From IMG/VR virus record IMGVR_UViG_2563366976_000013: a stretch of 43,386 nucleotides of DNA. One strand, written 5' to 3'. The notes under the pieces are model-generated. The model had not been told where the DNA came from, ran no database searches, and worked only from the letters and a program-made list of their open reading frames with translations. Of the stretch, positions 1 to 43,386 are shown in pieces. The DNA comes from a virus (taxonomy: Duplodnaviria > Heunggongvirae > Uroviricota > Caudoviricetes). Made by a program: the position numbers and the translations under genes. How positions within the stretch are numbered: the stretch's first letter is position 1; the number at the start of each line of letters is the position of its first letter.

Positions 1-516
1 ATGAAATTTAAAAAATGTCTTCTGCCTGTGGCAATGTTAGCGTCATTCACTCTGGCAGGATGCCAGTCAAATGCTGACGATCATGCTGCCGATGTTTATC
101 AAACCGATCAACTGAATACCAAACAAGAAACTAAAACCGTTAATATTATTTCCATTCTTCCCGCAAAAGTTGCCGTAGACAACTCCCAAAATAAACGGAA
201 CGCACAAGCCTTCGGCGCGCTTATTGGCGCAGTCGCTGGCGGTGTTATCGGCCACAACGTCGGGTCTGGCAGCAATTCCGGAACGACGGCAGGTGCAGTT
301 GGCGGCGGAGCTGTAGGCGCGGCAGCGGGTTCTATGGTGAATGATAAAACCTTAGTGGAAGGTGTTTCTTTAACCTATAAGGAAGGCACCAAAGTGTATA
401 CCTCTACCCAGGTGGGTAAAGAGTGCCAGTTTACGACAGGTTTAGCCGTTGTTATTACCACGACGTATAACGAAACGCGTATTCAGCCAAATACCAAATG
501 TCCTGAAAAGAGCTAA
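1..516 (+). CDS. Outer-membrane lipoprotein with glycine-zipper region; probable host gene (size and sequence reminiscent of E. coli YfgH, not verified)
   Basis: Signal peptide plus lipobox LAGC; Gly/Ala-rich zipper GALIGAVAGGVIGHNVG; full ORF from position 1; precedes prophage boundary. Confidence 0.6.
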   Translation: MKFKKCLLPVAMLASFTLAGCQSNADDHAADVYQTDQLNTKQETKTVNIISILPAKVAVDNSQNKRNAQAFGALIGAVAGGVIGHNVGSGSNSGTTAGAVGGGAVGAAAGSMVNDKTLVEGVSLTYKEGTKVYTSTQVGKECQFTTGLAVVITTTYNETRIQPNTKCPEKS

Positions 517-531
517 TAATCAGGAGGAGTC

Positions 532-1071
532 ATGAAGAAAGTTTTTCTTTGCGCCATCTTAGCCTCCTTAAGCTATCCGGCTATCGCCTCATCATTGCAG
601 GATCAACTCTCTGCTGTCGCAGAAGCGGAACAGCAAGGTAAAAATGAAGAGCAAAGGCAGCATGACGAATGGGTCGCGGAGCGCAACAGGGAAATCCAGC
701 AAGAGAAGCAACGTCGCGCAAATGCCCAGGCCGCCGCTAACAAAAGAGCGGCAACGGCAGCGGCAAATAAGAAAGCTCGTCAGGATAAACTGGACGCCGA
801 AGCCTCTGCGGACAAAAAACGCGATCAAAGTTATGAAGATGAGCTACGCAGCTTAGAGATTCAGAAACAAAAACTGGCGCTGGCGAAAGAAGAAGCCCGC
901 GTTAAGCGAGAAAACGAATTTATCGATCAGGAACTGAAGCACAAAGCTGCGCAAACCGATGTGGTGCAATCTGAAGCTGACGCCAACAGAAATATGACTG
1001 AAGGCGGTCGCGATCTGATGAAAAGCGTGGGCAAAGCAGAAGAGAACAAATCGGACAGCTGGTTTAATTAA
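532..1071 (+). CDS. Secreted charged coiled-coil protein; probable host gene (reminiscent of YfgI, not verified)
   Basis: N-terminal signal peptide MKKVFLCAILASLSYPAIAS; RBS AGGAGG 6 nt upstream; Lys/Glu/Gln/Ala-rich body. Confidence 0.55.
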   Translation: MKKVFLCAILASLSYPAIASSLQDQLSAVAEAEQQGKNEEQRQHDEWVAERNREIQQEKQRRANAQAAANKRAATAAANKKARQDKLDAEASADKKRDQSYEDELRSLEIQKQKLALAKEEARVKRENEFIDQELKHKAAQTDVVQSEADANRNMTEGGRDLMKSVGKAEENKSDSWFN

Positions 1072-1110
1072 TCGATGTTAGTAACTTCAATCCTATAATT
1101 CTTGAAGATA

Positions 1111-1142
1111 AAAAACCCTCTGTAGTAACAGAGGGTTTTGTT
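1111..1142. terminator. Bidirectional rho-independent terminator between host genes and prophage lysis genes
   Basis: Stem CCCTCTG / CAGAGGG with 6-nt loop, flanked by A-run on 5' side and T-run on 3' side. Confidence 0.7.
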
Positions 1143-1288
1143 CATTCATAGTGCAGGGTCAAATCATTCCCACTCAATTATTTACGATAACCATAACCAA
1201 TTGAGTGATAACATTTTTCCAAATCTCAATTTTTCCCGTACCGTTTTATATACCGTCACCGGAAATCAGTACCATGAAAAATGCCATG

Positions 1289-1771
1289 CTATCTGGTCAA
1301 AGTGTCGTACTGTTTTTCGCAGACTCTTCCGGCTTCGGCTGCCCGGTCAGCATACTCTGCCAGTTGTCTGTTTCTCTCGAGAGATTTGCTGAGCACGTCG
1401 GCAAGCAAAACTCCGGTGTCTGCGGCTGACGACCCAGCGCCGACAATGGCGTTATACTGCCTGAGCTGCTCACGGATGGCAAAGAGTTGTTGCTGCAACC
1501 GGCCAGCGCTAGCGGCAGCATCAAGAGCATCATTGCGCGCCTGGTCGATCCTCTGCTGAGCTTCACGTTCATTGGTCACTTTCTCCTGTTCGTAGTACTG
1601 ACGAACTTTGTCTTCTTCGGCTTTGCGGTCTTCTTCCGCCTGAGCATACCCGGCATCGTACTGGCGACTGCCGTGTATATTCCAGGCAACCACTCCTGAT
1701 ATGACCAGAACAGCAAGCACTGCCACGATAAGAAACTGTTTCCAGTATGCTTTTACGAATGCCCAGATCAT
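1289..1771 (-). CDS. Rz-like i-spanin (lysis)
   Basis: N-terminal TM helix [18 protein letters not shown], coiled-coil periplasmic domain, 4-nt ATGA overlap with endolysin stop; position after endolysin. Confidence 0.75.
1297..1533 (-). CDS. Rz1-like o-spanin lipoprotein, fully embedded in Rz in +1 frame
   Basis: Internal start giving [13 protein letters not shown] (lipobox LAGC), Pro-rich mature part; ORF 1297..1572 lies wholly inside Rz. Confidence 0.65.
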   Translation of the reverse strand: MMLLMLPLALAGCSNNSLPSVSSSGSITPLSALGRQPQTPEFCLPTCSANLSRETDNWQSMLTGQPKPEESAKNSTTL

Positions 1772-2397
1772 ACCGCCAGCACCTTACTGGCAGTGATGTA
1801 CCGCGCTCGCCGGTCGTCGATGCCGTTCCGGCCACCATTGATAATCAGAGTTACACGTGCAATATCGCCGGTATACTTCATGCATCCTTTGCTGGCGAAG
1901 AACCACGCCGCGCTACGAGCCGCATATTCGTCCTGCGCCAGCAGTTCAGGGCTCTCCAGCAGGTCAACCTTCAGACCGTTTCCGCAATCACGATAGTTAT
2001 TCAAACCGGTAATCTGGATAAGTCCGCGCCCTCGGTAATTCCAGCCATCACCAGGGGCATTGTTCCCCATGCGTTTGCTGTATACCAGATTTGCGATTGC
2101 GCGCTGGCGCTCAAGTGGCAATGGTGGTTCACCAGCACGGCGCCCCAGTGCATTAGCCTGCCCCTGAGTGAGACGCCCAGCCCGAACGAAGTTAGCCAGT
2201 CCGCTGACACTGTAGTTGAAATTCTCCTGCAACCTGGTGAAGCCCCCAGACTCATGCCCGGCTTGAGCAATAAACATTGCCTGATCTTCTGCTTTGCTGA
2301 TACCAAACTCTTTCATCGCAGAAGTTATATGCGAGAACCAGCGTGCGGCCAGTGCCTCGCTGATACCAGCAGCTCGCTGGAATTGTTTAATCTCCAT
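1768..2397 (-). CDS. Endolysin, glycoside hydrolase family 19 (chitinase-like lysozyme)
   Basis: Motifs [10 protein letters not shown] and [16 protein letters not shown] typical of GH19 phage endolysins; start taken at MEIKQF with GAGGT RBS (ORF track extends further upstream in frame). Confidence 0.8.
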
Positions 2398-2695
2398 GTT
2401 TAGACCTCGATACTTTAAAAATTTGAACGACGTTACCGCGCGTTTTAATAACCGCAGCCAGCATGACAGCGTTGATAATGACCTCAGATAAATCCACAGC
2501 CATTGGCGTACGTAACCAGATTGCATAGGCGACTCGAACAGGAATACTGGCCGCAGCAACAATCAGGAAATAAGCAAGCCATCCTCCCCACCTTCGATGT
2601 TGAGAGCCGTTACGCCGGAATGTGACAACGCGAATTGCTATGCCAGTGCAAATAACTGCATTAGTGATAAGCAAAAAAAACTCATGCGTTACCAT
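2387..2695 (-). CDS. Holin (three predicted TM helices)
   Basis: 102 aa, hydrophobic segments, charged C-terminus; RBS GGGGAG; overlaps endolysin start by 11 nt. Confidence 0.6.
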
Positions 2696-3086
2696 CGTCT
2701 TTTCTCCCCGGAATTAACTCGCGTGGATTATCGGAACGGTGATAGAGCCATATACCAATACGCACAGCGACAATTGCTGACACGAATGCGCCTGCAGAGA
2801 AAACAATCCCTTTTTCAAAAGAGTCCTGCGTGATGGTAGGGATCAGGCTGGCTATGCCGATAAGAATTGATGCTGCTGGTTTGTAAAAGAGAAGGCCGCA
2901 AAGAAAGCTGAGCATCGACAGGAGCACCCGGCGACGGATGGGGTACTCTACTGCAGAGGTAACAAAAATTACCGCCCCAGCCAAAGCCCCTAAAGCAACC
3001 TCCGGAGGGACACCTGCAATAACTGCAGCAAGAGAACCAAAACTAAGCAACTGATTTAATTGCTCACTTGTTACTTGAGCAGACAT
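2682..3086 (-). CDS. Holin-like / antiholin-like polytopic membrane protein
   Basis: 134 aa with about 4 TM segments; RBS AGGAGA 7 nt upstream; first gene of lysis cassette, overlaps next gene by 14 nt. Confidence 0.5.
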   Translation of the reverse strand: MSAQVTSEQLNQLLSFGSLAAVIAGVPPEVALGALAGAVIFVTSAVEYPIRRRVLLSMLSFLCGLLFYKPAASILIGIASLIPTITQDSFEKGIVFSAGAFVSAIVAVRIGIWLYHRSDNPRELIPGRKDDGNA

Positions 3087-3366
3087 ACTTTCTCCTGTTT
3101 ACTATCTATAAGCCAGTCAATTATTGATGACTAAACCCGCATAGTAAACCATATATGAATCATTATTGTTCCATATCATATATCTCAATAAAAGTACTAA
3201 TGATTTTACAGAACGGGCCAGCAGAGTGGGGGCAGTTGTACAGGAACCATAGACTTAATTTTGTATTTAATAATGCTATGGTGTAATAAACCTGAACATG
3301 TATTTAAAATACGTACTGATTCATGATAGAATTCAAAGATAACTTTTCACCAACTCCGTTTTTGAT

Positions 3367-3394
3367 ACCCGCAATATTTTGCGGGCTTTTTTTT
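3367..3394 (+). terminator. Rho-independent terminator oriented for plus-strand (antisense to late operon)
   Basis: Stem CCCGCAA/TTGCGGG followed by T8 on plus strand; minus-strand version lacks U-run. Confidence 0.45.
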
Positions 3395-6300
3395 AACGTT
3401 CTTCCAGAGACTGAACCCGCTCTTTTATCTTATCCATTTCTCTGCGCTGCCATGCTGCCTCGATATAGAATAAGAGATCAGGTCTGACCCCCCATCTAGA
3501 TCCTGCTGGCGTTATTTCAACGCGCTCAATGATGTCTTCTATTACCATCACTGGATTATCATCCTCATCAACAATGATGCTCCCGTCATTATCAGTCAGC
3601 GGCATTTCCCTTTGGCCAGTAATGACGTCATCATATACTGCGGGATAATCGTCATAGCAAAGAAAGGCATAGCGGCATGTTGTGCTTTCTTCTTCCATGA
3701 GTCCGTGAGAAATAAGAACATCACGAAGTTGCTGCGCGATTACACCATGATGTATCCTCGCCCCTTCTTCCCCCTTTATAGCGACAGCGTTCAGCCATTT
3801 ATAAGCGATATACCTGACGTCACCCCAGGCATCCAGCAATGCTTCGTCAGGAGAGACCGGCTCTGTCTTTAATGTTCCGTCACTGGTAACCACAGGATTG
3901 GAGCCAAGATAAACTATCGAGAACCTGTTTCCCGGACCACCAAGAGCATTTACATTATCAAGATAAGGTTTAACATCTCCGTTCTCAAAAAGATGTTCGA
4001 GTGCGTTATATACCGCGCGACGTGGAGTACTGCTTCCGGAACCATGCAACGTTATCATTGCACCATCTGCTGAAGACGTTGTTTCACCGCCGCTAACGAT
4101 TAATCTCTGAGCGGTAACATCATCAGACGGTACTTTCTTCGCAATAATGGCGTAATTACCCTCAAGTTTGACTTCCGCGCGAACTTGTCCTGATGTACCT
4201 GCATGGACAGTCAGTGACTGGACGGCAACATCATCTGTGAAATCAACGGGTACAGGAACCGTCCTCACGCCTGACGTCGACATAAAAGTAGGAAGCGTTC
4301 TGTTAGGAGTGGCTCCGTAGACAAAATCCCTTGAAACAAATTCTTCCTGTTTAATTTTCACCCTGAAACAATACAAATCAGCCGGGTGACCATCGTGAAC
4401 ATAAGGATATTTTCTGTTGTTATCCCCTATGCTCCATGGGTTTAGAAAGTCTTCCCCACCGAAAATGTAGTACAGCCAGTTGTCTTTGATACAAACTGAA
4501 CCAACACCAACCGCAGAGTTAACTATTCCGCCCTGATAAATCTGATCAGTAACATTAACCCACTCTACATTATCCAGACTCCACTCATTGACGTTAACTC
4601 TGGTCATAAATGTTCTTGGATAATTTCCTGCATAACGGTTATCAGGTTCTCCTCCTTCCCACTCACCAAATGCGCGCTCACTGCCAAAAATAATCAGCTC
4701 ATCGCCAACTTTGGCAAAAGGAAGGTTTGAGTGATGAACATTATTTGGGAAGCGAAGAGAATTCCATGATGTACCTAAATCAGAGCTTCTGTGCAATGAA
4801 CTACCGGGTTGAGTACTTAATGTCCCCCTGGTCGTCAGATACAGAATGCCATCATAATATTTTACACATGGCTCAGATGCATTCGCCTCATATTCTACAG
4901 GTATGCGTCTGCGAACAAAGCTACCAGGAGAACCGAAAGCATCAGAGAAATAGAGTATCCCAAGCTCGCGTGGACCAATATCACCATTATGGTAGCCAAC
5001 AGCAAAACTGTTATCGCTAATCGTCGCAAAACTGTGAATCTCAGTAACAGGAGTGCTTCCGTCAACAAAAGAAGGAATAGTTCCAAGACTGGTTTTTCTC
5101 CATGGTGACGAGTGAAATGATGTGCCAAAACTCCAGTATCTACCCTCGTTATTCTGATCCACATCCTGGGTATTTTGCGTCGTAACTGTAAAGGTATTTT
5201 TATCAATAACAGTAGTCACCGTCATATTCCCGGTAACACCTGTAACACCAGAGTTTGAGAAGTTGACAAAATCACCAGCAAATAATCCGTGATCAGTAAT
5301 GCGAATATAAGCGACTTGCTGATTTGCTGCTTTCGTTATACCACCATAAACGCGAAGGCTGCGACTCATTGGGCGATCCCACAACTCTGCAACCTGCAGT
5401 TTATTTCCTCTCACGGTCCGCGTCTCAATTACAGCAAAAAGGCGATTTCTGACAACCCCCATACTCATGCAGTGATAGTTAACTGTGGGATAGTTTTTAT
5501 GTAAATCTGTAAGCCATTCCGGCGTTGTCCAGGTCTTCCCGTCATCTCCTGAGCGAACCCATGCAACATGGAGGTTATTTACACCATGGCGGTCTCCAGC
5601 CATAAAAGGCGCATAGATGACATTGTCATATACAAACGTTTTATCCTGCGTCCAGGCGTTGTACCACGGTGTATCTGTAATTTTAAATAACTCTCCCTGG
5701 ATAAAATCTTCAGAAGCATAAAAAAGAGGCTGGCCCGGTATTCTCTCAAATAAAAAACGAGCATTTTTAAATCGACTGACATCCGGAAGAGTTGATACTT
5801 TAAAAGTAAGCCCTAATCCGTCAATTTTATAACCTGGAGATGAGGCTTCAAGGCACGCGCTTATTGCAGTGGAATCGTCATTTATACCATCACCAACAGC
5901 TCCAAAATCTTTGGGGCTAATAGCATCACGCATTTTATCCTGGAACGTTCGGTACACAGCCCCAGAACCATACTGAATAAACCAACCAAAACCACCAACA
6001 ACTCCGGAGATTGCAGCATCGACATAATTACGCATTGAGCGATTATTTACAGCGTCCTGCTCAAATGATGGATCTGCAAGGTTAGAAATTTTGTTTTGCT
6101 TTGCATCGTAATATTTTGCAAGCAAAGATGGTTTCATCAATGCACGTCTGAACCACCCAAAACATTGCTGGATCAGCATCGTCAGGTAGTCAAAGGCATC
6201 TTCATGCACTTCGGGGAAAAATTTTCCCTGATTGCGAAGGTCTGTGTCCTGCACTACATCAAGCACACGATCTATCGTAATTCGCCATCCAGTAGCAAGC

Positions 6301-6512
6301 GGAGACGGAAGAACCACAGAACCGCCACTATAAGTGCCCGCCCCAGTTACCGTATAACCGGTATCCAGAACCAATTCTGTTACGTTTCCGTTCAGGTCAG
6401 ACACCTGAACAACCAGGTCTGATTTTCTGAAAATTCGAAAAGTATACGGAAACGATGTCGTAACGCCGTTACCGGTGTATTCGTTGTGGTCAACTTCGGT
6501 TGAGACCGTCAT
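3393..6512 (-). CDS. Tailspike: endo-N-acetylneuraminidase (endosialidase, K1 polysialic acid capsule depolymerase) with T7 gp17-like N-terminal adaptor and C-terminal intramolecular chaperone domain
   Basis: Long colinear matches to K1-phage endosialidase as recalled from memory (GQPLFYASEDFIQGELFKITDTPWYNAW, TVNYHCMSMGV, C-terminal ARIHHGVIAQQLRDV...CRYAFLCYDDYP); N-terminal region resembles T7 tail-fibre N-domain; RBS GGAG. Confidence 0.85.
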   Translation of the reverse strand: MTVSTEVDHNEYTGNGVTTSFPYTFRIFRKSDLVVQVSDLNGNVTELVLDTGYTVTGAGTYSGGSVVLPSPLATGWRITIDRVLDVVQDTDLRNQGKFFPEVHEDAFDYLTMLIQQCFGWFRRALMKPSLLAKYYDAKQNKISNLADPSFEQDAVNNRSMRNYVDAAISGVVGGFGWFIQYGSGAVYRTFQDKMRDAISPKDFGAVGDGINDDSTAISACLEASSPGYKIDGLGLTFKVSTLPDVSRFKNARFLFERIPGQPLFYASEDFIQGELFKITDTPWYNAWTQDKTFVYDNVIYAPFMAGDRHGVNNLHVAWVRSGDDGKTWTTPEWLTDLHKNYPTVNYHCMSMGVVRNRLFAVIETRTVRGNKLQVAELWDRPMSRSLRVYGGITKAANQQVAYIRITDHGLFAGDFVNFSNSGVTGVTGNMTVTTVIDKNTFTVTTQNTQDVDQNNEGRYWSFGTSFHSSPWRKTSLGTIPSFVDGSTPVTEIHSFATISDNSFAVGYHNGDIGPRELGILYFSDAFGSPGSFVRRRIPVEYEANASEPCVKYYDGILYLTTRGTLSTQPGSSLHRSSDLGTSWNSLRFPNNVHHSNLPFAKVGDELIIFGSERAFGEWEGGEPDNRYAGNYPRTFMTRVNVNEWSLDNVEWVNVTDQIYQGGIVNSAVGVGSVCIKDNWLYYIFGGEDFLNPWSIGDNNRKYPYVHDGHPADLYCFRVKIKQEEFVSRDFVYGATPNRTLPTFMSTSGVRTVPVPVDFTDDVAVQSLTVHAGTSGQVRAEVKLEGNYAIIAKKVPSDDVTAQRLIVSGGETTSSADGAMITLHGSGSSTPRRAVYNALEHLFENGDVKPYLDNVNALGGPGNRFSIVYLGSNPVVTSDGTLKTEPVSPDEALLDAWGDVRYIAYKWLNAVAIKGEEGARIHHGVIAQQLRDVLISHGLMEEESTTCRYAFLCYDDYPAVYDDVITGQREMPLTDNDGSIIVDEDDNPVMVIEDIIERVEITPAGSRWGVRPDLLFYIEAAWQRREMDKIKERVQSLEER

Positions 6513-6616
6513 GTTAAATCTCCAGATAGTCGCAGCACCCGTTGCGCCGCATATCTGGTTATTCTATTACCTGGAAAACCACATATGGATAGAAAGGCTG
6601 TAAATACGAATAGATA

Positions 6617-6631
6617 TTACCTTTCAGGTAA
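6617..6631. promoter_or_regulatory. Operator-type palindrome TTACCtttcaGGTAA
   Basis: Perfect 5-5-5 inverted repeat; same motif family as cI/cro operators. Confidence 0.5.
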
Positions 6632-6668
6632 TTTGCAAAACGTGCTGGATAGCAAACAAATTATTTGC

Positions 6669-6688
6669 TACTGTATAAATATACAGTT
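6669..6688 (+). promoter_or_regulatory. LexA (SOS) box TACTGTATAAATATACAGTT
   Basis: 18/20 match to consensus TACTGTATATATATACAGTA, CTGT-N8-ACAG core intact; 20 nt upstream of ATG at 6708. Confidence 0.7.
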
Positions 6689-6707
6689 ATTGCATGGAGA
6701 AGATAAG

Positions 6708-6965
6708 ATGCAGCAGTATCACTATCCACTGGAAGACGGATTTACCGAAAGGATTCACACGCCGGGAGGCGTCAGGTCACTGGTGGAGGGATCGCACTTG
6801 ATGAAATTACTCCGGGATCTCGATAAGGATGGATTTAATGTCGATGGCCCACTTGCCGAACTGACTGCACTGATTAACTACGTCACCAGCTCACAGATGT
6901 CTATGCAGGATCTGCAAACACATCTCGACTATTGTGCCGAACAATTACGAAAACAAACCAGATAA
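6708..6965 (+). CDS. Small SOS-controlled antirepressor-like protein (standalone version of the Ant C-terminal domain)
   Basis: 85 aa from ATG 6708 with RBS GGAGAAG; aligns with C-terminal about 80 aa of the three Ant paralogs (PL..G..IH.P.GV..L.E.S.LM.LL..L..DG..V.G..AELT....Y......DLQTH..Y). Confidence 0.6.
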   Translation: MQQYHYPLEDGFTERIHTPGGVRSLVEGSHLMKLLRDLDKDGFNVDGPLAELTALINYVTSSQMSMQDLQTHLDYCAEQLRKQTR

Positions 6966-6968
6966 GGT

Positions 6969-7011
6969 TTGCAATTACCAAATGGAGTGCTTATATTTAC
7001 CTTTGCGGTAA
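6969..7011 (+). promoter_or_regulatory. Promoter for ant1 leader with overlapping operator
   Basis: -35 TTGCAA (6969-6974), 17-bp spacer, -10 TATATT (6992-6997), palindrome TTACCtttgcGGTAA 6997-7011 over the start site. Confidence 0.55.
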
Positions 7012-7038
7012 ATTTACATCGCACTCCTCTTGTGCCAT

Positions 7039-7090
7039 AGTAATCAGGCACTGGCAAAATCCAGTGCCGGGATTGGTCTCCCGGATTACT
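7039..7090 (+). ncRNA. Conserved structured leader RNA element upstream of ant1 (three-way junction fold), followed by leader terminator
   Basis: AGTAATC...GATTACT outer stem enclosing hairpins GGCACTGG-caaaat-CCAGTGCC and CCGGGA-ttggtc-TCCCGG; near-identical copy in ant2 leader (11160-11213, minus strand). Confidence 0.45.
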
Positions 7091-7104
7091 ACAGAGGCAC
7101 ATAT

Positions 7105-7124
7105 GCCGCATAAGCGGTTTTTTT
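7105..7124 (+). terminator. Leader terminator/attenuator upstream of ant1
   Basis: Short GC stem GCCGC-ataa-GCGG followed by T7 run; analogous stem plus T7 in ant2 leader. Confidence 0.45.
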
Positions 7125-7278
7125 ATGTGTAAAGCGCACCTATTCTATGGTGGGCTGTGTGGGGGCACCGAAAGGTGCGCCGGGTTCCTTTGTAGCCGGT
7201 AAGACCAACTCTGCACAGTTCACCACCATCTGATTGGTCTCAGCGGTGGTGATTAACCTAACTACAAAGGTGATCGCC

Positions 7279-7971
7279 ATGAATACCAAACCTTCCATCT
7301 TTTCCTTTGAGTCATCCTGCCAGATCCGTATGTTCATGATTGACGGAGAACCTTGGTTTGTCACCAAAGATGTGTGCAATGCTTTGAATATTGATGTTAC
7401 ACAAGCGAGAAAACTTGATAAAAAAGGCTGGAACAAAAAGGGGCTGTATTCAATACAGACCCCTGGTGGAATACAAGAACTATCCATCGTTTCAGAATCA
7501 GGTCTCTACATCCTTATTCTGCGTTGCAAAGAGGCAATGACTGAGGGAACGAGAGCATTCAGATTTCTTGAATGGGTTACAGGCGAAGTACTTCCTCAGA
7601 TCCGCCGCACCGGAAGCTACATTAAAAACTCGCTCCCGCAGGAAGAACGCATAAAGATGGTTGCCGACCAGGTAGCCAACGCCACGGCGTCAGCAGTAAT
7701 GCAGGCGATGAAGATAGAGAACAAAACCTACAGCGCCCCACTGAAGCCCGGCTACCGCAGCCTGATTCATTCGCCGTCTGGTGTTCTCGGCCTGACGGAG
7801 AACTCACTGCTGATGAATCTGCTGAACCAGTTACAGGACGACGGGCACGACGTATCGGGCGCGGCGGCGGAGCTGACCACCATGTTCTGCTACATCGTCG
7901 GTGTGAGCAAATGCCTGCGTGATATCCAGACCCACGCGGAATACATCAACGACAAGGCAGGGTTCTTCTGA
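7279..7971 (+). CDS. Antirepressor paralog 1: Bro-N/KilA-N-type N-terminal domain plus shared Ant C-terminal domain
   Basis: IDGEPWFVTKDVCNAL motif (Bro-N-like); C-terminal 100 aa near-identical to the other two paralogs; start at ATG 7279 with RBS AAAGGTGA (ORF track begins at upstream TTG 7234). Confidence 0.75.
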   Translation: MNTKPSIFSFESSCQIRMFMIDGEPWFVTKDVCNALNIDVTQARKLDKKGWNKKGLYSIQTPGGIQELSIVSESGLYILILRCKEAMTEGTRAFRFLEWVTGEVLPQIRRTGSYIKNSLPQEERIKMVADQVANATASAVMQAMKIENKTYSAPLKPGYRSLIHSPSGVLGLTENSLLMNLLNQLQDDGHDVSGAAAELTTMFCYIVGVSKCLRDIQTHAEYINDKAGFF

Positions 7972-8014
7972 CGGGCGGCGGCACAGGGATGTGCCTTTAA
8001 ATAATTCTGTACGA

Positions 8015-8057
8015 TTGCAGACCGGGGGTGAATAGCGTACTATTACCTTAAAGGTAA
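8015..8057 (+). promoter_or_regulatory. Promoter/operator module (J element) upstream of YafO-like cassette 1
   Basis: -35 TTGCAG, 17-bp spacer, -10 TACTAT ending at first T of palindrome TTACCttaaaGGTAA (8043-8057). Confidence 0.5.
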
Positions 8058-8099
8058 ACCTGTTTTTATTTTATACCTGTAACTTACCGGAGATTAAAG

Positions 8100-8426
8100 A
8101 TGACAAAACTTGGATTCGTGATGAGAGGTCCGGTAAGAAGCGGAACTCATGCAAAGCGTAGCAAGAGTCGTATTTTTACTGGTAAGGTTGTAGCACGTAA
8201 ATCAGCTATTGGCTCGTTCAATAGTGAAAATGCGGCATTGCGCCATATTTTTATCAGCACAAAGCCAAGAGCATCCGCTGATGTGCATACAATGTCTATT
8301 CCTATCACAAAGAATATAAAGCGGATAAAAAAGCTCTCATCTGCAGAATCAAAAGAGATATCTTTCCGCCAGCTTAACTCATTAGAAACGCATATGAAGG
8401 AAGAGGAATTCGATGTTTTTGAGTGA
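8100..8426 (+). CDS. Putative antitoxin/partner protein of YafO-like toxin 1 (basic, no recognised fold)
   Basis: 108 aa, RBS GGAG, overlaps toxin start by 14 nt (translational coupling); weak similarity to partner of cassette 2 (ARKSAIGSFNSE vs ARRSFNGSVE). Confidence 0.35.
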   Translation: MTKLGFVMRGPVRSGTHAKRSKSRIFTGKVVARKSAIGSFNSENAALRHIFISTKPRASADVHTMSIPITKNIKRIKKLSSAESKEISFRQLNSLETHMKEEEFDVFE

Positions 8427-8925
8427 GTATAGCGGGAAGGTTATACCTACTGGTGAGTTTAAAACTGATGACTTTCTGATTTCGCTAAAAGATGCTTTTA
8501 AACAACACTGGCGTCATGGTCATCATCCTGATCTGGGAAAAGATACTCTTTTTGAAAGACCAGAGGAAGTATTAGGCTTCCATCTCAGAAAGGTTCATGT
8601 CAATATTGGTGAATATGCATCATATTCATACTCATGTACTGAACAGTGTTGGGATGAGTGGTCATATGGATTGATTGATGAACAAGGAAATTACAGGCCA
8701 AAACCAACCAGTAACGCATATCTCATATATGCAGTCAATGAAATAAGAGATGCAGCCTTACTAGCTTATTGGGACCCGCCCGCACACACCAAAGCTAACG
8801 CAAAAGTTTGGATGGATTCCGTATTGAATTTCACAAAATTATTTCATGAACGAACGAATACAGCTCCACTTAGTAGAAATGTTTATCCGTGGGATTATTC
8901 GTACAAATCCAAAAAGCCTGCATAG
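8413..8925 (+). CDS. YafO-like toxin domain protein, copy 1 (type II toxin, ribosome-dependent mRNA interferase family, by motif)
   Basis: Motifs W.HGHHPDLGKD..FERP...L.FHLRKVHV and AYLIYAV...DAALLAYWDPPAH resemble YafO from memory; paralog of 9440..9985; RBS AAGAGGAA. Confidence 0.5.
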   Translation: MFLSEYSGKVIPTGEFKTDDFLISLKDAFKQHWRHGHHPDLGKDTLFERPEEVLGFHLRKVHVNIGEYASYSYSCTEQCWDEWSYGLIDEQGNYRPKPTSNAYLIYAVNEIRDAALLAYWDPPAHTKANAKVWMDSVLNFTKLFHERTNTAPLSRNVYPWDYSYKSKKPA

Positions 8926-8935
8926 TAGTTTTTTA

Positions 8936-9155
8936 TGGACGAAACAAAAGTCAGTGCTACACTCATTGACGCCACATTGAGGTGGCTTATAGATGGAAAT
9001 TTCACAATGAAAAAAGCATTTGCTGCACTGTTCGTTTTGTTGTCTCTGGTAGCGTCAACTCAGGCCTTTGCCGGTCGTTGTCAGCACGACAGCGACACTG
9101 CTGCTGACGGCTCCCGCTGCGGTGGGCGTTCTGCGGATTCCCGCCCGGGCGGCGG
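8936..9155 (+). repeat. Direct repeat copy A (220 bp, one mismatch to copy B at 10007..10226)
   Basis: Identical sequence block containing small signal-peptide ORF; seen directly. Confidence 0.9.
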
Positions 9156-9174
9156 CACAGGGATGTGCCTTTAA
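9007..9174 (+). CDS. Small secreted Cys-containing peptide (55 aa) or gene fragment, copy 1
   Basis: Signal peptide MKKAFAALFVLLSLVASTQAFA then about 30-aa mature part with Cys residues; ends inside J junction sequence; weak RBS. Confidence 0.3.
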   Translation: MKKAFAALFVLLSLVASTQAFAGRCQHDSDTAADGSRCGGRSADSRPGGGTGMCL

Positions 9175-9205
9175 ATAATTCTGTACAGATTGCAGGTGAA
9201 TAGCG

Positions 9206-9225
9206 TACTATTACCTCAAGGGTAA
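9206..9225 (+). promoter_or_regulatory. -10 TACTAT plus operator palindrome TTACCtcaagGGTAA upstream of cassette 2
   Basis: Same J module as at 8038-8057. Confidence 0.5.
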
Positions 9226-9285
9226 ACGGATTGGTTTCATTTTTATTAATCCGTGTAATGAACTTATGAGATATGAGGTAATGTC

Positions 9286-9465
9286 ATGCGAAACGAAAAA
9301 TTGCAGATGCGTAGAGCGCAAGCTGCCGCAAGACGTTCTTTCAATGGAAGCGTAGAGTACGTAAAAGTTACTATGACAAAAGATCACGCAAGTCGCGTAT
9401 CCCGCGCTTTCTTTGATTCTCGTAACAATAAGGAAAATTATGAGTTCGTCTGCGTCGCAGAATGA
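9286..9465 (+). CDS. Putative antitoxin/partner of YafO-like toxin 2 (59 aa, below ORF-track cutoff)
   Basis: ATG 9286 with RBS GAGGT 8 nt upstream; overlaps toxin 2 start by 26 nt; manual translation MRNEKLQMRRAQAAARRSFNGSVEYVKV... Confidence 0.3.
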   Translation: MRNEKLQMRRAQAAARRSFNGSVEYVKVTMTKDHASRVSRAFFDSRNNKENYEFVCVAE

Positions 9466-9985
9466 TAAAAATCAAATTGTCAGATATAAGGGTCGAGTAT
9501 TGCATACGCAAAATTTCTCGGCCCTTTGTGCATCTGATCTTGAGCTGAAGAAAGTATCTGATGCCTTTACCCAGTATTGGAAAACGGGATACCATCCATC
9601 TCTTGGTAAAGATGCTGCATTTGCTCGTCCGACAGAAATGCTTAAACTAAATGTCAGGCATACTCATGTCGATAACCAAGACTATATTCCAGAAGATAGT
9701 GATAAAAAACACACTGGTAAAAAATCATCTTGGGATGCATGGAAAAATATAGCGTCTGTGCAAGTAAAATGCATACCAACAAGTGATTGCTTTTTAGTTT
9801 ATTCGGTAAATCACAATCGTGATGCGCTGGTTATGTTTTTTGTTGACGCAGATGCCCACAACATAACTGAGCAAGAAGAGTTTAAAGAGGCAGCAATCAC
9901 TATCAGTTATCAATTCTTTGAGAAAACAAAAACAGAACCAATGCCTTTAGAAGAAGATCTTTTTTCTGATAAATGGAAGGAATAG
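9440..9985 (+). CDS. YafO-like toxin domain protein, copy 2
   Basis: Motifs W.TGYHPSLGKD..FARP...L.LNVRHTHV and CFLVYSV...DALVMFFVDADAH; start at ATG 9440 with RBS AAGGA; followed by terminator. Confidence 0.5.
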   Translation: MSSSASQNDKNQIVRYKGRVLHTQNFSALCASDLELKKVSDAFTQYWKTGYHPSLGKDAAFARPTEMLKLNVRHTHVDNQDYIPEDSDKKHTGKKSSWDAWKNIASVQVKCIPTSDCFLVYSVNHNRDALVMFFVDADAHNITEQEEFKEAAITISYQFFEKTKTEPMPLEEDLFSDKWKE

Positions 9986-10005
9986 CCCGCAGCGCGGGCT
10001 TTTTT
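9984..10005 (+). terminator. Rho-independent terminator after toxin 2
   Basis: AGCCCGC-agc-GCGGGCT stem followed by T5. Confidence 0.6.
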
Positions 10006-10006
10006 G

Positions 10007-10226
10007 TGGACGAAACAAAAGTCAGTGCTACACTCATTGACGCCACATTGAGGTGGCTTATAGATGGAAATTTCACAATGAAAAAAGCATTTGCTGCACT
10101 GTTCGTTTTGTTGTCTCTGGTAGCGTCAACTCAGGCCTTTGCCGGTCGTTGTCAGCACGACAGCGACACTGCTGCTGACGGCTCACGCTGCGGTGGGCGT
10201 TCTGCGGATTCCCGCCCGGGCGGCGG
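10007..10226 (+). repeat. Direct repeat copy B
   Basis: 220 bp, one mismatch vs 8936..9155. Confidence 0.9.
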
Positions 10227-10239
10227 TGGCATTCGTTAA
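10078..10239 (+). CDS. Small secreted Cys-containing peptide, copy 2 (variant C-terminus)
   Basis: Same signal peptide and mature region as copy 1; differs only in last 5 residues. Confidence 0.3.
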   Translation: MKKAFAALFVLLSLVASTQAFAGRCQHDSDTAADGSRCGGRSADSRPGGGGIR

Positions 10240-10312
10240 AAACAAGGCCGCGAAAGCGGCCTGTGACATGTCACGATAGTTTCGTTTTGCACATCCCTGT
10301 GCCGCCGTTCTG

Positions 10313-10969
10313 TCAGAAGAACCCTGCTTTGTCGTTGATGTATTCCGCGTGCGTCTGGATATCACGCAGGCATTTGCTCACACCGACGATGTAGCAGAAC
10401 ATGGTGGTCAGCTCCGCCGCCGCGCCCGATACATCGTGCCCGTCTTCCTGCAACTGGTTCAGCAAATTCATCAGCAGTGAGTTCTCCGTCAGGCCGAGAA
10501 CACCAGACGGCGAATGAATCAGGCTACGGTAGCCGGGCTTCAGTGGGGCGCTGTATTCTTTTTTGTCTTCCAGCTTGATCGCCTCCATAATGGCGGGCAT
10601 GAAGCCTGACAAGACCTTCTCCACTTTTGTTTCTTGTTGTCTTAAACGTTTCTCGCATTCAATGAAGTAGCGTCGCACCTGGCGACCTTTTTCGTTACGC
10701 TCGACCATCGCCAGCTCTTTGGCTGTATCAAGGGTGAGGTGGTACTCTTTGCGGTTGTGGCCGCCTCTACCAGATGTTTGCTTTCCCAAATTGGAAAGCA
10801 AAATATAGTCTTGATTTTCAATGAATTCGTATTCTGATATGCGATTTGTAATCCATGCTGCAAACACCTTTTTAACACCTAAAAAAGCGTGCAGATCGCG
10901 GGCATTACAAAGTAGGGCTGTTTCGTTAGATATAGTGCCGTTGAATACGGGGATGAGTTGAGCGTTCAT
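10313..10969 (-). CDS. Antirepressor paralog 2: AntA-type N-terminal domain plus shared Ant C-terminal domain
   Basis: N-terminus [23 protein letters not shown], middle [20 protein letters not shown]; C-terminus near-identical to ant1 and ant3; RBS GGAGACG. Confidence 0.75.
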
Positions 10970-11125
10970 GATGGCGTCTCCACTTAGCGAATTACATCAC
11001 CACCGCTGAGACCAATCAGATGGTGGTGAACTGAACGGAGTTGGTCTTACCGGCCTAAGTGGTACCGGCGTCCTTTCGGACCCCCATTCAGCCCACCATA
11101 ATTCTGGCATGACTGTGCTATACGC

Positions 11126-11285
11126 ATAAAAAAACCACGTCTGGCGTGGTATGCGCCACTTAGTAATCCGGGAGACCAATCCCGGCACTGGATTTTGCCA
11201 GTGCCCGATTACTATGGCACAAGAGGAGTGCGATGTAAATTTACCGAAAAGGTAATGATAAACGCTAAGAAATATTAAAATCAAC
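11126..11285 (-). promoter_or_regulatory. ant2 promoter, operator (11241-11255), structured leader (11160-11213) and leader terminator (11126-11150)
   Basis: Mirror image of ant1 control region with near-identical structured element; palindrome TTACCgaaaaGGTAA. Confidence 0.5.
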
Positions 11286-11402
11286 CATATTTGGTTAATG
11301 CGTATAAAAGAGCCAGCAGCGAGAAATTGTGCCGCGACGTAAAATAACGAGCATCTGCTGGCTTACAACCAGCGATGTTTCAAATTTGTCACTATTATCA
11401 AC

Positions 11403-11750
11403 GTGCCATTCCACGGCGCAGAGCTTTATGTTGTCAATCACAACGGCGAACCGTATACCCCAATGAAACCTATCGTTGAGGGAATGGGGCTAGACTGGAA
11501 ATCTCAACATAAGAAGATTTCTCAACGCTTCTCGAAGGGTATGGTGGAAATCACCATACCTTCTGCCGGTGGGGTGCAAGCCATGATTTGTATGGCTTTA
11601 CGAAAATTGGCAGCTTGGTTGAACAGCATCAGCCCTAACAAAGTCCGTCCTGAAATCCGCGAAAGTATTGAAACATCAACCGTGTCGATATCGATACGGT
11701 TGATTATGACGGTAACTTATTGCCGTGTGTCCTATTTCTCCCACCACTAA
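11403..11750 (+). pseudogene. Probable remnant of an antirepressor N-terminal domain gene (truncated)
   Basis: GTG start; first 90 aa look like a conserved phage antirepressor N-domain (FHGAELYVVNHNGEPYTPMKPIVEGMGLDW), then low-complexity tail; near-palindrome at 11677-11702 at the break. Confidence 0.35.
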
Positions 11751-12047
11751 CTAATTATATTTGTCTTTAAAAATCTCATGGAATGATTGAGAGTAAGACT
11801 TTCCATACTTCAAATAACATTCTTCATCCAACTTTCTTAATGAACTTCGAACCTGTTCGTGGCATACAGCAAAAAAAACAAGTCCGCCGCCTATTAATAC
11901 CCCTATTGATATTGGGTTCGCAACATCCCATAAAAAATCGGCTAACAGAGCAAATACCCCACCGCCGCCAATAAATGCCCCTATAGCTCGGTTCGTTTTA
12001 GCTTGCTCATAGCGTCTCTCTAACTCACTAAACTCTTTAATATCCAT
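11751..12047 (-). CDS. Small two-TM glycine-zipper membrane protein (candidate superinfection-exclusion/moron protein)
   Basis: 98 aa, RBS AGAGGTG, AT-rich, GAFIGGGGVFALLADFLW and GVLIGGGLVFFAV segments; directly follows ejection-protein gene. Confidence 0.5.
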   Translation of the reverse strand: MDIKEFSELERRYEQAKTNRAIGAFIGGGGVFALLADFLWDVANPISIGVLIGGGLVFFAVCHEQVRSSLRKLDEECYLKYGKSYSQSFHEIFKDKYN

Positions 12048-12065
12048 ATAAGCACCTCTATAAAA

Positions 12066-15000
12066 TTACTTCATCACCGGATCCACCTGGTTTATTAGTG
12101 GCGCAATCCAGAACAGGTTATTGCCGGGTATCAGGGTTCGGACATTATGCACAATACGATCACCGGCATCACCATTCAACACTCCTGAGGTCACATCAAT
12201 GATGCTATCCGCAAGACCAAATGACGGTCCGAATAGAGATCCTACGAATCCACGACTGGCATACCTGGACTGTGTGCCAGTGCCAAATAAAGCCCCCAGC
12301 CCAACAGCACCACCAGTCGCCTTTTCAGCCATGTTGTTATATTCCATCAATGGCCCAAGAATACCGGATCTATCTATACCCTCAAGCACCAGCTTCTCTG
12401 GTGACCAGTCAACATTTTTCCCTTTCGATGCTTCTTTAAGCGCATAGACCAGTGAGCCAAGAGCAATCTGAAATGCAGTGCCATAATAAAATTGCGCAGT
12501 TCCTTCCTGTAACCCACCAAGTAGCGCACGGTTGTATGAAGCCGTTGTGAATGATTTAAACTGAAATATCGTTCGCCCCATTGGAGTACTCGCCCATAAA
12601 GGTGTGTCACCAATACCGGGGGTGATGATAGTGTTATTAACGTCTTTCAGAACCGCTGACTGGAATACTCCGGCAACGTACTGATCGTCCCATTTATCAA
12701 AGTTACCAATGTGCCATCCATCAATTACCTCACCATGTTTCTCGAACTCACTGCGAATACGCGCAGCCATATTGTCGTTGATACCGAGTTTTGCCAGGCG
12801 GCGTGCAGGAAATGCACCGGACAAAATACCGTCTGAAATAACCATTCCGTTCATGGATTTGTTTATGTCATTAAAGCGATCCATGAGTGTCAGCTTGCCG
12901 AAGGCATCAGTAATTCGCTCCATTCCGGCTTCGACTGCTGTTGTCCTGGAAGAGCTGTCAACAAGATCACCAATTGCACGAGAGCGTGAATGCAGTACAG
13001 TTTCCAGTCCGATACCCATCTTCAACATCTCTTCTTTGCTGGCCTTAAATGCCGGTGATTGGGATATCTGAGAAGCATAGCCTTTCATGGTGTTACGGAA
13101 ACCATTAACCATAACCCCTCTGGCCAGATCTGGAATAGCTGATACTGTCATTCCACCGAGTTTGGTCGTGAAGTTCACATCCCGCAGAAAAGCGCCAGCA
13201 CGAACAAAAAACGAAGACGGATCATCAGGCATCCCATATGTACCAACAAGACGATCGCGTAATGCTGTTATGTCTCTGAGATCATTTGCTCTTGATTTTG
13301 AAAGTCTGGACTGTTCTTTCCGTAATTCCTTTTCGTACTTTCGCATTAATGAATCGAGTTTACCCTGAGGAACAACTTCACCATTGCTCTCATAACGTGC
13401 TTTCAGATTTGCCACACTTTCGTCATATTTCGCCTTTATTTTTTCAGGCACTTCCCGTAACAGACTGTCATATTCGTCCTCAATTAATTGCAGACGCTCA
13501 GTCATAGTTCGTTTGCCAAATGTTCTCGTCAACTCAATTTCTGCTGCCGCTTCACGGATATGACGTTGCAGCACGTAATTCACATCACTTTCAAGATAAT
13601 CCCTGATAAGACTATCAGGAACATTTAATGTTCTTTCTTTCGTACTACCTGCGGCTTTTACAGAAAATACGCTGACAAAATCCTGTGGAACCTTAGCACC
13701 AGTAATTTTATTAATTACGATATCTGCTGCAATTTCAGCATCCTCAGGAACCAGTGTTTTATTTCCTCTCGACCACCAGTCAACCAAAATACGTCGAAAT
13801 TTATCGCGTTCACTGATTATTTTTCCAACTTTATATATGCGTGGGAAATAGCTTGCCTGGCCTAATGCTTTCAGTTCTTCATCTGGCGGCAATAAACCAA
13901 GCTTTTGCATTTCAACTTTCACCCGATTTAATACAGTTCGCATCGCCTGCGCCGTTTCCTGAACAACAGGATTAGCATGCACATCACCGCTTCGCATAGC
14001 ATTCCCAACCTGCTGACGAAATGAATCAAAACTCATGTCACCACCATCAGCTTTATACTTTGCGTATGCCTGTTTATTTCCGACAACAACAGCAGCTTCT
14101 TCACGCTGCCATCCACGTGTACGGGTTTCTACAGCTACCGGTGTTTCAATCCCCCTTTCATTTCCTTTAAGGGTGAAATTATTTTCGGCTAACTCCAGCG
14201 TTGTTTTTCGCACTGTCCTGGACGGAGACTCCATTAACCTTGTCAAAGGAGTAAGATAGCTCCCTGCTTTCCATGCAGCCTTTCCAACCACCCCACCAGA
14301 AACAGGGGTTAAATCATCCAGAGTCGCTGTATCAATTTTCATAGCACCAACACTACCACCATCGGAAAGCGAAGCGGCAGCCCTGTCAGTCACTGATGTA
14401 ATGCTCATATTATCAAGAGCATCAGCAACCTCACGTGTGGCTGCAGCCCGGACGGATGGCGAAAGCGCAACACCAGCACTGGCAAACACGCCGCTCATTA
14501 TCGCACCCGCTGCAACGTGAGCGGCACTTTCACCCCATGAGCGTGTTATTTGCTGATTATTCAGTACAACCTCGCTTAATGCAGTACCGGCAGCACCAAT
14601 CGCAATCTGTGAGCCAATACGCGCCAGTGCCCCTCCTTGAGCACCTGGGATAAACATTGACGCAACAGTAACCGGGTCAAAAAGCATCGCTGTTGCACTG
14701 GCAATTCCACCAGCTAAGCCTGCTTCAGAGATAAAACGCCGATCTTCATTTTCATCATCTATCTGCTGCTTAATCCACGCTGTTTCTTCTGGCGAGCGGG
14801 AACCTGCAAATTTCGCACCCCAGTATTCATAGCCGTGCAACTCATTTTTATCAGCATATGGGTTATAACCCTCGACCGGTTCAAACTGTCTGGCAGGACG
14901 GAAAAAACCAGCCAGAATATTGTTCTGTCGTATTGCTGCGGCAAGCAATGAAGGCTCTTTTTGGCGAGGCTCAGGGTTCTTACCTTCTGGCGGATGCACA

Positions 15001-15089
15001 TCAAAACTCTGTTCATCAGGTTCAGGAATGGCGCGACCAGCAGAAATAAATCCGTTATTGTTTGATTCAGATACAGGATAGAACGGCAT
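12066..15089 (-). CDS. Large internal virion/DNA-ejection protein (T7 gp15/gp16-class)
   Basis: 1007 aa, position after other internal virion proteins and before tail fibre region; Gly/Ala-rich segments. Confidence 0.55.
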   Translation of the reverse strand: MPFYPVSESNNNGFISAGRAIPEPDEQSFDVHPPEGKNPEPRQKEPSLLAAAIRQNNILAGFFRPARQFEPVEGYNPYADKNELHGYEYWGAKFAGSRSPEETAWIKQQIDDENEDRRFISEAGLAGGIASATAMLFDPVTVASMFIPGAQGGALARIGSQIAIGAAGTALSEVVLNNQQITRSWGESAAHVAAGAIMSGVFASAGVALSPSVRAAATREVADALDNMSITSVTDRAAASLSDGGSVGAMKIDTATLDDLTPVSGGVVGKAAWKAGSYLTPLTRLMESPSRTVRKTTLELAENNFTLKGNERGIETPVAVETRTRGWQREEAAVVVGNKQAYAKYKADGGDMSFDSFRQQVGNAMRSGDVHANPVVQETAQAMRTVLNRVKVEMQKLGLLPPDEELKALGQASYFPRIYKVGKIISERDKFRRILVDWWSRGNKTLVPEDAEIAADIVINKITGAKVPQDFVSVFSVKAAGSTKERTLNVPDSLIRDYLESDVNYVLQRHIREAAAEIELTRTFGKRTMTERLQLIEDEYDSLLREVPEKIKAKYDESVANLKARYESNGEVVPQGKLDSLMRKYEKELRKEQSRLSKSRANDLRDITALRDRLVGTYGMPDDPSSFFVRAGAFLRDVNFTTKLGGMTVSAIPDLARGVMVNGFRNTMKGYASQISQSPAFKASKEEMLKMGIGLETVLHSRSRAIGDLVDSSSRTTAVEAGMERITDAFGKLTLMDRFNDINKSMNGMVISDGILSGAFPARRLAKLGINDNMAARIRSEFEKHGEVIDGWHIGNFDKWDDQYVAGVFQSAVLKDVNNTIITPGIGDTPLWASTPMGRTIFQFKSFTTASYNRALLGGLQEGTAQFYYGTAFQIALGSLVYALKEASKGKNVDWSPEKLVLEGIDRSGILGPLMEYNNMAEKATGGAVGLGALFGTGTQSRYASRGFVGSLFGPSFGLADSIIDVTSGVLNGDAGDRIVHNVRTLIPGNNLFWIAPLINQVDPVMK

Positions 15090-17797
15090 TATTTAGATCC
15101 CCACGAAAAGTAATCTTTAAATTTGTCCATACGTTCGTTATGCAGGCGCTGATACTGCTCATCCAGAGCACGATGCTTGTCTTTGAAGTTTTGTATAGCC
15201 TGTCCACGCATAATTTCTTCCTGCTCGTGCTGCTCCCGTTCCTGCTGCATTTTCTTATAAGGTTCCCAATCTTCTAGTGATGGCCCCCAGCGCATCAGTC
15301 TTCCATGCTTGTCATAAAATAAATCATCCCTCGTAATACCATCTTTATCTTTTGTTCTGATCACAACTGAATAAAGCTTATCTCTCGGAGTTGATAAATC
15401 AGGAACAAGAATCAACTCACCTCCAACCAGTGAGCGTGGTGTATTCAGTCCCAATGCACCAGCCTCAGTTGAAGGTCGGTTAAATGAAGGAGCTGGTTTA
15501 TGCAAGTCATCGCCATACATGATTTTTTCTTTTTCAGCTTTCCATTGCGCTGCAATCCAGCCTGACGGCCCATATTGATAAAGCGCCTCCGGTGCATATT
15601 TCATAAACTGTGCTTCCCCGTTGACCTCGCTGATACTCCAGGTGCGGGCTATCTGCTGGTTGGTCATTTGCTTCGCTACGTCAGCGTTACCACCAGCAAG
15701 GCGATAGTTAACGTCATACAGCATCTGATAGTCATTGCGAAAGAGCGCTGCTTCCGGCGTCTGGTCATCCGCAGACGGATCCCAGCGAAGCCAATGAGCC
15801 ATATTGCTGACAGCAGAATTGGCTGCGCTGTCACGCTCTTTTTTGTATTCTCTTGTACTCTGAACAGATGAGAGCTGCGCCCTTAGTGCATCTGTCTGGT
15901 TGTATGTCTTACTCTGCGCTTCCACAATAGCAGCATCAGAAGACATCCCTGCATCAGTTAGTTGCTTAACAGTCAGATAAAAACCCTGCATATCCTTCGG
16001 CATATTTCCAATAGATGCATTGTCTGTTTCATATAACCGACTAAACAGTTCCGCCGCATTTTTAACCACTTCCTGATTGCTGGATCGGGATACTGCTGAA
16101 AGCTGCGTGATGACCTGCGAAGGCATTATGCCAGTCTGAGCCACAAGCCGAACAACCCCATCATGAGTGGAGGCATCATTAATACGAAAGTTCTGCGCCA
16201 TTTCTGTGTAATCAGCAGCTTTCTGCATTGACTTGTTGCTTGGGTCTAATTTTTCACCTATTGTCAGCGCCTCATTGAATCTGCGTGAATCCCGTTGCGC
16301 CTGAATTGCTTCATTTGATCTCTGAAGCAATGCAGACAATTTTCCGTAAGCATCGAGTTTTAACGCATAGTGAGGATCGTTAACCTCAGGCTTCACTTTC
16401 TGCATTTCTTCTTGCTGCTGAGAAGGAGGCAAATACTGAATTGCCTGGAATATTCTCGCGTTATCAATCGCTATATCCAGTTGATTGATTATTTTATCTG
16501 CGTTTTTTCCATACCCCCTGATGATGGTCTCCTGAGCCGGTATATAATCTGGAACCTCACCGTTATATAGCTGGGCCATGGTGTTATTAATAGCTGGCTC
16601 AAGCTGTTCTAATATTAACTTCCTTTGCTTTTCTATCTGACTATTAGCAAGGTTATCTATTTGATAAATAGTCAGCGGATCCATTCCAGTTTTATTTTTT
16701 CTATATCGGGAAAGCCACCCTTGTGTTTCTGATGGAAGATTTCGGATAAATTCTTCTTCTGATATTTCACCTTTACGCGGATCACCGACTTTGGCGATCA
16801 GTTTATCCACGTTACCCATCCCCCAGTTATATGCTGCTCCGGTCAATATTTCTGAGCCGTACTTACCATACAGTTGATTTACATAGTCACTGGCAAGCAT
16901 TTCATGCTGTTGTTCGTCCGTAGGGTTGTATTCAACGCCACGTTTGGCCGCCAGTTCTTTCCCTGTGCCCGGCATTAACTGGTATTTCCCCTGGGCCCTC
17001 TCTCCAGAAGATGTTTTCGGTCCTTCAAGAATACTACCATCAGGATTAAAGTGACGATCACCTGATTCAACAAGGCGTATGGCACGCATGTCCATGCCTC
17101 CAGAATCATTTTTCTGAAACTGACCATTTAACCATCCTTCCGGGTTAGCAGCGGCATAATTCTTCGCCCGCATTTCTGTGGCACTGCGATCATCACTTTC
17201 TATTTCTTCCAGAATGCGTTCTTGTGACCATCCCCTGGCTGCTCCATATCTGGCAATGGCTACCATTCTGGAATTTCTGGCTAAAGTGGCAGTTTGCGGG
17301 TCATTCCAGGCATCCGCTTCATTTTGTATCCATAATTTTCTCGTTGCCTGATATTGCTCATCTTCATAGGCATTTGTCTGCCCTATCTCATGTCTGAGAA
17401 CTCCAGTACTGAACTGAATTTTCTGTGTTCTGGCTTGTTGCAAAAACATATTTCTTGCTGCTTCATCAGTCAATGAAGCAGCTATTTCTTCCACATCCTG
17501 ATCAAATCCAGATATGTACTCTTGCCCCTTACCAATCGCATTTTTGCCTTGTTGTGCATAAAAACCGGTTTGAGGGTTATAAAGACGTTCATTGCTGCGC
17601 TGATTAAGCTGAAGTATGGCATCCTGAGACAATGCAACATTCGCTTTCTGCCTGGCTTCACCATATGCCACCGCATACTGATCTGCGACATTCGCCAGCA
17701 CCTGACCTGCTTGAGGAACATCGAAGATCTGAAAACCACCGGTTTGCACACCACGACTTTGCACCTGGCGTCCGGATGTAGTAGGAACAACAGGCAT
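15089..17797 (-). CDS. Internal virion protein with soluble lytic transglycosylase (SLT) domain
   Basis: 902 aa; SLT-like motif GERAQGKYQLMPGTGKEL...AAYNWGMGNV; position in ejection-protein block. Confidence 0.65.
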   Translation of the reverse strand: MPVVPTTSGRQVQSRGVQTGGFQIFDVPQAGQVLANVADQYAVAYGEARQKANVALSQDAILQLNQRSNERLYNPQTGFYAQQGKNAIGKGQEYISGFDQDVEEIAASLTDEAARNMFLQQARTQKIQFSTGVLRHEIGQTNAYEDEQYQATRKLWIQNEADAWNDPQTATLARNSRMVAIARYGAARGWSQERILEEIESDDRSATEMRAKNYAAANPEGWLNGQFQKNDSGGMDMRAIRLVESGDRHFNPDGSILEGPKTSSGERAQGKYQLMPGTGKELAAKRGVEYNPTDEQQHEMLASDYVNQLYGKYGSEILTGAAYNWGMGNVDKLIAKVGDPRKGEISEEEFIRNLPSETQGWLSRYRKNKTGMDPLTIYQIDNLANSQIEKQRKLILEQLEPAINNTMAQLYNGEVPDYIPAQETIIRGYGKNADKIINQLDIAIDNARIFQAIQYLPPSQQQEEMQKVKPEVNDPHYALKLDAYGKLSALLQRSNEAIQAQRDSRRFNEALTIGEKLDPSNKSMQKAADYTEMAQNFRINDASTHDGVVRLVAQTGIMPSQVITQLSAVSRSSNQEVVKNAAELFSRLYETDNASIGNMPKDMQGFYLTVKQLTDAGMSSDAAIVEAQSKTYNQTDALRAQLSSVQSTREYKKERDSAANSAVSNMAHWLRWDPSADDQTPEAALFRNDYQMLYDVNYRLAGGNADVAKQMTNQQIARTWSISEVNGEAQFMKYAPEALYQYGPSGWIAAQWKAEKEKIMYGDDLHKPAPSFNRPSTEAGALGLNTPRSLVGGELILVPDLSTPRDKLYSVVIRTKDKDGITRDDLFYDKHGRLMRWGPSLEDWEPYKKMQQEREQHEQEEIMRGQAIQNFKDKHRALDEQYQRLHNERMDKFKDYFSWGSK

Positions 17798-18363
17798 CAG
17801 TAACCTCCTATTTTGAATCGGGAGTCAGAATTCATAAAACCTGAGTTAGATAACATTGGCGTGTTTCCTTGCTTACTAATCGGATTGATACTTCCGCTAC
17901 CCAACTTATATGCACCGTATGCTTTTAGTGGTGCCGTTAACAAAGTGCTGGTCATCGATGATTTAGCAGCCGACTGAGCAGCAGCCCCCTGTGCCTGAGC
18001 ATTCATTCCCTGAACCTGATACCCATATGCCTCACGCTGAGCATTATTCACTGTCGTTAACGCATCAAGAGTGCCGAACTGAGCATTATCCGCAAAAACG
18101 TCAAGAGCTGTTCCGCTACTTAATTCCGCACCGGTAGCCCCCATAGTGGCCGCCGCAGTGCCTGAGCGTTGACGCATTTCACGACGACGCTGATCCGCTT
18201 CAATATTCCCACGATTGATTGAATCCTGTGCCTGAGCTTCAGCAATTTCAGCATTCCGATCAGCTATGGCTGACTGGTATTTTGCCTGCTTGCTCTGGCT
18301 GTACATTGACGCGGCTGTGGATGCCACTGTGACGGCAACCAAAGCGATGGCTGGGTTACACAT
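17797..18363 (-). CDS. Internal virion protein (T7 gp14-class by size/position)
   Basis: 188 aa, Ala/Gln-rich, adjacent to tail-tube genes. Confidence 0.4.
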   Translation of the reverse strand: MCNPAIALVAVTVASTAASMYSQSKQAKYQSAIADRNAEIAEAQAQDSINRGNIEADQRRREMRQRSGTAAATMGATGAELSSGTALDVFADNAQFGTLDALTTVNNAQREAYGYQVQGMNAQAQGAAAQSAAKSSMTSTLLTAPLKAYGAYKLGSGSINPISKQGNTPMLSNSGFMNSDSRFKIGGY

Positions 18364-18827
18364 TATTTTCTCTCCATGTGAAATCTGTGGAAATTAAGAC
18401 CAAGAGCACCATAAGGCGCGGCTTCTTCAAGCCTGAATCCAAGCCAGTGCAGCCATGCTTTGGCAACATGGTTTCGCTCGTCGACATAGTTTTCCAGGCG
18501 CGGATAAACTGCCAGCATCTGCTGCAATACAGGGCGGCAGTGGCGAAGAAATGTCTTCTGATATTTTTCGATACGGCTGGTTCCGACCAGCCAGGGCGTA
18601 CCATTGCCACCGATCATTGACGCCGGAGATACGCCAAACATGGTTACCAGTTCTCCGTTCGCGAACCCTGACCAGGCCATAGTCGCAGTGCGCAGACCAA
18701 CACGCAGCGCATCTTTGGTAGTCATCAGCGATACCGCATACAGTTCGTCAATATCAGCCTGACGAACATCCGGCAAAATCATCTGAAGATGCTCTTCGGT
18801 TGCGGGAATAATTTGAACATCGATCAT
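18363..18827 (-). CDS. Virion protein (T7 gp13-class by size/position)
   Basis: 154 aa between tail-tube B-like and gp14-like genes. Confidence 0.35.
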   Translation of the reverse strand: MIDVQIIPATEEHLQMILPDVRQADIDELYAVSLMTTKDALRVGLRTATMAWSGFANGELVTMFGVSPASMIGGNGTPWLVGTSRIEKYQKTFLRHCRPVLQQMLAVYPRLENYVDERNHVAKAWLHWLGFRLEEAAPYGALGLNFHRFHMERK

Positions 18828-21298
18828 CAGAATCCCCCAACAGTAAGGCGAGGAATAACGGCAAGAACAGACAGCGGCAACGGATCAAGCTGACGGATTT
18901 TTACACGTCCGTTTTTGCCCCAGTTACTGTCCAGTTTCACTTCTACTTTTCCGGTAGCATCATCAACAGGATCATCGTAGAACTCGAATTCACGCTGTGG
19001 ATATTCGTACCATTTACCGCCGGGCGTAGTCGCCCAGATGCCGCGACTGGCATTCACAACCAGAGTAACGGACGGGATCACCTGTTTTTTGTCCAGCAGC
19101 GTTTCCTGTCCGTTAATGTTGATATCCAGTGTTTCGAATTCAGCAGTTATTGGCAGGCCGATGTGCACTACAGCCCCCGGTGATTCCAGCGTGACGGCAC
19201 CTCCGGAAACCACTTTCTGTGGTTCCACGTTCGCATCAGAGAGAATGTTTACGGTCTGGCCTTCAAGATGAGACAGGCCTCCAAATGTCCGGCGCGCCAT
19301 CTGCCAGTTCGTGGTGGCCACATTCCTGAGGGATGGCGGGACGTTCCTGTTAGCACGAACCACTACAGCGGTATTGCTGGTTACAGAAATAATGTCGCAA
19401 CGTAATTCTTTTGACACCTCATCGCCAGTATCAGGATCAGTTCCGGTATAAGGGAACTGTAGTTGCGCGCCGACATCACTACTGGTGAAGTACGCACCAC
19501 CAGAAACACTGATTGTATATTCCGCGCGGTAATCCCATTCGCCAGAACCACCAGTGATGATCATCGTTCTGTCAGACGTATTTCTTCCATCATAGCTAAG
19601 GCCAGAATCAACAAAGAAAGCATCTTCATCGCTGGTAAATAAACGGCTGGACAGTCGCTCGATGTATCTCACTGTTTGCCCGTTAACGGTTCGGTTAACG
19701 ACGAAATACACCGCATCTTCATTGCCTTCGCTGATACTGCATGTGCTTTCATATTTTCCGGTACTGGATTGTGGTGCCCATGCAAAAACCTGCTGATCAC
19801 GCAAATAGGTCATCACCAGTAATTTACCGTCATCACGGATGCAGAAGGCGCTGGAGTAAGGGACTATTGAGAAGCACCAGTCAACAATGCTGTGCTTCTG
19901 AAAAAGATGATTGGCAAGGATAGTAAGGTCGTTCCCCTGATAGCCGTCAACATCGAATGAGTAGGCCAGATCACGGACAACACTGCCTTTCTCCTGGACG
20001 AACAGAGCAATATTCGCCACGGCAATTGGTGGGACATTGCTCGAGCCATTTGATCCCTGAGAGCTGAATGCAAATGATGATGGGGTAAGCACTTTGTTCT
20101 GGTCGCCAGTGATGACGTACTCACCTCCGGAAGTCAGCGCCACCAGCGAACCAACATCAATCAGGTGGCGGATCTCATTAACCTGACGCCCGGCATAGGT
20201 GTAGATAATTCTGTCGTCATCCTGCGTAGGATTGCTTTTGCCAAAATCCTTATAATCCCCGGTACGGCTGGCCCAGATAGTCTGAGGAAACGCAGTCGAT
20301 GCGGCGAAGTAAAGACGTTGTTGATAATAAACAACAGTGCCAGGATAACCATTAACACTGTTCCAGGCATATTTAGCCCATTTATAGCTGGCATTATCCT
20401 CGCCAACTACCTGCGAAGGGATATAGGAAATCACCTCGGCAGTTGCAGTAGTTCCATTTGCAGCAGAGATACGGGCAATGCCAAAACCACTGTGCAGATA
20501 CTCCCACTCAATGCCGGTATCATCATCACCGGATCCGCCCCAGCCATCCCATGATGTGCCTTCTGTATGCGAAGGGCGCAAAGTGCCTGTTTTGCCTACT
20601 GTAACGGCGCGATAGTAGTTACTGTCTGCACGGCGAATATCGCCAATTGACGTACTCTTACTGGTTTCCCATACCGGCACAGAATCCACTGCAGGCTGTT
20701 CCAGATAGAACAATTTGCCTACCTGCTCCGCGCCAAAAATAGAGGCGCTTGCCGTTAACGTAATTGTCCCGGTGCTGGCGCTGGCATAAACCGTCACTGA
20801 CTCGTCAATATTGATATCTTCAAATGGTCCGTTCTTCGTTACCACATCAACCAGTTGCCAGTTGTCATGCGCATAGCGACGCAACTCTTTCGGCGGGTAT
20901 GCCGGATGAACAAGCGTAAGCACGTCGGCGCTTTGCGTGAATTTAATTCGGAACAGATCGGCTTCAGTATATGGCGTGGCAATTTCATAAATAACATTGC
21001 TGCTGTTCAGCACCAACGCACCATCTTTGATAACGCGCATGTACTGGTGTCCGAACTCCAGAGCATAGGTCTGAACCGTCGAGAACTGGAACGGGATCAG
21101 GCGGCATTTCCGATTTGGGTATTTGGCGGCACCGACAAAACGCGTACCTGGTCGATTCTCAACGCCGCCATACTGCCGCACGATAAAGTTATCGCACTTG
21201 CGCAATGCCACCTGGTACTTCGCCATGTCAATACGCCCGTACAACGACGGTCCAATCTCACCACCGGCAAAGCTGGGCTGGATCCAACTGATAGCCAT
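18827..21298 (-). CDS. Tail tubular protein B-like (nozzle)
   Basis: 823 aa, follows 201-aa adaptor-like protein; T7-like order gp11-gp12-gp13-gp14. Confidence 0.5.
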   Translation of the reverse strand: MAISWIQPSFAGGEIGPSLYGRIDMAKYQVALRKCDNFIVRQYGGVENRPGTRFVGAAKYPNRKCRLIPFQFSTVQTYALEFGHQYMRVIKDGALVLNSSNVIYEIATPYTEADLFRIKFTQSADVLTLVHPAYPPKELRRYAHDNWQLVDVVTKNGPFEDINIDESVTVYASASTGTITLTASASIFGAEQVGKLFYLEQPAVDSVPVWETSKSTSIGDIRRADSNYYRAVTVGKTGTLRPSHTEGTSWDGWGGSGDDDTGIEWEYLHSGFGIARISAANGTTATAEVISYIPSQVVGEDNASYKWAKYAWNSVNGYPGTVVYYQQRLYFAASTAFPQTIWASRTGDYKDFGKSNPTQDDDRIIYTYAGRQVNEIRHLIDVGSLVALTSGGEYVITGDQNKVLTPSSFAFSSQGSNGSSNVPPIAVANIALFVQEKGSVVRDLAYSFDVDGYQGNDLTILANHLFQKHSIVDWCFSIVPYSSAFCIRDDGKLLVMTYLRDQQVFAWAPQSSTGKYESTCSISEGNEDAVYFVVNRTVNGQTVRYIERLSSRLFTSDEDAFFVDSGLSYDGRNTSDRTMIITGGSGEWDYRAEYTISVSGGAYFTSSDVGAQLQFPYTGTDPDTGDEVSKELRCDIISVTSNTAVVVRANRNVPPSLRNVATTNWQMARRTFGGLSHLEGQTVNILSDANVEPQKVVSGGAVTLESPGAVVHIGLPITAEFETLDININGQETLLDKKQVIPSVTLVVNASRGIWATTPGGKWYEYPQREFEFYDDPVDDATGKVEVKLDSNWGKNGRVKIRQLDPLPLSVLAVIPRLTVGGF

Positions 21299-21903
21299 CA
21301 GGACAACCTCGCAATGGTAAACTCGTCAACCGGTGGCTGTGGTTCCTGTGATTCATTCTGGCTATGCGAGCCAGCACTAAGAATCACGCGATTGTACATA
21401 TTGAGAGCAAATGTACCGAGATCCGCATTCCCAGTCAGCGCCATGTTAATGGCTGCCGCAAGACGCCAGGCCAGCGCCTCCATAAAAATGGCATCAAACA
21501 TGTTTACATCTGAAACGCGAGAGACATACTTGAGCCATGCCTGCGGCTGGTCTGTGTAGATCAATTTTCCTGTTCCGTTGGTGTCTGCACCAACTTCGTA
21601 CTGAACGCGCATTGCTGCTGTTGGATTGCGTACACCAGGAAGCATAATTTCAGTAATGCGCAGACAATCTGACGGGTACTGGTACGCATATTCCCAGTCA
21701 GGCGGTGGATTGCTCGTATCTGCAAGCGCCACGCGTTTGGTAGCAAAGTTCCAGTCAAAATCAGAAAGCACAGCATCACGGCAGGCCTCAAAGTGCAGCG
21801 AACATTCCCCCGCTTCCTTGCTGGCTTCCGTCAGGCTGTTAATGCTGCGGCTGTTGCCAATATTGGACAGCGCACGATTGCAGATCTCTACTACAGAGGC
21901 CAT
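21298..21903 (-). CDS. Tail tubular protein A-like / adaptor
   Basis: 201 aa, between capsid module and tail tube B-like. Confidence 0.4.
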   Translation of the reverse strand: MASVVEICNRALSNIGNSRSINSLTEASKEAGECSLHFEACRDAVLSDFDWNFATKRVALADTSNPPPDWEYAYQYPSDCLRITEIMLPGVRNPTAAMRVQYEVGADTNGTGKLIYTDQPQAWLKYVSRVSDVNMFDAIFMEALAWRLAAAINMALTGNADLGTFALNMYNRVILSAGSHSQNESQEPQPPVDEFTIARLS

Positions 21904-21959
21904 AAGTTTCTATACTCCTGCAATAAAGGGGCCGAAGCCCCTTGTCTGATTCGCGAGGC

Positions 21960-22295
21960 TTACACGCCCAGTTCTTTACGCTTATCTGCGATCTTCTCGC
22001 GTAGCGTTTCGGCTTTGGCGTTATGGTGTGGCTTCTCGTTAAAGAGCAATTCGTACTCTTCACGGAGCTTATCCAGTTCACCATCATCTGACACATCGTT
22101 GATGATTTTGGTGCTGGTTGCTGCCATTGACACCTTTCCTGCAACTTTTGCTTTTGCCTGTCTGGCTGCATCGTTAACAGGTTCCAGTGCGCTACCAGGC
22201 TCACCTTCGTATTCGATTTCTGCCCCCTCCGGCCACAGAGTGTTATGGATATGAGAGAGGCGCAGAACGCGGTATCTTGGTTTCTCACCTGACAT
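21960..22295 (-). CDS. Hypothetical virion-module protein
   Basis: About 111 aa from ATG 22295 with RBS AAGGTGA; charged, Lys/Glu-rich. Confidence 0.4.
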   Translation of the reverse strand: MSGEKPRYRVLRLSHIHNTLWPEGAEIEYEGEPGSALEPVNDAARQAKAKVAGKVSMAATSTKIINDVSDDGELDKLREEYELLFNEKPHHNAKAETLREKIADKRKELGV

Positions 22296-22305
22296 CGATA
22301 TCACC

Positions 22306-22743
22306 TTAACCAGTTACTTTTGAGCGGATCGGGTACGGCGTATTGGCATCAACATCCAGACTGATACCCGCAGTGAATTTGCCAGCCGTTAGTGGGCCAG
22401 TTGCGACGGAGTAGTTAACACGCAGATATCGCTGAACACCGGCAGGCACCTTTGCAGAAACAACTCGTTTACCTGCTGTCAGGGCGGTCTTTGCCAGTGC
22501 GCCACTATCATAAATAGTGGTCCATGAGCTGTTATTCTCACTCGTCTGCAACTGGATGTTTACAGTTGCATCACCGCTTGCCGCGGCGGCTGCGTTAACC
22601 AGCGCCCAAAACTCAAGCGGGTAACCCACGCCGATATCACGACGTTTTCCGTCAATTGGACCGAGATCGATTACGTCAGTAGAAGCCGCGGTATTCGTAA
22701 CCGCCTGAGCTTCGGAGAACATCAACAGTTTGTCGGTGATCAT
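22306..22743 (-). CDS. Capsid decoration/accessory protein (putative)
   Basis: 145 aa immediately downstream of major capsid gene; beta-rich composition. Confidence 0.45.
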   Translation of the reverse strand: MITDKLLMFSEAQAVTNTAASTDVIDLGPIDGKRRDIGVGYPLEFWALVNAAAAASGDATVNIQLQTSENNSSWTTIYDSGALAKTALTAGKRVVSAKVPAGVQRYLRVNYSVATGPLTAGKFTAGISLDVDANTPYPIRSKVTG

Positions 22744-22794
22744 CTTCTTTCTCCATTAGTGGGTCTGTTACGACCCACAGGTTAATAACAGGCG

Positions 22795-23781
22795 TTACAC
22801 CACGCGGGCTTCTGTTTCCAGAAGCGCATCAGTTTCACGGATTGGTACACCACGGAATGAAGTCCACCACTCGCCTTCAGTCTCTTTTACGCTGATAGCC
22901 AGAGATGTTTTCTCCAGAGATTGCAGATCAAGAGCCTGGCCTACAGTGCGGTTCATGTAGAACACCGGGCGGCCCATGCCACGGTTTGGAATGCGATGCA
23001 GTGCCTTAACCATCAACTTGGCAATATTTGCGGCAGAGGATGGTTCTGAAAGATTGCTGACATCGATGTTTGCAATGCGAACAACATAGCGCCAGTCACG
23101 CAATGTCAGCCCGTTGTCCCACTTATAATGGGTACGATAACCTTCGTACTTGCCGCCATTAGCATCTTCCAGTGTCACCTGGCCTTTATCTTCCATCTGG
23201 ATGCCAGCCTTCTGCCCTTTCGGGAAGATGCCATGCACGGTGTTTTCGCCCCACACCACTAACCAGATTGAAGTGTTATCTGTACCCGTGCCACCAGCAT
23301 CAATGATGTTCTGAGCATTACCCGCAGACAGGCTGGAATAGCGGGAGGACAGTCCCATAAACTGCTGAGGGTTAACGCTGGAATCACCGTAAAACAGCGT
23401 CTGCGCCATCGCCTGATTCATCGCTTCAATAAATGCTCGGTCTTCAGACAGGCGGAATTCGGCAGTATTACCGTTCAGATCAGCCAGAGACTTATCGACT
23501 TCAGCATAGGTTTCCAGCATGCCAATGGAATCAGTGACCTGCACCGTTGTTGATTTGCTCGGTTGTACGCCATAGTTCAGCAAACGCCAGGTAGCGGAAG
23601 GCAAACCAGAACGAATGGTGGTTCGGTGTCCGGTAGGAAGGTTTCCTTCAACAAAAGGCATATCCTGAAGGATTGGGTTGGTTTGACTGAGAAGCTCGAT
23701 AATCTTATCGACTTTCCCGTTTGGATCGACGCGCTTACCCCAGTCAGCCAGCGTTAGCGCAGTTAAGCCTTTAACAGCCAT
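22795..23781 (-). CDS. Major capsid protein (HK97-fold class by context)
   Basis: About 328 aa after scaffold gene; RBS AGAGGAA; start at second ATG (23781) for spacing, 23787 possible. Confidence 0.75.
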   Translation of the reverse strand: MAVKGLTALTLADWGKRVDPNGKVDKIIELLSQTNPILQDMPFVEGNLPTGHRTTIRSGLPSATWRLLNYGVQPSKSTTVQVTDSIGMLETYAEVDKSLADLNGNTAEFRLSEDRAFIEAMNQAMAQTLFYGDSSVNPQQFMGLSSRYSSLSAGNAQNIIDAGGTGTDNTSIWLVVWGENTVHGIFPKGQKAGIQMEDKGQVTLEDANGGKYEGYRTHYKWDNGLTLRDWRYVVRIANIDVSNLSEPSSAANIAKLMVKALHRIPNRGMGRPVFYMNRTVGQALDLQSLEKTSLAISVKETEGEWWTSFRGVPIRETDALLETEARVV

Positions 23782-23795
23782 TGTCATTTCCTCTC

Positions 23796-24491
23796 TTATT
23801 TTCCATAGAGCACTTCGGCCGCACTACGCTGGCCTTCATTACCACCGGTGACCATGCCATCTTCAGACATCGCCTTTCCGATTTTCACGAACGTTTTGAC
23901 CAGATCAGGGTGATTACCCAGCCCGGTGGTGTTCAGATATTCTTTGAGTTCAGGTGTCCCGAACTGGTCAAGCGCACGCTGTGCGGCGCTAAGGTTAGAA
24001 ATCAACTTGTCGCCACCGATTTCTTTGTCAGCTTTTACATCCGCAGCCCACTGCTCGGTTGTTTTCTGCCAGGCTTCTGCCTGGCGCTGCTGAACACCTG
24101 CCAGAATCTTCGGATAAGCATCAACCAGCTTTTGCGCTTGCTCGTTGGTCAGGTTTAGTTCTCGCGCCACCGGCTCGAATTCCTTCAACGCTTCTGTATC
24201 CAGCTCTACGCCTTCGGCAGCCTGAAACTCGTACTTTTCAGGCGCACCCTCTGGTTTATCGCCGTCCTTTTTTTCATCCTGCTTATCGTTTTCAGGCTTT
24301 TTGTCATCAGCAGGTTTATCGCCATCAGCAACAGGTTGTGGCTTATCACCTTCCTGTTGTGATGGATCACCAACTGGAGCAGGGTTATCACCTGCAGGCG
24401 CTGACGGTTCTGACGCAGCCGGAGCTGCTCCACCATCGACTGGTTGCTCATTGCAAAGACGGCGATACAGCAAACGCTCAAATAAATTCAT
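23796..24491 (-). CDS. Scaffolding protein
   Basis: Acidic, Pro/Ala/Asp/Lys-rich low-complexity N-terminus then helical region; between portal and capsid; RBS AGGAG. Confidence 0.6.
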   Translation of the reverse strand: MNLFERLLYRRLCNEQPVDGGAAPAASEPSAPAGDNPAPVGDPSQQEGDKPQPVADGDKPADDKKPENDKQDEKKDGDKPEGAPEKYEFQAAEGVELDTEALKEFEPVARELNLTNEQAQKLVDAYPKILAGVQQRQAEAWQKTTEQWAADVKADKEIGGDKLISNLSAAQRALDQFGTPELKEYLNTTGLGNHPDLVKTFVKIGKAMSEDGMVTGGNEGQRSAAEVLYGK

Positions 24492-24493
24492 GA

Positions 24494-24790
24494 TCACTCC
24501 TGTTCACTGGCCTCTTTGGCCATCTTCAAATACTGTTCAGGGCAATGCGCCATAACGCGCTGAAACAGTTCCAGCGCCAGATTGCGTTGCCCCTCATTAA
24601 ATGCCATTGCCATAGCGTCCATCGGTGAGATAGCGGAAAACACACGGCCTTTCTCCAGCACCGACCAGACAACGCGACGCCCCTGTTCACTGCTCATGAC
24701 AAAGCGAATGTCATCAATTTCACGCTGTGCCATGTCACGTTGCTTACGGGCGTTTTCTTCTTTCAGTTGATCGTCTTCGTAATCTGTCAT
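24494..24790 (-). CDS. Small head-assembly-region protein (hypothetical)
   Basis: 98 aa, ATGA overlap with portal stop. Confidence 0.4.
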   Translation of the reverse strand: MTDYEDDQLKEENARKQRDMAQREIDDIRFVMSSEQGRRVVWSVLEKGRVFSAISPMDAMAMAFNEGQRNLALELFQRVMAHCPEQYLKMAKEASEQE

Positions 24791-26466
24791 TGTGATTGCC
24801 CACCCTGACCACTAACTGCATTCGCCATAGCTGACAAAACACTCGGATCCGAAGTTTTAGCTTCGCTTAGCGTCTTGGCACCCTGTGCCGCCGCCATCCC
24901 CATCGCCATCATTTGTTGCTGCTGTTGTTGCTGTGCCCGTTGCTGGCGAACCTGCTCAACCTGTTCCTGCGGAACAATGACGGTTGGAGACACTCCGGAC
25001 ATATCAGCGAATGCATCGATCGCCTGATCAACGTTGAGTTTGTCGAGAGCTTCTGGTTTCGCTTGCGCAAGTTGACCAATGAAGTTAACCGTGGACGCCA
25101 GACTGGACAGGCCGATAGACTTCTGCGCCTGAGCCATGACGGAAATGTATTCGACCTTCAGGGGCATGCCTTCCATCGCGTCAGGCGGTGGCGGCAGCAT
25201 GTTTTTACGCACCATCATCGAGAAAGCGCGGTCAATGAGAGGATTAAGACATTCGTCGTTCAGACGCTCCAGAACCGGCCCCAACATCAGAAGTTTTTCT
25301 TCTTTCATTTCGATCACCGCTTCAACAGGCATCGAGCGGGTATTGATGTTCTGCAACATCATGAACAGATCGACAAAGTAGGCGCTGTTAATGATTTGAC
25401 GAGTGTCCTGAATGTCTGCCACCAAATCTGCTGTACTGGGGTTAACCAGATAAGCAGGCCTGAAGCCATCCTGACCAGTAATCTGATCGATATACGTGAT
25501 GTCGCCAGGAAGAAGGGAGGCGCGCTGATTCTTGAGGGAAGTCGGAGCAACCATCGGCGGATTGGTGGCTTTATCAATCAACTGCGACTTGCGCTTCTGA
25601 AGAAGCTGCAATGCCTTAACAGATCCAAGCGCCAGCATACCCGGGCATGATGATCCATAAACATCTTCGCCGTTAACTTCCCAGCGCGGAGCCATAATTG
25701 GAAACTCATCGAATCCGGACTCACGCAACAACTTGTCGTTATCGCCACCAACCTCGTAATAAACCGATTTGAATGGCTTGTTCTTGCTATCCAGCTTCGA
25801 TGTATCGCGGTCAATGTTCGGGTAAACCGAATGCATCACTTCAATCCACTTCTCGTAGGTGCCGCTTTCCCACATGCTTTTTACGGATTCGCTGACGTTA
25901 TTTAGCCCGAACTCCTGAACAAGCTGACGAACAGTCATAGAGAACTTGCGGAAACAGGTGTCCACACTGCCACGAGGTGAGTTAGCCAGGTAGTAACTGC
26001 CTATCGGGAATGGCATTGTGCGAATGATGTCCTCGTCATCCTCCAGCACCGCCATTGCACCAGTGCTGTATGTGCCGAGGCTTCCGTATAACTGCGGAAG
26101 GGACTGGTAGAGATTCGACTTATTGAACATATCGTTCATGCGGTTCTGAACTGCCTCAAGCCACAACTTAACAGGGCCATAGTCCATCATTTCAGGATCT
26201 GGCGTAGCCAGGCGAAACCACGGACGGGCGGGGCTTGTTATGCCTGACATCATGCCGCTGGCAAGAGTGCGCGCCGCCATAGTCCCGGTCGAATCAATAA
26301 TGCGTGTATTGCGTCGATCGTTACGGTTAACCTCAGAAGTCAGAAAGCGGGAACCACGCGGGTTGATGTAATCACTCAACTCGCGCCAGTGCGACTCGAA
26401 CGACTGACGCTCGCTTTCAAGTTGTGCGAACTGTTTGTTCAATCGCTCTTTAGTTGTTTCCGCCAT
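24787..26466 (-). CDS. Portal protein
   Basis: 559 aa, first large gene of head module, Gln-rich C-terminus; RBS GGAG. Confidence 0.75.
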   Translation of the reverse strand: MAETTKERLNKQFAQLESERQSFESHWRELSDYINPRGSRFLTSEVNRNDRRNTRIIDSTGTMAARTLASGMMSGITSPARPWFRLATPDPEMMDYGPVKLWLEAVQNRMNDMFNKSNLYQSLPQLYGSLGTYSTGAMAVLEDDEDIIRTMPFPIGSYYLANSPRGSVDTCFRKFSMTVRQLVQEFGLNNVSESVKSMWESGTYEKWIEVMHSVYPNIDRDTSKLDSKNKPFKSVYYEVGGDNDKLLRESGFDEFPIMAPRWEVNGEDVYGSSCPGMLALGSVKALQLLQKRKSQLIDKATNPPMVAPTSLKNQRASLLPGDITYIDQITGQDGFRPAYLVNPSTADLVADIQDTRQIINSAYFVDLFMMLQNINTRSMPVEAVIEMKEEKLLMLGPVLERLNDECLNPLIDRAFSMMVRKNMLPPPPDAMEGMPLKVEYISVMAQAQKSIGLSSLASTVNFIGQLAQAKPEALDKLNVDQAIDAFADMSGVSPTVIVPQEQVEQVRQQRAQQQQQQQMMAMGMAAAQGAKTLSEAKTSDPSVLSAMANAVSGQGGQSQ

Positions 26467-26480
26467 TTCAATGACTCCGG

Positions 26481-26687
26481 TTACTGACCAAGCAGTGTTT
26501 TACCGCTGGTATTAGCGGTTGATGTGTCGCCCTGAGAACCGGTAAGCAGCGTAGAACTACGACCAGCAGCAGCGCGACGGCGACGTGTTTCTTCGTCGCG
26601 GGCATCAACAACGGCGGCATCCTGCTCCTGTGGTGCTGCCTGAACTTCTGGTGTTGCAGGCACTGATGGTGAGCTACCCATGCACAT
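26481..26687 (-). CDS. Small hypothetical protein upstream of portal
   Basis: 68 aa; translation initiation region GGAGTCATTGATATG mirrors that of portal (GGAGTCATTGAAATG). Confidence 0.35.
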   Translation of the reverse strand: MCMGSSPSVPATPEVQAAPQEQDAAVVDARDEETRRRRAAAGRSSTLLTGSQGDTSTANTSGKTLLGQ

Positions 26688-26755
26688 ATCAATGACTCCG
26701 TACGCAATTAAATTATTACCAATTTAACCACATATGATTTATTTATCGTAGATAG

Positions 26756-26792
26756 TTGACATTTAACGCACAAATTATTACCTTTTAGGTAA
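26756..26792. promoter_or_regulatory. -35-like TTGACA and operator palindrome TTACCttttaGGTAA at terminase-portal moron
   Basis: Palindrome 26778-26792; TTGACA at 26756-26761 on plus strand. Confidence 0.4.
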
Positions 26793-27114
26793 CCAAAGAG
26801 TTCATTCCGGTTACTAACCTGACTGGCTTGTCGTTAAATTGAACAGGTGGAGTGAGCTTTTATTTTGAGCAGTACGGCGTATGGCACATGCGCCGATAGC
26901 GGTCTGGATACGTTTAAGGGGCACCCTCCCTTGCTCGGGCAAACGAACCAGGTAGCCGGAATGTGCAAGTCGAGCGGTTTTATTCCGCGCACGGGGATTC
27001 ACCATCCCGGCGATTCGGTGTGACGCCTCGGAAGAGACGAGGGTACAACGATGAGAGCATTTATGGAGCCGCGACAAAGTGTGGCGCCTTAACAGGCTAA
27101 GTGCTCTCAGCGTT

Positions 27115-27191
27115 GTGGCATTAGCTCAGTTGGACAGAGCAACCGCCTTCTAAGCGGTTGGTCGCAGGTTCGAATCCTGCATGCCACGCCA
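27115..27191 (+). tRNA. tRNA-Arg (anticodon UCU, reads AGA)
   Basis: Manual cloverleaf: acceptor GTGGCAT/ATGCCAC, D-arm GCTC/GAGC, anticodon stem ACCGC/GCGGT with loop CTTCTAA, T-arm GCAGG-TTCGAAT-CCTGC, discriminator G, CCA encoded. Confidence 0.85.
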
Positions 27192-27234
27192 GAATCACGC
27201 CTGAGGACCGTGATGCCAGAAGTTCCAGGGGCTT

Positions 27235-27277
27235 GGCGGTGATGGTTTCCCTTGAAGGCCTATCACCGCCCTTTTTA
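27235..27277 (+). terminator. Rho-independent terminator downstream of tRNA
   Basis: GGCGGTGAT...ATCACCGCC stem then CTTTTT. Confidence 0.55.
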
Positions 27278-27353
27278 CAGCAGGACGCCATTGCGATGAC
27301 TTCATGCTGTAAACCCGTACAGCCACGGAAGGCATAACTCATTGCTTCCAGTT

Positions 27354-27379
27354 CGCCCGGTTCGCCGGGCATTTTTTTG
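27354..27379 (+). terminator. Second rho-independent terminator
   Basis: GCCCGG-ttcg-CCGGGC stem then T7. Confidence 0.6.
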
Positions 27380-27394
27380 CCTGATGACCACAAA

Positions 27395-27409
27395 TTACCT
27401 TAAAGGTAT
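27395..27409 (+). promoter_or_regulatory. Operator-like site TTACCttaaaGGTAT overlapping RBS of moron ORF
   Basis: 14/15 match to palindrome family, 5 nt before ATG 27414. Confidence 0.35.
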
Positions 27410-27413
27410 AATC

Positions 27414-28262
27414 ATGAAAAACTTTAAGGTAATTAGTATGTTCGAATCGTTCAAAGAGCTGTTTTTATCTACTGCCAATACTGCCGTGCATCGAGCTAAA
27501 AACCCTGTGCTTGGTGCTTTTGTTATGTCCTGGTGCGCCTTCAACTGGAAATCACTTCTTTATCTGTTTTTTAGCAAATCAAATATAATAGATAAAATTT
27601 CATACATCTCAGATAACAGCACATGGAAAACTGTTATGTTTTATCCATGCTTATCTGTAATTACTATCTGCTGCCTATTACCATGGGTAAACAATATCAT
27701 TAACGTATGGCAAGCAAAACCTCTTGATAATAATGACTCAATCGAAAACCACCGGAAGGCAAGAAAAATACAACGTGAAACACGGCTACAGAGATTGCTG
27801 GCTAAAAAAGACATTACTTACGAAAAAGTAAAAACAGGCGCTGAAAAAAACATTCAAGACATGAAAGAGGAAATAATTCTTTCAAAAGACAGAATGGGAC
27901 AACTCACATCTGAATTGAAAGAGAGGGAGACAGAACTGCGCGCAGCACAAGCTCGTATTTTAGAATTATCTAAGGTTATTGATGAAACAACATCTAAACT
28001 AGAAAATCTAGAAAAAACTCACAAAAATTTAAAAAACGAATATGAGTCCTATAAGAAAAACATTCCTTTGGCAACAAATAATACAATTGCTAATGGGCTT
28101 GTAGGTCTAAAATCATTACAAGACTTTAATGAGTCCGTAAAGAAACTTGGCGTTACTGGAATTAACAATCCAGAAATCAGTACATTATTGAATAATCCTC
28201 TAGTAAATATAAATGGTGATTTAAATTCCACCTATCAAAGAAAATCAAAAACACAAAAGTAA
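27414..28262 (+). CDS. AT-rich moron: membrane-anchored coiled-coil protein (candidate abortive-infection/exclusion factor)
   Basis: 283 aa from ATG 27414; two hydrophobic helices then long Lys/Glu-rich coiled coil; low GC vs flanks; opposite strand to late operon, inserted between terL and portal. Confidence 0.55.
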   Translation: MKNFKVISMFESFKELFLSTANTAVHRAKNPVLGAFVMSWCAFNWKSLLYLFFSKSNIIDKISYISDNSTWKTVMFYPCLSVITICCLLPWVNNIINVWQAKPLDNNDSIENHRKARKIQRETRLQRLLAKKDITYEKVKTGAEKNIQDMKEEIILSKDRMGQLTSELKERETELRAAQARILELSKVIDETTSKLENLEKTHKNLKNEYESYKKNIPLATNNTIANGLVGLKSLQDFNESVKKLGVTGINNPEISTLLNNPLVNINGDLNSTYQRKSKTQK

Positions 28263-28265
28263 AAA

Positions 28266-29735
28266 TCATTCAAATGGGTCATAGTCTGTTATAGCCCTGC
28301 CCTGCTGCTGCCGTGGGTCATTAGTTTTCTTGGCTACCGGGAACGCAAACGTCAGCAGTAGCGCATCGCCTTTACCAGGAGAACGCCCAAGCCGCTCCTT
28401 GATATCTTCCTTCGGTTCGATAACGATTTTACCGTCCACTCGAACTTTGTACTCTGCCGCCGACAGGTCGTCCGCTGTTTCCTGGTCATCAAGCATGCCG
28501 CCCAGCCTCAGCCATGTCTTGCATGAGTTGAACATCTCCCCACGCTTGTTGAGCATCTGCGGGTCAGTAGACGCGCCACCAAACGGAACAAGTTGCCATG
28601 TACGACCCCAGCCGTCACCGATTGACTTCAGACCAGTTCCGTAACCGAAGTCGATGAACACTGCGTCAGCCTGGTACTGGTCTTCAAAGTCAGCGATACG
28701 CTTCGCCATTATCAGATCGTCAGTGGTCTTGTTGCCAGTCCACAGCACCTTACTGTGTAGCCCCTGCCGCAGGTATATCACAGCGTCATCAACGCCGGAG
28801 TATGCCGGGTCAACGCCGATTATCACCGGAGCATGTGCAACCTGCGCAGCGGTTACCACCCGTTTCATTGCCTCGTCAGTAAGACCGGTAGGGATAAACT
28901 GCAATTCAGATGCATCAGGGAATATGCCACGCACACGGATTTTAACGAAGTCGCTGTCTTCCCCGTAGTCATCAACCCATTTCTGCAACTGCTGTTTGTT
29001 GGTACCTTCCACCGTCCGACTGTCAATCTGCGCAGTTTTCCAGCGGTGTTTATACTTGCGGAAACATTCACGGAAACGTCCGGTATTACGCGTCGGGTTT
29101 CCGAACGCCACCCAGATAATCTCAGTGTCTTCGTCCGTAAGCGCACCCTCAGCAACTTCCCACACCAGATCCGCAATGTTCGACGCTTCATCGAATACCA
29201 CGATGATGCGTTTGCGCTCGTTGTGTAGTCCGGCGAATGCCTCAGTGTTGTGCTCAGACCAGGGGATTGCGTCAGCTCGCCACCGCTTGTCGTGCCCAGG
29301 ATCATTGCTGTACATCGCAGTAGCGGTACAGGTAAACCAGTCTTTCGTGATAGCAAGGTTCGACCACTTGATAATTTCCGGCCAGGTCTTCGTTCGTAGC
29401 TGGTTGTCGGTGTTGGCGGTCACCACGACCTTACAATCCTCGCAAGTGGACATGCCCCAGTTGATCAGCATTGAGATGAATGCGGATTTACCAATACCGT
29501 GACCAGAAGCGCGTGCCAGCATAAGCGGCTGATAGCGCGTCTCTGGATTCTGCAGGTGATCACGTATCTCTCGGAACGCATCGGCCTGCCACTGACGTGG
29601 ACCGGTGGCATGTGCCAGTTCAGTACCCTCTTCCCCCCACGGGAACGCATAGAGGGCATAGCCAAGCGGATCGTGAGTGAACCCTGCAATATCCTCGATC
29701 AACTGCTCTTCAGGAGATAACGCTGTATCTGTCAC
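28266..29735 (-). CDS. terL: Terminase large subunit
   Basis: Walker A-like GHGIGKS, nuclease-type acidic motifs in C-half; GTG start overlapping terS stop. Confidence 0.85.
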   Translation of the reverse strand: MTDTALSPEEQLIEDIAGFTHDPLGYALYAFPWGEEGTELAHATGPRQWQADAFREIRDHLQNPETRYQPLMLARASGHGIGKSAFISMLINWGMSTCEDCKVVVTANTDNQLRTKTWPEIIKWSNLAITKDWFTCTATAMYSNDPGHDKRWRADAIPWSEHNTEAFAGLHNERKRIIVVFDEASNIADLVWEVAEGALTDEDTEIIWVAFGNPTRNTGRFRECFRKYKHRWKTAQIDSRTVEGTNKQQLQKWVDDYGEDSDFVKIRVRGIFPDASELQFIPTGLTDEAMKRVVTAAQVAHAPVIIGVDPAYSGVDDAVIYLRQGLHSKVLWTGNKTTDDLIMAKRIADFEDQYQADAVFIDFGYGTGLKSIGDGWGRTWQLVPFGGASTDPQMLNKRGEMFNSCKTWLRLGGMLDDQETADDLSAAEYKVRVDGKIVIEPKEDIKERLGRSPGKGDALLLTFAFPVAKKTNDPRQQQGRAITDYDPFE

Positions 29736-30328
29736 TGATTACCATCCTGACGTTCTTTGAGTCGCTTCCTGGCTGCTGCTATGCGATCAGCAATTGTCAC
29801 ATTCACATTAACATCCAGACGTTCTTTGAACGCGTTGACATCAACATGCTTACCAATCAGCTCAAGGTTCTTCACCTTGTCAGGCCATTTAATTTTTTTG
29901 AGGATTGTCTCTATCGAATCCTCGTTCATGTTCATGATGGTCGATGACAGATCAAAGCCACTAAGCGTAGTGCGCCAGATTTTCGGCCACTCACGGATTG
30001 GTTTAAGGCTCCCATCGTCGTTGAGGATGTCGATCACGTCCATCTGGTCGATCTCCACCAGGCGCATGAGAACGTAATCAGCACTGACACGCATTCGTTT
30101 GTTGCGCTCCTCCATCAACTCGGCAATCCGTTTTTGAATGCGTTCATCGCGCATCATGACACTGGCTTTAACTGCCGCTGTATTTGGGGAGAATCCTGCG
30201 TTAATCGCTGCCTGAGTCTGGTTTTCAGGCGTTTTGATGTATGACTGGCAATAAGCCTCCTGCATTGCTGTTAGTGGCTTAAATTGCGTTGATTTGCGTT
30301 TATAGGTTTTAGGTTCAGCAGGCATCAT
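29732..30328 (-). CDS. terS: Terminase small subunit
   Basis: Position immediately upstream of terL with overlap; start placed at MMPAEPK with RBS GGTGG (ORF track extends to 30406). Confidence 0.6.
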   Translation of the reverse strand: MMPAEPKTYKRKSTQFKPLTAMQEAYCQSYIKTPENQTQAAINAGFSPNTAAVKASVMMRDERIQKRIAELMEERNKRMRVSADYVLMRLVEIDQMDVIDILNDDGSLKPIREWPKIWRTTLSGFDLSSTIMNMNEDSIETILKKIKWPDKVKNLELIGKHVDVNAFKERLDVNVNVTIADRIAAARKRLKERQDGNQ

Positions 30329-30446
30329 AACCACCGTGGTAATAGTTACCGTTTTGGTAATAGTACCATGCAAAATAAAGCCGCCATAGTTGGCGGCAGT
30401 ATTCAAAACCCGTCAAATTCATCATGCATAATCTACTCGTGACATG

Positions 30447-30785
30447 TCACACTATTAATTTCGTTTCATGCCAGCCTTTGGTCACCCAGCATTGCGAGTC
30501 ACCATTACACGGGCATGAATTAACTGGAACTCTCTCGCCGCACTTACCGCAACGTTTTCTGCTGATCGATTTTATACGCCCGCGCACCCGGGCATCATCC
30601 TGGCGGATCAGCAGCGCGATGTACTCGGCCATTTCATAGGGATCTCGACCAGGGCGCCGGGCGGCGCAGTTCCGCTCCAGCATTTCAATTTCCTGAGCAT
30701 CAAGCACAATCTCCAGCTTACGCACACCAGATGCAGCTTGTCTGGCTCTCTGAGCGGCTTTGCGCTCTGCTGCTGATTTAGCCAT
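30447..30785 (-). CDS. Zinc-finger protein, candidate late-gene regulator
   Basis: Cys cluster CGKCGERVPVNSCPC in C-terminus; basic N-terminus; last early gene before terminase. Confidence 0.35.
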   Translation of the reverse strand: MAKSAAERKAAQRARQAASGVRKLEIVLDAQEIEMLERNCAARRPGRDPYEMAEYIALLIRQDDARVRGRIKSISRKRCGKCGERVPVNSCPCNGDSQCWVTKGWHETKLIV

Positions 30786-31059
30786 CAATATTTACCTTTA
30801 TCGCGTATACCTTTACCGGTTTATCGCCGAAGTGGGGATGTGTGATTGTCTTGATTTCATATCCGTCATACGGGACGTCAATTCTACGACTGGAGTCGTC
30901 GCGCTTCGGATATCCCTTTGTGATAATCAGTCGGTCATAATCCCTGAACATAATTCGCTTATTCCAGTAGTCATTACACAGGCGATACTCTTCCGTTTTC
31001 TCTCCGCGAATGATGGCATCGAAGTATTCACCTTTAACGGCTAGTTGCAGGTTAGCCAC
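30778..31059 (-). CDS. ASCH/PUA-like domain protein
   Basis: GTG start with perfect AGGAGG RBS; YFDAI..G.KT.E.R motif typical of ASCH-type small barrels. Confidence 0.5.
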   Translation of the reverse strand: MANLQLAVKGEYFDAIIRGEKTEEYRLCNDYWNKRIMFRDYDRLIITKGYPKRDDSSRRIDVPYDGYEIKTITHPHFGDKPVKVYAIKVNIDG

Positions 31060-31927
31060 GGTTAACCTCCTGCGGCGGTTCTGGTAGAGGCATCCAGTGT
31101 GACGGTTTCCACGACGCACCAGGAATTATCCACCCATCATTAGCGTCAGGATGCCCCGGGATGTAAGTAGCCCATTTCATTCGCCAGTCACCTTTCCTGT
31201 CAAACTCCACGGCAACAAGAACGGCTGTTTTGGTATTCGGCATTCGCTCACTACAGCTTATCCAACCATCCGGAGTTACCGGAACTTGCGGAATGGCTGT
31301 CTGCTCTCGAACGTCATTAGGCGCTATAGGTTCTGCTGCCAACTGACTGGCATATTTGTTAATGGTAACGATAAGCTCTTGCTCAGCCTCATCCAGACAA
31401 TCACCGATACCTCGCCTGTCACCGTCAAAATCATCGAAATCGGCACGAATCTTGGCAACCTTCTGGATTGCGGACAACACCTCACTAGGAATTACCGGAT
31501 AGTTGGTTGACGTTTCCGCGATTTCCCGAAAATTATTGGTTGACGAATTCTTGTTTTCCCGAAAGTTTCCGGACTGAAGCATGGCGGCGCGGCAGGCGTT
31601 CCAGCCTCTCACCTCTGCAATAGCGGCAACAGCATCAACCGCGTACATGCTAAGAGGATTAGGCATTGGTTTTTCTTCCGGTACTACTGGAACGGGGGGA
31701 GCGGCGTAGACCTCAATAATTCCATTATCAATAGGCCATTCTCCATCCTTGAGGTAGTCACTTGTGCCGTCAACTTGCTGTTCTGCAATGTGGAATGCAC
31801 CTATTGGTTTTGCTTCCAGTGATGCCAGTGCAATTCGTGCCAGTTCCATTTGTTCGCCACGAGTAAGTCCGTTATCAAGCGGATTTTTAATGAATAATTC
31901 GATACGTTCTTTGGTTATAGCGCTCAT
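31052..31927 (-). CDS. Hypothetical protein with DUF551-like C-terminal domain
   Basis: C-terminal DGWISCSERMP...W..PSHWMPLPEPP resembles the phage DUF551 domain; start at MSAITKE overlapping upstream stop. Confidence 0.45.
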   Translation of the reverse strand: MSAITKERIELFIKNPLDNGLTRGEQMELARIALASLEAKPIGAFHIAEQQVDGTSDYLKDGEWPIDNGIIEVYAAPPVPVVPEEKPMPNPLSMYAVDAVAAIAEVRGWNACRAAMLQSGNFRENKNSSTNNFREIAETSTNYPVIPSEVLSAIQKVAKIRADFDDFDGDRRGIGDCLDEAEQELIVTINKYASQLAAEPIAPNDVREQTAIPQVPVTPDGWISCSERMPNTKTAVLVAVEFDRKGDWRMKWATYIPGHPDANDGWIIPGASWKPSHWMPLPEPPQEVNRG

Positions 31928-31928
31928 A

Positions 31929-32657
31929 TCACTCTCCTTTGATGCGAATGCCAGCGACGCGTGGCACATTAACTTCCACGATGCGCACAGTTGGTTTGTA
32001 CATCTCAATCGCTGTCAGCCAGTCAGCGCCAGTCATGCGCTTTTCTGCATCGCCATTAGTCCACTTAACCGGTACACCAATAGCCTTCATCGCGATTTCT
32101 ATTTCCCCGGCAATGGCGCTTTTTCCGCAACCAGTAAAACCAGAAACAACGACAAGAACTTCGCCTTTGGCTGGTTTTATTTCCCGCGCTTCCAGTTCTG
32201 CTATGCGCTTCTCTGATGCTTCAAGTAACGCCTGCTTATCGCGTAGCGCTTCTTCCAGTTCAGCAACATGGCACTCACTATCAATAAGGTTGTTCTCTGC
32301 GGCTTCCAGCTCAACACGCAGCTTCCCTACCGTTAGCGCAATATCCTCGTTCTCCTGATCGCGGCTTTTGATGTATTGCAGGTTTCTTTCCCGTTCATCC
32401 AGCAGTGCCAGCACGGTAGCTGGATTGGCTGCGGCGATGAATTCAGCATTGGCCTGCTGCTCCATTTGGAAATCTTCATAGAAACGGCTTTCTGGATGCG
32501 CTCCTTCAATTCTGCAAATGGGAATATATCCAGCAACTTCACGATGAATTAGTGCATCATCACCATCAAATCGGCCATCTCCATATTCGAGCGACCACTC
32601 GCCACACGTTGCTTTCTCTGCCGCCTCACGCAGTGCCTGATAGTCAATCTTGCTCAC
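31929..32657 (-). CDS. Ea22-like early protein (coiled coil)
   Basis: Coiled-coil central region with LEEALRDKQALLEASEKRIAELEA; typical lambdoid early-region family. Confidence 0.5.
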   Translation of the reverse strand: MSKIDYQALREAAEKATCGEWSLEYGDGRFDGDDALIHREVAGYIPICRIEGAHPESRFYEDFQMEQQANAEFIAAANPATVLALLDERERNLQYIKSRDQENEDIALTVGKLRVELEAAENNLIDSECHVAELEEALRDKQALLEASEKRIAELEAREIKPAKGEVLVVVSGFTGCGKSAIAGEIEIAMKAIGVPVKWTNGDAEKRMTGADWLTAIEMYKPTVRIVEVNVPRVAGIRIKGE

Positions 32658-33166
32658 TGGTTGCCTCCTTTGCGAAGCTGGGCGGCGATATCTTCGAGAA
32701 CGCCATCAGAGAATGAGCGGTCAAAATCGCCTTCCGGCGCATTAGCCATAAACTCAGTAGAGGTAAGAATCATCCGGGCAATATCCGCGGCGTTCTTCGC
32801 AGTATCATCAATAAAACCAGCTTCCCAGGCAGCCAGCATTCTGTTCGCCACAAAGTAAGCGCCCTCCTTGCGTGCTTCAGTCTTCACTTCAGCCAGGAAA
32901 GCGTCGGTGGCTGGGGTTTCCGTGAAGTTGTCCTCCCAACCGTAGTACTCCTGACGACAGAAGTTATTAAATTCCTTCTCCGACTGTTTAAGCCCCGCAT
33001 TCTCCGCCGCCAGCGCATTAGCACGCACCAGTTGCACTTCCAGTTGCGTTGCCAAATCGCTGATCAGCTTTGCCACACTGCGCATATCAACGGCACCACA
33101 TTCTGCTTTCAGTTCCGAAGCCATCTCATGCCCGGCGGCAACTAACCCTTTGATATTACTTTCCAT
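32654..33166 (-). CDS. Hypothetical early protein
   Basis: 170 aa, 4-nt overlap with downstream gene. Confidence 0.4.
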   Translation of the reverse strand: MESNIKGLVAAGHEMASELKAECGAVDMRSVAKLISDLATQLEVQLVRANALAAENAGLKQSEKEFNNFCRQEYYGWEDNFTETPATDAFLAEVKTEARKEGAYFVANRMLAAWEAGFIDDTAKNAADIARMILTSTEFMANAPEGDFDRSFSDGVLEDIAAQLRKGGNQ

Positions 33167-33227
33167 CTTTATCCTCGCTTATCCACATAACTTATTGATT
33201 ACATTGATAACTAAAAAGATCGTCGAT

Positions 33228-33836
33228 TCATGCCGATCTATTTTTCATCAGTGATTCATAAAACTTTTGCCACTTATGCCGACCGAAATTAGCCTTCGAG
33301 TTACAGCTCGAACAAAGGCAAATAAGGTTCTCCTGACGACAGTCTTGCTTGTCGTAATTGATGTGATGAGTTGTTAGCCTTTTGTCTGTTCCATCACAAC
33401 CTGGGTTCTGACAAGTAAAACCATCTCGCTCAATAACCCTCTTGCTCGTTTCTCGGAAATCCCACGGATACGGCAATCTCGATAATCCACCAGACCAGTT
33501 TGGATTTCCTTCCCCCTTCATCAGAGAAGAACGCATTATGTTGGAACACTGTTTCGAGCAGCATTTATGACGCTTCTCATGACTCAAGAAAACGGAGAAC
33601 GAAGATCCGCATACGCAGCATATTTTTAATACTCGCTTTAGTTCCCGATTTACCGTCTTGCCTCGCTGTGAAATTCCTACACACTGAAGTGAGCAGAACC
33701 TTGAAGATGAGTTGGCTCGCTTAACCTGATATTGCCTGCCACATACGGAACAAACCTTTTCGATTTTCCCACCCTTCCAATTCGGGTTTTTATCACCGGA
33801 TACAATCAATCCCGCAGCATTGGGCTTCTCGCTCAT
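33228..33836 (-). CDS. HNH endonuclease with N-terminal zinc-ribbon repeats
   Basis: HNH core TTHHINYDKQDCRQENLICLCSSCN; two NPNWKGG/NPNWSGG repeats with Cys pairs. Confidence 0.7.
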   Translation of the reverse strand: MSEKPNAAGLIVSGDKNPNWKGGKIEKVCSVCGRQYQVKRANSSSRFCSLQCVGISQRGKTVNRELKRVLKICCVCGSSFSVFLSHEKRHKCCSKQCSNIMRSSLMKGEGNPNWSGGLSRLPYPWDFRETSKRVIERDGFTCQNPGCDGTDKRLTTHHINYDKQDCRQENLICLCSSCNSKANFGRHKWQKFYESLMKNRSA

Positions 33837-34186
33837 AGTTCCTCAACCTCCCATCCACCACCGAGCTTTTTAGGTTTTGGATAAGCAACCTGAAAGACAA
33901 ACGGATAGCTGTCTGCCGCAACCTTCATCTTGACTCTCGCATCGTCAGTAAAGACTGACTTACTTCCCTTAACGTCCACCATCACCAACTGCCCGTCAGC
34001 CAACATCACGGCAAAATCTACAGTCAGGAAGCAGTTGTCAGCTAACCGCAGCTTGATACCCTCGAATCGATACCAGGCGATTTCCCCTGCACGTTTACGC
34101 TGCTCAAGGTGCTGGCAATACGCAGATTCTGTTTTGTTCATCTGGCCTGTTTTGAGTCGACCAAGAGCCTGTATCTGTTTTCTCAT
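33833..34186 (-). CDS. DUF1064-like protein (putative nuclease fold)
   Basis: Pattern SAYCQHLE..K.AGEI.WY.FEG.KL.L......VDF.V......V.VDVKG. Confidence 0.5.
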   Translation of the reverse strand: MRKQIQALGRLKTGQMNKTESAYCQHLEQRKRAGEIAWYRFEGIKLRLADNCFLTVDFAVMLADGQLVMVDVKGSKSVFTDDARVKMKVAADSYPFVFQVAYPKPKKLGGGWEVEEL

Positions 34187-34189
34187 GAT

Positions 34190-34266
34190 TTACCCTTGAG
34201 GTAATTAAAAACCACATAAGACACGAAATCAATAGATTTTAGAATATTTTATTACCCAACAGGTAA
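34190..34266 (-). promoter_or_regulatory. Internal early promoter bracketed by two operator palindromes
   Basis: TTACCcttgaGGTAA (34190-34204) and TTACCcaacaGGTAA (34252-34266); minus-strand -35 TTGATT / -10 TTTAAT between them. Confidence 0.45.
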
Positions 34267-34303
34267 TTATCAAGACGTAAAAAAATGCGCTATCGCGCTG
34301 GTA

Positions 34304-35086
34304 TTACTTGATAAATCCTGCCGCCTTTCCCCGCCTGTATTCCTCCATCAGCCACTGCGCCGGTGTTATTCCCCCAAGGGTGGCGGCGTTAGGCATGCAC
34401 CCGAAACTTCGCCCTGGTGGATGGTAAACGTCTCTCCCTGTGTCCGGAGGTGTACTCATGGGCTCTCGCTTTGCCTGTATGCTGATCACCGGATCGGGTA
34501 TCTGCTGTCCGGAAGCTACCTTTTTCGCCCAATCATCGAGCAGCCTGCGCGCGTGTTTCTCAACCTCAATCTCGCTAAGCTGGCGCTGATACATTGCACG
34601 GCGGGTATCACATACGACCCAGTACATAACCGGATGTCGCCACGGGAATCTTTCGGGACCACCAGGATATAAACTTTTTTCCTTGCTGTACCGGTGAAAC
34701 TCCGCCATCACATCGTCAATGGTGACGCCAAGAACCATCTTGCTGTCTTTGCACCACTTGATAAATTGCCCTGGCGACGGCCAGAACGGAGATTCACTGG
34801 CGCGGGCGTGGCGCATACCAGCGTTAACCTGTTCCATTGTTGTGATCCCATTCTCCAGAAACGCAAGCATCCATTGTTTTCGAAATTCGTTTAGCTTTCC
34901 TTGCTCGCTGATAGCAGCGATGCTGCCTGGAAATGCAGCCTGTAACTGGACAAACATTTCGTTGAAAATTCTTGCAACCTGCTCCTTCTTTGCCCTTTCA
35001 TCGTCAGCAGAAGCAACCGCCGTCGAGTGGTCATGCCCACCACGAAAGCGATCGTACTCATTAAGAAGTTCTGGAGTTGATTTCAT
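34304..35086 (-). CDS. Replication protein P-like (helicase loader)
   Basis: Strong colinear match to lambda P as recalled (FRKQWMLAFLENGITTMEQVNAGMRHAR...PFWPSPGQFIKWC); RBS GAGGTG. Confidence 0.8.
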   Translation of the reverse strand: MKSTPELLNEYDRFRGGHDHSTAVASADDERAKKEQVARIFNEMFVQLQAAFPGSIAAISEQGKLNEFRKQWMLAFLENGITTMEQVNAGMRHARASESPFWPSPGQFIKWCKDSKMVLGVTIDDVMAEFHRYSKEKSLYPGGPERFPWRHPVMYWVVCDTRRAMYQRQLSEIEVEKHARRLLDDWAKKVASGQQIPDPVISIQAKREPMSTPPDTGRDVYHPPGRSFGCMPNAATLGGITPAQWLMEEYRRGKAAGFIK

Positions 35087-35894
35087 CCCACACCTCATCT
35101 ATCCAGTCAGTGTTATGCCAGTCAAGGCTCTTTCTGACTTCACCTGATTTCTGTCTACAGAACTGGATGCGCCTTGCCAGCTTCTGCTCCCACTGTGCCT
35201 GATGGTATGCCTTACCCTCAGCCATCCAGTAAATTCTGAACTCTGCAAGTTCCTGTGCCGTTGGCAGACTGTCCAGGTAGATCCCCTGCAATGAGCTTTT
35301 CCGAAGAAAGTCATCTGATGGCTGCCATTGTTCATGCATGACAAATTTGCCTAATTGCCCTGGCCCACCAGGAGGAACAAAGTTATTCATCACGGCGTTG
35401 TTTGCGCCGGGGTCATGAGGCACAGAATCCCCGCTTTTTGTCCTGCTCTCCCTCTCTTGGTTAAATGACTGGTTATATGACTGGTTCTGGATCCCGTTTT
35501 TGGGATCATTCAACATCCCGTTTTTGGGATCATTCAACATCCCGTTTTTGGGTATATTCCCGTTTTCGGGTATATTCCCGTTTTCGGGTTCATTGCCCCC
35601 CTCCCGGTTGCCTTTAATGTTCCCGTTTTTGGTTATATTAAGAGAGAAAACCCGCACTCTTTTTGTCGCTCCCTTTCTCTCTCCGGTATCTGAAATAAGC
35701 CCCATTTTCATGAGCGATATAAGCCCGGCCTGCACGGTTTTTTTATTCAGGCAAGTGTCTTTAACGAGGCGTTCTATGCTGGGGTAGCAGAGGTTATATT
35801 CATCGGCTCTGTCAGCCATCGAGAGCAGTATGAGCTTTAATGATGAGCTACCTGGATCTGTCTCCCAGGCCCAATCTGTTGCATGTCTGCTCAT
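35061..35894 (-). CDS. Replication initiator O-like protein (contains origin iterons)
   Basis: Position upstream of P; internal repeat NGNIPENGNIPKNGMLNDPKNGMLNDPKNG encoded by DNA iterons. Confidence 0.65.
   Translation of the reverse strand: MSRHATDWAWETDPGSSSLKLILLSMADRADEYNLCYPSIERLVKDTCLNKKTVQAGLISLMKMGLISDTGERKGATKRVRVFSLNITKNGNIKGNREGGNEPENGNIPENGNIPKNGMLNDPKNGMLNDPKNGIQNQSYNQSFNQERESRTKSGDSVPHDPGANNAVMNNFVPPGGPGQLGKFVMHEQWQPSDDFLRKSSLQGIYLDSLPTAQELAEFRIYWMAEGKAYHQAQWEQKLARRIQFCRQKSGEVRKSLDWHNTDWIDEVWDEINSRTS
35491..35640. repeat. Replication origin iterons
   Basis: Six or more copies of CCCGTTTT(T/C)GGG-containing 18-24 bp units, followed by AT-rich tract. Confidence 0.65.
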
Positions 35895-35909
35895 GATTAA
35901 TCTCCGCTA

Positions 35910-36173
35910 TCAGCTTGAGTGTTGTGGGGAGGAATTAATCATGATCTGCTTAATCTCTGCCCTGATGCGACGGTTTGATTCCATGGTGCACTCAACACAG
36001 TGTCCGTTGTAAACCCAGCGTTCACTGTCATGTCCATGCTTACATGGTTTTCCGGTGTAGTAGCGTTTAAGTCCGCGCTTTGCGGCATCAATACGTGTAA
36101 TGATTTCCATGGTAAGCCCTGTTATTAGTATTGGGATTACGGTCATTTTGTGCTGACACAAAAAAAAGATCAA
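35910..36173 (-). CDS. Small zinc-binding protein in cII-equivalent position (probable start 36110)
   Basis: CKHGH...CVEC motif; between Cro-like and O-like genes. Confidence 0.35.
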   Translation of the reverse strand: MIFFLCQHKMTVIPILITGLTMEIITRIDAAKRGLKRYYTGKPCKHGHDSERWVYNGHCVECTMESNRRIRAEIKQIMINSSPQHSS

Positions 36174-36260
36174 CCAGATTTGGTTTTTTATTACCTTTGA
36201 GGTACGAATAGATATGAAAAGACCGCCGGGTGGCGGTCTACAGAGGGTTGTAGCTGGATA

Positions 36261-36491
36261 TCATGAGTAGAAGAAGTATGCCAGTTCTGCTTTTGAGCGC
36301 AGCCATTGTCTTGTTTTACAGGCTTTAAAAAGCCCATTCATCAATACCTTACCTGGCATTTTGCGCTTACCTGTTAAGTGAGTCTGGATATAGTGACTCG
36401 TCGTTCCGGCTTCCTGTGCGAAGGCTTCACGCTCATCCGGAGTAAGTGCAAGCCAGTGCTTTTTGAAATCGAAATGTCCGTTATCGCTCAT
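36261..36491 (-). CDS. Cro-like HTH regulator
   Basis: 76 aa, first gene of early-right operon divergent from repressor gene. Confidence 0.5.
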   Translation of the reverse strand: MSDNGHFDFKKHWLALTPDEREAFAQEAGTTSHYIQTHLTGKRKMPGKVLMNGLFKACKTRQWLRSKAELAYFFYS

Positions 36492-36527
36492 AGCTATTGC
36501 CTGATATTTATTTCAGATAATAAATAT

Positions 36528-36590
36528 TCACCCATAAGGTAACAAAAATCAAGGATAGTTACCTGTGGGGTGCATTTACCTGTTGGGTAA
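36528..36590. promoter_or_regulatory. Tripartite immunity operator O1-O3 with divergent promoters
   Basis: O1 TCACCcataaGGTAA (36528-36542), O2 TTACCtgtggGGTGC (36559-36573), O3 TTACCtgttgGGTAA (36576-36590); minus-strand -35 TTGTTA / -10 TATTAT overlaps O1. Confidence 0.55.
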
Positions 36591-36645
36591 TATTGCTTTA
36601 AATTGAATCATCTACTGATTCATATATGAGGCGATTTTCCAGAAA

Positions 36646-37230
36646 ATGAAAAGTATCCAGGACGTCCGCAGGCAAAATCTCAACGACTTGATCGACCGTG
36701 AATTCAATGGTGTTCAGACGCGGATGGCAGAAAAACTTGGAACTCAGGCAAATCTGGTAAACCGCTGGGCTCTTGGCAAGAAGGTTATCGGCGACCAGGT
36801 TGCACGAAAAATTGAAGCTGCCGCCAATAAACCCCGTAACTGGCTTGATATTGATCGTTCGCTTTCTCAGGAGGGTTTTCAGCCTGTCGGCCCGAGCGAT
36901 ATAGGTCAGCTGGCGGCTCACAACCTGGAACGCTGGATGAGCGAAAGCCGCGACCTTTCAACACAGGGAAAACTTCACCGCGCATCCGGCGTCGCCCAGG
37001 TGACAATCAGCCGCCTGTTAAACAATGAGGTCAGCGTTTCCATTTCCACCCTGGAGAATGTTGCATCCGCATTCGGGCGTCACGGATATGAACTACTGAT
37101 TCACCCGCACGACCCTGCGACTATCAACTATGACCGCTCGCGCTACGCATTGTTACCCGAAACCGAGAAAGCAAAGATCGAAAGTTACATTGAATTTGTC
37201 ATCAACCAGAACGAAAAAAGCAAAAAATAA
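36646..37230 (+). CDS. CI-like repressor with two HTH regions and no recognisable LexA/S24-type self-cleavage domain
   Basis: 194 aa; HTH-like segments near residues 20-45 and 115-140; C-terminus lacks Ala-Gly/Ser..Lys peptidase signature; divergent from Cro-like gene. Confidence 0.55.
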   Translation: MKSIQDVRRQNLNDLIDREFNGVQTRMAEKLGTQANLVNRWALGKKVIGDQVARKIEAAANKPRNWLDIDRSLSQEGFQPVGPSDIGQLAAHNLERWMSESRDLSTQGKLHRASGVAQVTISRLLNNEVSVSISTLENVASAFGRHGYELLIHPHDPATINYDRSRYALLPETEKAKIESYIEFVINQNEKSKK

Positions 37231-37250
37231 AACTATATTTTTCAGTAAGT

Positions 37251-37275
37251 AAGCCGCCTCATGGCGGCTTTTTTA
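37251..37275 (+). terminator. Rho-independent terminator after repressor gene
   Basis: AAGCCGCC-tcat-GGCGGCTT followed by T6. Confidence 0.7.
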
Positions 37276-37287
37276 TTGCCAGATAGA

Positions 37288-37364
37288 TTACCTTACGGGT
37301 AATTTTTTTAACTCATATCTATTGACAACAAACCAAATAAGCATAATTATTACCTCAACGGTAA
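37288..37364 (+). promoter_or_regulatory. Early-left promoter flanked by two operator palindromes
   Basis: TTACCttacgGGTAA (37288-37302), -35 TTGACA (37322-37327), 17-bp spacer, -10 AATTAT (37345-37350), TTACCtcaacGGTAA (37350-37364). Confidence 0.55.
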
Positions 37365-37383
37365 CAGACCGAGGTAACAAGTT

Positions 37384-37536
37384 ATGCAGTGGAAAATCAT
37401 CAACGGTTGGTACTGCGTTACTGCATGCGGATTCATGAGCTGGAAGTTCTGCACCTTACAGGAAGGCATTAAGTGGGCTTTCGTCAGCAAAGAAGCTCGC
37501 GATGTAGCCAACGATAACGAGATATGGGAGGGCTGA
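37384..37536 (+). CDS. Small early protein (50 aa, hypothetical)
   Basis: ATG 37384 with RBS GAGGT; Cys/Trp-rich; below ORF-track cutoff. Confidence 0.3.
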   Translation: MQWKIINGWYCVTACGFMSWKFCTLQEGIKWAFVSKEARDVANDNEIWEG

Positions 37537-37538
37537 TA

Positions 37539-37838
37539 ATGAACGTTAATCAGCAGAAAAATCTTCAAAAAATCATGCTGGCATTCGACAAGGACTACCG
37601 CCTGTCAGAACAGCTATATGACCGACAAGTTGAACTGATCGAGAGCATCCGGCTTCATCAACTAGCCTCAACTTTCGACGCTGTAACAGGTAAAGGCGTT
37701 CGCCAGGAAGTGCTGGAGGCAGCTAAAGACAGCCCTGAGTTCGAAGAACTTATGGATGCCTACCGGCGCGAGGCAATGGCAATTATCGCCCGCTGGGATC
37801 TGGCGGATCGGATTGATGGGCAGAGGGAAGCGGCATGA
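37539..37838 (+). CDS. Hypothetical early protein
   Basis: RBS GGGAGGG; 99 aa. Confidence 0.4.
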   Translation: MNVNQQKNLQKIMLAFDKDYRLSEQLYDRQVELIESIRLHQLASTFDAVTGKGVRQEVLEAAKDSPEFEELMDAYRREAMAIIARWDLADRIDGQREAA

Positions 37839-38656
37839 AACCGGGAATTTATTTCGACATCAGCAATGAGGACTACCACGCCGGTGACGGCGTGAGTAAG
37901 TCGCAACTGGACATGGTTGCCAAGAATCCGGCGCTTCTTAAATGGGTTCAGGCAGCACCAGAAGACGAAGAGAAAAAGTCTGCACTGGATATGGGAACCG
38001 CATTGCACTGTCTGCTTCTGGAGCCTGGAGAGTTCGACAAACGCTTCATTGTTTCACCGAAATTCGATCGTCGGACGAAACAAGGTAAAGCTGACGAAGA
38101 GGCATTTCTTCGTGATGTGGCGGATATGGGGATTACGGTACTTGATGCCGAGCAGTGGCGGAAACTGGAGCTGATGCGTGATAGCGCAATGGCTCACCCG
38201 GCGGCACGCTGGATGCTGGAAGCACCTGGTTACTGCGAAGCATCAATGTACTGGAATGATGAAGAGACTGGTGAGTTGTGCCGCATTCGTCCAGACAAAT
38301 GGCTGAACGAGCACAACGTGATCGTCGACGTGAAAAAGGTTGCAGATATGGATCGTTTTGCACGCCACATCGAGGAATTCCGCTACCACGTGCAGGACGC
38401 AATGTACCGCGAAGGAGCGATGAGGGTTACTGGTCAGTCGCATGGTTTTTTCTTTCTTGCCGTGAGCGAAAGCATTGATTGTGGTCGGTATCCGGTACGC
38501 ATGTTCGCGCTGGATGCGCCGGATGTCGATGCCGGGCACGCTCTGTTCCGCCGGGATCTGAATACCTATCACGAATGCCGCATCAATGATGAATGGGGCG
38601 GCGTGGAAATCATTAAACGCCCTGAGTGGGCACGCAAACAGGATATGTACGTATGA
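37835..38656 (+). CDS. Exonuclease, PD-(D/E)XK type (RecE-like partner of RecT)
   Basis: Motifs RIRPD and VIVDVKK; immediately upstream of and overlapping recT. Confidence 0.6.
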   Translation: MKPGIYFDISNEDYHAGDGVSKSQLDMVAKNPALLKWVQAAPEDEEKKSALDMGTALHCLLLEPGEFDKRFIVSPKFDRRTKQGKADEEAFLRDVADMGITVLDAEQWRKLELMRDSAMAHPAARWMLEAPGYCEASMYWNDEETGELCRIRPDKWLNEHNVIVDVKKVADMDRFARHIEEFRYHVQDAMYREGAMRVTGQSHGFFFLAVSESIDCGRYPVRMFALDAPDVDAGHALFRRDLNTYHECRINDEWGGVEIIKRPEWARKQDMYV

Positions 38657-39534
38657 GCAATGATATCGCAATCACATCACAACCAGGCGCAACTGTAGGT
38701 ACTGCTGCGGCAATCTTCAGCCCGGAGGGCATGAATCAACTGGTGCGTTTCGCGGAGTTGATGTCACAAAGCAAAGCGACTGTACCGAAACATCTTGAAG
38801 GCAAACCTGCCGATTGTCTGGCGGTGACCATGCAGGCGGCACAGTGGGGAATGAACCCTTTCGCCGTGGCGCAGAAAACGCATGTGGTAAACGGAACGTT
38901 AGGCTACGAAGCACAGTTGGTAAACGCGGTCGTATCCTCTTCCAGCCTGCTGGCGACACGCCTGAATTATCGCTGGAGCGGTGACTGGTCGAATGTTAAC
39001 GGCAAAACAGATAAATCACCGAATCTGACGGTAACTGTGTCAGCAGTTCTTAAAGGAGAAGCAGAACCCCGTGAGCTTACCATCAGTATGGCGCAAGCCG
39101 GAGTGCGTAACTCTCCATTGTGGGAACAGGATCCGCGCCAGCAGCTTGCCTATCTTTGCACGAAACGATGGGCTCGCCTGCACGCTCCTGATGTACTTCT
39201 CGGTGTTTACACCCCTGACGAATTACAGGAAACGGCACCGCGCGTTGAGCGAGATATTACTCCGCAAACGACTACTGCTGCGGGAATGAACAGTCTGATC
39301 AACGCTAAACCAGTGAAAAAGCATGATGAGCAAACGCGTAAAGCGGATAGCCGTGATCCAGAAGAAATGCTGATGGCCTTTACCAGCGCAGCGATGAATT
39401 ACAGCACTGTCTCCGAACTGGATAAGGCTTACAAATACATTGCACAAAAACTTTCAGATGATGACGAACTGCTGGCAAAAGCCACCGACGTTTACAGCGT
39501 TCGTCGGGAAGAATTAAACGAAACATCTATGTAA
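38653..39534 (+). CDS. recT: RecT-family single-strand annealing recombinase
   Basis: Motifs CLAVTMQAAQWGMNPFA...GYEAQLVNAV characteristic of RecT; start at MSNDIAIT overlapping exonuclease stop. Confidence 0.75.
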   Translation: MSNDIAITSQPGATVGTAAAIFSPEGMNQLVRFAELMSQSKATVPKHLEGKPADCLAVTMQAAQWGMNPFAVAQKTHVVNGTLGYEAQLVNAVVSSSSLLATRLNYRWSGDWSNVNGKTDKSPNLTVTVSAVLKGEAEPRELTISMAQAGVRNSPLWEQDPRQQLAYLCTKRWARLHAPDVLLGVYTPDELQETAPRVERDITPQTTTAAGMNSLINAKPVKKHDEQTRKADSRDPEEMLMAFTSAAMNYSTVSELDKAYKYIAQKLSDDDELLAKATDVYSVRREELNETSM

Positions 39535-39583
39535 CCACCACCGCGGCGCCACACGCGCCGCACTGCAACCAAGAGAGGTATTT

Positions 39584-39832
39584 ATGAAAGGTGCATTAGA
39601 TAAGAAGAAACTCCTGGCGGTGGTGCCACTGTCATGGAGCACTATCGACCGTATGGAGCGCGCAGGTGAATTTCCTAAACGCTGGTATATCACTGACAAA
39701 CGCTGCGCATGGAACCGTGACGAAGTTGAGCGTTGGCTTGATGAACGTCAGGCAGCAAGCCCGGCAGAGTTCCAGGGTAAAAAGCCTCCTGTTCAGCAAC
39801 GTGTATATCGTCCTGTGAGAAACGCTGCATGA
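39584..39832 (+). CDS. AlpA-family HTH regulator / excisionase-like
   Basis: LSWSTIDRMERAGEFPKRWYITDKRCAWNRDEVERWL matches AlpA-type fold pattern; RBS GAGAGG. Confidence 0.6.
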   Translation: MKGALDKKKLLAVVPLSWSTIDRMERAGEFPKRWYITDKRCAWNRDEVERWLDERQAASPAEFQGKKPPVQQRVYRPVRNAA

Positions 39833-39941
39833 GTGTGCTGCTAAGGCACTGGAGCAAATGGTCAGGATGGTACTTATTCCTGGCCTCTGTTTCAGCATGG
39901 CTTTATCTGCTGGCATTAATTTTCAGAGAGGGTTGGATTAA

Positions 39942-40241
39942 GTGAGAAAGTTAAGCCGACTTGAAAAATATCACATGAACAAGGTTTCAATGCGCCGTCC
40001 TTCAAAGGTTATCGCCGTTACTCCTGCGGCGATAGAGATCGAAAAACGCGCGATTGAAAGAGAGAAAAAAGGGCAGTTCCGCATTGCCGCTCACCTTTGG
40101 CTTCAGTGTATGGATGTTGCTTATGGTGATGTTGAACGTGCAAGGATCGCGGTTCGCAGGGACCAATGTATCACAAAAGGTAACGGCCTTCGCCGTGGCG
40201 ACTATAGCGGCATAGGATGTTGTGGGGTGGTTTATGACTAA
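39942..40241 (+). CDS. Hypothetical protein (start uncertain)
   Basis: ORF with GTG start; no recognised motif. Confidence 0.3.
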   Translation: MRKLSRLEKYHMNKVSMRRPSKVIAVTPAAIEIEKRAIEREKKGQFRIAAHLWLQCMDVAYGDVERARIAVRRDQCITKGNGLRRGDYSGIGCCGVVYD

Positions 40242-40884
40242 GAAATACACACTAATCTATGCAGATCCACCCTGGGTATACCGGGACAAAGCCGCAGATG
40301 GTAATCGCGGTGCCGGTTTTAAATATCCGGTTATGAGTGTGCTGGATATCTGCCGCCTTCCTGTGTGGGATTTGGCCGATGAAAACTGTCTGTTGGCCAT
40401 GTGGTGGGTGCCAACACAACCACTCGAAGCACTAAAAGTTGTTGAAGCCTGGGGATTCCGTCTGATGACCATGAAGGGCTTCACGTGGATAAAATGTGGT
40501 AGTCGACAACCAGATAAACTGGTTATGGGTATGGGACACATGACTCGCGCCAATAGTGAAGATTGCCTGTTTGCGGTAAATGGAAAACTACCTACGCGCA
40601 TTAATGCAGGGATCGTTCAGTCATTTACCGCACCGCGGCTTGAGCATTCAAGAAAGCCAGATATCGTTCGTGAAAAACTTGTGCAATTGTTAGGCGATGT
40701 TTCTCGCATTGAACTGTTCGCCCGCCAGTCGTCTCATGGTTTCGATATTTGGGGTAATCAGTGCGAAGACCCGGCAGTGCAACTACACCCTGGATACGCG
40801 TTGGATATTGCCAGATTAACAAATGCATTCAGCAATGCTCCGCTGTCACCAACAGACAACCAGGGGCGGGAGCGTGCAGCATGA
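40234..40884 (+). CDS. MT-A70-family N6-adenine DNA methyltransferase (orphan)
   Basis: Catalytic DPPW motif in IYADPPWVY; no adjacent restriction gene. Confidence 0.75.
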   Translation: MTKKYTLIYADPPWVYRDKAADGNRGAGFKYPVMSVLDICRLPVWDLADENCLLAMWWVPTQPLEALKVVEAWGFRLMTMKGFTWIKCGSRQPDKLVMGMGHMTRANSEDCLFAVNGKLPTRINAGIVQSFTAPRLEHSRKPDIVREKLVQLLGDVSRIELFARQSSHGFDIWGNQCEDPAVQLHPGYALDIARLTNAFSNAPLSPTDNQGRERAA

Positions 40885-41129
40885 AGCAGATTATGGTTGC
40901 ACACAACGGCGTCAGGTTTGAAGTCGTCATGGTTTTGACTAAGTACCGCAATGATGAGGTATTGCAGAGAAAAGAAACTGTAACTTACCGTTATAAACAC
41001 CGAAGTTCAGCTGTTAGAACATTACGGAAGATTACGGAAGAACTAAAAAATGATCCTCATCGTGTTATTGAGGTAAAAGGCAACCCATATAAAATCACAA
41101 CTTCAGTGGAGCTAAGACATATGCAATAA
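40881..41129 (+). CDS. Hypothetical small protein
   Basis: ATGA overlap with methyltransferase stop, RBS GGGAG. Confidence 0.4.
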   Translation: MKQIMVAHNGVRFEVVMVLTKYRNDEVLQRKETVTYRYKHRSSAVRTLRKITEELKNDPHRVIEVKGNPYKITTSVELRHMQ

Positions 41130-41453
41130 AATCACGCCTGACGAATCGCGATTATCTCGCTATTGGTATTGCAGAGATTGCTGGACTCAGTGGCGCATGA
41201 TTTGACAATGCCGCCAGAGCTATCGCATACTGACCGCACTAGAACTTCAAAGCGGTCACCCGCACCCGATAGCTTTGCGGCTTTTTTATGCCTGCAATTT
41301 GGCATAGTCACATCCGTACAAAGGTCGGGTGGAGAGGCGTAATACAATACCCAAAAGGGGAATATGCCCGGAGCGTCTTTGAAGGCTCTAGTTGACACCC
41401 GATCACCAGCTACTAACTGGTGATTGCTAACTAAAACTTCAAAGGAGGTCATC

Positions 41454-42104
41454 ATGACCAGTCAACTCATCCCCGTATTCAACGGCACTATATCCAACGA
41501 AACCGCTCTTCTCGTTAATGCCCGTGATTTACACTCTTTCCTCGATGTAGGTAAGCGATTTGCTTCGTGGATTGTCGAACGAATTGCTGAATATGGTTTC
41601 GTTGAAAATCAAGACTTTATGATTATTTCCCAAGTTCGGGAAAAAATAGGCAGAGGCCGTCCTGCAAAAGACTACCACCTCACCCTCGATACAGCCAAAG
41701 AGCTGGCGATGGTCGAGCGTAACGAAAAAGGTCGTCAGGTACGATGCTACTTCATTGAATGCGAGAAACGTTTAAGACAACAAGAAACAAAAGTGGAGAA
41801 GGTCTTGTCAGGCTTCATGCCCGCCATTATGGAGGCGATCAAGCTGGAAGACAAAAAAGAATACAGTGCCCCGCTGAAGCCCGGCTACCGCAGCCTGATT
41901 CATTCTCCGTCTGGTGTTCTCGGCCTGACGGAGAACTCACTGCTGATGAATCTGCTGAACAAGTTACAGGAAGACGGGCACGACGTATCGGGCGCGGCGG
42001 CGGAACTGACCACCATGTTCTGCTACATCGTCGGTGTGAGTAAATGCCTGCGTGATATCCAGACGCACGCGGAGTACATCAACGACAAGGCAGGGTTCTT
42101 CTGA
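41454..42104 (+). CDS. Antirepressor paralog 3: AntA-type N-terminal domain plus shared Ant C-terminal domain
   Basis: High identity to paralog 2 across most of length; RBS AAGGAGG; hairpin CACCAGctactaaCTGGTG just upstream. Confidence 0.7.
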   Translation: MTSQLIPVFNGTISNETALLVNARDLHSFLDVGKRFASWIVERIAEYGFVENQDFMIISQVREKIGRGRPAKDYHLTLDTAKELAMVERNEKGRQVRCYFIECEKRLRQQETKVEKVLSGFMPAIMEAIKLEDKKEYSAPLKPGYRSLIHSPSGVLGLTENSLLMNLLNKLQEDGHDVSGAAAELTTMFCYIVGVSKCLRDIQTHAEYINDKAGFF

Positions 42105-42135
42105 CGGCGGCGGCACAGGGATGTGCCGGGCAAAA

Positions 42136-43386
42136 TTATTCCCCCGCCATCCACTTCTCAAACTTCGACGGGGAGAACGGAATCAGATCCGTATGCTCCC
42201 CGTTAATCCAGGAATCAATCATATCGGCCCACTGCTGCAACATGTAGGCGCGCTGTCTGGCGTATTCCGCTTTGTTATATACGGCGCGCACACCTTTCTG
42301 CTCATGTGCCAGAGCCTTTTCAATCCAGTCTGAAGGATAACCAGCCTCATGCAACAACGTACTGGCTGTACGGCGCATATCGTGTACGGTGAAGCCCTGA
42401 ATATGCTCACCATCTTCATTTATTATTTTCACCGTTCTGTCGATCAGAGAGTTCAGCGCGGCATTAGATAATGGCTTCCGGAAATTGTAACGACCAGGAA
42501 CCAGATATTCACTTCCACCAGCGCACATCTGCAACCCAACCAATATATCCTGTGCCTGTTTAGGCAGGTAAATAACGTGCGCCCGGCTTCCCTTCATGCG
42601 GTCTGAAGGAATTGTCCATGTCCATTTTTTAAAATCTATTTCATCCCACGTTGCATTGGTGAATTCGCCTTTACGAACCATAGTGATAAGCACCAGCTTT
42701 AAAGCCATTTTCATAGTGCCCATAGCACCAATGGCATCCAGCGTGCGGAAGAACAGGCCAATTTCTTCTGGTGTCAGTGTTCGCTCTCGTGGTTTAAATA
42801 TGGCGATAGACGAAGGTTTAATGTCAGCCGCAGGATTAAACAAACCATGACCACGGTCATTGGCGTGACGGTATACGCTGCTGATGATCTCCCTGGCCTG
42901 TACTGCTGTTGCCCGACCACCGCGTTCGACAATCCGGTCACACAAATCACGAACCATCGATGTGGTAATTTCAGCCATCATTTTGTTGCCAAGAACCGGA
43001 AGTATGTCACGGTCGATCACCGCCTGCTTCATTGCGCGGGTACTGTCAGCCAGGATAACGTGTTTCATATAACTGTCGGTATGTACCGCAAACGTCTCGG
43101 CACCACGAATCTTTTTGATACCGTCACGTTTAGCCGCAGCCGGTGACTGGCCTGCTTTAAGCAGCTTCTTTGCAGCAATCAGTTCTTCCCGCGCTTCTGC
43201 CAGGCTGATACCGTCACGCCCATACTGCCCGATTACCAGTGTTTCGCGGCGACCGTTGATACGGTAGTCATAGCGAAACGAGACCGTGCCTGACGTAAGC
43301 ACAGCTACATACAGCCCGTCACGATCGGAGACCTTGTACAGTTTGTCCTGCGGCTTGAGGTTTTTTAATTTTGTATCGGTAAGCAC
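42136..43386 (-). CDS. int: Tyrosine integrase (phage integrase family), N-terminus truncated by window end
   Basis: N-terminal LTDTKLKNLKP...DGLYVAV arm-binding type region and C-terminal catalytic region with HDMRRT and terminal-Y context; ORF runs off window. Confidence 0.85.
   Translation of the reverse strand: MLTDTKLKNLKPQDKLYKVSDRDGLYVAVLTSGTVSFRYDYRINGRRETLVIGQYGRDGISLAEAREELIAAKKLLKAGQSPAAAKRDGIKKIRGAETFAVHTDSYMKHVILADSTRAMKQAVIDRDILPVLGNKMMAEITTSMVRDLCDRIVERGGRATAVQAREIISSVYRHANDRGHGLFNPAADIKPSSIAIFKPRERTLTPEEIGLFFRTLDAIGAMGTMKMALKLVLITMVRKGEFTNATWDEIDFKKWTWTIPSDRMKGSRAHVIYLPKQAQDILVGLQMCAGGSEYLVPGRYNFRKPLSNAALNSLIDRTVKIINEDGEHIQGFTVHDMRRTASTLLHEAGYPSDWIEKALAHEQKGVRAVYNKAEYARQRAYMLQQWADMIDSWINGEHTDLIPFSPSKFEKWMAGE

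Follow-up and report, generated by a model that had tools for sequence, protein, structure and literature searches.

Does a cluster of short direct repeats inside an early gene mark the place where replication of a phiV10-like temperate phage starts, and is it the DNA or the encoded peptide that is kept? The question is raised by the IMG/VR virus record IMGVR_UViG_2563366976_000013, which was analyzed over its full 43,386 nucleotides (here called the window). The original prediction, made from the letters alone, saw in the repeats origin iterons that lie within an O-like gene and at the same time encode a peptide repeat. The region from 34300 to 36500 is about 98% identical to Escherichia phage phiV10 and its relatives (Uetakevirus, epsilon15-like), and a search of the literature brought up no description of the phiV10 replication origin or of the CC(A/G)AAAACGG iteron family reported here.

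We propose that replication of this phiV10-like temperate phage most probably starts at the array, which is placed inside the initiator gene as ori-lambda is placed inside gene O. A probable origin would thereby be located for the phiV10/epsilon15-like (Uetakevirus) prophages, a common group in E. coli, O157 included. Papers on reporter phages and on phage engineering also feature phiV10. The layout of an origin within a gene is well known, and Pfam does not class the initiator with lambda O; the parts for the specialist are the evidence from reading frames and wobble bases and the conserved 12/13-mer pair.

The iteron array

A repeat search across the whole window found at 35491-35643 a single repeat family with six direct copies, the 10-bp core of which reads CC(A/G)AAAACGG on the minus strand, the strand of the gene (Table 1); on the plus strand the unit is (T/A)TCCCGTTTT(T/C)GG(G/T). 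The copies follow one another in the gene's direction at distances of 45, 18, 18, 24 and 24 bp (24, 24, 18, 18 and 45 bp in plus-strand order). Tandem Repeats Finder described the same stretch as a 24-bp unit present 2.6 times with 100% matches (35491-35552) and an 18-bp unit present 2.8 times with 96% matches (35540-35589). The claim of at least six copies of an 18-24 bp unit was thus borne out, both by the family of six and by the 11-mer CCCGTTTTYGG, which has six matches without a mismatch, all between 35493 and 35632 and none elsewhere in the window. The longer sequence CCCGTTTTYGGG is complete in five of the six copies, the sixth (35622-35633) ending in GGT.

Lack of statistical support had been named as what would speak against the repeats. 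Shuffling the window 300 times with dinucleotides preserved gave an expectation of 0.13 cores per 43 kb, against the six copies present, and in none of the shuffles did two cores occur within 160 bp. No further iteron-like cluster was found across the 43-kb window.

Most copies carry short dyad arms around the A-tract, e.g. ATCCC-AAAAAC-GGGAT or GATCCC-AAAAAC-GGGATC, and the dyad CCC(A/G)AAAACGGG is present in five of the six iterons. Covariation of these arms as evidence for dimer sites was dropped because beyond CC and GG the arms are only sometimes complementary. Terminator-like calls on the plus strand within the array were rejected as by-products of the repeat.

All six copies are read in one frame because their spacings are multiples of 3 bp. 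Over the array the linker frame reads TKNGNIKGNREGGNEPENGNIPENGNIPKNGMLNDPKNGMLNDPKNGIQNQSYNQSFNQ, with ...TKNG...PENGNIPENGNIPKNGMLNDPKNGMLNDPKNG... as its pattern, and the Asn/Gly/Pro-rich peptide repeat predicted for the initiator frame is indeed encoded there: its 59 residues include 16 N, 9 G and 5 P (N+G+P = 51%).

Table 1. Features of the initiator locus (coordinates in the window of 43,386 nucleotides)
Feature	Position	Strand	Remarks
Lambda-P-family helicase-loader gene	34304..35098	-	Pfam PF06992, E 4e-53
Replication initiator gene, 277 aa	35061..35894	-	PHROG 1032 match; 90% identical to phiV10 gp43
C-terminal tail LDWHNTDWI codons	35100..35126	-	7/9 positions as in lambda O aa 286-294
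DnaT-like ssDNA-binding domain codons (aa 181-253)	35136..35354	-	Pfam PF17948; PDB 4ou6/6aep/9zbt, E about 1e-19
Linker codons (aa 90-180)	35355..35627	-	predicted disordered, pLDDT about 30
Second conserved repeat AGAACCAGTCAT / ATAACCAGTCAT / TTAACCA	35458..35488	-	12-bp period, directly after the array
Iteron array	35491..35643	-	six direct repeats, core CC(A/G)AAAACGG
Iteron 6 core GATCCCAAAAACGGGATC	35494..35503	-	last in the gene's direction
Iteron 5 core GATCCCAAAAACGGGATGTTGAAT	35518..35527	-	inside 24-bp unit
Iteron 4 core CCCAAAAACGGG	35542..35551	-	read as P-K-N-G
Iteron 3 core CCCGAAAACGGG	35560..35569	-	read as P-E-N-G
Iteron 2 core CCCGAAAACGGG	35578..35587	-	read as P-E-N-G
Iteron 1 core ACCAAAAACGGG	35623..35632	-	nearest the N-domain; overlaps T-K-N-G codons at the N-domain's end
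Winged-helix N-domain codons (aa 1-89)	35628..35894	-	Pfam HTH_36; AlphaFold2
Upstream early-right-operon context	36220..36545	-	promoter-like site, cro-position ORF, terminator-like hairpin
Terminator-like hairpin	36220-36239	-	
Small cro-position ORF	36261-36491	-	
Promoter-like site	36517-36545	-	
Divergent HTH repressor gene	36646-37230	+	

The initiator gene and its neighborhood

The gene that harbors the array matches PHROG 1032 ('replication initiation protein') with an E value of 4e-102. Pfam recognizes in its product HTH_36 at aa 18-67 and the DnaT DNA-binding domain at aa 184-250; Phage_rep_O (PF04492), which lambda O matches at 5.7e-36, has no match in the window's initiator. The placing of the repeats inside an O-like coding sequence therefore holds in that the array lies within the initiator ORF, but the gene runs on the minus strand and its product is of the HTH_36 plus DnaT-like type, without Phage_rep_O.

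AlphaFold2 predicts for aa 1-89 the order helix-helix-strand-helix-helix-strand-strand, which is that of a winged helix, with pLDDT values of 83-91 for most 10-residue blocks and lower ones for aa 71-90; from aa 90 to about aa 190 pLDDT is near 30. Codons for aa 87-134 form the array, and iterons and 12-mers are located within the first two thirds of the linker. When the model of the initiator was compared with the PDB by Foldseek, only generic winged-helix regulators were found, all with E above 1e-3, and a sequence profile of the N-domain likewise returned only such regulators from the PDB chains. The C-terminal tail LDWHNTDWI, shared in most positions with lambda O, is a candidate docking motif for P.

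The start of the lambda-P-family gene overlaps the end of the initiator gene. On the other side lie the elements of an early right operon, so that the order repressor, cro-like ORF, terminator, small ORF, initiator and P is that of lambda.

The tract after the array

The original prediction also had an AT-rich tract following the iterons. What follows them in the gene's direction is mildly AT-rich: the first 40 bp have a GC content of 0.425 (31st percentile of the window's 40-mers), the 12-mer repeat of 29 bp has one of 0.345, and by nearest-neighbor stability the 40-mer after the array stands at the 8.5% least-stable mark of its 5.8-kb locus. This is far from lambda, run as a control, where the AT tract has a GC content of 0.20 and no 40-mer of gene O is less stable (0.1% mark of the locus). 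The least stable 40-mer of the window's gene overlaps iteron 1 at the other side of the array, and the stretch 35610-35649 on the plus strand (GC 0.325) is, for the gene, on the upstream side, opposite to that of lambda's AT tract. Of the 14 relatives examined, 6 have their gene's least stable 40-mer 12-55 nt past the last iteron.

In the place of a strong AT tract there is a second repeat, conserved with a length of 12/13 bp and in the gene's sense reading AGAACCAGTCA, the exact 11-mer of which has no other occurrence in the window. Relatives carry AACCAGTCA twice, either with 12-bp spacing (read as NQS.NQS) or with 13-bp spacing (NQS, then EPV), so that this motif too is read in two frames, and in distant subfamilies its positional analogue is GA(T/A)CCTAACAAT, present twice. 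In all the relatives and distant subfamilies examined the pair follows the array.

The 12/13-mer is a candidate for an unwinding, loading or second-factor element. Tentatively, and with clearly less confidence than we place in the origin itself, we suggest that the pair could be a sequence-specific melting or loading element bound as single- or double-stranded DNA by the C-terminal part of the initiator or by a host factor. If this were true, sequence and not an AT-rich tract would fix the point at which a widespread class of phage origins unwinds. As a corollary, though a less likely one, frameshifts within the array would yield a truncated N-domain that regulates the use of the origin.

Reading frames and wobble bases in relatives

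For comparison, relatives with N-domains 40-87% identical to that of the window were collected from 15 species genomes (one per species) and four phages. The species include Superficieibacter, Phaseolibacter, Providencia, Proteus, Ignatzschineria, Alkalimonas, Pseudoalteromonas, Arsukibacterium, Rheinheimera and a Halieaceae bacterium; the phages are Edno5, Vibrio phage Cla, Acinetobacter phage AP22 and PPompW. In most of these relatives the N-domain is immediately followed by an array of this 10-bp core; in a few the core is represented only by variant or degenerate copies, and one N-domain relative, Acinetobacter calcoaceticus, has no array.

Across 19 genes (that of the window plus 18 from relatives), 46 copies of the core are read in frame 0, 9 in frame 1 and 5 in frame 2. 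Alkalimonas and Rheinheimera each have three copies spaced by 17 bp which are read as VPKTE, FQKRN and SKNGT within one intact ORF, and at the position of the first iteron Proteus has TQKR where the window has TKNG. For a test of the wobble bases the repeats were defined by the peptide [PTS][KE]NG, since copies chosen by their DNA would have made the test circular. Inside the core the three wobble bases are C in 28/28, A in 28/28 and C in 27/28 repeats, against a background of 24%, 64% and 45% in the same genes, whereas the wobble base of the Gly codon, one position beyond the core, is variable (G 10, T 12, A 6); these copy counts overstate the number of independent events, because duplication within each locus is recent and several of the loci are related. 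The pattern of frames and wobble bases spans Enterobacterales, Alteromonadales, Vibrionales and Cellvibrionales.

Different arrays stand at the same position where the N-domain shares only about 30% identity with that of the window, e.g. ACCCCCGCAGnnnnTGC in three to eight copies or GGGGCAGGAGCTGCCC in three. Vibrio phage pA2SJ1 has three copies of ACCCCCGCAGAATCTGCG, Aeromonas phage 51 a related set of CCCCGCAG... repeats, Pseudomonas phage phi2 at least seven copies of ACCCCCGCAGnAAATGC with 17-bp spacing, and an Stx2a prophage three copies of GGGGCAGGAGCTGCCC. The identity of the repeat thus covaries with the subfamily of the N-domain and therefore tracks the DNA-binding domain, as cognate sites would. 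In lambda, the four iterons of which were recovered by the same repeat search, the equivalent linker reads them in frames 0, 2, 2 and 1 (computed from the coordinates).

The reading in three frames, the invariant wobble bases, the covariation with the N-domain and the frames in lambda point to selection acting on the iteron DNA and not on the peptide. The peptide repeat (PKNGMLND / PENGNI) therefore appears to be a by-product of DNA sites that happen to be in frame, in a linker predicted to be disordered and tolerant of sequence. The proposal that the DNA repeat constrains the protein sequence is supported in this direction. The locus provides a clear natural case in which the same DNA serves as putative protein-binding sites and as coding sequence, and in which the direction of the constraint can be read from frames and wobble bases.

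Exchange of partners and changes in copy number

Among the N-domain relatives that carry the core, the C-domain of the initiator and the next gene differ, and the two switch together. The next gene is lambda P in the window, Superficieibacter, Providencia and Edno5, a DnaB-like helicase in Alkalimonas, Arsukibacterium, Rheinheimera and AP22, a Toprim-DnaB primase-helicase in Phaseolibacter, and a DnaC/IstB-like loader in Pseudoalteromonas obscura. TL-2011b and Tyrion have kept the DnaT-like C-domain and P, their N-domains are unrelated, and no array was found within their initiator genes. Arrays of their own had been expected there, and this test of a joint exchange failed; the exchange of array with N-domain held only for true relatives of the N-domain. 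An origin inside the gene is therefore not obligatory for the module of C-domain and P.

In 80 IMG/VR contigs whose N-domain is 100% identical to that of the window the 24-bp unit is present one to five times, the 18-bp unit one to four times and the 12-bp unit two to three times, the change always being by whole in-frame units. Small 'plasmid' records with a related initiator are suggestive of autonomous replication; they were set aside because the records may have arisen in assembly and the identity of the initiators is only 46-49%. Taken together, the winged-helix N-domain, the CCAAAAACGG iterons and the 12/13-mer pair look like a portable cassette that recurs across gammaproteobacterial phages and to which interchangeable helicase-recruiting modules are joined.

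Alternative functions of the array

That six copies stand in one frame with units of 18, 24 and 12 bp, all multiples of 3, that close relatives differ by whole units and that the segment is predicted to be disordered would also be expected of a low-complexity repeat which arose by slippage in a flexible linker, is selected at the level of the protein if at all, and has no role as DNA in cis. We consider this very improbable, because relatives read the same 10-bp core in three frames into unrelated peptides, the wobble positions are invariant within the core and free in the neighboring Gly codon, the array changes with the N-domain subfamily, and lambda's iterons in the equivalent linker are out of frame with one another. 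Slightly less probable still is an element acting in the RNA, be it hairpins in the early mRNA or slippage at AAA-AAC, that modulates translation or gives rise to a protein consisting of the N-domain only. The array as RNA folds better than shuffled controls (z = -4.6), but any set of dyads would do so; across genera only CC...GG of the dyad is kept, which is too short for a stable stem, the outer arms being often mismatched; and there is no match in Rfam. Both alternative frames of the 24-bp unit reach TGA, and three database ORFs with a truncated N-domain end inside the array; these ORFs could equally be due to assembly or sequencing errors in homopolymer runs, and the codon preceding AAA AAC is CCC, so that there is no canonical X XXY YYZ slippery heptamer.

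The alternative closest to an origin is that the repeats are true binding sites of the initiator, which serve mainly control (autoregulation, titration, handcuffing or a roadblock to transcription), and that the strands are opened elsewhere. It would agree with a flanking tract that in the window is not markedly AT-rich and with the free variation in copy number among near-identical prophages (one to five 24-bp and one to four 18-bp units). The outer iterons of Stx phages, which are bound weakly, are also in line with it, though replication of these phages requires them (PMC7466680). We nevertheless regard a purely regulatory role as unlikely, since the identical layout in lambda is the origin itself, the conserved 12/13-mer pair always comes after the array, in several relatives the least stable 40-mer of the gene lies just past the last iteron, and no second iteron-like cluster was found in the 43-kb window.

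Proposed function as origin

The reading as an origin of the lambda ori-in-O type, as originally proposed, is supported by the position of the array between a winged-helix N-domain and a C-domain with a lambda-P homologue as the next gene, by the core following the N-domain across genera irrespective of the helicase or loader gene downstream, by the conservation of the core at synonymous sites and its reading in three frames, by the different arrays of distant N-domain subfamilies, and by Edno5, in which N-domain and array are joined to a lambda-O C-domain (see below). From these features we infer that the initiator binds to the array, that the strands open and that the origin fires. The N-terminal winged-helix domain would bind to the six CC(A/G)AAAACGG iterons, and the bound initiator would form an 'O-some'-like nucleoprotein complex on A-tract DNA that is intrinsically bent. 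This complex would destabilize the adjoining region of the AGAACCAGTCA 12-mers, whereupon the C-terminal part, composed of the DnaT-like ssDNA-binding domain and the lambda-O-like tail, may recruit the complex of the lambda-P homologue and the host DnaB helicase.

Comparison with known systems

The C-domain of the initiator is homologous to the ssDNA-binding domain of E. coli DnaT (4ou6, 6aep and 9zbt; E about 1e-19), aa 180-255 aligning to DnaT residues 85-160, and this is why the databases name the protein 'primosomal protein' or 'DnaT-like'. For this gene the names 'primosomal protein' and 'DnaT' are misleading. Homology to DnaT over its full length was ruled out, as only aa 180-255 align and an HTH_36 winged helix occupies the N-terminal 90 aa; DnaT has neither a winged-helix N-domain nor iterons nor P as partner. 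The phage protein is predicted to be an origin-specific initiator rather than a restart factor.

The origins of iteron plasmids such as pPS10, RK2 and R6K (Rep_3/RepA type) consist of clustered direct repeats bound by a winged-helix initiator and adjoined by an unwinding element with short repeated 13-mers. In these plasmids the iterons are not part of the rep gene, DnaA boxes are usually present, and the Rep protein contains a pair of winged-helix domains. The initiator of the window, in contrast, has one such domain and no match to Rep_3 or a related Pfam family, and its array lies within the gene. The closest match to a DnaA box is at 33179, none being present within 2.3 kb of the array. 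An origin of the Rep_3/RepA type was therefore rejected.

With lambda the locus shares direct repeats with an internal dyad and a central A-tract in the linker-coding middle of the initiator gene, the A-rich strand of the iterons being the coding strand in both, an N-domain that binds DNA as a winged helix (predicted here), and a P-family helicase loader encoded downstream. As in lambda and the Stx phages, the number of iterons varies between relatives and with it the length of the protein: lambda has four iterons and the Stx phages 933W and P27 have six, and the extra iterons, which add residues to O, are needed for replication (PMC7466680). The differences are in the details. The form of the iteron is TCCC-AAAAAC-GGGA in the window and TCCCTC-AAAAC-GAGGGA in lambda, with the cores CC(A/G)AAAACGG and TCCCTCAAAACGAGGGA, respectively; the spacings are 18 and 24 bp, multiples of 3 that give the peptide repeat, rather than 20, 24 and 23 bp; lambda's strong AT tract is replaced by the 12-mer direct repeat; the N-domain belongs to HTH_36 instead of Phage_rep_O; and the C-domain is DnaT-like instead of lambda-O-like, only the tail of nine residues being shared.

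Direct homology to lambda O was looked for and rejected, since hhalign of the N-domain profile gave a probability of 2% and BLASTP aligned only the 9-residue tail. Two profiles annotated 'replication initiation O-like' do match both proteins, PHROG 678 (aa 1-146 of the window's initiator, E 2e-12; lambda O aa 1-172, E 2e-35) and PHROG 345 (aa 3-160, E 1e-8; lambda O aa 16-169, E 5e-17), and the profile ranges covered by the window's N-domain and by lambda O overlap, although PHROG clusters can contain mosaic proteins. The shared stretch suggests a very distant common ancestry of the two N-domains; the link to lambda O appears to be a transitive one only, via these profiles.

A connection to lambda is provided by Edwardsiella phage Edno5, whose gp55 ('replication initiation O-like') has an N-domain 57% identical to that of the window, while its C-terminal 144 aa are not DnaT-like as in the window but 61% identical to lambda O aa 156-299. 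At the same position as in the window its gene contains an array of one CACCCAAAAACGGG and three GATCCCAAAATTGGGAT with 24-bp spacing, followed by a AGAATCAGTCA element; its iterons mostly have TT where the window core has AC. The context is repressor-cro-cII-O-P, with genes for an HTH regulator and a CII-like protein before gp55 and P after it. In this natural hybrid the cassette of N-domain and iterons therefore fills exactly the slot that in lambda is taken by the N-domain of O and ori.

The initiator and its partner

Judged by its sequence, the C-domain of the initiator is a true homologue of the domain with which DnaT, a replication-restart protein of the host, binds ssDNA (see the table for matches). 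The names "primosomal protein" and "DnaT" given in databases are misleading and stem from this homology. In the window the DnaT-like domain is partnered with a helicase loader of the lambda P family.

The C-terminal tail of the initiator, LDWHNTDWI, agrees at 7 of 9 positions with residues 286-294 of lambda O (LDLTNTDWI) in a sequence comparison; outside these nine residues the two proteins are dissimilar. The same tail is found in TL-2011b, and another one, VPHWNSPEAWEDFL or SWNTPEAWRDFI, in phiV10, Tyrion, Superficieibacter and Providencia. A P-family gene comes next in the window, phiV10, Superficieibacter, Providencia and Edno5 (by Pfam match or record annotation); the gene that follows in TL-2011b and in Tyrion carries no name. 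We regard the tail as a candidate docking motif for P.

The initiators of TL-2011b and Tyrion have N-domains that are unrelated to that of the window's initiator and for which there was no Pfam match; within their genes no repeat array was found.

Features of the initiator region and of related loci (L002, L003, L111 and L113 are comparison loci)
Feature	Location	Strand	Remarks
Tail LDWHNTDWI	35100-35126	-	aa 257-265 of initiator
DnaT-like ssDNA-binding domain	35136-35354	-	PDB 4ou6/6aep/9zbt, E about 1e-19
Three GATC (Dam) sites	35490, 35504, 35528		all within 42 bp (35490-35531)
Spacer, iterons 1 to 2	35588-35622	-	codons GNREGGNE, with G6 run
ORF at cII position	35910-36173	-	PHROG 1081 (unknown function)
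TL-2011b initiator	L002 2253-3077		DnaT-like C-domain common with window's initiator
Tyrion initiator	L003 2279-3046		DnaT-like C-domain common with window's initiator
Iteron array in "replication initiation O-like" gene, Pseudomonas phage phi2	L113 1517-1667
Small "plasmid" (L111)	NZ_CP148379.1		E. coli, circular, 8,461 bp

The iteron array and its neighborhood

Even between prophages with 100% identity in the N-domain, the spacer from iteron 1 to iteron 2 is hypervariable (R to L; G to S, V, D, W, C or R). Frameshifts are present in several ORFs from the databases (P0002, P0004 and P0005), which end within the array. Either alternative frame of the 24-bp unit runs into TGA. These ORFs may result from errors in sequencing, belong to pseudogenes or encode genuine truncated forms of the N-domain.

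The Dam sites of the array arise because the 24-bp units take the form GATCCC...GGGATC. They are also present in Superficieibacter, Phaseolibacter and Edno5. Effects of SeqA on lambdoid origins are known (PMC7466680). Since the GATC sites are not shared by the Proteus and Alkalimonas arrays, they are probably incidental.

The tightest of the arrays compared here within the initiator superfamily is that of phage phi2, with at least 7 copies of ACCCCCGCAGnAAATGC at a spacing of 17 bp, so that the reading frame shifts from copy to copy.

The ORF at the cII position probably starts internally, because its PHROG 1081 match is confined to aa 22-87 and its phiV10 homologue is annotated at 66 aa.

Plasmid-like records

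Two 41-kb (41,027 bp) E. coli "plasmid" records, NZ_CP079771.1 and NZ_CP079768.1, encode an N-domain 100% identical to that of the window and are probably phiV10-like genomes. The small circle NZ_CP148379.1 is made up of dicA-like, cro and ydaT genes, an HTH_36/DnaT-like initiator (N-domain 49% identical to the window's), P and a few cargo genes, with no second rep gene in the record's gene listing; it resembles a lambda-dv-like replicon.

Follow-up and report, generated by a model that had tools for sequence, protein, structure and literature searches.

Which kind of genetic switch is encoded at positions 36,261–37,364 of this 43,386-nucleotide viral DNA (IMG/VR record IMGVR_UViG_2563366976_000013; the whole stretch is called the window below)? 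The initial annotation implied a lambda-type switch, in which a CI-like repressor acts through a classic cooperative operator arrangement. The region is 97.6% identical in DNA sequence to phiV10, with which the window is collinear, and it was found in 562 of 5426 complete E. coli genomes, approximately one in ten. As set out below, the locus is very probably the immunity center of a Uetakevirus (phiV10/epsilon15-like) E. coli prophage with an SPC32H-type Rep/Ant switch. This type of switch has already been described for related phages, and the prophage is an ordinary member of the family. The relatives phiV10, TL-2011b, and the O157 typing phages are in use for typing and reporter-phage work.

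Divergent genes and the three operators between them

The operator consensus was taken as TTACC-N5-GGTAA, with mismatches counted against its half-sites. The features on the cro side and between the two divergent genes are as follows (operators are listed without strand).

36191–36205: operator-like site, one mismatch, situated past the cro terminator and ahead of the gp40-like/replication genes
36173–36145, minus strand: candidate promoter downstream of the 36191 operator, TTGATC-17-CAAAAT, 8/12, read from sequence
36220–36239, minus strand: terminator of the cro-position gene, 8 pairs, 6 of them G-C, with a T-rich tail
36261–36491, minus strand: cro-position gene, 76-residue ORF, the first early-right gene (phiV10 p41, epsilon15 gp39)
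36524–36552, minus strand: early-right (cro-side) promoter, −35 TTGATT at 36552–36547 and −10 GAATAT at 36529–36524, conserved across relatives
36545–36517, minus strand: overlapping alternative cro-side promoter from the promoter scan, TTGTTA-17-TATTAT
36528–36542: O1, TCACCCATAAGGTAA, one mismatch, within the cro-side promoter spacer
36559–36573: O2, TTACCTGTGGGGTGC, two mismatches
36576–36590: O3, perfect TTACCTGTTGGGTAA, beginning 70 bp before the repressor start codon
36646–37230, plus strand: Rep, 194 residues, SPC32H-type repressor, divergent from the cro-position gene

The layout proposed earlier is largely borne out: a small ORF and a gene for an HTH protein diverge from a segment with three operators, the centers of O2 and O3 are 17 bp apart as claimed, and O1 is situated between the hexamers of the cro-side promoter. 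O1 had also been called distant and degenerate; it is centered 31 bp from O2 and deviates at one position, but the most degenerate site here is O2.

The three operators differ in how they are conserved. In 12 of 13 lineages, O1 deviates in exactly one of its half-sites, which then reads TCACC or GGTGA; the Klebsiella O1 fails the one-mismatch cut-off, and the only variation in O1 among 68 haplotypes is at the N5 position 36533. The surrounding promoter block AAAAATCAA (= TTGATTTTT) changes little or not at all between the aligned lineages and does not vary in the 68 haplotypes. A lone two-mismatch site is not significant, as the window holds 39 against 12.6 expected. O2 is credible because it lies exactly 17 bp from O3 and because a perfect copy occupies the equivalent position in four lineages (epsilon15, SPC32H, Klebsiella, and Citrobacter); its variable positions in the haplotypes, 36564–36568, all fall in the N5 center. 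O3 shows no variable position in the 68 haplotypes, and its distance to the repressor ATG is identical in all lineages. Another two-mismatch site, at 36367 within the cro-position ORF, was taken as chance.

The repressor's own promoter was not located, and the candidate −10 elements adjoining O3 are inconsistently conserved among the aligned lineages. The candidates rejected on this ground were TAATAT, which overlaps O3, TTTACC-18-TAAATT, TTGAAT-based promoters, and the leaderless TACAAT of epsilon15. The palindrome TGAATCA-N5-TGATTCA (36605–36623) was considered as a second operator or leader hairpin and likewise set aside; it is conserved within the phiV10-like clade only.

The cro-position protein matches PHROG phrog_35, 'transcriptional repressor' (E 5.6e-13), and gave no match in Pfam or in a PDB sequence search. 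Its AF2 model consists of five helices (pLDDT 81.6), and the best Foldseek matches of this model are YdaS, the 434-repressor DNA-binding domain, and C-proteins, at a TM of about 0.6 and E>1. The protein is 58–84% identical across clades with GTTSHYIQ.HLT invariant, and is conserved equally to or better than Rep. The label 'Cro-like' agrees with the position, the small size, the PHROG match, and the all-helical HTH model, but the fold matches of the model are non-significant, and the label is tentative. Beyond this gene, the terminator is annotated at the homologous place in phiV10, and the one-mismatch site at 36191 recurs at its position in phiV10, Tyrion, Klebsiella, Superficieibacter, Pseudescherichia, and Pseudocitrobacter.

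The early-left promoter is flanked by an operator pair

On the other side of the locus, the repressor gene is followed by its own terminator and by a second pair of operators around a TTGACA promoter, in agreement with the first reading.

37251–37279, plus strand: repressor terminator, hairpin at 37251–37270 with 8 pairs, 6 of them G-C, TTTTTTATT, followed by a T-run
37288–37302: OpA, upstream operator, perfect, ending 19 nt before the −35 element
37322–37350, plus strand: early-left promoter, TTGACA (37322–37327)-17-AATTAT (37345–37350), 10/12 consensus
37350–37364: OpB, downstream operator, perfect, overlapping the last −10 base and the expected start site

The terminator is annotated in phiV10 too, and Tyrion keeps the hairpin with an altered loop. 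The centers of OpA and OpB are 62 bp apart, and this distance is 61–63 bp in all 13 lineages. Across four clades, CTATTGAC and (A/G)ATTAT are conserved while the spacer diverges. Early-left haplotypes were compared from the right-hand anchor, since ungapped slices are confounded by T-run length variants. In the 42 haplotypes compared in this way, TTGACA is invariant, and OpA carries 12 different N5 centers with unchanged half-sites.

The operators belong to a prophage-wide family

The window contains 16 sites with at most one mismatch (12 perfect and four one-mismatch), whereas shuffled sequence gives 0.71 ± 0.95 such sites and a maximum of five. The same family was recovered independently by a repeat finder. 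After correction of ORF starts, all 16 sites adjoin promoters or gene starts or are intergenic. Besides the antirepressor modules described below, the remote members include the following.

34190–34266, minus strand: second promoter module with an operator pair, behind the replication genes, operators at 34252–34266 and 34190–34204 flanking TTGATT-17-TTTAAT
30328–30360, minus strand: terminase operator pair, 18 bp apart, directly upstream of the small terminase gene
26778–26792: head-gene operator, upstream of the head-gene block
8043–9225, plus strand: two operators with promoters (8043–8057 and 9211–9225), each fused to the −10 element of TTGCAG-17-TACTAT

The centers of the 34252 and 34190 operators are again 62 bp apart, and this pair is also present in phiV10, Tyrion, epsilon15, SPC32H, Klebsiella, and six further species. 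One more of the 16 sites lies at 27395. Two geometries are seen: the repressor and terminase promoters have pairs with a spacing of 17–18 bp, and 61–63-bp pairs bracket the early-left and post-replication promoters, in arrangements retained by 13 lineages. The epsilon15 homologue of the terminase operators, at 12–27, is annotated 'protein_bind repressor', and that of the head-gene operator, at 2931–2947, is annotated 'repressor'.

The initial annotation did not notice that its five sites belong to a set of at least 16 operators, or that the system had already been described for related phages. The genes behind the 8043 and 9211 operators are of unknown function, and their promoters were read from sequence. 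Flanking sequence is shared between 8043 and 9211, between 6997 and 11241 as mirror images, and between 36207–36217 and 37313–37323.

Rep is a full-length homologue of the SPC32H repressor

Residues 1–190 of Rep align by phmmer to residues 2–197 of PDB 5D50_A, 'Repressor', with an E value of 3.4e-42. The identity to SPC32H Rep is approximately 43% overall and 53% in the N-terminal domain, and Rep is 99% identical to phiV10 p40 and to ZX5 ORF21. Rep begins with a DNA-binding HTH, continues with an HTH_3-like middle domain, and ends in a segment for oligomerization and Ant binding. Pfam placed HTH_3 at residues 106–147 and a weak YdaS-like match at residues 21–61; the Pfam search returned HTH families only and no S24 autopeptidase domain, and all family matches of the repressor are of the Xre/HTH_3 type. 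Conservation within Rep is highest in the N-terminal domain, where NLVNRW is invariant, which fits an operator that is unchanged across clades.

Published work on relatives describes the corresponding proteins. The behavior of ZX5 ORF21 and ORF4 on over-expression is that of a repressor and an antirepressor, respectively (PMC9782041). According to two reports (PMC9638917, PMC9986798), SPC32H Rep has an N-terminal DNA-binding domain, a middle dimerization domain, and a C-terminal tetramerization/Ant-binding domain, and it is a tetramer on DNA that is disassembled by a tetrameric antirepressor. Palindromic sites are also reported as its targets, and a CAD domain is reported to mediate the interaction with Ant. 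The mechanism of repression is said to remain poorly characterized (PMC9986798).

Antirepressor genes lie behind the same operator

The counterpart of the SPC32H antirepressor is encoded 30 kb from the immunity region, behind a LexA box, and two further modules resemble the immI region of P1.

6617–6965, plus strand: induction module, with an operator at 6617–6631, the LexA box CTGTATAAATATACAG at 6671–6686, and ant at 6708–6965
6997–7971, plus strand: P1-immI-like module, with an operator at 6997–7011, isrK at 7048–7124, C4 at 7143–7230, and a large Ant ORF at 7234–7971
10313–11255, minus strand: second, inverted immI-like module, with an operator at 11241–11255, isrK at 11204–11128, C4 at 11103–11019, and Ant at 10969–10313

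The LexA box is perfect and lies 22 bp before the ant ATG. The 85-residue ant product (window positions 6708–6962) matches PDB 5D50_E, 'Anti-repressor protein', with an E value of 4.1e-47 and approximately 86% identity, and its homology to SPC32H Ant covers 83 of the 85 residues. In the first immI-like module, the operator sits between two promoter-like sites. The large Ant ORF of this module, whose likely start is the ATG at 7279, matches the PHROG anti-repressor Ant and shares homology with the small Ant through its C-terminal domain. Rfam scored isrK at 74.7 bits and C4 at 78.6 bits in this module; the two C4 scores, 78.6 and 61.2 bits, exceed the gathering score of 45, and each C4 is upstream of an Ant ORF.

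Operators are retained while repressors and flanks diverge

To compare the operators between phages, related lineages were aligned. The motif and its positions are common to phiV10, Tyrion, Klebsiella BUCT711, epsilon15, SPC32H, and eight further species, that is, 13 enterobacterial lineages, although the repressors are only 41–79% identical across the 13 (41–74% in the eight further species). The spacings of 17 bp, 30/31 bp, and 61–63 bp for the pair recur in these lineages, and the alignments show conserved operators and promoter hexamers within diverged flanks. The haplotypes are near-identical copies from an IMG/VR scan with the Rep alignment, which gave 99%-identical copies only; in 68 rep-cro and 42 early-left haplotypes, changes concentrate in the N5 centers and flanks, and the half-sites are fixed except in three singleton OpB variants. 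This conservation across lineages and haplotypes strongly backs the claim that the sites are functional regulatory elements. The motif is absent in five distant homologues that share only the N-terminal part of Rep (Paraburkholderia, Hydrogenovibrio, and Thiomicrospira). Because the motif is identical in every clade, there is no Rep/operator covariation that would tie it to Rep over the cro-position protein.

Proposed mechanism and alternative explanations

Taken together, homology to SPC32H Rep (43% identity) and conservation, on which every functional assignment here is based, make it highly likely that the prophage uses an SPC32H-type switch whose operators are read by Rep. Rep would be a non-cleavable repressor of three domains, active as a tetramer and reading TTACC-N5-GGTAA through pairs of its N-terminal HTHs. 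At O1, bound Rep would sit between the early-right −35 and −10 elements and block the cro-position gene. The abutting O2 and O3, on the repressor side, are likely the landing pad of one tetramer and the site of autoregulation. The early-left promoter would be clamped by two operators 62 bp apart, or about six helical turns, of which one covers the −10 element and the start and the other immediately precedes the A/T-rich stretch in front of the −35 element; a single bivalent tetramer may bridge OpA and OpB. Elsewhere in the prophage, this operator is predicted to guard the antirepressor modules, the operons for terminase and head genes, the promoter behind the replication genes, and several promoters whose genes are of unknown function. 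Induction would proceed without RecA-stimulated cleavage: inactivation of LexA would release the 85-residue Ant, which would bind the C-terminal region of Rep and dismantle the tetramer.

A lambda-type switch, with CI-like dimers cooperative on three operators, Cro acting in the reverse order, and RecA-stimulated autocleavage, has the layout in its favor, namely divergent genes with three sites between them, further operators clustered at the early-left promoter, and lambda-P-type replication and RecT/exonuclease genes after the region. We nevertheless consider this mechanism, the one originally implied, very improbable, since Pfam finds no S24 peptidase in a protein that is a full-length homologue of SPC32H Rep, reportedly tetrameric, inactivated by Ant, and uncleaved; in addition, a LexA-controlled Ant homologue is present and the operators are spread over the genome. 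It is still harder to regard the repeats as relics of duplicated promoter cassettes or as chance palindromes that bind no protein. The shared flanks at some sites do suggest cassette duplication, but 16 sites stand against 0.7 expected, 13 lineages retain the positions and spacings despite diverged flanks, and half-sites are fixed in the population while the N5 centers vary freely.

Less remote, though unlikely, is the idea that the motif is read mainly by another regulator, either the cro-position protein or a late/early activator, with a secondary role for Rep or none. Conservation is higher in the cro-position protein than in Rep, and the invariant putative recognition helix of this protein would fit an invariant motif; several sites lie at late-operon starts with poor −35 elements, and covariation that would link the motif to Rep is absent. 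Against this, the annotation of epsilon15 attributes the sites to the repressor, and palindromic sites are reported for Rep. The sites also cover the −10 element and start of strong, consensus-like promoters, a placement suited to repression, and they guard antirepressor genes, as is sensible for a repressor. Moreover, lambdoid Cro and repressor usually share operators, so that this alternative largely overlaps with the Rep/Ant explanation.

Within the Rep/Ant explanation, we put forward a more speculative idea, which we hold to be possible but not probable: the fixed geometries (17–18-bp and 61–63-bp pairs) might reflect how a bivalent Rep tetramer occupies DNA, bound either to abutting palindromes or across a six-turn micro-loop, Rep might be a prophage-wide silencer of at least 10 promoters, and the always-imperfect O1 might be the weak link that fires first. 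If so, the silenced promoters would include late operons and up to three of the prophage's own antirepressor modules, and Rep would be closer to P1 C1 than to lambda CI. The 62-bp spacing could also be fixed partly by promoter geometry and the UP-like A/T tract instead of looping. Collectively, these results reveal no new kind of biology; they assign the locus to a known family and correct the lambda analogy. A verified operator map, in which the conserved pairs at 62 bp, the O1 that is imperfect throughout, and the antirepressor-module operators are all placed, provides precise positions to address by footprinting, by ChIP, and with mutants of altered promoter spacing.

Comparison with known systems

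The closest described system is that of the Salmonella phage SPC32H, a Uetakevirus, whose Rep/Ant lytic switch (PDB 5D50, 5D4Z) was reportedly treated by Kim and Ryu (J Virol, 2013) and Kim et al. (PNAS, 2016). Both phages have full-length homologues of Rep and Ant, a LexA box at ant, the same operator motif, the O3-17-O2-30/31-O1 arrangement, and 62-bp pairs. O2 is perfect in SPC32H and degenerate here. SPC32H and epsilon15 carry, unlike this prophage, a third early-left operator behind an extra hairpin, and SPC32H is without the three large Ant-domain proteins and the two isrK/C4 modules found here.

For epsilon15, repressor-binding sites are said to have been predicted by Kropinski et al. 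in 2007. The same 17-bp ATTACC-N5-GGTAAT occurs there at the terminase, head, ant, early-left, and post-replication positions. Seven such sites are marked 'protein_bind: repressor' in the RefSeq record (NC_004775), whereas the three in the repressor-gp39 intergenic region (33341, 33358, and 33388) are present but unmarked; the phiV10 record marks no repressor-binding sites.

The locus shares with the OR/OL regions of lambda, P22, and 434 the divergence of repressor and small-regulator genes from a segment with three operators, an early-left cluster, and palindromes of 15–17 bp. In contrast to those phages, the repressor here has no autocleavage domain, induction is assigned to an antirepressor, operators are genome-wide, and adjacent sites are 17 bp apart instead of 20–24 bp. 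A further difference would be the tetramer with 'trans' pairing of its DNA-binding domains, which is reported for SPC32H Rep.

In P1/P7 immunity, too, a single repressor motif recurs at many promoters genome-wide, and immI has C4-family antisense RNA genes before ant with a repressor operator at the module promoter; in this prophage, the immI-like modules are accessory and duplicated. The P1 operator is asymmetric, whereas the operator here is a palindrome. In Gifsy prophages, LexA-controlled small antirepressors act against a non-cleavable repressor, and those proteins are unrelated to the ones described here. Finally, coliphage 186 also has a non-cleavable repressor that is inactivated by a small LexA-controlled protein, Tum (work cited in PMC9782041), and the proteins of the two systems are unrelated.

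Organization of the immunity region

The divergent genes, three operators, terminator and operator-flanked early-left promoter that the initial annotation had described are all present in the following arrangement.

Elements of the immunity region (operator mismatches are counted against TTACC-N5-GGTAA)
36261-36491 (-): cro-position ORF, 76 aa
36528-36542: O1, one mismatch
36559-36573: O2, two mismatches
36576-36590: O3, perfect
36646-37230 (+): rep, encoding a 194-aa HTH protein, divergent from the cro-position ORF
37251-37270: terminator of the repressor gene
37288-37302 and 37350-37364: OpA and OpB, both perfect, flanking the early-left promoter
37322-37350: early-left promoter, TTGACA-17-AATTAT, 10/12 consensus positions

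The centers of O2 and O3 lie 17 bp apart, as proposed, and O1 lies further off, 31 bp from O2. O1 is bracketed by a promoter-like site on the cro side, in agreement with its placement in a promoter spacer, and the terminator behind the repressor gene is followed by the operator pair around the TTGACA promoter. O1 had also been called degenerate; it is indeed imperfect, but the most degenerate operator here is O2. The annotated anatomy is right and gives good experimental targets.

Additionally, a palindrome with perfect 7-bp arms (TGAATCA-N5-TGATTCA, 36605-36623) lies between O3 and the rep start codon and is kept only in the phiV10-like clade. The cro-position gene forms a one-gene unit with its own terminator (36220-36239), and transcription of the replication genes downstream of it seems to depend either on read-through or on a weak promoter of their own beyond the 36191 operator (36145-36205). 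Positions 36172-36217 repeat the early-left promoter region in rearranged form.

Rep and the cro-position protein

Rep, the 194-aa repressor, contains two HTH-type domains and aligns over its full length with SPC32H Rep (PDB 5D50_A, E 3.4e-42). A domain search of the protein found no S24 peptidase domain, the cleavage domain by which a lambda-type CI is recognized, and the lambda-type CI reading of this gene is not upheld. For SPC32H Rep, two papers that cite the original work (PMC9638917, PMC9986798) describe an N-terminal DNA-binding domain, a middle dimerization domain and a C-terminal tetramerization and Ant-binding domain; a tetramer sits on palindromic sites with DNA-binding domains from different dimers and is dismantled by a tetrameric antirepressor. 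For the 99% identical proteins of phage ZX5, repressor and antirepressor roles were supported by over-expression in a study that did not map operators (PMC9782041).

The sole family match of the 76-aa protein is to the PHROG "transcriptional repressor", its model shows five helices with an HTH, and its likeness to YdaS, the 434-repressor domain and C-proteins is non-significant only; therefore, "Cro-like" is a label that is reasonable by position and unproven. Across clades, this protein is better conserved than Rep.

Conservation of the operators

We compared six phage genomes (the window, phiV10, Enterobacter phage Tyrion, Klebsiella phage BUCT711, and Salmonella phages epsilon15 and SPC32H) and eight further species from a genome scan (Superficieibacter, Erwinia dacicola, Pseudescherichia, Pseudocitrobacter, Klebsiella, two Citrobacter and Scandinavium), whose repressors are 41-74% identical to the window Rep. 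The operator motif and positions are common to all of them: O3 begins ~70 bp ahead of the repressor ATG, with O2 at 17 bp from it and O1 another 30-31 bp beyond, and the early-left pair is spaced by 61-63 bp. A second pair, spaced by exactly 62 bp, follows the replication genes wherever the examined stretch reaches them. In the alignments, the operators, the cro-side -35 TTGATT, the early-left CTATTGAC and the (A/G)ATTAT hexamers are kept amid diverged sequence.

Among near-identical relatives (68 haplotypes for the rep-cro region, 42 for the early-left region), the substitutions are located in N5 centers, promoter spacers and flanks, with 12 different centers at OpA among the 42. Half-sites and TTGACA are invariant except for three singleton OpB variants. 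Fixed half-sites with variable centers are the pattern expected of a dimeric HTH protein reading two half-sites.

O1 is perfect in no lineage: exactly one TCACC/GGTGA half-site occurs in 12 of the 13 enterobacterial lineages compared, and the Klebsiella O1 is still more degenerate. The phiV10-like clade and the epsilon15-like clade differ in its promoter-proximal side. A weak O1 appears to be under selection.

Operators across the prophage

The operator recurs as a signal throughout the prophage. Allowing up to one mismatch, 16 sites occur in the window, compared with 0.71 ± 0.95 in shuffles, and a repeat search recovered the family independently.

Operators in the window
Perfect (12): 6617, 6997, 8043, 9211, 11241, 26778, 30346, 34190, 34252, and O3, OpA and OpB
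One mismatch: 27395, 30328, 36191, 36528

They are located at the ant promoter, at two isrK/C4/Ant modules, at two TTGCAG-17-TACTAT promoters, and 5' of the head genes and small terminase; an operator-flanked second promoter module sits after the P-like replication gene. Some operators fall in apparent coding sequence only because the crude ORF caller carries each ORF back to the first start codon upstream.

In 8043-9985, a region inserted relative to phiV10, two near-identical cassettes fuse TTGCAG-17-TACTAT to an operator, and the genes behind them, which have no assigned function, include two phrog_1651 paralogues (8413-8925, 9413-9985). The site at 27395-27409 is operator-like and fused to TATAAT, just within the 5' end of ORF 27342-28262 (+), a coiled-coil protein not assigned to any family; a tRNA gene occupies 27115-27188. 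A near-identical counterpart of this site occurs in the attP/int upstream region of the other phages.

Antirepressors and RNA modules

An 85-aa ORF matches the SPC32H antirepressor Ant (5D50_E, E 4.1e-47). A perfect LexA box, CTGTATAAATATACAG (6671-6686), lies 22 bp ahead of it and is preceded by the operator at 6617-6631. By homology, the prophage encodes the cognate Ant partner of Rep.

The SPC32H-Ant-like domain occurs in four proteins of this one prophage.

Ant-domain proteins
6708-6965: small LexA-controlled Ant
7234-7971 (likely ATG 7279): large Ant-domain protein
10313-10969 (-): large Ant-domain protein
41424-42104 (likely ATG 41454): large Ant-domain protein

The three large proteins are fusions with Bro-N/ANT N-termini, and their last ~80 aa are almost the same in all three. 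A single large Ant is present in phiV10 and none in SPC32H. Rfam places an isrK sRNA and C4 antisense RNA cassette in two inverted copies (7048-7230 (+), 11204-11019 (-)), each 5' of a large Ant gene with a predicted Rep operator at the promoter. An sRNA-Xcc1 match (Rfam, 62.9 bits; 41323-41412 (+)) lies directly 5' of the fourth Ant-domain gene, between methylase and integrase, with no Rep operator nearby.

Identity to SPC32H is ~86% for Ant versus ~43% for Rep, which suggests that Ant could act on heterologous Rep proteins, a possible prophage cross-talk.

Prophage identity and extent

The prophage belongs with the epsilon15-like podophages of genus Uetakevirus. Over the 1.5 kb around the immunity region, identity to Escherichia phages phiV10, ZX5, TL-2011b and O157 typing phages 9 and 10 is 97-98%, and this stretch is present in 562 of the 5426 complete E. 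coli genomes; phiV10 is collinear with the entire window. Ahead of the lysis genes come two host-like ORFs, which encode a lipoprotein (1-516) and a secreted coiled-coil protein (532-1071), and the left prophage end lies at ~1100-1160. The integrase gene (42136-43386) closes the window, which stops at its start codon.

Proposed mechanism and comparison with known systems

What is established of the switch is the homology of Rep and Ant, the lack of a cleavage domain, the presence of a LexA box, and the conserved sites. In the mechanism that we propose, Rep would bind the TTACC-N5-GGTAA sites and occlude the early-right promoter via O1, one tetramer would occupy O2 and O3 with rep autoregulated, and one tetramer would bridge the 62-bp operator pair. 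SOS induction would proceed through Ant. Tetramer binding may plausibly be bivalent and geometry-locked, with a six-turn loop at the promoter.

The system falls within the SPC32H/epsilon15 Rep/Ant family, and the switch is already described in close relatives. The epsilon15 RefSeq record labels seven ATTACC-N5-GGTAAT sites as repressor-binding, whereas the three sites between the repressor and gp39, the counterpart of the cro-position gene, are unlabeled. Unlike lambda-type CI, which is defined by its cleavage domain, Rep carries none. The isrK/C4/Ant cassettes resemble P1 immI, and with its dispersed operators and C4/ant modules the prophage may work somewhat similarly to P1.

Follow-up and report, generated by a model that had tools for sequence, protein, structure and literature searches.

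The Stx2a phage PA8 encodes an MT-A70 methyltransferase, M.EcoPA8orf6770P, that contains a DPPW motif (Gong, Chakraborty & Koudelka 2023, NAR, PMC10810198). On its own, the enzyme is weak and non-specific, and its activity on DNA in vitro is “nearly indistinguishable from background”; joined 1:1 to PNB-2, which the gene upstream of it encodes, it prefers 16S rRNA in 30S subunits, with an RNA preference of more than 13-fold (PMC10810198). Both spontaneous induction and virulence are increased by the PA8 enzyme, and this effect depends on DPPW (PMC10810198). Its relatives are listed in REBASE as GATC enzymes, and one similar enzyme, M.EcoGV from E. coli O104:H4, methylated GATC in vivo on overproduction (PMC10810198); M.EcoGV is also listed as a GATC “Dam homolog” (PMC6602927). 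M.EcoGIX, considered as a prophage MT-A70 enzyme, was dropped: the literature places it on a plasmid and describes a specificity for single-stranded DNA. The common prophage gene described below bears on whether this phage MT-A70 clade acts on DNA (at GATC) or on 16S rRNA.

MT-A70 enzymes generally require partners, e.g., PNB-2 (PMC10810198) and MTA9/p1/p2 (PMC9174199). In MTA1c (AMT1) and METTL3-METTL14, which share with the phage protein the MT-A70 fold, the DPPW motif and a C-terminal ELFAR...WGN segment, the catalytic subunit depends on accessory nucleic-acid-binding subunits. In the AlpA family, proven excisionases (TorI, which is the same protein as Kapi1 Xis) are found alongside transcriptional master regulators of satellites (PMC11773190). 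The temperate phage phiV10, a recognised species, carries in its genes p36 to p33 an AlpA family regulatory protein, a membrane protein, a PerC-type transcriptional activator and a DNA methyltransferase, respectively.

A phiV10-like Prophage in guaA

The DNA analysed here (henceforth, the window) is a stretch of 43,386 nucleotides, IMG/VR virus record IMGVR_UViG_2563366976_000013. On sequence comparison, it is a phiV10-like prophage (genus Uetakevirus, epsilon15 group) residing within the 3′ end of guaA. Bases 1–1161 are host DNA with yfgH and yfgI, and the 17-bp attL core, AATCATTCCCACTCAAT, occupies positions 1162–1178 in the last guaA codons, as determined by BLASTN against phiV10 and comparison of attL, attR and attP. 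At the other end, a P4-type tyrosine integrase gene (42136–43386, − strand; domains Arm-DNA-bind_3, Phage_int_M and Phage_integrase) is 98.9% identical in DNA to phiV10 int, and guaA is located just past it. The sequence ATACCGTCACC is repeated in both att arms, and the int-proximal arm also contains TGAATAGRAATGA and ATGAGTT repeats; none of these repeats could be assigned to the AlpA-like protein (see below) or to the integrase.

The section of interest, 39584–40884, is bounded precisely by the start codon of an alpA-like gene and the stop codon of an MT-A70 methyltransferase gene. It is best explained as the distal part of an early operon, with recombination and accessory genes, in a temperate podovirus of the phiV10/epsilon15 type. 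Many E. coli chromosomes and phiV10-like phages or prophages match the region at 98% DNA identity, and at least part of a 1.9-kb query (39400–41300) was matched in 874 out of 5426 complete E. coli genomes. The alpA-like/methyltransferase module is ordinary, being already annotated in phiV10, in epsilon15 and in approximately 870 E. coli genomes; RefSeq E. coli genomes carry the annotation as well. Both the AlpA-like protein and the methyltransferase are conserved across several enterobacterial genera, and, therefore, neither is a chance ORF.

With respect to recET and the P4-type integrase gene, the genes are arranged and oriented as in phiV10, with equivalents in epsilon15 and SPN1S. DNA identity with phiV10 is approximately 96.5% across 39109–40885, and the PerC-like protein and the methyltransferase are 95–97% identical at the protein level. 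The two genomes differ 3′ of the methyltransferase gene, where the window features an 82-aa ORF, an sRNA-Xcc1-like element and an AntA antirepressor gene, while phiV10 has a DUF1382 gene; a DUF1382 gene takes the place of the 82-aa ORF at the same position in PA8 as well. Furthermore, recE and recT are separate ORFs in the window but constitute one fused gene in the phiV10 annotation.

Gene Chain at the End of the Proposed Early Operon

Five + strand genes form a chain in which each stop codon overlaps the start of the next gene: the alpA-like gene, an ORF for a 38-aa peptide (ORF38), a perC-like gene, the MT-A70 methyltransferase gene and the 82-aa ORF. The overlaps can be read directly: ATGA for alpA/ORF38, GTGA for ORF38/perC-like, ATGACTAA for perC-like/methyltransferase, and again ATGA at the methyltransferase stop. 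ORF38 (39829–39945, +) specifies a membrane peptide that matches phrog_17484 over its full length (4.7e-27) and is annotated as phiV10p35. The 82-aa ORF (40881–41129, +) matches phrog_9805 (1.7e-57) and is PGAP-annotated in strain E57; it yields no Pfam match and is not present in phiV10. A first-pass annotation of this section, made from the letters alone, named the alpA-like and methyltransferase genes, both of which stand, but missed the two genes between them, encoding the membrane peptide and the PerC-family protein.

Between recT and the alpA-like gene, a GC-rich hairpin (39543–39561, +) with a 7 bp stem and a 5 nt loop, lacking a U-tract, shows 100% pairing in eight distinct sequences, including two compensatory pairs. 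Further upstream, a two-HTH repressor gene (36646–37230) is followed by a terminator-like hairpin at its end (37251–37270) and then by a promoter-like site, TTGACA-17-AATTAT (37322–37350, +), a candidate start for an early operon extending to 41129. This site is a consensus match only, and in our scan, shuffled sequence yielded matches of this kind at least as often. Scanning the interval from the 37322 site to 41129 returned no terminator-like site on the + strand. The placement of the locus in an early-left operon, as first annotated, agrees with these features, with the promoter remaining a consensus match.

We propose that recE, recT and the five-gene chain would form a single + strand unit after the repressor terminator, one that would be repressed in the lysogen and turned on by induction or infection. 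The scan detected no promoter-like site adjoining the methyltransferase gene, and the enzyme may, therefore, be silent in the lysogen. The integrase gene is convergent with this derepression-dependent operon and must have its own promoter. Taken as a whole, the locus is best explained by an early-operon Dam-like DNA methyltransferase combined with an AlpA-like directionality factor and/or early regulator, a reading to which we assign a probability of about 0.5.

The AlpA-like Protein

The alpA-like gene (39584–39832, +) encodes a winged-helix protein of 82 aa. Its match to Pfam Phage_AlpA (PF05930) is a marginal pass (23.2 bits; cut-off 21), but the assignment is shared by phrog_66, “excisionase and transcriptional regulator” (1e-15), and by the solved structure PDB 8c3t, “AlpA family phage regulatory protein” (3.5e-12), an entry whose origin a search did not reveal; phrog_2790 is also matched, and both phrogs are categorised under “integration and excision”. 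The original call of an AlpA/excisionase-type HTH gene on the strand opposite to the integrase gene is borne out by these three sources and by the respective orientations (+ versus −). Nearly all of the 144 homologues collected are 82 aa long, and a basic C-terminal tail, GKKPPVxQRxYRPV, is invariant across 24 aligned sequences.

With TorI/Kapi1 Xis and the AlpA regulators of islands, the protein has in common the PF05930 domain, the small winged helix and the association with a P4-type integrase: in seven out of seven epsilon15-like genomic loci in which the gene was detected, it occurs alongside such an integrase gene. Pairwise comparison with TorI/Kapi1 Xis, a proven excisionase, gives no significant similarity (E = 0.09). 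The protein differs from these relatives also by the conserved basic, Pro-rich tail of approximately 20 aa, and its gene by a location within the early operon, 2.3 kb from the convergent integrase gene.

The AlpA-like protein is likely an excision or regulatory factor. We infer an excisionase role rather than assert it, since the AlpA family is mixed in function and significant similarity to TorI is lacking. The most serious alternative is that the protein solely controls transcription, regulating or antiterminating genes of the phage or the host, with directionality supplied otherwise or needless. All protein-database sources that name the protein call it a regulator and none labels it an excisionase; it also matches 8c3t more closely than TorI. 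Moreover, the occurrence of a PerC-family gene near the alpA-like gene mirrors Gram-negative satellites, i.e., phage-inducible chromosomal islands, in which AlpA is the master activator (PMC11773190). Nevertheless, phiV10 is temperate, and the alpA-like gene, by way of phrog_66, is the sole excisionase-family match in the phiV10 annotation and among the scanned ORFs of the window; both phrog matches, as said, belong to “integration and excision”. Proteins that double as excisionase and regulator are, furthermore, common in the AlpA-type fold. A directionality role is also favoured by the shared occurrence with this integrase type in the seven loci, by the invariant basic tail and by the position of the gene in the derepression-dependent operon. 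We consider a role in regulation alone possible but less probable, and a directionality factor, possibly with regulation in addition, somewhat likelier by inference. Under the preferred reading, the AlpA-like protein would be the recombination directionality factor of the phage and/or an early regulator: made only post-derepression, it would shift the separately transcribed, convergent integrase to excision.

The MT-A70 Methyltransferase and Its Substrate

The methyltransferase gene (40234–40884, +) encodes 216 aa from its ATG, or 220 aa from an alternative GTG start at 40222. The protein matches Pfam MT-A70 (PF05063) with 76.6 bits (cut-off 23.9) over profile positions 1–172 out of 172, and phrog_359 at 1e-119; it is 76% identical to the SPN1S methyltransferase. 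The DPPW motif lies near the N-terminus (residues 11–14; 40264–40275), and the C-terminal segment (ELFAR...GxxxWGN) is present, IELFARQSSHGFDIWGNQC aligning with the same segment in MTA1. With the Pfam domain covered end to end and DPPW in place, the gene is intact, and its earlier identification as an N6-adenine methyltransferase gene holds. The protein is a bare catalytic domain (172 of the 216 residues), and a target-recognition domain is absent.

The nearest solved structures by sequence are those of ciliate MTA1 DNA 6mA methyltransferases (approximately 1e-12), followed by METTL3 (3e-5), these structure entries being identified via PMC9174199 and PMC9852454. The relation is distant, and the minimal phage protein of 216 aa contrasts with the eukaryotic multi-subunit assemblies. 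Amongst 40 longer methyltransferase homologues, five are fused to ParB_N and three have LAGLIDADG/intein inserts. A DndB-like gene is directly upstream of the methyltransferase gene in SPN1S and in Citrobacter werkmanii, and in lambdoid prophages, homologues are found among replication, NinB and RusA genes. For the clade, DNA is favoured as substrate because of the proximity to MTA1, the ParB_N fusions, the LAGLIDADG/intein inserts, the DndB-like neighbours and the replication/NinB/RusA context. Against DNA, the sole biochemistry available for a close (82% identical) homologue showed almost no DNA activity (PMC10810198), and the GATC result for M.EcoGV was obtained by overproduction. The C-terminal tail of the window methyltransferase differs from that of the PA8 enzyme after residue 187. 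As for M.EcoGV, overproduction can yield off-target methylation.

On balance, chances are roughly one in two that the enzyme is a solitary Dam-like N6-adenine DNA methyltransferase, specific for GATC or a relaxed version of it, and expressed alongside the other early genes. The enzyme would act on phage DNA during replication without relying on host Dam, and the outcome could be protection from restriction that cuts unmethylated GATC or a tuning of phage DNA transactions. Its intrinsic activity is probably low, and it may depend on a partner. The prophage contains 147 GATC sites (observed/expected 0.73), a count that is uninformative on the methyltransferase. Host Dam already methylates GATC in Dam+ E. 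coli. A comparison of the methylomes of lysogen and cured strain for a new motif, proposed with the first-pass annotation, would be uninformative because Dam covers GATC and because repression probably keeps the gene off in the lysogen. The protection of phage DNA suggested there is plausible yet unproven: relatives of the enzyme are listed as GATC methyltransferases (PMC10810198, PMC6602927), but the PA8 enzyme is almost without DNA activity. As to the suggested modulation of host gene expression, the experimental precedent is a different one, namely, 16S rRNA and spontaneous induction in PA8 (PMC10810198).

That precedent underlies the second alternative, in which the methyltransferase is mainly an RNA enzyme whose target, as for the PA8 holoenzyme, is host 16S rRNA, with translation and the rate of spontaneous induction tuned as a result. 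Judged by homology, the catalytic subunit is a member of the clade studied in PA8: over residues 1–187, it shares 82% identity with M.EcoPA8orf6770P, and the DPPW motifs coincide in position. In both phages, the solitary gene is near the integrase end of the prophage, and its translation is coupled to that of a small gene upstream. Published data on the PA8 enzyme, namely, its DPPW-dependent phenotype and its preference for rRNA (PMC10810198), speak for such a function, as does the MT-A70 fold held in common with METTL3/14. The preference for rRNA, however, required PNB-2. The gene upstream is a PerC-family gene here, PNB-2 does not align with the PerC-like protein, the PerC profile does not match PNB-2, and a TBLASTN search of the entire window found no PNB-2 homologue. 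The tails of the two enzymes, 20–30 residues at the C-terminus, are unrelated beyond residue 187, and the C-terminal region of approximately 27 residues that the PA8 authors proposed for the complex with PNB-2 is not matched in the window methyltransferase; two attributes of the rRNA holoenzyme, the PNB-2 gene and this C-terminal region, are thus absent. In addition, the published PA8 assay followed the consumption of SAM and did not reveal which base was modified (PMC10810198), and, within the clade, fused domains and neighbouring genes favour DNA. We regard a primary role on rRNA as unlikely for the window enzyme. The phage backbones are different, Sepvirinae in PA8 and Uetakevirus here. A correspondence of PNB-1 and PNB-2 to the AlpA-like and PerC-like proteins, respectively, was rejected, since PNB-1 belongs to the ORF6N proteins and PNB-2 lacks any similarity. 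The phiV10 type, without the published rRNA-directing partner, offers a natural comparison case.

The PerC-Family Protein Upstream

The perC-like gene (39942–40241, +) encodes 99 aa from a GTG; annotators have used later ATGs, giving 88 or 83 aa. The N-terminus is conserved in other genera. The protein matches PF06069 (27.7 bits; cut-off 22.6) and, over its full length, phrog_868 (5.5e-61), with a weak match to NCBIfam ANR_neg_reg. Because the methyltransferase is essentially a catalytic domain only, a partner is plausible, and the PerC-like protein could be imagined to activate or direct it as a functional analogue of PNB-2, the perC-like and MT-A70 genes forming a mobile two-gene cassette.

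Consistent with such a partnership, the methyltransferase ATG overlaps the perC-like stop by 8 nt, the enzyme has no room for a target-recognition domain, and MT-A70 enzymes are usually partner-dependent (PMC10810198, PMC9174199). Both genes occur in the epsilon15-type loci and phages whose neighbourhoods were read, the PerC-like ORF being found in seven epsilon15-type genomic loci. To define the upstream neighbour more broadly, we surveyed 28 methyltransferase loci from different species. A PerC-like ORF immediately precedes the methyltransferase gene in four loci of the lambdoid replication region (two in Buttiauxella and one each in Dryocola and Lonsdalea), and in three of the four it is a fusion of a winged helix with PerC; this recurrence of the pairing in an unrelated replication/nin setting is suggestive. 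The other genes directly upstream encode NinB or NinB-like proteins (five loci), DUF1317 (three), PD-(D/E)XK proteins (two), and a DndB-like protein, an HNH-like endonuclease and a replication protein (one each), besides several function-unassigned ORFs.

Against the partnership, in most epsilon15-type phages, DUF1317 and a variable insert (DndB-like, PD-(D/E)XK or HNH) separate the two genes; this is usual in the epsilon15-type loci and also the case in epsilon15 and SPN1S. No PerC/MT-A70 fusion was found among 135 PerC homologues or the 40 longer MT-A70 homologues, and when we compared the C-terminal tail type of the methyltransferase with the identity of the upstream gene, no pattern emerged. 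PerC proteins show no similarity to PNB-2, and elsewhere, in EPEC plasmids and satellites, they act without a known methyltransferase (PMC11773190). We consider a PerC-dependent methyltransferase quite improbable; were it true, some PerC-family “transcriptional activators” would work via adenine methylation of DNA or RNA.

Orphan Status and Distribution

That the methyltransferase has no cognate restriction gene, as first annotated, is corroborated: Pfam scans, of limited sensitivity, detected no restriction-endonuclease domain in the neighbours or in the larger ORFs scanned from those parts of the window that phiV10 lacks, and the phiV10 annotation lists no restriction enzyme. A role as part of a prophage restriction-modification or other defence system can be practically dismissed, since no support for it was found beyond a sub-threshold HNH_3 match (33228–33836, − strand) 6.4 kb from the methyltransferase gene, the flanking genes are the PerC-like gene and the small 82-aa ORF with no adjoining nuclease gene, and the solitary layout recurs in phiV10, epsilon15 and Stx phages.

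Our searches of a viral collection for related loci returned only near-identical copies of the methyltransferase gene, and almost no matches with divergent PerC-like queries. The methyltransferase family as a whole comprises 11,909 clusters at 50% identity, and homologues occur in 516 phage records.

A Candidate RNA Element and a Variable Slot in the Methyltransferase Operon

A GC-rich hairpin, GCGGCGC-CACAC-GCGCCGC, occupies the plus strand of the window at 39543-39561, between the recT stop codon and the alpA ribosome-binding site. Its pairing is complete in eight distinct sequences from several enterobacterial genera, amongst which two compensatory pairs occur, and the observed score was reached by 16 of 500 shuffles. 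The hairpin is not a classical terminator because it lacks a U-tract; a role in RNA processing or RNA stability is possible, by which it would demarcate the alpA-to-methyltransferase portion of the operon. Directly upstream, the recE-like ORF (37835-38656, plus strand) and recT (38626-39534, plus strand) overlap as two separate ORFs, as they are also annotated in E. coli at RefSeq, whereas the phiV10 annotation specifies one RecE-RecT protein of 586 amino acids, which is either a genuine fusion or the product of a frameshift in the phiV10 record.

In epsilon15-type prophages of other genera (compared loci L085-L094 and L004, the latter being phage SPN1S), the cassette located between perC/DUF1317 and the methyltransferase gene differs from one locus to another, and this position looks like a hot spot for insertions. 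Directly 5′ of the MT-A70 gene, we found a DndB-like gene, a PD-(D/E)XK gene, an HNH-like endonuclease gene (assigned by eye) or a gene for a 203-amino-acid protein without assigned function. In Enterobacter hormaechei (L094), an IstB/DnaC-like ORF, likewise assigned by eye, lies upstream of the MT-A70 gene, and epsilon15-type backbone genes were not detected at that locus.

An ORF on the minus strand (30778-31119) weakly matches the ASCH domain (E = 0.0047), a domain that the phiV10 annotation assigns to the product of the corresponding gene, p54. Binding of modified nucleic acids has been proposed for ASCH domains (PMC4738411), and this may be relevant alongside an m6A methyltransferase.

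Antirepressor Modules and Variable Regions of the Prophage

The prophage harbours three antirepressor modules. Two of them, a Bro-N-type gene (7234-7971, plus strand) and an AntA-type gene (10313-10969, minus strand), lie downstream of isrK and C4 antisense RNA pairs (7048-7230, plus strand, and 11019-11204, minus strand, respectively; both above the Rfam gathering scores), an arrangement resembling P1/P7-type immunity regions. The third, an AntA-type gene (41424-42104), is directly preceded by an Rfam match to sRNA-Xcc1 (41323-41412, plus strand; 62.9 bits, gathering score 53), which falls in a segment missing from phiV10 and situated between the methyltransferase and the integrase; a promoter-like site is located at 41202-41231. 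Also absent from phiV10 is the segment holding two plus-strand ORFs with weak YafO-toxin-like Pfam matches, one below the cut-off (8413-8925) and one just above it (9413-9985).

The tailspike region (3393-6512, minus strand) is unrelated to that of phiV10, and BLASTN of the window against phiV10 yielded no counterpart of the latter's O-acetyltransferase gene, oac. Matching E. coli genomes annotate an endosialidase beta-propeller protein here, which suggests a K1-capsule-specific variant.

The leftmost 1.16 kb (within 1-1178) is host DNA, including yfgH (1-516), yfgI (532-1071) and the guaA terminator, and the att core AATCATTCCCACTCAAT (1162-1178) corresponds to the guaA 3′ end. The phage attP carries a separate copy of a guaA-terminator-like hairpin. 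Both att arms include the motif ATACCGTCACC, likely an integrase arm site.
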